A DNA stretch of 64,000 nt from Eledone cirrhosa. Its lineage: Eukaryota. Location of the stretch: the NCBI GenBank assembly GCA_964016885.1, contig OZ024747.1:88846001-88910000 (forward strand). Direction: 5' to 3'. Shown here piece by piece: positions 1 to 64,000 of the stretch. The position numbers and the translations under genes were made by a program. The notes below the pieces were generated by a model. The model made no database searches. It was given only the letters and a program-made list of their open reading frames with translations, and was not told the origin of the DNA. The first letter of the stretch is position 1. Every line of letters begins with the position of its first letter.

Positions 1-445
1 TAATACTACCATTACCACCACTTCTACTGTTACTTGTACTACCATCACCACCACTTCTACTGTTACTAATACTACCATCACCACCACTTCTACTGTTACT
101 AATACTACCATTACCACCACTTCTACTGTTACTAATACTACCATCACCACCACTTCTACTGTTACTAATACTACCATTACCACCACTTCTACTGTTACTA
201 ATACTACCATTACCACCACTTCTACTGTTACTAATACTACCATTACCACCACTTCTACTGTTACTAATACTACCATCACCACCACTACAACTACTGTTAC
301 TAATACTACCATTACCACCACTTCTACTGTTACTAATACTACCATGACCACCACTACAACTACTGTTACTAATACTACCATTACCACCACTACACACTAC
401 AGCTACTGTTACTAATACTACCATCACCACCGCTACAACTACTGC
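1..445. repeat. 33-bp minisatellite (TAATACTACCATTACCACCACTTCTACTGTTAC), followed by ACC/AAC simple repeats to about 905
   Basis: Direct inspection; about 13 units, truncated by the window start. Confidence 0.9.
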
Positions 446-1204
446 TACTACCACTATTACTAACACCACACCTTCAGAAAAACCAAAACCACCAACGCCA
501 CCAGCAACTACCACCACCACCACTAACGCCATCAACACTACCACCACTACTACCCCACTACCACTCCCCCCCCCCCCACCACCAGTAACCCCCATCACCA
601 CCATTGATACATAATCAATTACTATTATCATGCTCTTCATTAGCATCATCAGAATGTGAACATCTCTTTAGCAATAGCAGCAACAACAACAACAACAGTA
701 ATAACAAGAAGTAGAGCTGTAACAACAACAGCAGCAGCACCACCACCAACACCAATAACAACAACAACAGCACCACCAACACCAATAACAAGAACAACAA
801 TACCAACAACAAGAACAGTAATAACAAGAGAGTAACAAGAACAGCAATCAAAACAGCAACAGCAAGAACAACAATAAAAACCAGAACAACAATAAAACAA
901 TTACAACGACTATAATATAATTAATTGAATGTTGTTTATCAGATAAAAGAAAAAAAAACCTGAAGAAATTTCTTATTCCAGCCCATTTAGCAATAAACAT
1001 CTGCATCTAAGCTGGTATAAACTGGTTAGAAAGCAGAATATTGTTGTTTGACAAGAAATTGGTGCAGTTTTCTAGTACCTTGATTCTATTCACTTGGCAC
1101 TAATACCATTTCAGTGCAGATACATGTAATTTATCTTCATCATCATCATCATCATCCTCAATAAATGTCAGTTTTCCCTGCTAGCAAGTGTTGGGTGGGT
1201 CAAG

Positions 1205-1390
1205 AGAAGCTGCTGATCTCTTAGAGAGACTAGGAGTCTGCATCTTGCTAGGGGAGTTGCTAACCTCTTAGAGGGAACAGGAGTCTGCATCTTGCTTGGG
1301 GAGCTACTGACCTCTTAGAGGGACCAGGAGTCCCCAATCTTGCTTGGGGAGCTACTGACCTCTTGGAATGACTGAGAGTCTCCATCTTGT
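1205..1390. repeat. ~45-bp tandem repeat (4 units) inside a minus-strand RTE-tail SINE
   Basis: GAGCTACTGACCTCTTAGAGGGA.CAGGAGTCTGCATCTTGCTTGGG units. Confidence 0.8.
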
Positions 1391-1519
1391 TTATATATAC
1401 ATTCCCACAACTTTACTAAGTATTCAGATAGGCCAGGATCCAGTATCTCACTTACAAACCTCCTCATATTCTATAGAGTGCATTTTTCGCGGCATCAAAC
1501 TAGAGAGGTTGTGGTGTGG

Positions 1520-1830
1520 TGTGTGTGTCTGTGTGAATATCATGACTCATACACTCTTCATTTTCCTGACGGATTGGCAGTATCGGTAGAGGGTCGGACG
1601 CCATGCTTTGCAGCAAAGAGTTATGGCCCTTTGTGGTCTGAGTTCAAATCCCGCCGCGGTTAACTTTGCCTTTCATCATTACGGGGTCGATAAAATAAAG
1701 TACCAGTAATACACTGGGATAATTGCTGGCCTTGTGCCAAAAGTAGAAACAATTATTCTATGTACTATACATGCATCTTTGATGAGTTGTAATGCACCTG
1801 AGCACTGTGCACAATAATTTTCCTTATATA
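1520..1830 (+). mobile_element. CR1 3'UTR remnant interrupted by a tRNA-derived SINE (1571-1755)
   Basis: The flanks match the CR1 3'UTR at 7195-7310. The insert carries a B-box-like GAGTTCAAATCC and the GCCTTTCATC...GGGGTCGATAAAATAAAGTACCAG domain. Confidence 0.8.
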
Positions 1831-2183
1831 ACTTAGACATAGCTAAAGAGTCTACCTGGTTCTTTGTTTCGCAGGTAATCTACAGCTGAATATTTTTTCT
1901 ATCATCAACCACTTTACAGAGAACACTAGGCATGTGTATCATGCAAATCAACAATACTAGGGAGGTTGTCATGCCATGTCTTTGACAGCTGAAGAGTCCT
2001 TTCAACTAAGTGATACAGTGTCAGAGTAATGAGAAAGCTGCTACAAGTTCCCTCAACCTGCTAGAAATAGAAGTCAAATCATTGGGGTTCACTACATATA
2101 AGATACAAAATGGTCACAACTTCAATGGTAGTTTTATTTCATAGAACCAGAGAAGGTTTTGGGGCAGGTTGATATCAAAATGT

Positions 2184-2399
2184 TTAACACTTTAGCATTT
2201 AAACCAGCCAGAATTCTCTCACCTCTTTATGTTCAAACCGGCTGTAACCAGCTGCTCATACTGATGTTAAGGTATTATTCACAAAATAAATATCAAAATT
2301 TCATAGATTCAATATTATGTGAGATAATTATGTGAGCTAAAGTTTTTACCATGAAAATACAATAATAAATATAAAGTCATGTAAATGGTAAAGGGTTAA
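2184..2399 (+). mobile_element. piggyBac-like MITE, about 215 bp
   Basis: TTAA target duplication and CCCTTTAGCATTTA...TAAATGCTAAAGGG-type terminal inverted repeats. Family copies at 28886-29100, 29644-29854(-), 32020-32224, 34650-34965, 40092-40293, 43268-43483, 54369-54490 and 54505-55634(-, split). Confidence 0.8.
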
Positions 2400-2649
2400 T
2401 CTGTGTTGTACTATTGCACTGAGTGATGTTGCTTTTTTATAAGTATTCCAATATTCTTATGTATAACTACAAGCTTGGTTCTCCTTTATTAATCCTGCAG
2501 AATGGAAAGTAGAATTAACTCTGATAGAATGTAAAGCTAGAATGCGACAACTAAATACCATTAAATATTTAGTTCAGTACACTATTAACACTACCATTCA
2601 ACAGGGTTCTCTTGTCTTTAAGGATAATTTTTTACATAAATACAAGGTC

Positions 2650-3215
2650 AGAAACTGGTACTCTATTTTATTGACACTAATAGGGTAAGAAACAAAACTG
2701 ACCTTGGAAGGATTTGAACTCAGTACATAGCAATCCAGAAGAAATACCACAAAGTATTTCGTCAGATGCTCTACTGGTTCTGCCATTCCACTGTCTTTCT
2801 CTTATCAATAATTGTTTCTACTTTAGGCACAAGGCCAGCAATTACCCAGTGCATTACTGGTACTTTATTTTATCGACCCCGTAAGGATGAAAGGCAAAGT
2901 CAACCTCGGCGGGATTTGAACTCAGATCGTAAAGGGACGTAACTATGCTGGAAAGCATGGCGTCCGACCCTCTACTGATACTGCCAATCCACCACTTTCT
3001 CTTATCAATAATGGTTTCTGATTTAGGCACAAGGCCAACAATTTTGGGGAAGGGAAAAGTTTATTAAATTTACCGCAGTGCGCCTCTGGTACTTTATTGA
3101 CCCCGTAAGGATGAAAGGTAAAGCTAACCTCAGCAAGAGTTGAACTCAGAATATAAAGAACTGTAACTATATACCGCAAAATATTGTCTGATGCTCTACT
3201 GATTCTCCCATTCCA
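2650..3215 (-). mobile_element. Cluster of three tRNA-derived SINEs (central domain resembling the Meta/MESC type)
   Basis: Repeated CTGGTACTTTATTTTATCGACCCCGTAAGGATGAAAGGCAAAG..GGATTTGAACTC. The domain name is from recall and unverified. Confidence 0.8.
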
Positions 3216-3779
3216 CTGCCTTTCTCTTATCAATAATAAAAGCTTAATCAAGTTAAATATCTTAGATTTCATTCCCTTTTACCTCCTGACCAAGCTTATT
3301 TTCACTATCATCCCTATGTACTATTAAATCTGTCTTCTTGTGATGACTGTTGTTATGGTAACATCATGTTGATAGTTATCTGTTTAAGAAAATCTGTAAA
3401 TTTTAATTAGATCTTAAAAACCAGTTTTAAAATTCAGTTCTCTTGAAGATTAATATGATCTTTTAAGAAGGATATTTATTATTCTCAAATGATTTTTAAA
3501 CATGGAAGATATTCCTTGAAGAAAGTGCCTGAAAATATGTAAGATGTTGGAAGTTGGATAAAGAACTGAAAGAATGATGGTGCTGGAGAGTGAAGGCACT
3601 CAGTCGTGTAATTATACAGTGAGATTAGAAGATGAGAGCTAATTAAAGATGTGTGCTGAAGAGTTTAAGACTTTCGAAGAAATAAAATGATGTGCTTAAA
3701 ATTTCATTTGGGGAGCTTAAGATTCTTCAATGAATTGAAGTGAAACTATCAGAGACATAGATAGAGAAATGTTGAAGAC

Positions 3780-4495
3780 ATGGTGGTGGTGGTGGTGTTG
3801 GTGGTGGTGTTGGTGATAGTAATGGTGGTGCTGCTGATGTTGTTGTTGTTGTTGGTGGTGATGGTGGTGGTGGTGGTGGTGCTGCTGATGTTGTTGTTGT
3901 TGGTGATGATGATAATGGTGGTGTTGCTGATGTTGTTGTTGGTGATGATATTAATGGTGGTGCTGCTGATGTTGTTGTTGGTGGTGGTGGTGATGGTGGT
4001 AGTGGTGGTGGTGGTGCTGCTGATGTTGTTGTTGCTGTTGGTGGTGATGGTGGTAGTGTTGCTGATGTTGTTGGTGATGATAGTAATGGCGGTGCTGCTG
4101 ATGTTGTTGGTGGTGGTGATGGTGGTGGTGGTGGTGCTGCTGATGTTGTTGTTGTTGTTATTGTTGTTGGTGGTGGTGGTGGTGGTGCTGATGTTGTTGT
4201 TGGTGGTGATGGTGGTAGTGGTGGTGGTGGTGGTGGTGCTGCTGATGTTGTTGGTGGTGGTGGTGATGATGGTAGTGTTGCTGATGTTGTTGTTGGTGAT
4301 GATAGTAATGGTGGTGGTGTTGCTGTTGCTGATGTTGTTGTTGTTGGTGGTGGTGGTGATGATGGTAATGATGGTGTTGCTGATGTTGTTGGTGGTGATG
4401 ATGGTAATGGTGGTGTTGCTGATGTTGTTGGTGGTGATGATAGTAATGGTGGTGGTGTTGCTGTTGCTGATGTTGGTGGTGGTGGTGGTGGTGAA
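3780..4495. repeat. Compound GGT/GAT/GTT trinucleotide repeat
   Basis: Low-complexity triplet array. Similar tracts at 7620-8285, 21410-21600, 53570-53968 and 57050-57430. Confidence 0.9.
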
Positions 4496-4785
4496 CAATG
4501 ATGATATAAATGGTAATCAGGATGATTAACTAGCAGAGTTTGTGCTAACACTGTTGATCATAATGTTGAAGACAACACTAACTATATAAAATACCTGCTC
4601 TACTTTAACCAGATAGACTCAGTGCTAAAATATATCTACCATTCATTACTGTATAGGAAAGATGGCTGAGTAAATATAACATTGGTCATATGGTCATGAG
4701 TTGAAAACTACTGCAGGTATTTTGTTGTATTTCTGGGAAGAATACATTTCCAACATTGTTTCAGTTCACCAAATTGTTTGTAATG

Positions 4786-4973
4786 CAGTGAAATTCCATT
4801 ATAACGAAATTCACGGGGTATAAAAGAAAATTTGTTGTAATGAAAAATTCTTTATAACGAGATCAACTGAAACCAATCAAGAGTTTGTTTGTTATTACCT
4901 TGGGGATTGAAAAAAATGTTGTTATATTGAAAAATTCGTTATAATGGAATTTGTTATAATGGAATTCTACCTG
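4786..4973. mobile_element. Tc1/pogo (Tigger-like) MITE; inverted second copy at 20986-21172
   Basis: CAGTGAAATTCCATTATAACG ... TTATAATGGAATTCTACCTG-TA terminal inverted repeats with internal TTATAAC motifs. Confidence 0.7.
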
Positions 4974-6911
4974 TAGTTACTAGAGCATCTGGGAACTAAG
5001 AATGTTACTTCTTCTAGACTGACATAATATCTAGGAGGTGATTTATCTCTCTTCTACTAACCAACATGAAATCAGAGCTAAGTATCAATCCCCAAAGCCT
5101 TTCATGGTGTAGGAAGTGTTGATACAATTTATTTTATTACATTCACAATTCTAGTTTACTGTTGGTACCATTAGCTCATGTAGTTTATATATCATAATGT
5201 TTAACAAAGTAAACATTTGATAAGATCATAGTTAAATAGGGACTGATATATTTAATGCAATAAACCAAAGTATTTGAATTAGTTAAAATTATATCCATAA
5301 TGAAGAGACTTTCATTACCATACATCAAATGAAAAACACTATGATTTTCAAATAATTTTGAAAATAATTAAGAATTTCAGGGATTTAGTAATATAACTAA
5401 CTTTCTCATCTAATCAAGAAAGTTAAAATTTGAATGCAGTGGGGAAGTGAGTCTGATTTTTTTTATTCAATCAGTTGACCAGTATACACCTTACCAGTCT
5501 AATATTAAAAATAGTGTTAAACTATACTCTTTCATTACCATAGTTTAAATGAAAAAACACTCAATGATTTTCAAATAATTTGGAAAATTTAGTAATATAA
5601 CTAACATTTTTCATCATTAAGTTGGTGTTTAGAATATAACTTTTCAAAGGTTCTTACATAAAGTTTTAATAGAAGGTTTTATAAATAACTTTGTATCACG
5701 AAGGCACATGGCTTAGTGGTTAGGGAATTGGATTTGCAATCATGGGGTTACAAGTTCAATTCTCAGACTGGGTGATGTGTTGTCCTTTTCACATTGCTTC
5801 TTCTGCTAAGAGTTACAGCCAGTAGATAGTATCAGCAGTGGAAAAACCAATGAAAATATTGATCGTATGGTATTGTAGGAGTGGTTTCAGGCTGTTTGGT
5901 ATCAAAGAGGGATTTAAAAAAATGTAAATTTATTAATCATACTGTACAATTTACTGTTACTTATACTGCTCCTCAAATAAAACTGTATTAACTGTATTAA
6001 GTGTGAGTCAGACTAGATCAGTTACAGGAAGTTTATACTTTCCAGTGCACTGAATAACTAGTCGTGAGTCAGGCCAGTTCACAAATATCTAAAATATTCT
6101 ATAGTAGACATCTGATTCAAACAAGTTTGGTAAAGTGCAGACACCAAAGATCAATAACAATTAATATATGGTGATCTGGCATTTTTTAAATGAGTAAATT
6201 GTATGTATGTGTATGGATGTACACATAAATACATATACATGGTGTGACTGAGCTATATATGTAGCCATGCCACATAGACCACATGGCAATGCTTACTACA
6301 TTAATTTAAAAGATTACTTTGAAATGATGAGGTCTCTAGTTCAATCCTACTTTGTGGCATTTGGGGCAAATGTCTTTTAACATAGCTTCAAGTTAACCCA
6401 AAACTTGTGAGTGAAATTAGAAAGATGGAAACTGTGAAAACTTGTCAGATTGTTTGTATCAAGCAACAGACAAAGTGAGGAAGGGGTAAAGAAGGGCAGA
6501 TCTGGCTGTATAGAAAAGTAAAGGAAAGGGCTATAAATGCCATAAATGAGAGGAAAAGGAGGGAAAAAAACAGGACTATTAGGCCATGGAAGGAAGGGGA
6601 GAGGGTGATAGGTTTTATGCCTGGGGCAGAATAGTGCTTCATGTGTACCTAGATTCATCATGTCATATTATCATATCAAAATGATTTGACCTTGAGTATA
6701 TTCTAGAAAATATAACTATATTTTGGAAACAAACAATTTTTACTCAGAGAAATACATTGTGAGCCAATGTGGGGGACAAGCTTCTCTGTAGTCACCTGAT
6801 TGATTGAAAATTGGTACCAAATCTTTTAAATATCACCGTAACATCTTCAATGTAGGACATATTGGATAATGTAATCTTATATATATTGATGAATAAAAAC
6901 TAAACATTATT

Positions 6912-7320
6912 GGTAGATACCCACAAAATTATTAACCCCTTTCCAACAACAACCCTGGGTACCTTTATGAATTCCTTGTGTCTAACACCCATGGACATGC
7001 TTACAAAATCAGAAAACAATACAGCTCCCATGACTTTCGGAAACATTTTTTCATGCTCAGAGTTGCTGAAGCATGGAATAAACTACCTGCATCTGTTCAC
7101 AGCTGTCGGAACAATGCATCCTTCAAAACTTCCATGCTTTCCGAAAATCGCCAACACTACACCTGACATTCTCCCTCCATACACACGCACACATGTCTGT
7201 GTGTATATCATGACTCATACATTTTCCTGACACTTGTATATTATTCTATGTACTATACATGCACCTTTGATGAGTTATAGTGCACCTAAGCACTGAACAC
7301 AATAATTTTCATTATTATTA
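6912..7320 (+). mobile_element. CR1/L2-group LINE 3' fragment
   Basis: THKII...SNTHGHAYKIRKQYSSHDFRKHFFMLRVAEAWNKLP, followed by a 3'UTR ending in (ATT)n; homologous to 54691-55601 and 60952-61755. Confidence 0.85.
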
Positions 7321-8350
7321 TCTTTATGTAAAGGTCAAATTTTTAAACTTATTAAGCAATGAGGGAATATATAAGATGTAGTGGCTGCTGCAATATTTCT
7401 CCATCTCTAGAAGTCTTTACCTGATTTCTATAAGCTATTTTATAGCAACTGACTGTAATTGGAGTTATTTTCTGTGCCTGAGCTTCATAGATCTTCTTAT
7501 AAACAGAAACCCTTGTGTTTCACTGAAGTGAACAGTTATAACCAAAAAAGCTTTTTATAGAATGACCAAAATAGTAGTAAGAGTACTGTATTCATTGATT
7601 TTAGATATTTCTAACCCTACAATTAACACTAACACCACTACCAATTCAATCATCTCCACCACAACTACCATCACCATCACTACCATCATCTCCACTACCA
7701 CTACCATCACCTCCACTACCAATACCATCAACACCACTACCACCACTACCAATACAATCATCTCCACTACCAATACAATCAGCTCCACCACCACTACCAT
7801 CACCATCACTACCAATACCATCTCCTCCACTACCAATACCACCACTACCACTACCATTACCATCAACTCCACTGTCTCCACTGTAATCAACTTTAGTAAT
7901 AACATCAGCAACATGGACTTTACTACTACTGTTATGACCTACTGCCAGTGACTTTTACCATTATGACTACTGCTGCCACCACCACCAGAAGATTGATCAC
8001 AACTATCACCATTAACACCACCACCAGAATCAACACTACCACAATCAACACTACCACCATCAATACCACCACCATCACCTCCACCACCACCAGCACAAGC
8101 ACCAACACCAGCTGTATCACCACCATCAACATCACCACAATCAATACAACCACCATCAGCACTACCACCATCAACATCACCACTACCACCACAAACACTA
8201 CGAGAGTATTGATCACAACTACAACTACCACAATTACCATCTCCAGTACCACCTACACCTGCACCACTACCATCACCACCAAATCATACTCTTTTGTCTT
8301 ATTACTTTTACTTTAATACTATACCTAGGCATTGCCAGGTACCTCTGCTA

Positions 8351-8408
<58 letters not shown>

Positions 8409-8437
8409 TCATATATATATATATACACCTACTCTGC

Positions 8438-8468
<31 letters not shown>

Positions 8469-9487
8469 CCTTATATACACCTACTCTGCAACTTAATATG
8501 AATATATATGAGACAGAAATAATGGAAGAGAGGGGAGATAAATAAGAGAAAAACAAAAGAAAGAGATAGAAAAATAAATTGAAAAGTTAATGGTTTGAGA
8601 ATAGAAAAAGATAAAACAAGTTGGAGAGAAAGTGAGAAACATGAATATAAAGAGAGAGAGAGAGAGAGCAAAAGAGGGTGAACAAGAGGGAGAGATACAA
8701 ATAAAGAGAGAGAGAGTGAGAGAGTAGGAACTTGTTATATCCATTTCCAGCTACTTTGGTATCTATTTTTCTAACTTTAGGTAAGACTGGAATTCCACAA
8801 TGTGTGTTGGTCAGGTTTCACTTTTGAAGTATCTGCTATTTTGTAGATATAGATATTTTTTCTAACATTCACAACTCTTCTGTTTGCTGCTTAGAACCTA
8901 TTAATCGACTGGAACCGGTTGCAATCAATTCTTGACTTCCTGGTAATTGTAGAATTTTCAGCAAATTGTTCTAGTTGATTCCACTTGAATTCTGTCATGA
9001 TTGCTGATCAATTCAGTCGACATAATAACTGGTTATTTCACAGGGATCAGCAATTGAATAATTTCACTTCTCCATGGCAAGTAGAATCGTCCATGTTTGA
9101 TTGTTAGAAATTTCAACTAATCAATAGCTTTGTTCCTTTGAATAACACTCGTTGTTTTCCCAACTAAATTAAATAAGTGGATAACATTTGGTTCTAAATC
9201 ATGTATTATAAGCACATCTGATTGCAATCCACATAAAGGAGGCAGTAACAGTGAATTTAAAGTTTAACTCTTAACATCCTGTAGTGGTTGAGCAGAAAAT
9301 ATATAAATGTGGGTTTGTTGATTCAAATGTTTATAGTATCTTTACTAGTTGACAGTTTACTGTGAACATTTTCAGTATTAGAAGGAAAGTTTTAATTTTT
9401 AATGTGATATAGTCATAGTATTGTTTAGTACTTTTCAAGAATTAGATTTTTATTGATGTCATAGTGTTATTTAGTACTTTTCAAGAA

Positions 9488-9945
9488 TGTCTTACTGATG
9501 TAGGTTCTCCTTTCTTACACATTACATCTGATTCCTTTTATACCCAATTTTTCTCTCAGTTCATCCATGCTGTGTCGTTTTCATACATTAGCATCACTCA
9601 TCCACCGAAGCATGCTTGCTTCATTTCTCTCCAGCCTTCACATATCCTCTACATTCACTGCCGATTTCTCACTACTATGCCACATTGCATTTTACACCCT
9701 CGTCTAACCTGTGCCAGCGTGGAAAAGTGGACATTACCCGTTTATGATGATGATGATGATGATGACACAGGCATCATACAGCCAACCTTTTGTTGTTGGG
9801 AGAAACTTTTTGTTGCTAACAGCTCCTTAAACTTCTTCCACCCAGTTCTTATTCTAGCTACTATGCTCTCAGAGCACTCTCCTCCATTGCTAATTATATT
9901 ATCTGGGTAGCAGAAGCTATCAACTACTTCTATGGATGTTTCCTG
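9488..9945 (-). mobile_element. Degenerate RTE-clade LINE RT C-terminal fragment with a SINE tail inserted at about 9707-9765
   Basis: Minus-strand translation gives IEVVDSFCY...ECSESIVARIRTGWKKFKELL and RLERNEASMLRWM...ELREKLGIKGI, with stop codons. Confidence 0.7.
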
Positions 9946-10809
9946 TGGTTGGAAAAGGTTTATATCAGAGGTAGAGAAAGGTAGATAGTGAAAGAGAGGG
10001 CAAGAGAGAGGTAGTTAGTAAAAGAAAGGGTAAGAGAAAGGTTAGTAAAAGAGAGGGTAAGAGAAAGAGGGAGAAGGTAAGAGAGCAGTAGTAAAAGAGA
10101 GGTAGTATAAGAAAAAGAGGTAACGTAAGAGAGAGTAAAAGAAAGGTAGTTAGTGTAAGAGAGGGTAATAAAGAGGTAATATAAGAGAGAGTAAAAGAAT
10201 GGTAGCTAATAAAAGAGAGGTATCTAATATAAAAGAGCAAGCAACTACAGAGATTGTTCAACAGTTAGATTGAAGTCAGTCATCCATATCAAATGGTCAA
10301 TCATATTTCCACTTCATACATCAAGTTATTTCAGCAGAAACATTCTCCTTTTTTTTTTTTTACCTCTTTCACTTTCCTAATATAATTTTTTCTTTTTAAA
10401 TCTTTTCATGGTATTTCATAATTATAATTTCATTTCATGGTCATTTATTTATACTTTGAAATATTAATGCATTTATATGAGAAACACTCCCCACCCTCGT
10501 CACCCACCTCCATATAAAGAAAAGAAAAGAGAGAGAGATAGTTGATCTATTTTTGACAGACAATATAGATAGGCAAATAAATAGCTCTATTATATCTAAA
10601 AAAAAATCATAATGGGGGATATATTTATACATGATTTTAATGAGGGCAATAACAATTGTGTAAGCATAAATATCAGCAATCTATACCATCTCTAACTCAG
10701 TGATATGTGTTTGGACAATATGGGTGAATGCTCTCTGGCATGCAGAACCTCCAGGCACAAGTCTCCTCATGAACATAGTGAAGAGAATGGAGAAAGTGTT
10801 ATTCTAGAG

Positions 10810-10995
10810 CAGGGTTTCTCAAACTTTTTCAAACAAGGAACCCTCTTTGGTTCAGAAACTTCTGGAGGAACCCCAAAGTCTAATACTGTTATATGGTCGT
10901 AATATAAATATATTCCTCTACTTTTTTTTCACAGAACCTCAGACACTCTTTTGTGGAATCCTTGGGTTCTACGGAACTCACTTTTGGAACCCCTG
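10810..10995. mobile_element. hAT-type MITE
   Basis: CAGGGTTTCTCAAAC ... TTTGGAACCCCTG termini with GGAACCC subterminal motifs. Confidence 0.65.
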
Positions 10996-11610
10996 TGCTG
11001 GTGGATAGTGAGGGAAATACATTAAAATAGCCATTTTAACTCACGGGTCTCACTCCTACCTCATGGGCCAACTCCACCCTGATAGCAGTGAGTAAGGAGG
11101 TGGTTTGTGAAATAAAAATGCCAGATACGTATGTATGTTCGGAGGACTCTTCAGTTTGTGCCAAAATACATGAAGACTTCACCTGTGCACTTGATAGAAT
11201 ATATCCTAGGAAGGGCATTCAACTGTAGAAGGCTTGCCAAATGAAGGGCTGGGAAGATGGTGTCACGATAAGGAGGTGAGAGCTACACTAGTGTTGCTGA
11301 TCTACATGATAAATGTACCCAGTAATTGCTGTAAAATGGTTGGTGATAGGAAAAGCATCCAACTGTAGAAAGCTTGCCAAACAAAGGATTGGGAAGACCA
11401 CCAGTTGTGTCGGAGACAAGACAGCCTCTCCTGTGCACTCAGTAGAACATGAGACCATACATAAGTGAGATATAGATCCCTGGCTTGTCTGAGAGATCAG
11501 CAGCCCCTCTTCAGAACTGACTTGGTCTATGTAAACTCGTCCTGCCCTTGCTAGCAGGGAAAGTGCAAGATAAACGATGATGATGATATATATATATATA
11601 TATATATATA

Positions 11611-11770
11611 TAAATGGCTTCTACAGGACTAGAACTGTTTCATTCGAAGGAAATCCTTCAAATGAAACAGTTCTAGTCCTGTAGAAGCCATTTATATATT
11701 AAAAATGTATACTCTGCTATGTATTAAGTATCTTACATACTGTGGTTACCCCCGATTAAACCCAAGATTC
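11611..11770. mobile_element. Fold-back palindromic insertion after a (TA)n tract, with a hammerhead 3' half; probably PLE-related
   Basis: Perfect 34-bp arms at 11611-11644 and 11661-11694, inner stem GAAGG/CCTTC, each arm carrying GAAAC-agttcta-GTC. The right side extends about 75 nt further. Confidence 0.7.
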
Positions 11771-12229
11771 ACACACACACATATGTATGTATGTATGTTT
11801 GTATGTATGTTCTTCTGGTTTTATAATTTCACAAATTTTTGCCAATAGAGAGACAGTCGGCTTCTAACACAGACACAAGACTCTCTCATTGGAATTTACA
11901 CAACATCAACTAGGTAGATATGTATGCATGTCTGCATGCATGTGTGTGCAGGTATGGATGTTATTGTATGTGTGGATGTGTATGTTTTGAGTTGTATGTG
12001 TGCATGTGCTTTGTATCGGTACATGTGTATATGCAGTTAATAGATGCAAAGTTTTGGAATGTTTTACATATTTTTACTGTTCCATTAATGGATTGTATTT
12101 GTAATTTCCTCACTAGTTGTGTTCTTTCTGTTCCTGTGAAGCCTAGCTTCCCAAGATTTGTATTGAGGCAGTTACTAACATATCACAGTGCCCCAATAAT
12201 CACAGGCATAAACCTGAAGTATGTAGGGA

Positions 12230-12301
12230 TGTATGTATGGATGTATGTGTATATATATATGTGTATATATATATATATATGTATATATATATGTGTATAT
12301 A

Positions 12302-12358
<57 letters not shown>

Positions 12359-12487
12359 ATATATGTATATATATGTGTATATATGTGTATATATATGTAT
12401 ATATATGTGTATATATGTGTATATATGTATATATATATATGTGTATATATATATGTATATATGTATATATATATATGTGTATATATA

Positions 12488-12518
<31 letters not shown>

Positions 12519-12568
12519 GTGTATATATATATATGTGTGTGTATATATATATATGTGTGTGTATATAT

Positions 12569-12608
<40 letters not shown>

Positions 12609-12720
12609 GTGTATATATATATATATATATATGTGTGTATATATATATGTGTATGTATATGTGTATATATATATATATGTGTGTATATATATGTGTATAT
12701 ATATACACATATATATATAC

Positions 12721-12751
<31 letters not shown>

Positions 12752-13298
12752 CATATATATATATAAATATATATATACATATATATATATATACATATAT
12801 ATGTACATATATATATACATATATATATATATACATATATATATACATATATACATATACATATATACATATATACATATACATATATACATATATATAT
12901 ATACATATATATATACATATATACATATATACATATACATATATACATATACATATATACATATAATTATATATATATATACATATACATATATACATAT
13001 ATACATATACATATATACACATATACATATACACATATACACATATACATATACATATACACATATACACATATACATATACACATATACATATACACAT
13101 ATACATATACACATACATATATACATATACACATACATATATACACATACATATATACACATATATATATACACATATATATATATACATATATTTAAAA
13201 AAATATATATACATACATATATATACATATCATCATCATCATCACCGTTTTACGTCCGTTCTTCCACGCTAGCATGGGTTAGATATATATATATATAC

Positions 13299-13331
<33 letters not shown>

Positions 13332-13356
13332 CATATATATATGCATATATATATAC

Positions 13357-13387
<31 letters not shown>

Positions 13388-13400
13388 CATATATATATGC

Positions 13401-13447
<47 letters not shown>

Positions 13448-13460
13448 CATATATATATAC

Positions 13461-13521
<61 letters not shown>

Positions 13522-13598
13522 CATATATATATACATATATATATATACATATATATATATACATATATATATACATATACATATATATATATATATAC

Positions 13599-13643
<45 letters not shown>

Positions 13644-13655
13644 CATATATACACA

Positions 13656-13687
<32 letters not shown>

Positions 13688-13820
13688 CATATATACACAT
13701 ATACATATATATATATATATAAATATATATATACATATATATATACATATATATATATAAATATATATATACATATATATATACATATATATACATATAT
13801 ATATACATATATATATATAC

Positions 13821-13863
<43 letters not shown>

Positions 13864-13972
13864 TATATAAATATACATATATATATACATATATATATAA
13901 ATATACATATACATATATATATACATATATATATACATATACATATATATATATATATACATATATATATAC

Positions 13973-14003
<31 letters not shown>

Positions 14004-14015
14004 CATATATACACA

Positions 14016-14047
<32 letters not shown>

Positions 14048-14096
14048 CATATATACACATATATATATATATATATACACATATATATATATACAC

Positions 14097-14127
<31 letters not shown>

Positions 14128-14266
14128 TATATACATATATACATATATACACATATATATATACACACATATATATATATATACACATATATATACACAA
14201 ATATATATACATATATATACATATATACACATATATATATATACACACATATATATATATACACAC

Positions 14267-14297
<31 letters not shown>

Positions 14298-14559
14298 CCT
14301 ATATACATATACATATAATATACATATATATACATGTACATATATATACATGTACATACATATACATGTATATACATATACATGTATATACATGTACATG
14401 TATATACATATACATCTATATACATATACATGTATATACATACTCATATATATACATACACATATATATACATACACATATATATATACACATATATATA
14501 CATACACATATATATATATACACACATATATATATATACACATATATATATACATACAC

Positions 14560-14604
<45 letters not shown>

Positions 14605-14761
14605 TACATATATATACATATATATATATATATACATATATATACATATATATATATATACATTTATATAGATATATATATATATACATATATATACATA
14701 TATATATATATACATATATATATATACATATATATATACACATATATATATACATATATAT
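12230..14761. repeat. 2.5-kb degenerate (TA)n/(TATG)/(TACA) microsatellite
   Basis: Direct inspection; interrupted by a SINE tail at 13229-13282. Confidence 0.95.
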
Positions 14762-16189
14762 AGTAATAATAATAAAATTGAAGACTAAAATCCAAAGAGG
14801 GCTCGATAAGGAAAATGTATATCAAATATATAAGAACCGTAGAGCAAATATTTATTAAAATAGCAGATTAAAGTTTAAGCAAAGAATCGCTGCTTTCACC
14901 CTTAACGGGATCTTCTGAAACTAACAAAGTCAATCTGTAAACGCAGAACTGGATATTTCAAAAAACGTTGCAACCGGAGGAAGACAGGAAGACGATACTT
15001 TGGTTCGTGGGAACGTTCGCTGGCAAAGAACGGGAAAAAACAAATATTACGTCATTAATAGGAGCGGTGAAAAACAATTACGCGCAAAGACAGAACCACG
15101 TTTATGGTATAAAAGAGGTCGTAGACTAAAGTTCTCTTAGGTGGTGCATAGAGACGTTCTCTGGCAATGAACGAAAAAACGAAGATAATAAGTCATATGT
15201 GGAGCGTGGACAACAATAGCTCGCAAAGACAAAACCACGTAAATGGTATAGCAGAAGTCGTAGACTAAACTTCTAACTAGGAGACCAAATGAATCTCCGC
15301 TACAGAGTTAAGAACAAAGTAAATAAATACAATACAGAAGTAATAGAAACAAATAAATACATACACGCAAACAGATACGTACATACACAAGCATACGCAA
15401 AACCTTACCATTGGTATACAAAACCATGCACATGTAAATATGTGTGTATGTGTATGCTTGTGTGCAAATAAATAAATAATTATATAAACGTATATAACAA
15501 GCGCACACACATACCTACATGTAAATACACGAATGTTCGGAGACGTAAGTCAACTAAAACAAGAAGTACACATATACACACACCCACCATACGTACGAAC
15601 CTGCATACTCACGCAGACGCAAAACTCCCGTATACACATAGCCAAACCCTAAATACCAGACTATGTAAAAATTATACGCCAAACAGTCAAATATACGTAC
15701 GAGAAGGTATACATACCTTCACAAAACATACGGGTAATATATACTTACCTATGCAAATAAGTAAAGGAATAAACAAAACATATACTTAGCTCCCACATCA
15801 AGACGTAAAATATCCACGTATAGATCGTGCTATCCGTTAGGGTATAACGTGGGGCTGTAATACAGGAAAGTTTTGTGCAATTTATGTTTACAAACCGAAA
15901 TTGCCTCAGATTTTTTGTTTAAGATGTGGTCTGTGGCGTAGAGTATTTCCAGGGCCTCAGCGGCGCAGAGGTCACATGGTCTTTTATTTCCGTTATACGA
16001 TCTAGCCCTAGCTAGGATCTTCCAGTGTAACTTATATTGGGTGTGGTTGTCTTTTAGACTCCAGATATAAGCTGAAAGTGACGTCATATTCCTTCTTAGA
16101 GGGTAACAAAAAGAATGGGTATGCATGTAAAGACGCTGCTTGAAACTATTGGCGGTTAACCCTATGTAGGCCCTACGGGACGTGAGTGT
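14762..16189 (-). mobile_element. Penelope-like element copy 1: 5'-truncated, GIY-YIG endonuclease C-terminus plus about 1.07 kb of 3' region
   Basis: Minus-strand frame [23 protein letters not shown]...[12 protein letters not shown]...[14 protein letters not shown], stop at 15830. Flanked on both sides by (TA)n arrays and closely similar to 17501-18863. Confidence 0.9.
14872..14922 (-). ncRNA. Variant type I hammerhead ribozyme motif in PLE copy 1
   Basis: Minus strand reads AGTTT-CAGAAGA-TCCCGTTAAGGGT-GAAA-GCA...TGCT-T-AAACT. Stems I-III can be drawn; the core is CAGAAGA instead of CUGANGA. Confidence 0.6.
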
Positions 16190-20317
<4,128 letters not shown>

Positions 20318-20612
20318 TTCTTTCTCTTATGATCAGGTTAGAGTGAAATCCATTTAATACATGAAATCCAGTATATAATTCTGTAATGTTAGACAGGCAG
20401 AATATCTGCTAACTTCCACGTTCAATGTATCTATTAATACTAACAATTCCAAAAGACAGTTCACCCCCAGAAGGCATAAAATACATTGCTTATGAAACCA
20501 AACTACAGCACATATATTCACATTAACTGTTGGTTTGCCTTTTATGAATGGACAGTTTTAAGAGCTATTTTATTTGAGTGAGTGTCTATATATATATATA
20601 TATGTATATATA

Positions 20613-20658
<46 letters not shown>

Positions 20659-21179
20659 TATATATATATATATATACACACATCTATATATTTCAAACAA
20701 AGTGAGTTTTCACATTAAAATCTTTATTGATTATACATAGTTACGAATGTTTCAGAGATGGGTGGCTCAAGTTCTATATTGATGCTATAGACCCAACGCC
20801 AGCTTGATAAATATATATATATACATACATACATACGTAGCCCAAAGTGCAACATAGGACACTTACCAAAGTGTTACATAGTGAAACAGAACCTGAAACC
20901 AGGTGATTGTAAATCAAACCCCTTTACCACAAAATCATGCTTGTAAAGTAAACCCCTAAATCACAAGGCCATACTTGTACCTATACAGGTAAAATTCTGT
21001 TATAACGAATTCCATTATAACAAATTTTTCAGTATAACAACATTTTTTTCAATCCACAATTTAATAACAAACGCTTGCTTTGTTTCAGTCGATCTCATTA
21101 TAAAGAATTTTTCATTACAATGAAATTTTTTTTAATACTCTGTGAATTTCGTTATAATGGAATTATAACCATATAGTAA

Positions 21180-21335
21180 ACCCCTTAACCACAAGGCCAT
21201 GCTTGTACCTCTATTTTAAAGTGAACCCCTTCACCACAAGGCTATGCTTGTACCTCTATTTTAAAGTGAACCCCTTAACCACAAGGCTATGCTTGTACCT
21301 TTATTTTAAAGTGAACCCCTTCACCACAAGGCCAC
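21180..21335. repeat. 45-bp tandem repeat, about 3.4 units
   Basis: AACCCCTTAACCACAAGGCTATGCTTGTACCTCTATTTTAAAGTG units. Confidence 0.85.
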
Positions 21336-21735
21336 TGAACTGATAAGTTTACTTCTGCCTATTATTTTTTTTTTTACATCTAATTTAAAAAAAAAAAAGA
21401 ATGTTTAAAATCACCACCACCATCACCACTACCAACGATACCATCACCATCACTATCACCACAACGACCACCACCACCACCACAACTACCACCAACATCA
21501 CCACTACCACCACAACTACCACCAACATCACCACCACCACAATCCCCACCACCATCAGTACCATTGAACAATGATGGTGGTGATGGTGGTGATGATGATT
21601 TAAACATTCTTCTATTTAGATAAAATAACAAATTATTATGAATACTTTATGACCTGAGAAGTTTTTTGTTTTTGCATATTTAGTTTTAGACAGGGAGTAC
21701 AACTAATGTATTTGAAGTAATTTATTAAACTTTGG

Positions 21736-21766
<31 letters not shown>

Positions 21767-21779
21767 GTGTGTGTGTATG

Positions 21780-21830
<51 letters not shown>

Positions 21831-21887
21831 GTGTGTGTGTGTATGCATGTAAATGTGTGTATGTATATATATATATATATATATATA

Positions 21888-22175
21888 AACGTGGTTGGTG
21901 TTGGGAAGGGCACCCAGCTGTAGAAAACCCGCCAGACGTGTAGGTGTCACGACAAAAAAATCACACAGTCTACGCTGTAATGTGGCCATGCAGGTAACAC
22001 GGTAAAAACCTCCCAGTCCACACTGTAAACGTGGTTGGTGTTAGGAAGGGCGTCCAGCCGTAGAAAACCCGCCAGACAGTCCTATACGAGCAGGACAACC
22101 AATCTTGCCTCAAGTGGGAAAACTCCCGTCCAAACCCATGCAAGCGTGGAAGATGGACGTTAAACGATGATGATA
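21888..22175 (+). mobile_element. SINE with an RTE-like 3' end and (GAT)n tail; many copies in the window
   Basis: GTGGTTGGTGTTAGGAAGGGCGTCCAGCCGTAGAAAA...CCCATGCAAGCGTGGAAGATGGACGTTAAACGATGATGAT. Related pieces at about 11215-11586, 13229-13282, 30706-30935, 40620-40742, 51596-51900, 53969-54110 and 57780-58340. Confidence 0.75.
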
Positions 22176-22212
22176 TATATATATATACATACATAATAAA
22201 CAACACAATATA

Positions 22213-22290
22213 ATTATTTCATTACCAAAGGTTTCGAGAAACTAGATGATTCTTGCAGAAACATCTAGCTCATTCATCAGACAAAACAAT
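22213..22290 (-). ncRNA. Type I hammerhead ribozyme, canonical core
   Basis: Minus strand reads ATTGTTTTGT-CTGATGA-atgagCTAGATG...CATCTAGtttctc-GAAA-CC-ttt-GG-TA-ATGAAATAAT. Stem I is 10 bp with three GU pairs, stem III is short, and the cleavage triplet is GUA. Confidence 0.75.
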
Positions 22291-22319
22291 CACACACACA
22301 CACACACACACACACACAT

Positions 22320-22540
22320 TTTAAACGATCGACTTTCGTCAAATCGGACCGAGGAAACAATGTTTCCGTTGGTCTTTCCAGCTGCTAATACTATCTATCG
22401 GTCGCAACTCCAGGTAGGAGGAGCAACGTGAAATAAAGTGCCTTGCTCAAGGACATAACGCATCGCCCGGTCCAGGAATCAAACTCACAACCTCAAGATT
22501 GTGAATCCAATTCTCTAACCACTCAGCCACATGCCTTCAC
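22320..22540 (-). mobile_element. Second tRNA-derived SINE family; other copies at 5699-5800(+) and 62438-62585(+)
   Basis: GTGAAGGCATGTGGCTGAGTGGTTAG (A box) ... GAGTTTGATTCC (B box) ... GTCCTTGAGCAAGGCACTTTATTTCAC. Confidence 0.75.
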
Positions 22541-25500
22541 ATATATATATATATTGAAAAATAAGCCATATCACATTTACGTGCACTCTATACTATATAT
22601 ATAGAGAGAGAGCATTCCATTGTTTTAACCTGACTTCTGAAGTGCTTTTTATATTTAGTAAAGTCCCACAAGAGAAAAGATCAGATTAACACTGTAGGAG
22701 TTTTCTTTATGAAAATTACTAATGAGTTAATAACATTAGAACAGCATCTGTTTCAGATTACATTCCCTGGAGAAAAATCTATAATTATTGAGATGGATAG
22801 TATAGAATATACAACATTTACTTGCTGTTGTTATATATAATTCTACAATGAAGCAGGTAATAGGTTTCAGCAATTTGAACTAATTATCTTAATAATATTT
22901 GTGACTTTCTAAAATAGCAAAACGATAAATAATTCAACAAAAGTTCTGTCTTCTGTATCGATTTTTTCATGCCTTTAGTTTTTATTTTTCTGAACTATGA
23001 AGACATTCATTTTTCTTCAAATGTTAAATAATAAACAAAGCTAAATTTTAGGATAATTAAATCGATCCCAGTGTGTTACTGGTATTGTATTTTATCGACC
23101 TCATAAGAATGAAAGGCAAAGGCAACCTCAACAGGATTTGAACTCATAACGTAAAGGGCCATTACTCAATGCCATAAAACGTCTGATGCTCTACCGATTC
23201 TGCCAATCCACCACCCTAGCCAATCCACTGCTTTGATATTATTGGACAGACAGTTCCCTTTCCTGTGTAGAAGGGATACAAAATATGTTTTGCATTTTCC
23301 TTTTTCATTTTTTTCTCTTGCAAGCTGTCACTTTTGTTGGGAGGAGGGTGGAGGTGGAGACAAATGCCTTTCACGATAGCTTCTCAGTCTAATGCTTTGT
23401 GAGTTAATTTCAGTTAGTGGAAACTATAAGTCCCTTATACTCTACATACACTCATGACATCATATCTGTTATCCTCTCTTCTTCCTCACCTGTTGCCTAA
23501 ATCAGAAACCATTATTTAACATTTGAAGAAAAATGAATGTCTAAGAGTTCAGAAAAATAAAAACTCTTGTTTACATTCCAACCTTGCTCCAAATAGGGTT
23601 TTTAAAGGTAAATCAATGTTTCCTTATTTTCACACACCAATGCAGTTTCAGTAATACAATATTTTTAGCCAATAACTTGGCTGGTTGTGTGGCACCTAAA
23701 CAACTAAATCATCTGTGCTCTCATGTTAACCGTTTCATTACCATATTTTTAATTAAACCCACTGCTCTGATTATCAAATAATTTTGAAAATAATCAAACA
23801 TTTGGAAAGATTTAATAATATGAAACATAACTTAAACGTTATTGTTTGAAAAATTATGACAGAAGGTGTTTAGATAAATATAGAAACTTTTAAATAAGCA
23901 GTTTTGTTTTTTCATAAAACCAGAACTGTTGCAGTCAGTTTAGTATCAAAAGAGCTAAAGTATTACACATAGAAAAACAAATTAATTATTTTAGATGTGA
24001 GCATGAAGATGGTTGGTAGTAGTGTTCCCTCTAAGTTGTGTGTGTATGCACATGAACACATTTTGCAGCTAGTACACAAAAGACATTATTGTACTCTCAA
24101 AAGGTTAGCTGCCTAAAATACTGAAGTAATTAATAATTTTAATTTCATACATTCGGTGAACACATGCTTTTGTCTAGGGGAAAATATTTATTCAGTATTA
24201 GATTTTTGCACATAGTTACTACAAAAAAAAAAAATGAAAAGCTAAAATATTAGTTGATTGGTATATAAGATGAACTGATAAAGGATCCAGTGGGGCTAAA
24301 CATTTCAAGTTCAAAGACTACATAGAGAATTAGTTCATTTTAATAAACTGCCAAGCTTAATTATTTCTGGTAAAGAGTAGAATCAATGGAATCAACTTCA
24401 CTGTATTTTTAGTTGTTTTTTCATAAACCAGAAAAAGGTGAAAGGGGAAGTGGACCTCACAGACTTTTGAATTAGGAAAATTATTTAAATCTGCTGAACT
24501 AGTGCTGTGAATAATGATGGCAATAGTGTTGAATGTATTTAATTTCTTTAGTCCAGGATTTGTATGTCATATATTAATCAGGATAACCAGATATATGAAG
24601 AATTATAGAAACTTGGAATTTTGTATTTTGATAAATTTATGGTTTGTATAAGAGAAACCCTATAGTTTATTATTTAAGAATATAGTTGCCTTGCACTAGA
24701 TTAAAAAAAATATGATATATTTATTTTACAACTATATTTAAATATAACATATAACTTGGAAAATTAATCACACATACTAACAAATAAAAAATATGTTTAC
24801 ATGGTTGGACTTGATACCAGATAAACTTTTTTTTTAATTTAGTTATCTCTCTTGTTTGATTTCCTTCTAGATCTTCTGTCTGTATTAATCCATTAAACTG
24901 CCCATCTTGAATTAGTCTTTAGTTCACAAATCATATACTTAGTAAAGTGGGAATACATTCATTTAATGATTGTGTTAATAACTGTGTTTATTGCAATACC
25001 TATTGCTGATATAATTGATTCACTAATTATAATTATAGATAGGAAATATATATATCTAGTCATCTTATCAGATTTCTTGAGAGATTAAGTGGAATACTGA
25101 GATATTTTAATCAATGAAACAAAACTTCTACATCATAGCTGAAGAATTACTTTTAATTAATATTTTAGTTTGTCATTGTTGTCCATAAATCTGATTTACT
25201 GAATATAATATTACACCATGTATATTTGTATATATATTTATTTTTGGTCTGTAATGTTGACATCGCAGCATCTTAAAATTTACAAACACATGCATATAAA
25301 TATACAAACATATACATAAATATATGCATACAGACACAAAATCTTTTGAGAAAATAAAATTTGGCATTTTGTGTTACAGCTCTCTCTCTCTGTATGTATA
25401 TATATATATATATATATGCTTCGTTTTTTTGGCTCCGGTAGCTGATGGCTTCACGACCACTGTTTTCATTTTATCTGGCCTTTATAGCGTATGTTAATTG

Positions 25501-25609
25501 CTCTGGTCTTCTTTTAGTCCATTGAGCGCTTGCCGCATATCTCGAAGATTGCGTTTCATTTTGTTTTTGGCCCCCACCGAAATACGATCTCGCTGAAATT
25601 ATATTTATA

Positions 25610-25730
<121 letters not shown>

Positions 25731-26269
25731 TAGAAATAGAAGCTTTCACAGTATTTTGACGAAAGAAATTAGCCTGATAGTGGGGTTTAAAACCCTCTAA
25801 ATGGAAAAGATTGAGTATTGACGTACATGGGAGTTGAACCCACATCTTTGTAACTACCGTTACACCAACACATCACCCAGCCCCTTTCCATTCAAATTAG
25901 AAGTTATATATTCATAGTAAGTATGACAAAGCAAGCGTCTGTTTTGAAGACAATAGTAGAAATAGAAGCTTTCGCTGTATTTTGACTAAAGAAATTAGCC
26001 CATCCTCTCTCCAGGTCTGAACATAGCCAATTTCTCCCAGAGAAGGAGATAGAAAGGGAAAGAGTGGAAGTGATCAAGAGATGTAGTGCAAGAATCGATC
26101 CCAGAACTCGACTAGACTGGTACTTTTTATTGATCTCAAAACTTTGAAAGGTAAAGTCAGCCTTGGTGGGATTTGAACTCAGAGAAAGCAGACAGCCAAA
26201 AGCTGAAATGAATACCACAAAACATTCTAGCTAATGCTCTAACAACACTGCTAATTTGACAGCTCTCTG

Positions 26270-26538
26270 CAGAGGCATAATCAGGGTATGGCAAGCATGT
26301 CACATGCCATGGGTGTCACATGAAAGGGGCACCACTTGAATTAGGAGCACGTTCTATTAAAGTCAAATAAGCCTCATCAGAGAGTGAAAAAAGAAACTCC
26401 TTCAGATATATGATCTGTCTATGATTATCATTAAACCATTTTTATAAATTATTAGGCTCATAGATAAAAATACAGTGCTGGGTAGGAGCACAATTTCACT
26501 GCTTGCCATATGTGCTATATTCCCTAGTTATGCCTCTG
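26270..26538. mobile_element. hAT-type MITE
   Basis: CAGAGGCATAA ... TTATGCCTCTG terminal inverted repeats; 8-bp flanks GCTCTCTG and CCTTTCTG match at 6 of 8 positions. Confidence 0.7.
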
Positions 26539-26987
26539 CCTTTCTGTATCTACATCTATCTATATAACTATGTGTCTTATTCCAATATAAAACAATCAAA
26601 TCAAGAAGGAAAAAAACAATGACTAGTGTGTAATATTAGTTCTGTGTCTATGATTAAAATACAATACAATATAATTTACTAGTTTCATTTCATGTTGAAT
26701 GTTTCCAGAAAATGTTACTTTCTGCTCCCAAAGGTGACTCAGAAATAGGAGAGTTGTTTATTGATCCCTGTTGGAAGGATATAAAAACCTCCAAGGACCA
26801 GATTAGATATAACCTATAATACATAGTATTTACTAATGGACTAATCTATAATTAAAGGGTTTGCATGCCAAATAGCTATGTGCATGACCATGTATATCTG
26901 TAGATGTGGGTGGGTGATGAGAACATTGACAACTTTGGGTGTATATAATTATAAAAACATCCAATTCACAAACACACACACACATCC

Positions 26988-27060
<73 letters not shown>

Positions 27061-27183
27061 CTCAAAATACACTGTCTCTTAATTAATTAATTTGGGATTT
27101 CATTTCGATTGAGCAGGCAGTTTTCAAAATACACATACTTGCACACATGAATGGATATACATATATGTGTTTGTATGTGTGTG

Positions 27184-27271
<88 letters not shown>

Positions 27272-27463
27272 GAGGGAGGGGGGGAGAAGCTGATCATTAG
27301 ATTGGGCCTAGGAAACAATGTTTCCCTTGGTAATTCCATTACTGATATTATCAGCCAGTTGCAATTTCTGGCAGAAGGAATGATGTGAAATAAAGTATTT
27401 TGATCAAGATCACAGTGTATCACTGTCTCATGGAATCAAAACCATGACACCCCACTCGCTCTT

Positions 27464-27524
<61 letters not shown>

Positions 27525-27526
<2 letters not shown>

Positions 27527-27715
27527 TTAAAATAACAGGTTAAAGTTTAAGCGGAAAGGAAAATTTTCTGGAAACATTCAACATGAAATGAAACTAGTAA
27601 ATTATATTGTATTGTATTTTAATCATAGACACAGAACTAATATTACACACTAGTCCTTGTTTTTGTCCTTATTGAGCCCTCTTTGGATTTTAATCTTCAA
27701 ATTTATTATTATTAC
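27525..27715. mobile_element. Mini PLE derivative: both termini of the local PLE family flanking an inverted copy of 26601-26726
   Basis: Left end ATTAAAATAACAGGTTAAAGTTTAAGC matches 17501-17527. Right end TCCTTATTGAGCCCTCTTTGG...ATTATTATTAC matches 20051-20100. The middle is the reverse complement of 26601-26726. Confidence 0.85.
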
Positions 27716-27839
27716 TATATATATGTATTTATATATAGTTTAGCAATTGTAACATCAAGTTACTGTTGGTTCACCAAATTAAGCACCCGATGTATAGTTT
27801 CCAGTATGTACTTTGGGGTTGTACTAAGGAGAGTATAAT

Positions 27840-28350
27840 AATAATGTTCCTACTTTTGGCACAAGGCCAGCAATTACCCAGTGTATTACTGGTACTTTAT
27901 TTTATCGACCCCTTACGGATGAAAGGCAAAGTTAACCTCGGTGGGAGTGTAATCATTTCTACTTTTGGCACAAGGCCAACAATTACCCATTATCCAGTAC
28001 ATTACTGGTACTTTATTTTATGGACCCCATAAGAATTAAAGGCAAAGTTAACCTTGGCGCGATTTGAACTCAGGCCGTAAAGGGATGTAACTCTATGCTA
28101 GAAAGCATTGCATCCAACCCTCTACCGATACTGCCAATTCACTGCTCTTGTAATAATAATAATTGTTTCTACTTTTGGCACAAGGCCAGCAATTATCCCA
28201 GTGTATTACTGGTGCTTTATTTTATCGACCCCGTAAGGATGAAAGGCAAAGTTAACCACGGCGGGATTTGAACTCAGACTGTAAAGAGACGTAACTCTAT
28301 GCTGGAAAGCATGGCATCTGACCCTCTACCGATACGGCCAATCCACCACC
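27840..28350 (-). mobile_element. Tandem cluster of three SINE copies, same family as 1571-1755
   Basis: Three repeats of TTTCTACTTTTGGCACAAGGCCAGCAATT...GTACTTTATTTTATCGACCCC. Confidence 0.8.
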
Positions 28351-28853
28351 CTTGTAATAATAATAATAAGCATGGACGAGGTGTCAAATTTTCATTACAT
28401 TTATTCAGGTGTGATGTACATTTCGCTATTGATCAGCTCAAGGTTTGATCTCTATCGGTCGGGCCCGAATCTGGAATCAAAAGCTCATTAGACTTCTTTT
28501 AGCACAATGACGGAATGATTCCTGTTACGGACCCAATCAATAGAGCTGATCAATCACGAAATACGTGTCATGCCAGCGTGGTAAAATGGACATTAAACGG
28601 TGCTGTAGATGATGATGATATATATGTAGTCAAAACTATGTAGTTACAGAGTTTGCCTTGCAATCATGTGATTCCAGGAAGTGTTATCTGCTATAATCTT
28701 GAATTGAGTGTAAACTGGTTGATGCTGTCGTGGATTGTTAATCAATTCATATATTCATATAGAGCTTGTAAGCCATAATAGACTGAGGGAAGTATGTAGT
28801 ACTTCTTACAGTTGAGAAAAAGAAAAAAAAACAAGATAGACAGAGATAAGTAA

Positions 28854-28884
<31 letters not shown>

Positions 28885-30944
28885 TTTAACCCTTTAGCAT
28901 TTAAACCGACCATATCCGGCCAGAATTCTCTCACCTCTTTCTGTTCAAACCAACTGTAACTGGCCACTCATACTGATATTAAGGTATTGTTCTCAAAATA
29001 AATAACATCAAAATCTCATAGATTCAATATTATGTAAGATAATTATGTAAGATAAAGCCTTTACCGCGAAAATACAATAGTAAATATAGAGTAATGTAAA
29101 GGCCACTGGGAGGTAAAAATGAACATTAAAAAAAAATAAAGAAAAAATGGAAAACAAGGGAAGCTGTAAAGCTGCTAGAAGTTTCTTTTATTGAGTCTTT
29201 TTGTAACCTCCATATATTCAAAGATTTTATTTGTACTCTCAGATCCCAAGTAATAGGGGGATGGTTGGAATAAGCAGAGGGGAGTTGGAGTAAACAGGGT
29301 GGTTGGAATAAGCAGAGGGGAGTTGGAGTAAGCAGGGTGGTTGGAATAAGCAGAGGGGCATTGGAAAATCGATCATTTTTCTAGGTTGTCTCTGTTGATT
29401 TTTTAAAAACCAGAATTAGTTGTTTAGTTTACATATTGAGATCCAAACCCATCCTATTTAATAGATTTAAAACATTTAAGCAAGCCATATGAAAAGAATT
29501 TGTTTTTACCAGTTAATCAGAAGGAAGGACAGTGCCTAAGACCGCTTTCCTGACATACAAGACTAATTTCAAACCAGAGACCTGACCTAAATGTTTTCAA
29601 TAGAGTGAGTTCCACCTGAATACACCCAAGGGCTAGATGGGTCTTGACCCTTTAGAATTTACATTACTCTATATTATATTTTCATGGTAAAGGCTTTACC
29701 TCACATAACTGTCTCACATAATATTAAATCTATGAGATTTTGTTGTTATTTATTTTGAGAACAATACCTTAACACCAGTATGAGTGGCTGGTTACAGCCG
29801 GTTTGAACAGAAAGAGGTGAGGGAATTTTGGCTGGATGCCCGGTTTAAATGCTACTACTCAGAATTCAAAATGTAAAGAGCTGAAACAAATATTATAAAT
29901 CATTCCATCTGATTCTTTTACAATTCTGCAAGTCCACTACTCTAGACTGATAACTTCATCTATTGACCTTAGAAGGATGAAAAGTAATGTTGACAACAGT
30001 GAGATTTCTACTAAGATCCTCAACTGATGGTCTAATACTTCTACCAATTCACTTTACAACTATAACTCTTGAATAACAAACATGCAGCTTGTCCTAGACT
30101 GGTTTAGTATTGGTTTAACCATTCAGTCTACTGAGATATGGAGTATCCTGTTCCTTCTTTAGTTTCTTACTACTATCTAATAGTATTCTCTATTAAGTCT
30201 TTCACTACCAGTGTGTGATATATTGGTCTGTAAACAGCTTTAATAGAAGTATAGTAGCCCACCGAGTAATATAATTCAGTATTAGCAGTGACAAAGGAAA
30301 GATGTTACAAGTATTTATAATTGAATTATTGTGAATTGCTAATAGGTAATTTACTTACAGTAAATACATTTATCAAATCAATACTTTATGCAATGCACAT
30401 TTAGCATAGTGTGAAAATGTGGTCTCAGAATTTATTATTGTGCAACTAACATGACATCTCCATAGGAGAAATAGATATTTCTTAATATGACACGTATCTT
30501 TTAGCAAATGAAATTAAATGTTTTGCTTAAGAACTGAAGGAAAGTGTAATCACGTGAATGAGATGAATAATATTATAATTTCAAAGCTCTGTTTTTGTTT
30601 TTTTTATGGAATTTAGTAAACTTAGTATCTCAGGAATAGTTGTATTATTGATTTATTTTCTTGGAATAAAGTTAGGAAATGCATTTGAATGATTAAAAAT
30701 ACCACCATTATCATCATCAGTGTTTAACATCCATTTTCCAGGTTAGCATGGGTTAGACGGTTTGTCCCATTCGAGGCAAGTTGGGTCAGATGACCATGTC
30801 TTACTCATACAGAACTGTTTCTGGCTGGGTTTCTATAACTGGATGCCCTTCCTAACACCAGCCACATTTAAAGTGTGGGCTGGGTGCTTTTGTCATGACA
30901 CCCACACGACCACTTTACAGTGTGGGCTGGATACCAACATTACT

Positions 30945-31305
30945 AATTAAATCAACCTTAGTGTGTTACTGGTACTTTATTTTATCAATTCCTTAAGGAT
31001 GAAAGGTAAAGCTAACTTCAATGGAATTTGAACTTAGAATGTAAAGGGACATAACTATATACCACCAAACATATTGTCCGACACTCTACAGATACTGGCA
31101 ATCCAAGGCCATTATTTGATATGAGAATTGGCAGTATTGGTAGAGGGTCGGACATGCTTTCCAGCATAGTTACGTCCCTTTATGTTCTGAGTTCAAATCC
31201 CGCCGAGGTTAACTTTGCCTTTCATCCTTACGGGGTTGATAAAATAAAGTACCAGTAATGTACTGGGTAATTGCTGGCCTTGTGCCAAAAGCAGAAACAA
31301 TTATT
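30945..31305. mobile_element. Head-to-head SINE pair (30945-31105 minus, 31126-31305 plus)
   Basis: Same SINE family in opposite orientations, about 20 nt apart. Confidence 0.75.
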
Positions 31306-32512
31306 TGATATGAAATAATGACATCCTAAATACTGTAAGATTAGAAGGCAAATTAGATAGCCTATGCTATACCTTTCCAGAAAGAGTTCAATCTGAGGTT
31401 CAAGTTGAACAAGATAACTTTACAGTCAAGTGGAGCCTTATCAGTTTGAGATTTATAGTTTTGCCTAAGTTAATTGGGTGGTAGACAATTAGAAAGTAAA
31501 ACATTGGTAATCCAATATTTAATAGTACTACTACTACATAGTAACTTTCAATACAAATTTATTTTTAAAACAATTTGATTTCAATGGAAAATGGTTAATT
31601 TTTTATCAAATTAAGTTAGTAATATGTTAATATAAAGAGTGCAGTGCTTATGCACAGAAACACTATAAGAGAGCTTATAAAACAAGGTGAGGGCCCTTAA
31701 AAACAGTTTGAGGATTGCACAATTATTTCTGTCGCCACAGAATTACGTTCTGTGTTATTATTATATCCTCATTTCAGTTTAACAGTTCTACAGTTTATTG
31801 TGCTTCATTGTGTTGAAATTGAAATTTATAATTTACTGTTCCTTGTTCAATTACTTACACACACAAGGAAATAAACAAGATATGACACTTTATCACTGTA
31901 ATATCCATACTGTTCAATATGATTAGCAATGAAATTTAGACAAAAAAATACCCATTATGATAAATATTAGATAAAAGAATTCAATAGAATGTAAACTATA
32001 TTTTGGGCTTTACATATTCCTATAGCATTTAAACCGGTCATATCCGACCAGAATTCTCTCACCTCTTTCTGTTCAAACTGGCTGAAAGTGGCTGTTCATC
32101 CTGACATTAAAGTATTGTTCTCAAAATAAATAACATCAAATCTGATAGATTTGATATTAAGTGAGATAAAGCCTTTACTGCAAAAATACATATATACAAA
32201 AATTTATAGAGAGTAAAGGGTTAATTGACCGATGTTGTGGATGGTACTTTCTGGTCCAAATCTTTCTATAAATCTATCTTATGATAATAGATAAACCATC
32301 CCAATGTATAAATACAATCCTAAATAACTATATATCATTGGAATCATTAACAACCTAATGAGTTCCAGGACATTACACTTATCAGTTGCTTGGAATAAGG
32401 ATAGGGAACACGGAAGCAACAGAGGATTAAATGATATATAGGATCAGATATAGTTTATCTATTTATCCAATGTTTTTTCTTTTCCTCTAGTCAACTGATG
32501 TTGTTACATGGT

Positions 32513-32835
32513 TACTCTCGGGTACCAAATAATAGGGGAGGGTTTGGAATAAGCAAAGGAGGGTGAAAAATCAGTAATTATTCTAGGTTGTCGCCATTGA
32601 TTTTGATAACATATGGCATTTCTAGTAATGTATTTTTTTTTTGTCATGTTTAATGCTTTTTAATGTATAAAGAAAATTAATTGTCGCAGATATGTTACCA
32701 TTTAAAATAAAATTTCGCTGGAGATTGATTAGAAAAATTTAATAGGGGATGGGTGTAGAATAAGGTCTGGGGGGAATCTAAAAAATTAATAGGGATTTGG
32801 GGGGCGATTATTTGAGACCCCGAGATCTGAGAGTA
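32513..32835. mobile_element. MITE with TACTCTCGGG...CCCGAGA(GTA) ends; related ends at 29234, 60709 and 61819
   Basis: TACTCTCGGGTACCAAATAATAGGGG ... ATTATTTGAGACCCCGAGA. Superfamily not assigned. Confidence 0.55.
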
Positions 32836-33482
32836 AATCATTGTTATTACAAGTTTCTCATTCACAACATTGCCCTCCCCCCTCTCTCTCTCTCAGTAAA
32901 TTAACCTTATATTACAAGTTTCTCACTCACAACTCTTCCTCTCTCCTAGTCAGTCATTTTCACTACATAGTATGGCAATCAGTGAGGCAAATTAAAAGAA
33001 TATCCTTAGTTCTGATCCTGCCGGGTACTATGTATACAATCCTGAAAACCTGTTATACTTCATTTTATATACACATATATACACCAGGTCCAAACACAAA
33101 ATAACCAAACTCCCACTGTCACTGCCTCCATCTCTCCTGCTCTCCTCATCTCTCAATATTGTGAGCAAATGGGGCCCACGCTCAATCACTGTTCAAGCTG
33201 GCTTTTCTTACTAATTTTACTTGATGTCAGACATGTCATTTAACTTTCTAATATTTACTTTATATTTATGGTTATCAATTAATTTTTAACAGTTATGTAG
33301 TGGGAATGCTATTAAACAATTTAGCTGTTTACTGACACCCATTAGACCACTACCAATTTGTATTGACTATTCTGTCTTGAAAATACATAAATTTAAATAT
33401 ATTTTGTCAGCTGTCAAATTAAAAAATATAAAATTATGTATTTATTATCATTTTTTTTTTTTTTTGTAATTTCTAATTGCAG

Positions 33483-34505
33483 GTGTTTTACTATAGTCAG
33501 AATGTTAATAGAAGTTCTCTGGATTATAACAGTCTTTGCCAACAACTGCCAATTTTGTTGACTACCTCTTAACCTCTCTGTGATGTACTTGCTTTAAAAT
33601 GAGTGACAACTATGATTGCATGGAAGTGTCCATGTCTGCATCCTCTAATACCACTTTGGAATACTGTGATGATCTTTATGATGAGTCCGGGACCAACTCT
33701 GCAGTGCTGTATGCCATGTCAGCTGCTGACAGCACAGCACAGAATCAGGAAACTTGTAGAAAGAAAAATCCCCAGAAAAGATCATTGTCGAAAGGAATGA
33801 AACCATCTAGCCTCGATAGCTCAACCAGTGGTTATTCCATCAGTAGCAATGTGCCGTTTCTTAAAGGTCGGACTGAAAAAGATGAGTATGTACGTTGTGC
33901 TGTGAATGCAACTAATATTGGCAATGATGACGACGAAAGAGAATGTGGTTTGGGAGGATTTCGGCCGGAATGCCTCAATGTCTGTGCAAATATTAGATCT
34001 TTTGTCTTTTTTATGTGTCTATTGTTAATTGTTACTGGATCGTTATCTACAGGTTATTTGAACAGTGTTATAACAACTATTGAGAAACGATTTGAAATTG
34101 GAAGTTCAATATCAGGACTAATTGCTGCTTCTTATGAATTCGGATCACTTGTAGCAGTAATTTTTGTCAGCTACCTTGGCAGTAGAAGACACATTCCAAA
34201 ATGGATCGGTGTTGGAGTTGTGTTCATGGGATTTGGAGCTATTTTTTTCTCAATGCCTCATATCATAGCTGAAAAATATACATTAAAAGACAAGATCATT
34301 AACAGTACCAAGGAAAACATCTGCCGGTCAATAGCAGGTGGAGCTGGTAATCGCTGTATTGATAAAAACTCTGGTAACTGGAAATACGTCTTGATATTAA
34401 TCATTTCACAAGTTCTCATCGGTACTGGAGGAACACCAATACTTACTCTCGGAACTACATATGTTGATGATCATGTGACCAAAGAAAAAGCCCCATTATA
34501 TCTTG
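33483..34505 (+). CDS. SLCO/OATP organic anion transporter (SLCO5A1/Oatp30B-like), first coding exon; CDS 33599-34505 preceded by 116 nt of 5'UTR
   Basis: Polypyrimidine tract plus TTGCAG acceptor ending at 33482, ATG at 33599, donor G|GTAAGT at 34505/34506 (phase 1). The translation carries OATP hallmarks: GYLNSVITTIEKRFEIGSSISGLIAASYEFG, FVSYLGSRRHIPKWIG, GTPILTLGTTYVDD. Confidence 0.95.
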
Positions 34506-34762
34506 GTAAGTTTTCATATTCTATTTTGCTTTAATTCTTTATATTTTGAAAAGTAGCCTTTTATATTAAAAAAATTAAGATAAGGTATATAAATTATTTA
34601 TTTAAAGTATCTAATATGCTTTAATAAAGGGTGGTGGATTAGCAGAATAAAATAAATAATATCAAAATCTCATAGATTCGATATTATGTGAAATAATTAT
34701 GTGAGGTAAAATCTTTACCATGAAAATACAATAGTAAATACAGAGTAATGAGAATGCTAAAG

Positions 34763-34954
34763 CAGACCTGTCAACTCTCCCGGTCTGATAGGGAGATCTC
34801 CCGTCCACTTTGGGGTGGGCAAGAGATGTCTTCTCTTGTGAAAATGGGTGTACCTTGCATTATGTAAAATCTCCCCATTTTACCTCATTTCTTCGTTTTG
34901 GGGCACTTTTTGTCCTGGTGCTCCCGTTCGGGTTTTTAGAGGTTGGCAGGTCTG
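34763..34954. mobile_element. MITE inserted in the terminal repeat of a piggyBac-like MITE
   Basis: CAGACCTGTCAAC ... GTTGGCAGGTCTG terminal inverted repeats, with CTAAAG duplicated on both sides. Confidence 0.7.
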
Positions 34955-35587
34955 CTAAAGGGTTCAAATGCTCTGGTTGTGGCAGGAGGAAGAGAGAAAA
35001 TTATTCTCAGACTTGACAAAAAAATTGGTTTGAATGCTTGCAACTGTGGAACATAGTACAGGTTTGATGAAAAGGTTTTAACGTTGTTAACTTACCTGTA
35101 CAAAGATATTTTGAAATATTAATATACAAACACACATACATATATGTAGCAATATAATATCTCTTGAATAATGCTATGAAAGCTTCACAGTGACACCTAA
35201 TGCTATTTCATTTGGCCATTAATGAGTGTTGCTTTGGAAAACTTTGGTTCTGCTACATTGACTTCTAATTATGCTATATGGAGAAATTCACATGTATCTA
35301 GGCTTGGCCTAGTTTCAATACTTCAAGATAAAAGCTTTGTACTTTGCTTCTATACATTAATGAGCTCTGAAACTCATGTTATACATCTATCTATCTCTAT
35401 TGTATTTTATATAAGATACCCATTAAAAACAAAACAAATCCCCACAAAAAACGTTTGTGTCAAAAATCGAATAAAGAACATTTCTGCATATGTATTGAAG
35501 CAAGACAAAGTTTCTTCAAAAGAATATTTGATGAAAAGCAGGAATATGGGAACAGTATAACTCATTATTGGATAACTTATCAATAAT

Positions 35588-37040
<1,453 letters not shown>

Positions 37041-37619
37041 AACTTTTAAGGAAAACTATTTTGAAATTTGAACTATCATGTATCATTTCCAAGTAATAGA
37101 TTACTTATAGTTATTAATTCCCCTGTCAATTTATATATGAAATATTATTATATATACTGATAAGTTGAGTTTAAAATGTCTGTAGTTATAATTATTTGGC
37201 ACGGAACAGAATTTTAGTTAAACTCAATTACAGAAGAAAAGTAATCATCATCATCATCATCATCATGCAAGGAATTAGAAAAATATTCAATAAGAAAACT
37301 AAAACTATATATTTTTCAAATTAAATATCTTAAATATAATTTCACAGCAATCACGAAAATATTCTCTTTATAAATCACATTAAACATTAAAGTTTCATAA
37401 CAGTATATAACAAATATAAATATATTTAATCTGAGTTGATCAAAGATTTTCAGCTCCTCCTCCTCATAATCATTATTATCCTCCTCCCCTTCTGCATCCT
37501 CCTCCCCTTCTGCATCCTCCTCCCCTTCTGCATCCTCCTCCTCTTCTGCATCCTCCTCCTCCTTCACTTTGATTGAGAGTCAAAGTCTTTCCCCCAATAA
37601 AACACCTCAGTATTTTAGT

Positions 37620-39622
37620 GAATGTTATTGTAGGAGAACATCAACTGACCACTGCTTGTCAATGTTACTGTAGGAGGACATCAACTGACCATTGTCAGTC
37701 AATGTTACTGTAGGACATCAACTGACCATTGTCAGTCAATGTTACTGTAGGACATCAACTGACCCCTGTCAGTCAATGTTACTGTAGGATATCATCTGAC
37801 CCCTGTCAGTCAATGTTACTGTAGGAGGACATCAATTGACCACTGCTTGTCAATGTTACTGTAGGACATCAACTGACCATTGTCAGTCAATGTTACTGTA
37901 GGAGAACATCAACTGACCACTGCTTGTTAATATTACTGTAGGAGAACATCAACTGACCACTGCTTGTCAATGTTACTGTAGGAGGACATCAACTGACCAC
38001 TGCTTGTCAATGTTACTGTAGGAGGACATCAACTGACCACTGCTTGTCAATGTTACTGTAGGAGGACATCAACTGACCACTGCTTGTCAATGTTACTGTA
38101 GGAGGACATCAACTGACCACTGCTTGTCAATGTTACTGTAGGAGGACATCAACTGACCACTGCTTGTCAATGTTACTGTAGGAGGACATCAACTGACCAC
38201 TGCTTGTCAATGTTACTGTAGGAGGACATCAACTGACCATTGTCAGTCAATGTTACTGTAGGACATCAACTGACCATTGTCAGTCAATGTTACTGTAGGA
38301 CATCAACTGACCATTGTCAGTCAATGTTACTGTAGGACATCAACTGACCCCTGTCAGTCAATGTTACTGTAGGATATCATCTGACCCCTGTCAGTCAATG
38401 TTACTGTAGGAGGACATCAATTGACCACTGCTTGTCAATGTTACTGTAGGACATCAACTGACCATTGTCAGTCAATGTTACTGTAGGAGAACATCAACTG
38501 ACCACTGCTTGTTAATATTACTGTAGGACATCAACTAACCATTGTCAGTCAATGTTACTGTAGGACATCAACTGACCATTGTCAGTCAATGTTACTGTAA
38601 GACATCATCTGACCCCTGTCAGTCAATGTTACTGTAGGAGGACATCAACTGACCACTGCTTGTCAATGTTACTGTAGGAGGACATCAACTGACCATTGTC
38701 AGTCAATGTTACTGTAGGACATCAACTGACCATTGTCAGTCAATGTTACTGTAGGACATCAACTGACCCCTGTCAGTCAATGTTACTGTAGGATATCATC
38801 TGACCCCTGTCAGTCAATGTTACTGTAGGAGGACATCAATTGACCACTGCTTGTCAATGTTACTGTAGGACATCAACTGACCATTGTCAGTCAATGTTAC
38901 TGTAGGAGAACATCAACTGACCACTGCTTGTTAATATTACTGTAGGACATCAACTGACCATTGTCAGTCAATGTTACTGTAAGACATCATCTGACCCCTG
39001 TCAGTCAATGTTACTGTAGGAGAACATCAACTGACCACTGCTTGTCAATGTTACTGTAGGAGGACATCAACTGACCATTGTCAGTCAATGTTACTGTAGG
39101 ACATCAACTGACCATTGTCAGTCAATGTTACTGTAGGACATCAACTGACCCCTGTCAGTCAATGTTACTGTAGGATATCATCTGACCCCTGTCAGTCAAT
39201 GTTACTGTAGGAGGACATCAATTGACCACTGCTTGTCAATGTTACTGTAGGACATCAACTGACCATTGTCAGTCAATGTTACTGTAGGAGAACATCAACT
39301 GACCACTGCTTGTTAATATTACTGTAGGACATCAACTAACCATTGTCAGTCAATGTTACTGTAGGACATCAACTGACCATTGTCAGTCAATGTTACTGTA
39401 AGACATCATCTGACCCCTGTCAGTCAATGTTACTGTAGGAGGACATCAACTGACCACTGCTTGTCAATGTTACTGTAGGACATCAACTAACCATTGTCAG
39501 TCAATGTTACTGTAGGACATCAACTGACCATTGTCAGTCAATGTTACTGTAGGACATCATCTGACCACTGTCAGTCAATGTTACTGTAGGAGGACATCAA
39601 CTGACCACTGCTTGTCAATGTT
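37620..39622. repeat. 37/40-bp minisatellite with higher-order structure
   Basis: Units AATGTTACTGTAGG(AGG)ACATCAACTGACC-(ATTGTCAGTC or ACTGCTTGTC); about 50 units. Confidence 0.95.
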
Positions 39623-40091
39623 ATATGTTTCTAATAATTATATTTTTCTCCTCAAACTACCAAAACACACATCTAATTGTATATGTGCTACAATTTATGT
39701 ACATGTTATGTTTATCGCATATCAAAGTTTTTTTATATCTTGGTTGATATTTGATAATAACAGCTAAACTAATCACTACAACTAAAGTGAGCAAATTTGA
39801 CCACCACCACCACCACCTCTTTCAATTCAGAAATGCTTCCACCACCCCTCATTTGATCATAGGCAAGTCTGCTTGTTTAGAACTGACTTGGAGCTAAATA
39901 ACAAAAACAATCTGGTTTATAATTTTTGCTTTACAATAGGTAGACATGGGCTCCCTAAGCCACAGTGAAGGCAACCTATCTAGGAGAGTTGTGACTTTGA
40001 ATAAAAACTGATACAGGATATAAGGGATCTTTAAGTCCTGTCTGACAGCCTCTGCAGTGTTGGTGGCATGAGACAGGATATTGGGGATCGC

Positions 40092-40293
40092 TAATCCTTT
40101 AGCATTTAAACCGGCCATATTCGGCCACAATTCTCTCACCTCTTTCTGTTCAAACCGGCTGTAACTAGCCACTTATACTGATGTTAAGGTTTTATTCTCA
40201 AAATAGATAACATCTAAATCTCATAGATCCGATGTTATGTGAGATAAAGTGTTTACTGTAAATATAGAGTAATATAAATGCTAAAAGGGTTAA
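40092..40293 (+). mobile_element. piggyBac-like MITE
   Basis: Same internal sequence and ends as 2184-2399. Confidence 0.8.
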
Positions 40294-41156
40294 GTCCTGT
40301 CTGACAGCCTCTGTACTGTTGGTGGCATGATAAAAGGCATCCAGTTCAAACTGTAAAGTGGTTGGTGTTAAGAGGAATATGGCATGGTATGGGCCCATAA
40401 CTCCTGGGGGAGACATAAGTGTGCCATATTAATATATGGCGTTTCTTAGGGCATTTTAAAATCTGGTGGAGCCCATCTCCTCTCTAGGTCTGAATACAGC
40501 AGATTTCTTCCAGAGAAGGATAGAAAATGAGAGAAAGGTAGTGAGAAAGAGATATAGAGGAAGAATCGATCGCCACTATTAGACTGGTACTTCTTTTGCT
40601 AACCTTAAATGGATGAAAGGCAAGGAAGAGTATATAACCAGAAAAACCCTGCCAAAATTATGGAAAGCATACACAGACAGTCCAACCCATGCAAGCATGA
40701 AAATCAAAACAAAAAAAGAAAATGGACGTAAAATGATGATGAATACTTTATCCCAGCCCTTAAACCATTCACCTAGAGTAGTTCAGTAACAAAAGAAAAC
40801 AATAACAACAACAACTAAAACAAACTATTATATGCAAGGTATTTATAGATTAGTTATATTAGAAAAATGTTCTGTAACATATATAAGAGATCAAAAAAGC
40901 TATGTCGTGTTTCATTCAATGGTGGCTTTGATGTTATGAATGCAGTTCAGTCACTGCCCAAAACTGATGCTGGGCAGGCAAAGATTTCATTGCACAATCC
41001 AATGAATAGACAATCAATAGACGTAACAAAATTTATGGGTACATTAAATGATTGTAGTATTGATCTTAATTGTCTTAAAATTCTGAATAAATGTGGCAAG
41101 TAACAACTAGAGTGTAGCAGAGCAAGTGATAATGTGTGTGTGTGTGTGCATGTATG

Positions 41157-41187
<31 letters not shown>

Positions 41188-41220
41188 CGAGAGAGAGAGA
41201 GAGAATTATATATGTGTGTG

Positions 41221-41281
<61 letters not shown>

Positions 41282-41335
41282 ATATGTAGGTATGTGTATG
41301 TATGTATGTACATAAATATATATATATATATATAT

Positions 41336-41529
41336 ATAGGAAAAAGTATGACCCCGACGGCAGAGCTCAAGCCGTTTCGACGACTATTTCTGGACTCAGA
41401 AATAGTCATTGAAACGGCTTGAGCTCTGCCGTTGGGGTCATACTTTTTCCTATTACCCACTCTACTACCCTAAGTATTGAGTACTCTGGTGTGTTATGGT
41501 CCATCTGGTTCCTTACCACAATTCCTTCG

Positions 41530-41531
<2 letters not shown>
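41336..41531. mobile_element. Fold-back palindromic insertion in (TA)n with a hammerhead 3' half; partial extra arm at 41622-41672
   Basis: 57-bp arms at 41336-41392 and 41397-41453 (three mismatches, all at CpGs), loop GACT, motif GAAACGGC-ttgagctct-GCCGTC. The right side extends about 78 nt further. Confidence 0.75.
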
Positions 41532-41571
<40 letters not shown>

Positions 41572-41727
41572 ATGTAGGTATGTGTATGTATGTACATAAA
41601 TATATATATATATATATATATATAGGAAAAAGTATGACCCGACGGCAGAGCTCAAGCCGTTTCGACGACTATTATATATATGTGTGTGTGTATATATATG
41701 CTAGCGTGAAAGATGGACGTTAAACGA

Positions 41728-41767
<40 letters not shown>

Positions 41768-42302
41768 ATATATATTTATATATATGCATACACATCTTGC
41801 CAAATGTCTTTTGTCTGCACACGCCTCTATTACACAAATATTCTCTTTTTTTATCAATGAAAGGCTGTGTATCTTTGTATATGTGGATCTGTCTGTGTGT
41901 GTGTATATGTGGATCTGTGTGTGTGTGTGTATATGTAGATCTGTGTGTGTGTGTGTGTGTGTAATGAAATGCTGTGTATCTTTGTATATGTGGATCTGTG
42001 TGTGTGTGTATATGTGGATCTGTATGTGTGTGTGTGAGAGAGTTGAAGTACCCTTGACCATGTGCCAATTTTCAGTGCTTAATTACACTTACCATAGTGA
42101 AATGAAAGGACCCAGGGTGTCCTGAGTGAAAAGTGTGTGTGTATGTGTGTGTGTGTCTACATTGTGCGTGTCTATGTATGTATGTTCACACATATTAAAA
42201 AGGAGATCACATATAAATGTAAAGAGAAGTATATATACATACACACACATAAATATATATATATATATTACACACACACATATATATATATATGCACGCG
42301 CA

Positions 42303-42359
<57 letters not shown>

Positions 42360-43267
42360 TACGTGTGTAAAGATGAAGCAAGGGAGAAAAAAGTGAGGTA
42401 TAGACACAAAAATCAAAGAGTTAGATGGAAGACAAAAATAATTTTGAAGTATGAAACAGAGAAAAGACTGTAGGGGTCAACATGGAGAGAGAGAGAGAGA
42501 GAAGGGGAGAGAGTGGAAGAGGATGAGAGAAAGTTAGGGAGAGCGAGGAAGGGAGAAGGAGGAGATGATTTCAGTGTTAAAATCAAGTTATTTCTCAATA
42601 GTTATGAACTGTTTTACATAAATCAATATCACTTTCTTTCAAAAGTCTTAAAAGTGTTTTCAGCTTTAAATAACTTTTGAAGATGTCTTTCATTTTTTTT
42701 ATCATCATTTTTCTTCTGTTTTCCTCCACCCTACCACCCTCCACCCTACCATCCTCCACCCTACCACCTCCATCCCCTCTGCTACATCTGTTTCCTCCAC
42801 TCTGCCACCCTACCACCCTCTCTATTGCATTTGTTTCCTCCACCCAGCCACCCTCCAGCCTGCCATCCTCTCTGTTGCATCTATCAGTTAATAATGGTGT
42901 TGGTAAAAAAGTAGACAAATAGTCAATCTGGAGAGACATATATTGATCACTTGATCAACCCTCTGGGTGTCTATTGAAATAGTTACCATTATATGAAGCA
43001 TTATATAAGGAACAAGTGAGATTTCTCCTACTAAGTTGTTTAACCCTTTCTCTATCAAATTTCTAATGAAATACACTATCTATATAATTCAATGAAATGA
43101 TAATTGCCAAAGTAAATAATTAGTTAGCTTGTGTGTTGGTTTACATCTCTATGACTCAGATTGGAAATTTCAACAAAAGTGTTGTATGTTGATGTGTCAT
43201 TAAGTGTAATCTTATGTTTCGAGTGGGTGTTGAGGCAGGGGCTTGTTGGTGGAAGAAGAACGTGGCT

Positions 43268-43483
43268 TTAACTCTTTAGCATTTAAACCGGCTGTATCTG
43301 GCCAGAATTCTTTCACCGCTTTCTGTTCAAACCGGTCATAATTGGCTGCTCATATTTATGTTAAGGTATTGTTCTCAAAATAAATAATATCAAAATCTTG
43401 TAGATTCAATATTATGTGAGATAAAATGTTTACCATGAAAATACAATAGTATATAGAGAGTAATGTAAATACTAAAGGGTTAA
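43268..43483 (+). mobile_element. piggyBac-like MITE, complete copy
   Basis: TTAA-CTCTTTAGCATTTA ... TAAATACTAAAGGG-TTAA. Confidence 0.85.
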
Positions 43484-43929
43484 TTCCTGATGGAATTGTA
43501 AGGGTGCCATCATGACACCTGCTGTGTCTGGGGCATTCTAACCACATGCCCATAATATCAGAGCTGTGATCTCTCAATTCAGGGAAGTAGCAGCTCTACT
43601 TGGAGTGACTCCCTGATCTCCGAGAGTCACTCCAAGTAGAGATCACTATTGCATGTGTTAACTCTTCACAGCTGTACCATTATCACTGTTTGTACTGTTA
43701 CTACCTTTACTAATGATTCTGTTACTAAGTATATTATTGCTTTCAAGTTTTGTAATGAATCCCTCTATCCAAGATGTTGACCTTCAATATTTACCAACTT
43801 ATCTTCCTTCTAAAAATAACTTTCTAATGTAGATTCTTTCAATATTTACATTCTTCATGATTATTTAACATCTCTGGGCCTGTAGGTCTTGTTGTTGAGA
43901 TTCCATAACATATTATCTTTATAATAGAA

Positions 43930-44490
43930 ATGTTAGAGCATCGGATAACATGCTTTGCAGCATATAGTTACATCCCTTTACATTCTGTGTTCAAATCCCA
44001 CCAATGTTAGCTTTGCCTTTCGTCCTTATGGGGTCGATAAAATAAAGTACTAGTCAAGTACTGGTGTTGATTTAATTGACTTTCTCCTCCACACAAAAAT
44101 CACTCACCTTGTTCCTAGCGGTGGATTGGTAGTATCGGTAGAGTAGAGTGTCGGACAACATGCTTTGCAGCATAGAGTTACATCCCTTTCCATTCTGAGT
44201 TCAAATCCTGCCAAGGTTAGCTTTGTCTTCCATCCTTATGAGGTCAATAAAATAAAGTACCAGTCAAGTATTGGGGTTGATTTGACTTTCTTCCCTACAC
44301 AAAAATTACTGGCCTTGTGCTTAAATCAGAAACCATTATATTACTGGTATTTAATCATGACTTTCTATATTCTGAGTTCAAATTCAGCCGAAGTCAACTT
44401 TGCCTTTCATCCTTACGGGGTCGATAAAATAAAGTACCAGTAATACACTGGGATAATTGCTGGCCTTGTGCCAAAAGTAGAAACAATTAT
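43930..44490 (+). mobile_element. Three tandem SINE copies just upstream of SLCO exon 2
   Basis: Repeated GTTCAAAT...CTTTGCCTTTCATCCTTA.GGGGTCGATAAAATAAAGTACCAG. Further copies occur at about 23050-23215(-), 26100-26260(-), 50245-50350(+), 52155-52345(+), 59745-59950(+) and 60362-60520(+). Confidence 0.8.
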
Positions 44491-44580
44491 TATTAGTAGT
44501 ATAATAATGAAACTAACAATTTTACATATATAAATTATTTATATTTTTCTCTCTCTCTTTTTTTACTTTTCTCATTTCAG

Positions 44581-44892
44581 CTTTTATTTATGCGACAGCT
44601 GCTTTGGGTCCTGTTGTTGGATATGCCCTTGGAGCGCTACTTTTGCAGTTCTATGTTGACCTGTTTTCCTACAATGTTTCCCTGACCCCTTCAGATCCTC
44701 GCTGGATTGGAGCTTGGTGGGGTGGTTTCATTATCTGTGGGGTAGTTCTAATCCTTATGTCCCTTCCATTTTTTGCCTTCCCCAAAGTTCTCAGTAAAGA
44801 GAAGCGCAAGATACTGGAAAACAAAACCAAAGAGCTTCTTCTTAATGAGGAAGACCAGATAGCTAATAAAGAATATGGCCGGACCATAAAAG
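44581..44892 (+). CDS. SLCO/OATP coding exon 2 (312 nt)
   Basis: TTTCAG acceptor at 44580 and G|GTAAGC donor. Reads (A)FIYATAALGPVVGYALG...DPRWIGAWWGGF, the OATP signature, in frame with the previous exon. Confidence 0.95.
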
Positions 44893-44989
44893 GTAAGCTG
44901 ATTAATATTTACTGTTCTTTCAACTCTCGTTAACAATTTCTTTCATCATCATCACCTCATTGTTGTCATCATTTAACATCTGTTCTCCC

Positions 44990-47900
44990 AGCTAACAAGG
45001 AGACCCAATCAATAGTCAGATCCATTGGCCTCCCAGATAGGCCAGTATACATACTAGCAAGGAGATCAAGTCAATAGTCAGATCCACTGACCTCCCAGAT
45101 AGGCCAGGTATATATACATACTAGCAAGGAGATCAAGTCAATAGTCGGATCCACTGGCCAGGATATATACATACTAGCAAGTCAATAGTTAGATCCACTG
45201 ACCTCCCAGATAGGCCAGGATATATACATACTAGCAAGGAGATCAAGTCAATAGTCAGATCCACTGGCCAGGATATATACATACTAGCAAGGAGATCAAA
45301 TCAATAGTCAGATCCACTGGCCAGGATATATACATACTAGCAAGGAGATCAAGTCAATAGTCAGATCCACTGGCCAGGATATATACATACTAGCAAGGAG
45401 ATCAAGTCAATAGTCAGATCCACTGGCCAGGATATATACATACTAGCAAGGAGATCAAGTCAATAGTCAGATCCACTGGCCAGGATATATACATACTAGC
45501 AAGGAGATCAAATCAATAGTCAGATCCACTGGCCAGGATATATACATACTAGCAAGGAGATCAAGTCAATAGTCAGATCCACTGGCCAGGATATATACAT
45601 ACTAGCAAGGATATCAAGTCAATAGTCAGATCCACTGGCCAGGATATATACATACTAGCAAGGAGATCAAGTCAATAGTCAGATCCACTGGCCAGGATAT
45701 ATACATACTAGCAAGGAGATCAAGTCAATAGTCAGATCCACTGGCCAGGATATATACATACTAGCAAGGAGATCAAGTCAATAGTCAGATCCACTGGCCA
45801 GGATATATACATACTAGCAAGGAGATCAAGTCAATAGTCAGATCCACTGGCCAGGATATATACATACTAGCAAGGAGATCAAGTCAATAGTCAGATCCAC
45901 TGGCCAGGATATATACATACTAGCAAGGAGATCAAGTCAATAGTCAGATCCACTGGCCAGGATATATACATACTAGCAAGGAGATCAAGTCAATAGTCAG
46001 ATCCACTGGCCAGGATATATACATACTAGCAAGGAGATCAAGTCAATAGTCAGATCCACTGGCCAGGATATATACATACTAGCAAGGAGATCAAGTCAAT
46101 AGTCAGATCCACTGGCCAGGATATATACATACTAGCAAGGAGATCAAGTCAATAGTCAGATCCACTGGCCAGGATATATACATACTAGCAAGGAGATCAA
46201 GTCAATAGTCAGATCCACTGGCCAGGATATATACATACTAGCAAGGAGATCAAGTCAATAGTCAGATCCACTGGCCAGGATATATACATACTAGCAAGGA
46301 GATCAAGTCAATAGTCAGATCCACTGGCCAGGATACATACATACTAGCAAGGAGATCAAGTCAATAGTCAGATCCACTGGCCAGGATATATACATACTAG
46401 CAAGGAGATCAAGTCAATAGTCAGATCCACTGGCCAGGATATATACATACTAGCAAGGAGATCAAGTCAATAGTCAGATCCACTGGCCAGGATATATACA
46501 TACTAGCAAGGAGATCAAGTCAATAGTCAGATCCACTGGCCAGGATATATACATACTAGCAAGGAGATCAAGTCAATAGTCAGATCCACTGGCCAGGATA
46601 TATACATACTAGCAAGGAGATCAAGTCAATAGTCAGATCCACTGGCCAGGATATATACATACTAGCAAGATCAAGTCAATAGTCAGATCCACTGGCCAGG
46701 ATATATACATACTAGCAAGGAGATCAAGTCAATAGTCAGATCCACTGGCCAGGATATATACATACTAGCAAGGAGATCAAGTCAATAGTCAGATCCACTG
46801 GCCAGGATACATACATACTAGCAAGGAGATCAAGTCAATAGTCAGATCCACTGGCCAGGATATATACATACTAGCAAGATCAAGTCAATAGTCAGATCCA
46901 CTGGCCAGGATATATACATACTAGCAAGGAGATCAAGTCAATAGTCAGATCCACTGGCCAGGATATATACATACTAGCAAGGAGATCAAGTCAATAGTCA
47001 GATCCACTGGCCAGGATATATACATACTAGCAAGATCAAGTCAATAGTCAGATCCACTGGCCAGGATATATACATACTAGCAAGGAGATCAAGTCAATAG
47101 TCAGATCTACTGGCCAGGATATATACATACTAGCAAGATCAAGTCAATAGTCAGATCCACTGGCCAGGATATATACATACTAGCAAGGAGATCAAGTCAA
47201 TAGTCAGATCCACTGGCCAGGATACATACATACTAGCAAGGAGATCAAGTCAATAGTCAGATCCACTGGCCAGGATATATACATACTAGCAAGATCAAGT
47301 CAATAGTCAGATCCACTGGCCAGGATACATACATACTAGCAAGGAGATCAAGTCAATAGTCAGATCCACTGGCCAGGATATATACATACTAGCAAGGAGA
47401 TCAAGTCAATAGTCAGATCCACTGGCCAGGATATATACATACTAGCAAGATCAAGTCAATAGTCAGATCCACTGGCCAGGATATATACATACTAGCAAGG
47501 AGATCAAGTCAATAGTCAGATCCACTGGCCAGGATATATACATACTAGCAAGGAGATCAAGTCAATAGTCAGATCCACTGGCCAGGATATATACATACTA
47601 GCAAGGAGATCAAGTCAATAGTCAGATCCACTGGCCAGGATATATACATACTAGCAAGGAGATCAAGTCAATAGTCAGATCCACTGGCCAGGATATATAC
47701 ATACTAGCAAGGAGATCAAGTCAATAGTCAGATCCACTGGCCAGGATACATACATACTAGCAAGGAGATCAAGTCAATAGTCAGATCCACTGGCCAGGAT
47801 ATATACATACTAGCAAGGAGATCAAGTCAATAGTCAGATCCACTGGCCAGGATATATACATACTAGCAAGATCAAGTCAATAGTCAGATCCACTGGCCAG

Positions 47901-49847
47901 GATACATACATACTAGCAAGGAGATCAAGTCAATAGTCAGATCCACTGGCCAGGATATATACATACTAGCAAGGAGATCAAGTCAATAGTCAGATCCACT
48001 GGCCAGGATATATACATACTAGCAAGGAGATCAAGTCAATAGTCAGATCCACTGGCCAGGATATATACATACTAGCAAGGAGATCAAGTCAATAGTCAGA
48101 TCCACTGGCCAGGATACATACATACTAGCAAGGAGATCAAGTCAATAGTCAGATCCACTGGCTAGGATATATACATACTAGCAAGATCAAGTCAATAGTC
48201 AGATCCACTGGCCAGGATATATACATACTAGCAAGATCAAGTCAATAGTCAGATCCACTGGCCAGGATATATACATACTAGCAAGGAGATCAAGTCAATA
48301 GTCAGATCCACTGGCCAGGATATATACATACTAGCAAGGAGATCAAGTCAATAGTCAGATCCACTGGCCAGGATATATACATACTAGCAAGGAGATCAAG
48401 TCAATAGTCAGATCCACTGGCCAGGATATATACATACTAGCAAGGAGATCAAGTCAATAGTCAGATCCACTGGCCAGGATATATACATACTAGCAAGGAG
48501 ATCAAGTCAATAGTCAGATCCACTGGCCAGGATACATACATACTAGCAAGGAGATCAAGTCAATAGTCAGATCCACTGGCCAGGATATATACATACTAGC
48601 AAGGAGATCAAGTCAATAGTCAGATCCACTGGCCAGGATATATACATACTAGCAAGATCAAGTCAATAGTCAGATCCACTGGCCAGGATACATACATACT
48701 AGCAAGGAGATCAAGTCAATAGTCAGATCCACTGGCCAGGATATATACATACTAGCAAGGAGATCAAGTCAATAGTCAGATCCACTGGCCAGGATACATA
48801 CATACTAGCAAGGAGATCAAGTCAATAGTCAGATCCACTGGCCAGGATATATACATACTAGCAAGGAGATCAAGTCAATAGTCAGATCCACTGGCCAGGA
48901 TACATACATACTAGCAAGGAGATCAAGTCAATAGTCAGATCCACTGGCCAGGATATATACATACTAGCAAGGAGATCAAGTCAATAGTCAGATCCACTGG
49001 CCAGGATACATACATACTAGCAAGGAGATCAAGTCAATAGTCAGATCCACTGGCCAGGATATATACATACTAGCAAGGAGATCAAGTCAATAGTCAGATC
49101 CACTGGCCAGGATATATACATACTAGCAAGATCAAGTCAATAGTCAGATCCACTGGCCAGGATACATACATACTAGCAAGGAGATCAAGTCAATAGTCAG
49201 ATCCACTGGCCAGGATATATACATACTAGCAAGATCAAGTCAATAGTCAGATCCACTGGCCAGGATATATACATACTAGCAAGATCAAGTCAATAGTCAG
49301 ATCCACTGGCCAGGATATATACATACTAGCAAGGAGATCAAGTCAATAGTCAGATCCACTGGCCAGGATACATACATACTAGCAAGGAGATCAAGTCAAT
49401 AGTCAGATCCACTGGCCAGGATATATACATACTAGCAAGGAGATCAAGTCAATAGTCAGATCCACTGGCCAGGATACATACATACTAGCAAGGAGATCAA
49501 GTCAATAGTCAGATCCACTGGCCAGGATATATACATACTAGCAAGGAGATCAAGTCAATAGTCAGATCCACTGGCCAGGTATATATACATACTAGCAAGG
49601 AGATCAAGTCAGATCCACTGGCCAGGATATATACATACTAGCAAGGAGATCAAGTCAATAGTCAGATCCACTGGCCAGGATACATACATACTAGCAAGGA
49701 GATCAAGTCAATAGTCAGATCCACTGGCCAGGATATATACATACTAGCAAGGAGATCAAGTCAATAGTCAGATCCACTGGCCAGGATATATACATACTAG
49801 CAAGGAGATCAAGTCAATAGTCAGATCCACTGGCCAGGATATATACA
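44990..49847. repeat. 53-bp satellite, about 90 units (4.8 kb), in SLCO intron 2
   Basis: TACTAGCAAGGAGATCAAGTCAATAGTCAGATCCACTGGCCAGGATATATACA, with a 50-bp variant (3-bp deletion) and a T>C variant. Confidence 0.97.
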
Positions 49848-52450
49848 TTCTCATACTCTATACTGTGCACTTAGTATGTTTTATCATGTTTTATCATTAC
49901 AGCAGCATTAGAGAGGTTGACTTTGACATAACTGAAAAGTTCCCTGACCCTATTTTGGCAAGTTTTTTTATGACTAGATGCCCTTCATATCACCAAACAC
50001 ATTGTGTACTAAGAGTGTTTTATCATGGCACCCACAACTAAAGAGTTTTTCTGACACTATTTTAAACAAGTTTTCTATAGCTGGATGCCCTTCATAACAC
50101 CAAACACTTTACTATATACATGGTGTGGCACCAACATTAGAGAGATTATTGGGCCCTTGCCACATCTGAAGAGGCCTATTGGCCCTTTTTATATTATAAT
50201 AAATTTTTTTATTTACCCTCATGTGGTATATTTGACTTTCATTATTACGAGGTTGATAAAATAAAGTACCAGTAATGCACTAGGGTCAATTTAATCGACT
50301 TTGCCTTTCTCTTCAAATTGCTAGCCTTATACCAAAAGTAGAAATAATTATCATTATCATTATCATGTATTGTCCATCTGTATAGTCCATAAGTATAGTT
50401 AAACATCATAATATGAGTGTGTGAATAACTCACCTACAAACATTACTATCTTGAACTATTGGTAGTCCAGGTGTGAGTGTGCTTTTCATAGTTTTTGACA
50501 GGTTATCTTTTTGGCTGTTTGCCCTACCTAACACCAACCACTTAATTCCTTTCATGGCTGTATTTCCACTGAAATACATCCTATTTTAATTAATTAGTGC
50601 TTATGTGAACTTTGACTGAGAAGACTTATAATCTAAAACATTCCAGCTGTGACCAACATATTTTTCAGTCAGGACCACATTATCCAATGTATCCTTTCTT
50701 CCTTCTTTTTTAAAGATAGTAATGAAGGATTTGAAGGAGATTTGTCTGCTATTTCTAACAGGTCGAGGTGTACAGAAGCTCTCAAAATGAGTCAACATTG
50801 AATTTTAACACCCTGTCTGTGAAGCCCAGTTTGGGTTGGCATGATGAAAATATGATTAAAAACTATATATATATATATAACAGATGAAATAAAGATACAA
50901 TTGCAATTATTGAAACTTGCCAAACCATGTCAATCCTATTGGCATCTGTAAATAAATATAAAAATGGTACATGGTAGAAAAGAAAAAGCCAGAAAAAATA
51001 TGTGCAGTGGTGTTTATTTATGGAAATAAATGGAGAAAAAATTAAACTGCACATACAGCAAATATGCTGAAGGAAACATTTATTCTGCTGATGCAGGAAT
51101 TTGTTTAAAAATACACAACGAAAAGTGATGTGTGAGAATGTACTGGTTCCCTCTATTGCTGAAAGTCAATGGAATGGAATGGAATAATAGCCTGTGTGAT
51201 TTAGTTGTGAAACATTATTGGATAAATAAAAATGGAACAACACTGCTCTGTCAGCACCATTAGCAGTTGCAACAGATATTGTGTTCACAGTTTACATACA
51301 TGTGTACATAATACATACCCACATACACATATACACACATAGATGCATATACATACACACACAGGTGCACATATACACACACACACACACTCACATGCAT
51401 GCACACAAGCATGTGCACACACACACACATACATATGTGAGGTATCCGGAGATATAAGGTGAAAGAAAAAAAATGCTCAATCTAGTTGAAGAGAACTTAT
51501 TTAATATTCAACACTTAACATGCAAGTGCTAACTGGACCCTGAAACCAAAGGTAACACATACATTTTAAGTGTTTGTACATTACTAAAAACTATATCATT
51601 ATCATCACCGTTTAACATCCATTTTTCCACGATAGCATGGGTTAGATGAGTTGCCTCATTGTGAGACAAGCCAGATCAGATGACCCATGTCTTGTTCATA
51701 CAGAACTGGTTTGGGCTTCATTTCTATGGCTGGATGCCCATCCTAACACTAACCACATTTACAGTGTGTACTGGGTACTTTTTGCCGTGTCAGCTACATG
51801 ACCACTTTACAGTGTGGACTGTGTGTTTTTTGTTGTATCACTGACATGAACACTTTACAGAGTGGGCTGGGCACTTTTTATTGACCACTTTACAGTGTAT
51901 ATAAATATCTCCATGCATACATACACATATATATATTATGTATATATATGTAGGCGGTTGTGTCTTGACACTTCTGTGAATTGCAATTCAACTGAAAACT
52001 TTGCTGGATACAATTAGGTAAAATGGAATAACATTATTTATTCAAAGCTGAGTCTGCATGAGTAGTTATTGGAGCTTCTTATCCTCAGTCTTCAGTTGTC
52101 TGAACTCTGATAATGAGAAATTCTGATTAGTGGCCTGAGGAGACTCACCTCTAATTAGTCAGACGCTTTGACGCATAGAGTTACGGTCCTTTATGATCTG
52201 AGTTCAAATCTCGCCGAGGTTAACTTTACCTTTCATTCTTACGGGATCGATAAAATAAAGTACCAGTCACGCACTGAGTCGATTTAATCGACTTTCCCCT
52301 CCTCAAAAAATTGTTGGCCTTGTGCCTATATAAGAAACAATTATATAAAACAACACCAAATTTCAGCAGCAGCAAATAAAAACATTGAAATAATAAAGTA
52401 AGCTTTATTCCATCGTTAAGTTTTTCTGTTTTTTTTCTGTTCAAATTCTA

Positions 52451-52510
52451 GCTGTCTGATGAGATCATAGCTATTTCATAATGGTTATCACCGAAATATA
52501 TATAACACCA
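52451..52510 (+). ncRNA. Minimal type I hammerhead-like motif
   Basis: gcTGT-CTGATGA-gatcATAGCTAT ttcata ATGGTTATcacc-GAAA-TATATATA-ACAcc. Stem III is a short palindrome and stem I is weak; a (TA)n tract begins about 56 nt downstream. Confidence 0.55.
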
Positions 52511-52618
52511 ACTATGAATAAACAAAGTTAATTTTAACCTGTTGACTTACACTTCTCGTTTATATATATATATAAATATATATATATAAATATATATATA
52601 TAAATATATATATATATA

Positions 52619-52657
<39 letters not shown>

Positions 52658-54690
52658 GAAACCCTCTCTAGAGACCTGCTTTAACGAAAACCAAGGCTTA
52701 CCTTATTTCTAGCAGTCTTACAACATGCTGGGTAGTCATAAATATGTGTGTGCTTGCAAGCATGTTATTGCATGTGTGAATCTGTATGTTTGGACTTGTG
52801 TATGCGTTGTACTTTGTACATATACATATTTTCACATGTCTATATGTATGTATGAATGTCAAAGGGAAGAGGAACTCGGGAGAGTCGATGGTCATCCAAT
52901 AACATTTTTTTTCTTTTTGTGGAGTGAGAGACTCCTAGTCTTCATTAAGACATCTCTCTAGGAGAAGGTCACTCTCATATAAAACCTTCGACATCGTTTG
53001 TATCCAATGATGTAGACTAGTTCTTCTCTTAGGGCAAATGCATTTGATGTTCAGAGAGTGGGATTGGCCCCGTTCAAAGCCTTTCCTCAGTTAAAAAAGC
53101 TTCAAGCACAGGCATCGCTTGATATGTGATATATTTTGAGATGCATGGTATTGCTGGCCATAGGCAAGTCCCTAGCGAGACTAAAAAGCCATGGCATTAT
53201 TCAGAATTGAGTTGCAGCCATCATCATCATGTATGTATGTATCTCTATATCCTACAGGCTAAATCTTTAGGAATGTTTAATATGTTTTTAACTATGTTGT
53301 TTGTATATGTGAGAGAAAGAAAGATAATAGACTCTTTCGATTTGATAGTCACTTCAAATTTCCAAAGTTGTGAACTTGTGAAGCTAGCAATGTTTATCAT
53401 GGTTCTCAAATCCATCAGTCTTTTGACTGTTGCTGGTTTGTCATTTGGTGCCATAGTCATAAATAATAGGGACAATACACAGTGTCTGTCTATCCCTTTC
53501 ATGTTATTTCAGTGGCTGTGTAAACTTCGCTGTTTTCATTTAAATATTTATAAATTACATACTGCTTGTCATCATCACCATCATCATCACCACCACCATC
53601 ACCATCATAACCACCACAACCACCATCACCATCATCACCACAACCACCACATCCACCACCACCACCATCACCATCATAACCACCACAACCACCATCACCA
53701 TCATCACCACAACCACCACCACCACCACCATCACCATCATAACCACCACAACCACCACCACTACCACCATCACCATCATAACCACCACAACCATCATCAT
53801 CATCATAACCACCACCACCTTCATCATCATCATAACCACCATCATCATCATCATCATAACCACCACCACCATCACCACCATCACCATCACCACCATCACT
53901 ATCACCACCATCATCACCCCTACCACCTCTACCACCACCATCATCATCAACACCACCACTACCACCATTTAATGTTTATTTTCCATGTCTGCTGGGTTAG
54001 ACAAGTTATGTTCATATGTTCAGTTATGTTCTTTACTTAGTTTCTATGGCTAGATACCTTTACTAACACCAACCACTTTGCAGCATGTACTGGTAGGATT
54101 TTTCATGTCACCAGCTCTACCTACCTTACAGAGGTAGAACAACAACAACAACAACAACAACAAAAACAACAGCCTCATTTCTAGATCGATATGTGTAGAG
54201 TCAGTATTGCCTAGTGGATTATGTATAGGATTGACAGAATAATGAGTTCAAATTCATTGTAGGTGTTTCTGTATGTTTTTTGGGGACAAGACATTTTATT
54301 CTATACGCCACAGTTTATAGAGAAAATAGGGAGAATATATTGCAAAACCTCTGAGAAATGTAACCAGATTAACCCTTTAGCAATTAAACCAACTGTATCT
54401 GGCCAGGATTCTCTCACTTCTTTCTGTTCAAACTGGTCATAACTAGCCACTCATACTTATGTTAAGGCATTGTTCTCAAAATAAATAGATAAAATAAAAC
54501 ATGTTTAACCCTTTAACATTTACATTACTCTATACAATTGTATTTTTATGGTAAAGGTTTTATCTCATAATATCGGATCTATAATATTTTGATGTTATTT
54601 ATCTTGAGAACAATACCTTAACATCAGTATGAGTGGCCAGTTTTGACTAGTTTTAATAGAAAGAGGTGAGAAAATTCTGGCCAGATATAT

Positions 54691-55601
54691 AATATAATGA
54701 AATTATTGTGTACAGTGCTCAGGTGCACTACAACTCATCAAAGGTGCATGTATAGTACATAGAATAATGTACAAATGTCAGGAAAATAAACAGTGTATGA
54801 GTCATGATATAATAACAATAACAATAATGAAATATTGTGCACAGTGCCCAGGTGCACCACAACCCATCAAAAAAGTGCATGTACAGTACATAGGGCAATG
54901 CACAAACATCAGTAAAATGAACAGTGCACACATGTGTGCATGTGTATGGAAGGGGCACATCAGGTGTAGTTTTGGCGTATTTCGGGAAGCATGAGTGTCT
55001 TAAAGGATGCAGTGTCTCGGCAGCTAACAATTGACGCAGGCAGTTTGTTCCATGTTTCAGCAACTCTGAGCGTGAAAAAATGTCTGCGAAAGTCATGGGA
55101 GCTGTGCTGTTTTCTTATCTTGTAGGCATGTCCACGTGTGTTAGATACATGGAGATCAAAGAGGCGCTCAGGGTTGCAGTTGGCGAGATGGTTAAAAACT
55201 TTGTGGGTATTCACCAAGTCCACTGCCAGACGTCGGAGCTTCAATGAATCCATGCCCAGGGAAGCAAGGCGTTCAGAGTATGGTAGGTGTCTGATGGAGG
55301 GTATGCGCTTGGTTGCACGTCTCTGAACAGTTTCCAGGAGGTCAATGTTCCGAGCAAGATAGGGGTTCCAGACTGATGATGCGAATTCCAAGTGTGGTCG
55401 CACCATAGCTGTATACAGTTTTAAATAGATGGCTGGAGAGCGGCTAACAAAGGTCTTGCTGAGTGATGCCAAGACACCCTCGGCCTTCTTGACAATCTTA
55501 GAGACATGCTTTGTCCAACGCAAATCGTTGCTGACAGTAATGCCCAGGTCACGTTCACAAGAGGACTTTTTGATGTCAGTGTTGATGTCAGTTTTGATGT
55601 C
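54691..55601 (-). mobile_element. CR1/L2-group LINE 3' fragment with two tandem 3' tails, inserted into a MITE
   Basis: ORF 54960-55523 (VRPHLEFASSVWNPY...LETVQRRATK...TRGH...FFTLRV..WN.LP) is a CR1-type RT C-terminus. Putative target-site duplication AGATAT at 54683-54688 and 55603-55608. Confidence 0.9.
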
Positions 55602-55837
55602 AAGATATGGCCAGTTTAAATACTAAAGGGTTAAACAAAATCTCTTCACTGAAATACACTTCTGCTATCGTATAATAAGGTCATTTATGCCATTTCTATA
55701 ATATTCACTATCCCTAGAATCAATAAACTGTTTAAAGGTTTCTTCTTAGCTGCTATATCTTAGAACTGGTTATTCTTTGTATAGCTGTCAAGGTCTTTGA
55801 AAATATAATATTCGGTAGGAGGGATGTCAAGAGAATA

Positions 55838-56500
55838 TACAGAGTGAGGCAAAACTTTGAGTCCCAAATTGTTCAATTTTGATTATGTTATCCTTGCCAT
55901 ATGAGGGTGAGCATTATCATGGAGAAAAATTAAGCCATGTCTGTTGACTAAGGCGGGCTGTTTTGTGTACTATTTTCTGTGCATTTCATCTAAGTATTGA
56001 CAATATTTTAAGGTTGTAATTATTTCTCCAACTATAGTGGACTATTTCTTCAACAATCCACCAGACTGTCACCATGTATATTTCTTTCCTGATACAACTC
56101 AGGTTTTAGGAAATGTTTTATTGCTTTGATCTTGTCAAGCTATTAGCCAGATCTCCTTGTATTGTTATAGAGAATCCACTTTTATCATACATTATGATGC
56201 ATTTGAGGGATGAGTAATTTTCAGACTTTAGCAGCAAGGTTAAACCAAACTTGTGTTGTATTTTCTGGAATCCCTTTATCCATCTTTTTCTTTTCAATTT
56301 TTCTCAAGTGTCTAGAAATGGTTGATTTAAATTTTCAATTACTTCATACAAGCTTACAGACTGATGTTCATGGTTGTGTCTCTCTAGCTTTCCTCGGGGT
56401 ATTGCCATCAGGGGTTTGCTTCCTCTCTATATACTTAATAAAGCCATCAAGGTTTTCTTCACCCTATCAAAACCTTTCAAACCACATCTGTACTGTGCAA
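55838..56500 (-). pseudogene. Decayed mariner transposase fossil
   Basis: Minus strand gives FLHDNAHPHMA at about 55895-55928 and a frameshifted D.KWILYNN at about 56161-56187, matching the mariner HDNARPH and DEKW catalytic motifs. Boundaries are approximate. Confidence 0.7.
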
Positions 56501-56529
56501 ACACCAACTGAACCTTCACTAAATTGATT

Positions 56530-56771
56530 AACCATTTGGTTATTAATTTCATTAACAGATTGTTTTGTTGGTAAAAGGACTGAAACACTTGTCAGAATTG
56601 ACAGAGGTTCAACACAAAACACACATCTTCCTCTCCTAATTCTATGGAATACACAACCATTTGGTTATTAATTTCATTAACAGACTGTTTGGTTGGTAAA
56701 AGAACTGGGACAGTTGTTGTCAGAATTGACTTAGGTTCAACACAACAGACATTTTCCTCTCCTAATTCTAT
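56530..56771. repeat. Tandem duplication of about 125 bp
   Basis: AACCATTTGGTTATTAATTTCATTAACAGA...TCCTCTCCTAATTCTAT occurs twice. Confidence 0.85.
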
Positions 56772-58877
56772 TCCCATTCTTCAACTCTATATTGAAGACT
56801 GGACTGACATGATGGAACTTCCAGTCACAAAGTAACAAATACAAGAGAAAAAAAACAAAAGAAAACCAAAACTTAAAAAGTTCTATAGAAATATATTTAC
56901 TTAAGAACTAAATGTTGATACAGAAGCAGAATGACTCATTAGCTGTGTAAATTTATTTTATACAACTTCCCCACCATCTGACTCTGGGATATTAAGGGAT
57001 TACTAATAATACATACTGCCTGGGTCCCAATTTAGTATTCCGAACTGCCAACCACCGCAACCACCACTACCACTGCTATCATCACCACAACCACCACCAC
57101 CACTGCTACCACCACCACAACCACCAAAACAACAATCACCACTGCAACAAGAAGTATAAGAGCAACAACATTAGTGACAATTTTAGACCAATGACAACCA
57201 AAGAAGCAACAGTAACAACAACTACTACTACTACTACTGCTACTACTACTGAGAGAGAGAGGGAAATAGCAACATTCATAACAACAAGAGCAGCAGCAGT
57301 ATTAGCAACAACAACAGTAACAATAACGGCTGCAACAACAACTACAGAAAAGAGCAACAATCACAACAGCAACAACAATCACAACAAAAACAATAAACAC
57401 AACAACACCAATCACAACAGCAACAACAACAAATATGACAAAAAAGAAAGACTAGCTACAAGAACCATGTATTAATAATTTTCAATAAGATAATAAAGAT
57501 ATTTTATAGCCAGATATCTTTATCAGATATAGTATGAGTCAGTTTATACTGTGGTCTATTATAGTCTCACATACAATATACTGTGATTAGTCACTTGGTA
57601 GATGGCTTTACTAGTTTACATTACTGCAAGAATGTATTGTTGTTGTTGGTGTTCTCATATCTCTGTTCCAACTGTGATGATCCTTATCATTATATCTAGG
57701 ACTATATTTGATGTCTTTTGAAGGAATTTGGCTGGTTTATTTTTAGCAAATTGAGCAGCCATTTAGAAGCTCCTTTAGGTGGTTGGTAATTGGAAGGGCA
57801 TTCAACTGTAGAAATCATGTTAAAAAAGGGTTGAGAGGACCCTTCTGTTGTGTCAAGGGCATGACAACTTCTCTAGGTTGGTGACACTATAAATGCACCG
57901 AATGCACTCTGTAAAGTGGTTGGTGATAGGAACAGGATCAAGCTGTAGAAAACTTGCCAAACAAAGTTTGGGGGAGACCCTTCAGTTGTGTCAAGGGTAT
58001 AACAGTCTCCCTAGTGTTGATGATCTACATGATAAACACACCCACTACACACTGTAAAGTTGTTGGTGATAGGAAGGGGATCCAGCTGTAGAAAACTTGC
58101 TAAACAAAGGGTCTGGAAGACTGTATCAAAGACATGACAGCCTCTCTAGTGTTGATGTCTTGGTAAAATGCACCTGGTACACTCTTTAGAGTTTGTGAAT
58201 CTATGTAAGCGAGTTGTGGGATCCCATGCCCATCTGAGAAGTCAATAGCTCTGATTGAATACTGACTTGGACTGTGAAATCCTGTCTAACTCTGGTTAGC
58301 AGGGAAAATGGACATTAAACAATGATGATGATGATGACTAAGTGATCACCATCATCATCCTTCTCTTCCTCATTATCCTTCTCCTCTTCATCACCATCAC
58401 CATCACCATTTTATGTCTATTTTCTATGCTTGAATGTGTTAGATGAGTTACCACATTCAGAGGTTAGACAACTTCATCTCATTCATATATTCCATTTTGG
58501 TATGGTTTCTACAACTCACAATTCTTCCTAATGTGAAGCAATTCATGGCATTTACTGAGTGTGTTTCTCTTGTGGCTCTGCTACTACCGCCTAACAGGGT
58601 GGACTGGGTGCTTTTTATCATGGCACTAGCACCACCACAACTTTACAGAACAGGTTGGGTGCTTTATCATAGCACCAGCACACACTGTATTTGTACTTTA
58701 AGAGTGAGTTGTTATAATATATTAGACATGTTAAAAGTTAGTAATCCATCAGTTTCATTCTTTTTCCTCTAACTCATAATTTTCCCTACAAAATCTATTA
58801 AAACACAAGAAACCACCTTTTCCCTCAAATGTTTGACATTAGTTTATGAATAAATGTTCTTATTCTTCTATTTCTAG

Positions 58878-59042
58878 ATATACCAAAATCTATTTGGCTT
58901 CTTCTAAAGAATTCCATTTACCTCATCACCTGCCTCGGTATATGTTGTGAGTTCTCAATTGTCAGTGGATTTGTTACTTTCCTGCCAAAATATTTTGAAA
59001 CCCAATTTGGAAGTTCTACCTCAGTCGCTAATCTTTTTACAG
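58878..59042 (+). CDS. SLCO/OATP coding exon 3 (165 nt)
   Basis: TTTCTAG acceptor and G|GTGAGT donor. Reads (D)IPKSIWLLLKNSIYLITCLGICCEFSIVSGFVTFLPKYFETQFGSSTSVANLFT, including the conserved FLPKY.E.QF motif. Not in the ORF track. Confidence 0.93.
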
Positions 59043-60951
59043 GTGAGTCACCTTTAATGTGACCTTTCAGCTTGGTTTTATTTGGAAAATCATTTGAATA
59101 TTTATGATTTTGTCCATGCTTTGATTAGCCTTGATTCAGCCACAAGAGAAGTATGTTAGAAGAGGAAATTCTCTCTGTTATTAATCACACTACTTCAACG
59201 TGCTACATTAATTTCCTGATAGATTCATGGGTGTTTGGAGTAAAATTAGAATAAAGAAACAAGTTATATATTTCATAATACAATGTTGTAGTTTACTTGA
59301 AGCATTGTAAATAATATATAATGTGGAAACTGATAAAAGGCTAAACAATGCAAAATGAACATATGTATTTCGGTTTAGCCACTACTCTTCTAGTACTGTC
59401 AGTGAGAGAGTAACAGAAACAAATACCGGGGATTGTTTGACCACTTCCTCTTCGCACCAGTAGCCATAGAGACCTCAGGCGTACTTTGACCCTGTACTGC
59501 CACGCTCCTCCACAAGATCGGAATATCATCAGCCCATTTGAGGAAGAAACCTCACGAGGTGGGGTGGCTGTTGCAGTGGGTGTCGTTGGCCATTGTCCGC
59601 GGAAATGCTTTTGAGATCTTGTCTGCAGGGCACAGTCCAAATACCACCGTGCCCTAGGCTCAGAAGCCCATCACCCTCCCTCTTCCCCCTATTCTGTGAC
59701 CCCAGAGCCCTTGCCCTTCCTTTTCCGTTTTTAAATATTTGTAGTGTTTAGAGTGTCAGACAACATGCTTCATGGCAAAGAGTTATGGCCCTTTGCGTTC
59801 TGACTTCAAATCCCGCCAAGGTTAGCTTTCCCTTTTATCATTACGGGGTCGGTGAAATAAAGCACCGGTAATACACTGGGGTCGATTTAATCATCTTTCC
59901 CCTCCCCTAAAATTGTTGGCCTTGGGTCTAAATCAGAAATCGTTATTTAAAATAAAACAAAAACAAAAAAAAAACAATACAGTATTTAAGGAAAACTGAG
60001 AAATGTTAATAGTTTGTTTGTTTCCTACTTAGCTGTTATCATTCTTATCTTTACTTGTCTTTTCCTTCAAGCTATTCAATTTACTCATCAGGAAGCAGTA
60101 GACCTTGTTCTGTGTGAAGCCAACATCTTACACCTATTCTATGACTGATTTTACATTAATGCAATAGTTAAAATTAATGGTACAACAGACTGATAAGGAT
60201 GTTAAAACAATCCACTTGAGATATATCTCCATTTTAGCCACAACTACTTTAGGCAGTAATTATCTTTAGTTTCAGTTTTTCTTGTCTAAATCAAATGAAA
60301 TTCAATCCTGAATGGTAATTTGAAATTATGGAGACATTTAGTCTGCCTCTACTTGAGATGAGGTGGTGAATTGGCAGAGATGTCATGGCATCAGATTAAA
60401 AAAGACCTTGATATTTGTTCCGGCTTACTTCATCGAGTTCAAATCCTATCAAGGTCATCTTTACCTTTCATCCTTTCGATGTTGATAAATAAAGTACCAG
60501 TCCAGTACTAGGATCGATTTGTCTTTCATTTCTCTTTCTCTTTCTCTTTCTCTCTATCCTTCTTTGGAAGAAATCAACTGTGTTTAGACCTGGAAAGGGA
60601 TGGGGCTTTTCCAGCTTTGAAATGTTCAAGACACACTGTGTATCAAGGTGGAGCCCCTACGACTCCATTAGGAGTTAAGGGCCCTTACCTTTCCTTTCCT
60701 ACTTAACATACTCTCAGGTCTTTAATAACCCCCCCCCCCTTGCTTTTAATCCAGCCCCTCCATTAAATTTGACCAGTCTATCTCCAGTGAAATTTTATTG
60801 TAAGTGATTTATATTGATACAGCACCTGGAGAAACTAATAATAATTCTATTTTACATTAAAAAACATTATATATGACAAAAAAGAACATTACAAAAAATC
60901 CCATATTAAGAGCATATGCTATACAATTACCAATTTCCCCGCCTCCAATTT

Positions 60952-61755
60952 ATAATAATAATAATGAAATTATTGTGTACAGTGCTCAGGTGCACTACAA
61001 ATCATCAAAGGTGCATGTATAGTACATAGAATAATGTACAAATGTCAGGAAAGTGAACAGTGTATGAGTCACGATATACACACAGATACATGCATACGTG
61101 TATATGGAGGAGAAATATCAGGTAGAGTGTTGGCAAATTTCGGGAAGCCTGGAAGTTATGAAGGATGCAGTGTCCCAACAGCTAACAACTGAAGCAGGTA
61201 GTTTGTTCCATGCTTCAGCAACTCTGAGCGTGAAAAAATATTTCCGAAAGTCATGGGAGCTGTGCTGTTTTCTGACTTTGTAGGCATGCCCACGCGTGTT
61301 AGACACATGGAATTCAAAAAGGTGCTCAGGGTTGTTGTTGGCAAGATGGTTAATAATTTTGTGGGTGTTTACCAAGTCAGTTGCCAGTTGTCGGAACTTT
61401 AATGTATCCTTGCTCAGAGAAGCAAGGCGTCCAGAGTATGGTAGATGCCTTATGGAGGGTATTCGGTTGGTTGCACATCTCTCAACAGTTTCTGGGAGGT
61501 CAATTTTCTGAGCAAGATAGGGGTTCCAGACTGGTGATGCAAATTCTAAGTGTGGCCTCACCATAGCTATATACAGCTTTAAATAGAAAGCTGGAGAGCG
61601 GCTGACAAAGATCTTGCTGAGTGATGCCAAGACACTTTCGGGCTTCTTCACAATTTTAGATATGTGCTTTGTCCAACGCAAACCATTGCTGACATTAATG
61701 TCCAGGTCATGTTCACAAGAAGACTTCTTGAGATTAGTGTTGTGGAGGGAGTACG
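60952..61755 (-). mobile_element. CR1/L2-group LINE 3' fragment inserted into a MITE
   Basis: ORF 61118-61681 is homologous to 54960-55523, with an (AAT)n tail at about 60952-60964. Confidence 0.9.
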
Positions 61756-61861
61756 TGAATGCTTACAAGAATTTAAGCAAATGTCCACCCCACCCCCTAT
61801 TATTTGAGACCCAAGAGTATTTACTAAAATAATATCCTTTGTTCTTTTGTTGACATTGCAG

Positions 61862-61942
61862 GTGGAATTGGCATTCCTGGTGCTGTTGTTGGAATCCTTA
61901 TTGGAGGCTGTGTACTTCGCCGTTTTCAACTCTGTCCAAAAG
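61862..61942 (+). CDS. SLCO/OATP coding exon 4 (81 nt); gene continues beyond the window
   Basis: TTGCAG acceptor at 61861. Reads (G)GIGIPGAVVGILIGGCVLRRFQLCPK, matching the OATP segment expected after exon 3. The donor G|GTCAAT is weak but preserves phase 1. Confidence 0.85.
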
Positions 61943-62671
61943 GTCAATATAATTCAAACCCAATAATTTGTTATCTTTCATGAGTATGTTATTGCTGCTG
62001 CTGCATTACACATACAACTCAAAATAAAGGGAAGAAATAACTACTGGAAAATAAGAGTTAATTCCCTTTGTAATAATCTTTATTTTTTATAAACATTTCA
62101 GTCAGTTTGTTAAGACTTAAGATCTTTATATTCTGGCTAGATATAAAGAATAAATGGGAAAAAATACAAAAAAAAAAGAAAAAGACAAAAACAGCAACAA
62201 CTCAATTTTATGTCTATGAAGCTTAGATATCATTAAATGAAGATCTGGAAAGAATTAATATTTCAAGAAATGAGACATCACCATTTCACAGTACTCAATC
62301 TTCAATGATCTAATAGAGTGATAGAGCTATATCTTTAATCATTTGTGTTAAAAATAATAAATTATTAAACACTTGAATACTACATTATCACATTTTTACA
62401 CACATTCCACTATAAAATTGTGACTATATATTAAATGTGAAGGCATGTTGTCCAAGTGGTTAAGATGTTGGGCTTGTGATCATAAAATTATGGGTTCAAT
62501 CTCCAGAATGAGTGGCCCATTGTGTCCTTGAGCAAGGCACTTCATTTGAAATTATTCCAGTAAACTTAGCTGAAAAAATGAGTACCACCAGCAACAACAG
62601 CAGTAGTTAGGAGTTAACTTTGCTACAGATTAGCATCTATACTTTCAGTCACATGAAACCACAAGAAACTA

Positions 62672-64000
62672 GGATAAGATCTGGCCTGATGACCTCCAGC
62701 TTGGTGAGCATCAACCTGATAAGATCTGGCCTGATGACCTCCAGCTTGGTGAGCATCAACCTGATAAGATCTGGCCTGATGACCTCCAGCTTAGTGAGCA
62801 TCAACCTGATAAGATCTGGCCTGATGACCTCCAGCTTGGTGAGCATCAGCCTGATAAGATCTGGCCTGATGACCTCCAGCTTGGTGAGCATCAACCTGAT
62901 AAGATCTGGCCTGATGACCTCCAGCTTGGTGAGCACAGCTTGATAAGATCTGGCCTGATGACCTCCAGCTTGGTGAGCATCAGCTTGATGACCTCCAGCT
63001 TGGTGAGCATCAGCCTGATAAGCTGTGGCCTGATGACCTCCAGCTTGGGGAGCATCAGCCTGATAAGCTGTGGCCTGATGAGCTCTGGTCTGGTCAGTTT
63101 GGTGTAGTGAGCTCCAGGGGCTGTTGACCTCCAGCTTGGTGAGCTTTGGCCTGGTGGGCTCCAGTCTGGTGAGTTTTGGTCGAGTCAGTTCCAGCCTGGT
63201 GAGCTCCGGCTTGATAACCTCCAGCTTGGTAAGCTTCAACCTAATGAGCTCTGGTCTGGTGATATCCAGACTAATGACTTCCAGCTTGGTGGTGTCTGGC
63301 CAGGTGAGCTCCAGCTTGGTGGTGTCTGGCCAGGTGAGCTCCAGCTTGGTGGTGTCTGGCCAGGTGAGCTCCAGCTTGGTGGTGTCTGGTCTGGTGAGCT
63401 CCAGCTTGGTGGTGTCTGGCCTGGTGAGCTCCAGCTTGGTGGTGTCTGGCCTGGTGAGCTCCAGCTTGGTGGTGTATGGTCTGGTGAGCTCCAGCTTGGT
63501 GGTGTCTGGTCTGGTGAGCTCCAGCTTGGTGGTGTCTGGCCTGGTGAGCTCCAGCTTGGTGGTGTCTGGTCTGGTGAGCTCCAGCTTGGTGGTGTCTGGC
63601 CTGGTGAGCTCCAGCTTGGTGGTGTCTGGCCTGGTGAGCTCCAGCTTGGTGGTGTCTGGCCTGGTGAGCTCCAGCTTGATGGTGTCTGGCCTGGTGAGCT
63701 CCAGCTTGGTGGTGTCTGGTCTGGTGAGCTCCAGCTTGGTGGTGTCTGGCCTGGTGAGCTCCAGCTTGGTGGTGTCTGGCCTGGTGAGCTCCAGCTTGGT
63801 GGTGTCTGGCCTGGTGAGCTCCAGCTTGGTGGCGTCTGGCCTGGTGAGCTCCAGCTTGGTGGTGTCTGGTCTGGTGAGCTCCAGCTTGGTGGTGTCTGGC
63901 CTGGTGAGCTCCAGCTTGGTGGTGTCTGGTCTGGTGAGCTCCAGCTTGGTGGTGTCTGGCCTGGTGAGCTCCAGCTTGGTGGTGTCTGGCCTGGTGAGCT
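62672..64000. repeat. 15-bp-based minisatellite: 45-bp units (62672-63070), degenerate 15-mers, then 30-bp units (63280 to the window end)
   Basis: CTGATAAGATCTGGC-CTGATGACCTCCAGC-TTGGTGAGCATCAAC, then CTGGTGAGCTCCAGC-TTGGTGGTGTCTGGC. Confidence 0.95.

What the first reader, a model, noticed from the sequence alone, without database searches (positions are those of the whole stretch)
26601..27715. Mini-PLE that has captured an inverted copy of neighbouring genomic DNA
Seen: 27525-27715 starts with the same short left end as PLE copy 2 (17501) and finishes with the same long right end (20051-20100). The ~125 bp between them is a near-exact reverse complement of sequence about 0.9 kb upstream (26601-26726). 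Both junctions show microhomology to the PLE (AGC on the left, TCCTT.TTGA on the right), and the left switch lies within about 3 nt of the predicted ribozyme cleavage site. Inference: a template jump onto local DNA or RNA during integration, or microhomology-mediated repair of a collapsed palindromic element. Either way it creates a 125-bp inverted repeat in the locus and a route for host-sequence capture.
Basis: partly seen in the sequence, partly recalled or inferred. Interest (0 to 1): 0.8.

Follow-up and report, generated by a model that had tools for sequence, protein, structure and literature searches.

The report
Retrotransposon scar holding inverted local DNA
The two ends of a 197-base Penelope-like retrotransposon stub are bridged by a flipped copy of single-copy DNA lying 0.8 kb away, likely a rare one-off repair scar made as the element inserted (as known for human L1), not a mobile cargo-carrying element.

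Summary
27522-27718 consists of a 31-nt short arm and a 57-nt tail arm of a Hydra-type Penelope-like element (PLE; at least 16,908 tail matches in the genome). Between them is a 109-nt filler that is the reverse complement of 26601-26726 (120/126 over both junctions; 93-nt perfect core). Donor and filler are the only two copies found. Public contigs carry the right junction; the left junction was not recovered.

In this family two outward-facing arms are normally joined head-to-head by a few bases of microhomology. Here an inverted local copy bridges them: 0 of 168 other two-armed copies had one, but 3 of 291 other insertions have an arm joined to an inverted copy of their own flank.

Best reading: DNA-templated fold-back synthesis while the integration break was closed, as in L1 foldback inversions and R2 snap-back junctions. 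The ribozyme link is not supported: 179 junctions at the predicted cut site versus 206 at a control site. The stub is single-copy and lacks the ribozyme and ORF, so it is a scar, not a demonstrated capture vehicle. Interest is moderate.

The parts
26601..26726 (+). Donor: single-copy genomic DNA, the source of the filler
   Evidence: 120/126 to 27550-27675, inverted; 2 of 2 candidates genome-wide; contigs of X1 and X3 letter-identical to the assembly here
27482..27521 (.). (TA)20 target microsatellite, preceded by (CT)n; no target-site duplication can be told
   Evidence: sequence
27522..27552 (-). Short (tail-less) PLE arm, antisense, reference positions 3168-3138
27550..27552 (.). AGC microhomology shared by the short arm and the donor end; followed by 3 substitutions in 10 nt (27553, 27559, 27562) at a small hairpin in the donor
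27553..27661 (-). Filler proper, 109 nt, inverted copy of the donor; 93-nt perfect core 27563-27655; one substitution at 27656
27662..27675 (.). Imperfect 12/14 homology between the tail arm's inner end and the donor start; PLE letters kept at both mismatches
   Evidence: junction present in contigs of X1 and X3
27662..27718 (+). Tail-bearing PLE arm, sense, ending at reference 3258, followed by TA-rich flank
17495..20103 (.). PLE copy 2: long antisense arm (17495-19654, 3' part of the RT/GIY-YIG ORF) joined head-to-head to a sense tail arm (19657-20103); shows the family's normal architecture
14760..16191 (-). PLE copy 1: single tail arm, 5'-truncated
19941..19989 (+). Putative minimal hammerhead of the family (core reads CAGAAGA...GAAA...UU); predicted cut 19985|19986, equal to 27548|27549 in the stub
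   Evidence: drawn by hand from the recalled consensus; no Rfam hit; not the lowest-energy fold

Best explanation
The stub has two outward-facing PLE arms bridged by an inverted copy of single-copy DNA from 0.8 kb away, and the bridge was likely made by fold-back DNA synthesis while the integration break was being closed. Inferred steps: (1) the element's endonuclease cut both strands in the (TA)n; (2) each 3' end primed reverse transcription at one of the two start sites, giving a 31-nt arm on the left and a 57-nt tail arm on the right; (3) the arms did not anneal to each other as they usually do; the left fragment was resected by about 1 kb, and the left arm's 3' end (AGC) folded back onto its own strand at 26724-26726; (4) an alt-end-joining-type polymerase (Pol theta-like start with errors, then accurate copying) copied about 110-125 nt; (5) the new end annealed to the tail arm's cDNA through the 12/14 match and the gap was filled. 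Shown: the anatomy, the single-copy donor, the microhomologies, the error clustering and the family's joining pattern. Inferred: order of events, direction of synthesis, which polymerase.
For: Family pattern: among 50 junctions of two-armed copies in the unselected set, 31 overlap by 1-7 nt, 10 are blunt and 9 have 1-4 extra nt (overlaps read from BLAST ends). Arms can be bridged by a third piece: an internal PLE fragment in L110, and arms of two different families are joined head-to-head in L152 and L080, so each arm looks separately made and then joined. A PLE protein cuts and extends both strands and starts RT at two sites that define the tail (PMC11167929). Three further insertions have an arm joined to an inverted copy of their own flank: L101/L142 (about 200 bp, 92%; other genomic matches 80% or less), L155 (60 bp, 98%; single-copy), L240 (74 bp perfect). 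All four local copies are inverted, which a fold-back on the same strand predicts. All 4 substitutions in the filler proper lie within 15 nt of its ends (P about 0.005 if placed at random). L1 shows the same product: foldback inversions of 52-220 bp in 0.3% of insertions (PMC10191854); R2 cDNA ends prime on nearby target DNA (PMC11371274).
Against: Pol theta templated insertions are generally under 25 bp (PMC12426944); 109 nt from 0.8 kb away is far outside that, and about 1 kb of resection is needed. The product keeps PLE letters at both mismatches of the 12/14 overlap, which is simpler if the tail arm was the primer (rival 1). The excess of local inverted copies at arm ends is weak: 2 of 144 junction points by the automated test versus 5 of 870 random flank points (Fisher p 0.26); it reaches p 0.02 only with a boundary rule chosen afterwards (2 of 144 versus 0 of 870). 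In the three other cases the donor lies on the side opposite the arm and there is no second arm, so they are related, not identical. Four inverted of four is p 0.125 against 50:50 (arithmetic). The left junction was not recovered in contigs of 3 of 3 runs.
Confidence: 0.5

Rival explanations
1. Same event, opposite direction: the tail arm's cDNA 3' end invaded the donor duplex (same chromatid or sister) through the 12/14 match, copied 110 nt, slipped at the donor hairpin and annealed to the short arm by AGC (break-induced-replication-like switch).
For: The primer's own letters are kept at both mismatches (27665, 27671). The 12/14 site is the only one that good for this 14-mer within 2 kb on either side, and only 10 of 186 PLE 14-mers have such a site. 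No long resection is needed.
Against: Invasion of duplex DNA does not predict a fixed orientation, whereas the 4 local copies seen are all inverted; the three other cases end in the target microsatellite, as a self-primed fold-back would.
Confidence: 0.2
2. The element's own reverse transcriptase jumped from PLE RNA onto a nascent + strand host transcript across 26601-26726 (possibly a 5' intron of the OATP gene), or onto displaced target DNA, and back.
For: The left arm's continuation needs a + strand template, and the OATP exons at 33.6 and 44.5 kb are on +. One L1 insertion with co-inserted local pre-mRNA is reported (PMC10191854). PLEs carry host sequence between terminal repeats in a rotifer (PMC3846280). 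The switch lies 1-4 nt from the predicted hammerhead cut, where a cDNA would run off.
Against: No excess of junctions at the predicted cut site (179 versus 206; 8 of 212 arm ends within 4 nt). Ribozyme cleavage was not needed for insertion in vitro (PMC11167929). It is not shown that the donor is transcribed. None of the four filler changes reads as A-to-G on the + strand. The three other cases are fold-backs around a microsatellite, which need no RNA.
Confidence: 0.14
3. A longer palindromic PLE copy inserted first, later broke (cruciform or fork stall), lost its centre and was repaired with a templated insertion.
For: Most two-armed copies are palindromes, and microhomology-mediated deletions in PLE copies are reported (PMC3846280). 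The end product would look the same.
Against: Equally short arms are common with direct joins (L068, L087, L096, L118), and arm ends pile up at one reference position (36 of 212 at 3093-3100, 6 in the 43 positions before), which points to primary truncation. One event is more economical than two.
Confidence: 0.12
4. Assembly or library artefact (inverted chimera), or the filler is a dispersed repeat or part of the family consensus.
For: No contig with the left junction in X1, X2 or X3, and no branch at all in X2. The locus is flanked by microsatellites.
Against: X1 and X3 each hold a 70-75 bp contig across the right junction at the donor's own depth (3.78 versus 4.05; 7.62 versus 7.6), and the donor contig is split exactly there. 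The filler differs from the donor at 4 non-PLE sites, and the arms differ from copies 1 and 2. The donor is single-copy and absent from the full-length reference copy.
Confidence: 0.04

Closest known systems
L1 foldback inversions and locally templated insertions (PMC10191854, passages; PMC11702581, passages and section 7)
   Same: A retrotransposon insertion joined to a 50-220 bp inverted or templated copy of DNA near the target, at well under 1-2% of insertions, attributed to extra DNA synthesis when the break is resolved.
   Different: Here the element is a PLE with two overlapping outward arms and no poly(A) or visible target-site duplication; the copy sits between two RT arms and comes from 0.8 kb away rather than from the immediate flank; it is an inherited genomic copy, not a somatic or cell-culture event.
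R2 snap-back 5' junctions (PMC11371274, passages)
   Same: The cDNA 3' end primes further DNA synthesis on the cDNA or on nearby target DNA before the junction is closed.
   Different: R2 has one arm and a fixed rDNA site; the data are engineered insertions in human cells.
Hydra-clade Penelope-like elements (PMC8557442, passages and section 11)
   Same: [quoted passage not shown]
   Different: The stub is a non-coding remnant; the unit is 3.26 kb (paper: generally under 3 kb); the tail is about 88 nt (paper: 30-40 bp); the hammerhead core is non-canonical; a local inverted filler is not described in the parts read.
Host DNA between Penelope pLTRs in Adineta vaga (PMC3846280, passages)
   Same: Unrelated host sequence framed by PLE terminal repeats; head-to-head junctions with palindromes and microhomology.
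   Different: Those are long (0.9-1.5 kb or gene-sized) and some moved to new sites with target-site duplications; here the donor is local, inverted, short and not re-mobilised.
Pol theta templated insertions (PMC12426944, passages)
   Same: Insert templated from sequence flanking a break, primed by minimal pairing, with unmappable bases at the joints.
   Different: Typically under 25 bp; here 109 nt from 0.8 kb away; the polymerase is untested.

Membership tests
Hydra-clade PLE (parent family of the arms) | Single ORF, RT with C-terminal GIY-YIG endonuclease | tested here: met
   708-aa ORF in L063 with YRDD at 348 and YIG at 600. By motif only: Pfam and PDB sequence searches gave no hit.
Hydra-clade PLE (parent family of the arms) | RWK motif, DKT, CxCx5C linker, CxxC and CxH around E and N, no CCHH | tested here: met
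   RWR at 37 (R for K), DKT 115, CxCx5C 566, CxxC 661, CxH 689, no Cys between the IVY and YIG motifs, no Cx2-5CxxC against section 11 of PMC8557442
Hydra-clade PLE (parent family of the arms) | Insertion into (TA)n; tandem and inverted structures; tail at one end | tested here: met
   3258-bp tandem unit in L063
Hydra-clade PLE (parent family of the arms) | Canonical hammerhead in the terminal repeat | tested here: inconclusive
   A hammerhead-like layout is conserved (55 of 82 extracted copies identical) but the core reads CAGAAGA, Rfam gives no hit and the fold is not favoured; supplementary file S2 of the paper was not read
Hydra-clade PLE (parent family of the arms) | Placement in the Hydra clade by RT phylogeny | not tested
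   No reference Hydra proteins were fetched
Mobile non-autonomous mini-element carrying cargo | Several copies sharing the cargo | tested here: not met
   Filler found only here and at its donor
Mobile non-autonomous mini-element carrying cargo | Retains the cis elements for transcription and binding | tested here: not met
   Holds only reference 3138-3168 (antisense) and about 3202-3258; hammerhead core, putative start site and ORF 5' region are absent
Foldback / locally templated insertion at a retrotransposon junction | Donor is local, single-copy and inverted | tested here: met
Foldback / locally templated insertion at a retrotransposon junction | Microhomology at both switch points | tested here: met
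   3 nt left, 12/14 right
Foldback / locally templated insertion at a retrotransposon junction | Arose in the same event as the insertion (empty allele lacks arms and filler together) | not testable with these tools
   One whole-genome sample; the RAD-seq runs laid (X4, X5) do not cover the filler or donor
Pol theta-mediated end joining product | Dependence on Pol theta | not testable with these tools
   Needs a retrotransposition assay in a knockout
Pol theta-mediated end joining product | Short insert (generally under 25 bp) from the near flank | tested here: not met
   109 nt from 823 bp away versus PMC12426944

The most novel reading that the evidence does not exclude
The telomerase-like RT of this PLE itself switches from its RNA onto local host nucleic acid (resected target DNA or nascent pre-mRNA) and hands the product to the second, separately primed arm. 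PLE integration would then be a two-RNP, double-strand-break reaction whose inner joint can take in any nearby template. This would explain how host DNA gets between PLE terminal repeats, and in this genome it would have written short local inverted repeats at perhaps 1% of some 17,000 or more sites.
Probability: 0.15. Interest if true: 0.65.

Novelty: new variant of a known kind. Interest (0 to 1): 0.36.

Why it matters
How PLE insertions are finished is still open; the one in vitro study says the later steps are not validated (PMC11167929). This locus and its family give a genomic read-out: both ends of a break are extended separately, then joined by microhomology, and now and then bridged by a third template. 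That puts PLEs beside L1 and R2 in their use of break repair and offers a young family of over 16,900 copies in which the model can be tested by counting. The single locus has no shown function. It creates a 126-bp inverted repeat 7 kb upstream of an OATP coding exon that would form a long RNA duplex if transcribed, which is untested. As a route for gene capture it is weak: short, local and not re-mobilised.

Tried and rejected
Ribozyme cut site as the switch point: rejected at family level (179 versus 206 junctions; 125 at +4 with a different pattern; 8 of 212 arm ends). Many of these pattern hits are PLE-to-PLE joins or small deletions, so the counts are rough.

Filler as dispersed repeat or family consensus: rejected. 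Donor alleles as the source of the mismatches: none seen in one sample.

Candidate second cases rejected on inspection: L151, L215, L266, L269, L145, L080, L007, L009, L117 (other repeat families, most with inverted structure of their own), L190 (spurious 29-nt arm), L185, L038, L250, L284 (SINE-like dispersed sequence), and direct-orientation hits (tandem repeats).

A single pattern for 'both arms with a spacer' could not be run, so no whole-genome census was possible. Rfam gave only microsatellite-driven and other sub-threshold matches. Pfam and PDB gave nothing for the ORF. No RNA holder listed. The look-up of earlier findings returned nothing.

Full report
Observation. The sequence is as described. 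27550-27675 is the reverse complement of 26601-26726 at 120/126 without gaps; the left end matches PLE copy 2 at 26/27 and the right end at 63/67. The stub runs 27522-27718 (197 bp) after (TA)20. It has a 31-nt antisense arm, AGC shared with the donor, 109 nt of filler, a 12/14 overlap with the donor, and a sense arm ending in the tail. The six mismatches cluster at the joints and leave a perfect 93-nt core; two are PLE letters in the overlap and four lie in the filler within 15 nt of its ends (P about 0.005). A genome search with the donor region found 2 of 2 candidates, donor and filler.

Read support. Six runs were listed and five laid. X1-X3 are contigs of one sample, which may be the assembly's own source, so they are not independent of it. 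In X1 and X3 the donor contig is split at the right edge of the shared core, and a 70-75 bp branch crosses the right junction at the donor's depth (3.78 versus 4.05; 7.62 versus 7.6). These branch contigs differ from the assembly at 1-2 unlisted letters. The contig holding the core is 12% and 22% deeper than its neighbour; about 18% is expected if the core is present twice (my arithmetic; weak). X2 shows no branch, and no run shows the left junction, which leads into (TA)n and may have been clipped. The left junction is therefore unconfirmed. RAD-seq runs X4 and X5 do not cover filler or donor.

Parent family. One tail pattern has 16,908 exact matches in the 3.0-Gb genome and a variant 616 more. 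A tandem copy gives a 3258-bp unit with a 708-aa ORF bearing the motif set listed for the Hydra clade in PMC8557442 (section 11 and passages read). No tree was built, and Pfam and PDB searches were blank. Copies sit in (TA)n as two outward-facing arms, one ending at reference about 3170 and one at 3258. This matches the two RT start sites and the cutting and extension of both strands reported for an anole PLE (PMC11167929; parts 1-2 of 4 read).

Survey. I examined 292 distinct insertions including the focal one. Ninety were unselected: 90 of the first 100 listed tail matches, all from the start of contig C1. Fifty-four came from the tail variant or were best hits to the stub, and 147 were chosen for junctions near the arm ends; duplicates and loci without an anchor were dropped. 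169 had both arms in view, 104 had one arm followed by other sequence, and 19 ran off the locus. In the unselected two-armed set, 31 of 50 junctions overlap by 1-7 nt, 10 are blunt and 9 have 1-4 extra bases. None of the 168 other two-armed copies had a locus-unique filler (95% upper bound 1.8%). Their longer gaps were poorly aligned PLE interior, later repeat insertions, simple repeats, or a few pieces I could not place (such as L055, L176, L194). Three one-armed insertions have the arm joined to an inverted copy of the adjacent flank, folded around the target microsatellite: L101/L142, L155 and L240. That is 3 of 291 (about 1%; CI 0.2-3%) and 1 of the 90 unselected. L240 was found by eye; the automated test missed it. 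Against random flank points the excess is weak: 2 of 144 versus 5 of 870 (p 0.26), and p 0.02 only under a boundary rule chosen afterwards. The automated test looked for donors within 1.5 kb; one search looked across 8-10 kb for the loci fetched. Farther donors would be missed.

Ribozyme. A hammerhead-like layout lies at 19941-19989 (drawn from the recalled consensus). Its core is non-canonical, Rfam misses it, and it is not the lowest-energy fold. The left switch is 1-4 nt from its predicted cut, but like-for-like patterns give 179 junctions at the cut and 206 at +8. Only 8 of 212 arm ends fall within 4 nt of it, against 36 at reference 3093-3100. The nearness is probably chance.

Mechanism. 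The filler's top strand is complementary to the donor's top strand, the same strand that carries the short arm's 3' end. A fold-back of that end onto its own resected strand gives the inversion directly; annealing of the new end to the tail arm by 12/14 closes the gap. The three other cases fit fold-back of the opposite, unextended end. I put this at 0.5. The reverse direction (tail arm as primer, 0.2) explains the kept PLE letters better. An RT jump onto a + strand transcript (0.14) is possible because OATP exons lie on + at 33.6 and 44.5 kb, but transcription of the donor is unknown. Later collapse of a palindrome is 0.12 and artefact 0.04. The polymerase is not identified; the insert is much longer than typical Pol theta inserts (PMC12426944, passages).

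Comparison and novelty. The product type is known. L1 foldback inversions of 52-220 bp occur in 0.3% of somatic insertions, with one local pre-mRNA co-insertion (PMC10191854, passages). Three L1 insertions with locally templated DNA and three with flank inversions are reported (PMC11702581, section 7 and passages; its Figs S9-S10 not seen). R2 shows snap-back onto nearby rDNA (PMC11371274, passages), and host DNA between PLE repeats is described in a rotifer (PMC3846280, passages). Eight searches of the open library showed no report of a local inverted filler between PLE arms; most hits were seen only as listings, subscription journals are largely absent, and no supplements were read. So it works like an L1 foldback or R2 snap-back junction, its arms fit the Hydra clade by motif, and it fails the tests for a mobile cargo element.

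Verdict. Real, rare and ordinary in kind; new for this class of element as far as searched. Its value is as one piece of evidence on how PLE insertions are completed. Interest 0.36.

Noticed in passing
window 19937-19944 (reference 3093-3100); family-wide: Inner arm ends pile up sharply here: 36 of 212, plus 17 at 3101-3108, and only 6 in the 43 positions before. The peak A (19940) sits in TTAGTT, an initiator-like word (recalled consensus; D. virilis Penelope has an initiator in its repeat, PMC2377424 passages). Likely RT run-off at the transcript's 5' end, 46 nt before the predicted hammerhead cut; a small palindrome at 3099-3105 may also favour joining.
   Followed up: partly
L152:3980-4125; L080:1494-1560 (oriented): A short arm of this family is joined at its inner end to the inside of a second (TA)n-targeting repeat family of similar two-ended build, whose end faces outward: 2 of 104 open junctions. 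Suggests one insertion templated by two different RNAs.
   Followed up: partly
L101/L142 (G000:C1:120855783-120856238), L155 (G000:C15:25637013-25637243), L240: Single PLE arms joined to 60-200 bp fold-back duplications of the flank around the target microsatellite.
   Followed up: yes
L110:1494-1697 (oriented): Two very short arms bridged by 130 nt from the middle of the PLE ORF: the same build as the focal stub with an element-derived filler.
   Followed up: partly
L185:4011-4070; L176:4011-4046; L194:1522-1571; L055 (oriented): Fillers between arms: 24 nt of a SINE-like repeat (L185), and AT-rich or unique pieces of 18-105 nt not placed.
   Followed up: no
window 19941-19989: The family's hammerhead-like motif has CAGAAGA where CUGANGA is expected (recalled), yet 55 of 82 extracted copies are identical; whether it cleaves is open.
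   Followed up: partly
window 33584-34534 and 44517-44933 (+): Coding exons of an organic anion transporter (OATP, PF03137); the stub and donor lie about 6-7 kb upstream of the first.
   Followed up: no
window 44992-49851: 4.9-kb tandem array with a period of about 53 bp, 95-96% identical.
   Followed up: no
window 54689-55622 and 60954-61762 (-): Two related 3' fragments of a LINE-like RT element, 82% identical; no Pfam hit for the first.
   Followed up: no
L215, L266, L137, L064: A 1.1-kb repeat with 220-bp terminal inverted repeats, 97% identical between loci, found directly against PLE tail arms in L215 and L266; L064 shows a GIY-YIG-like open frame overlapping it.
   Followed up: no
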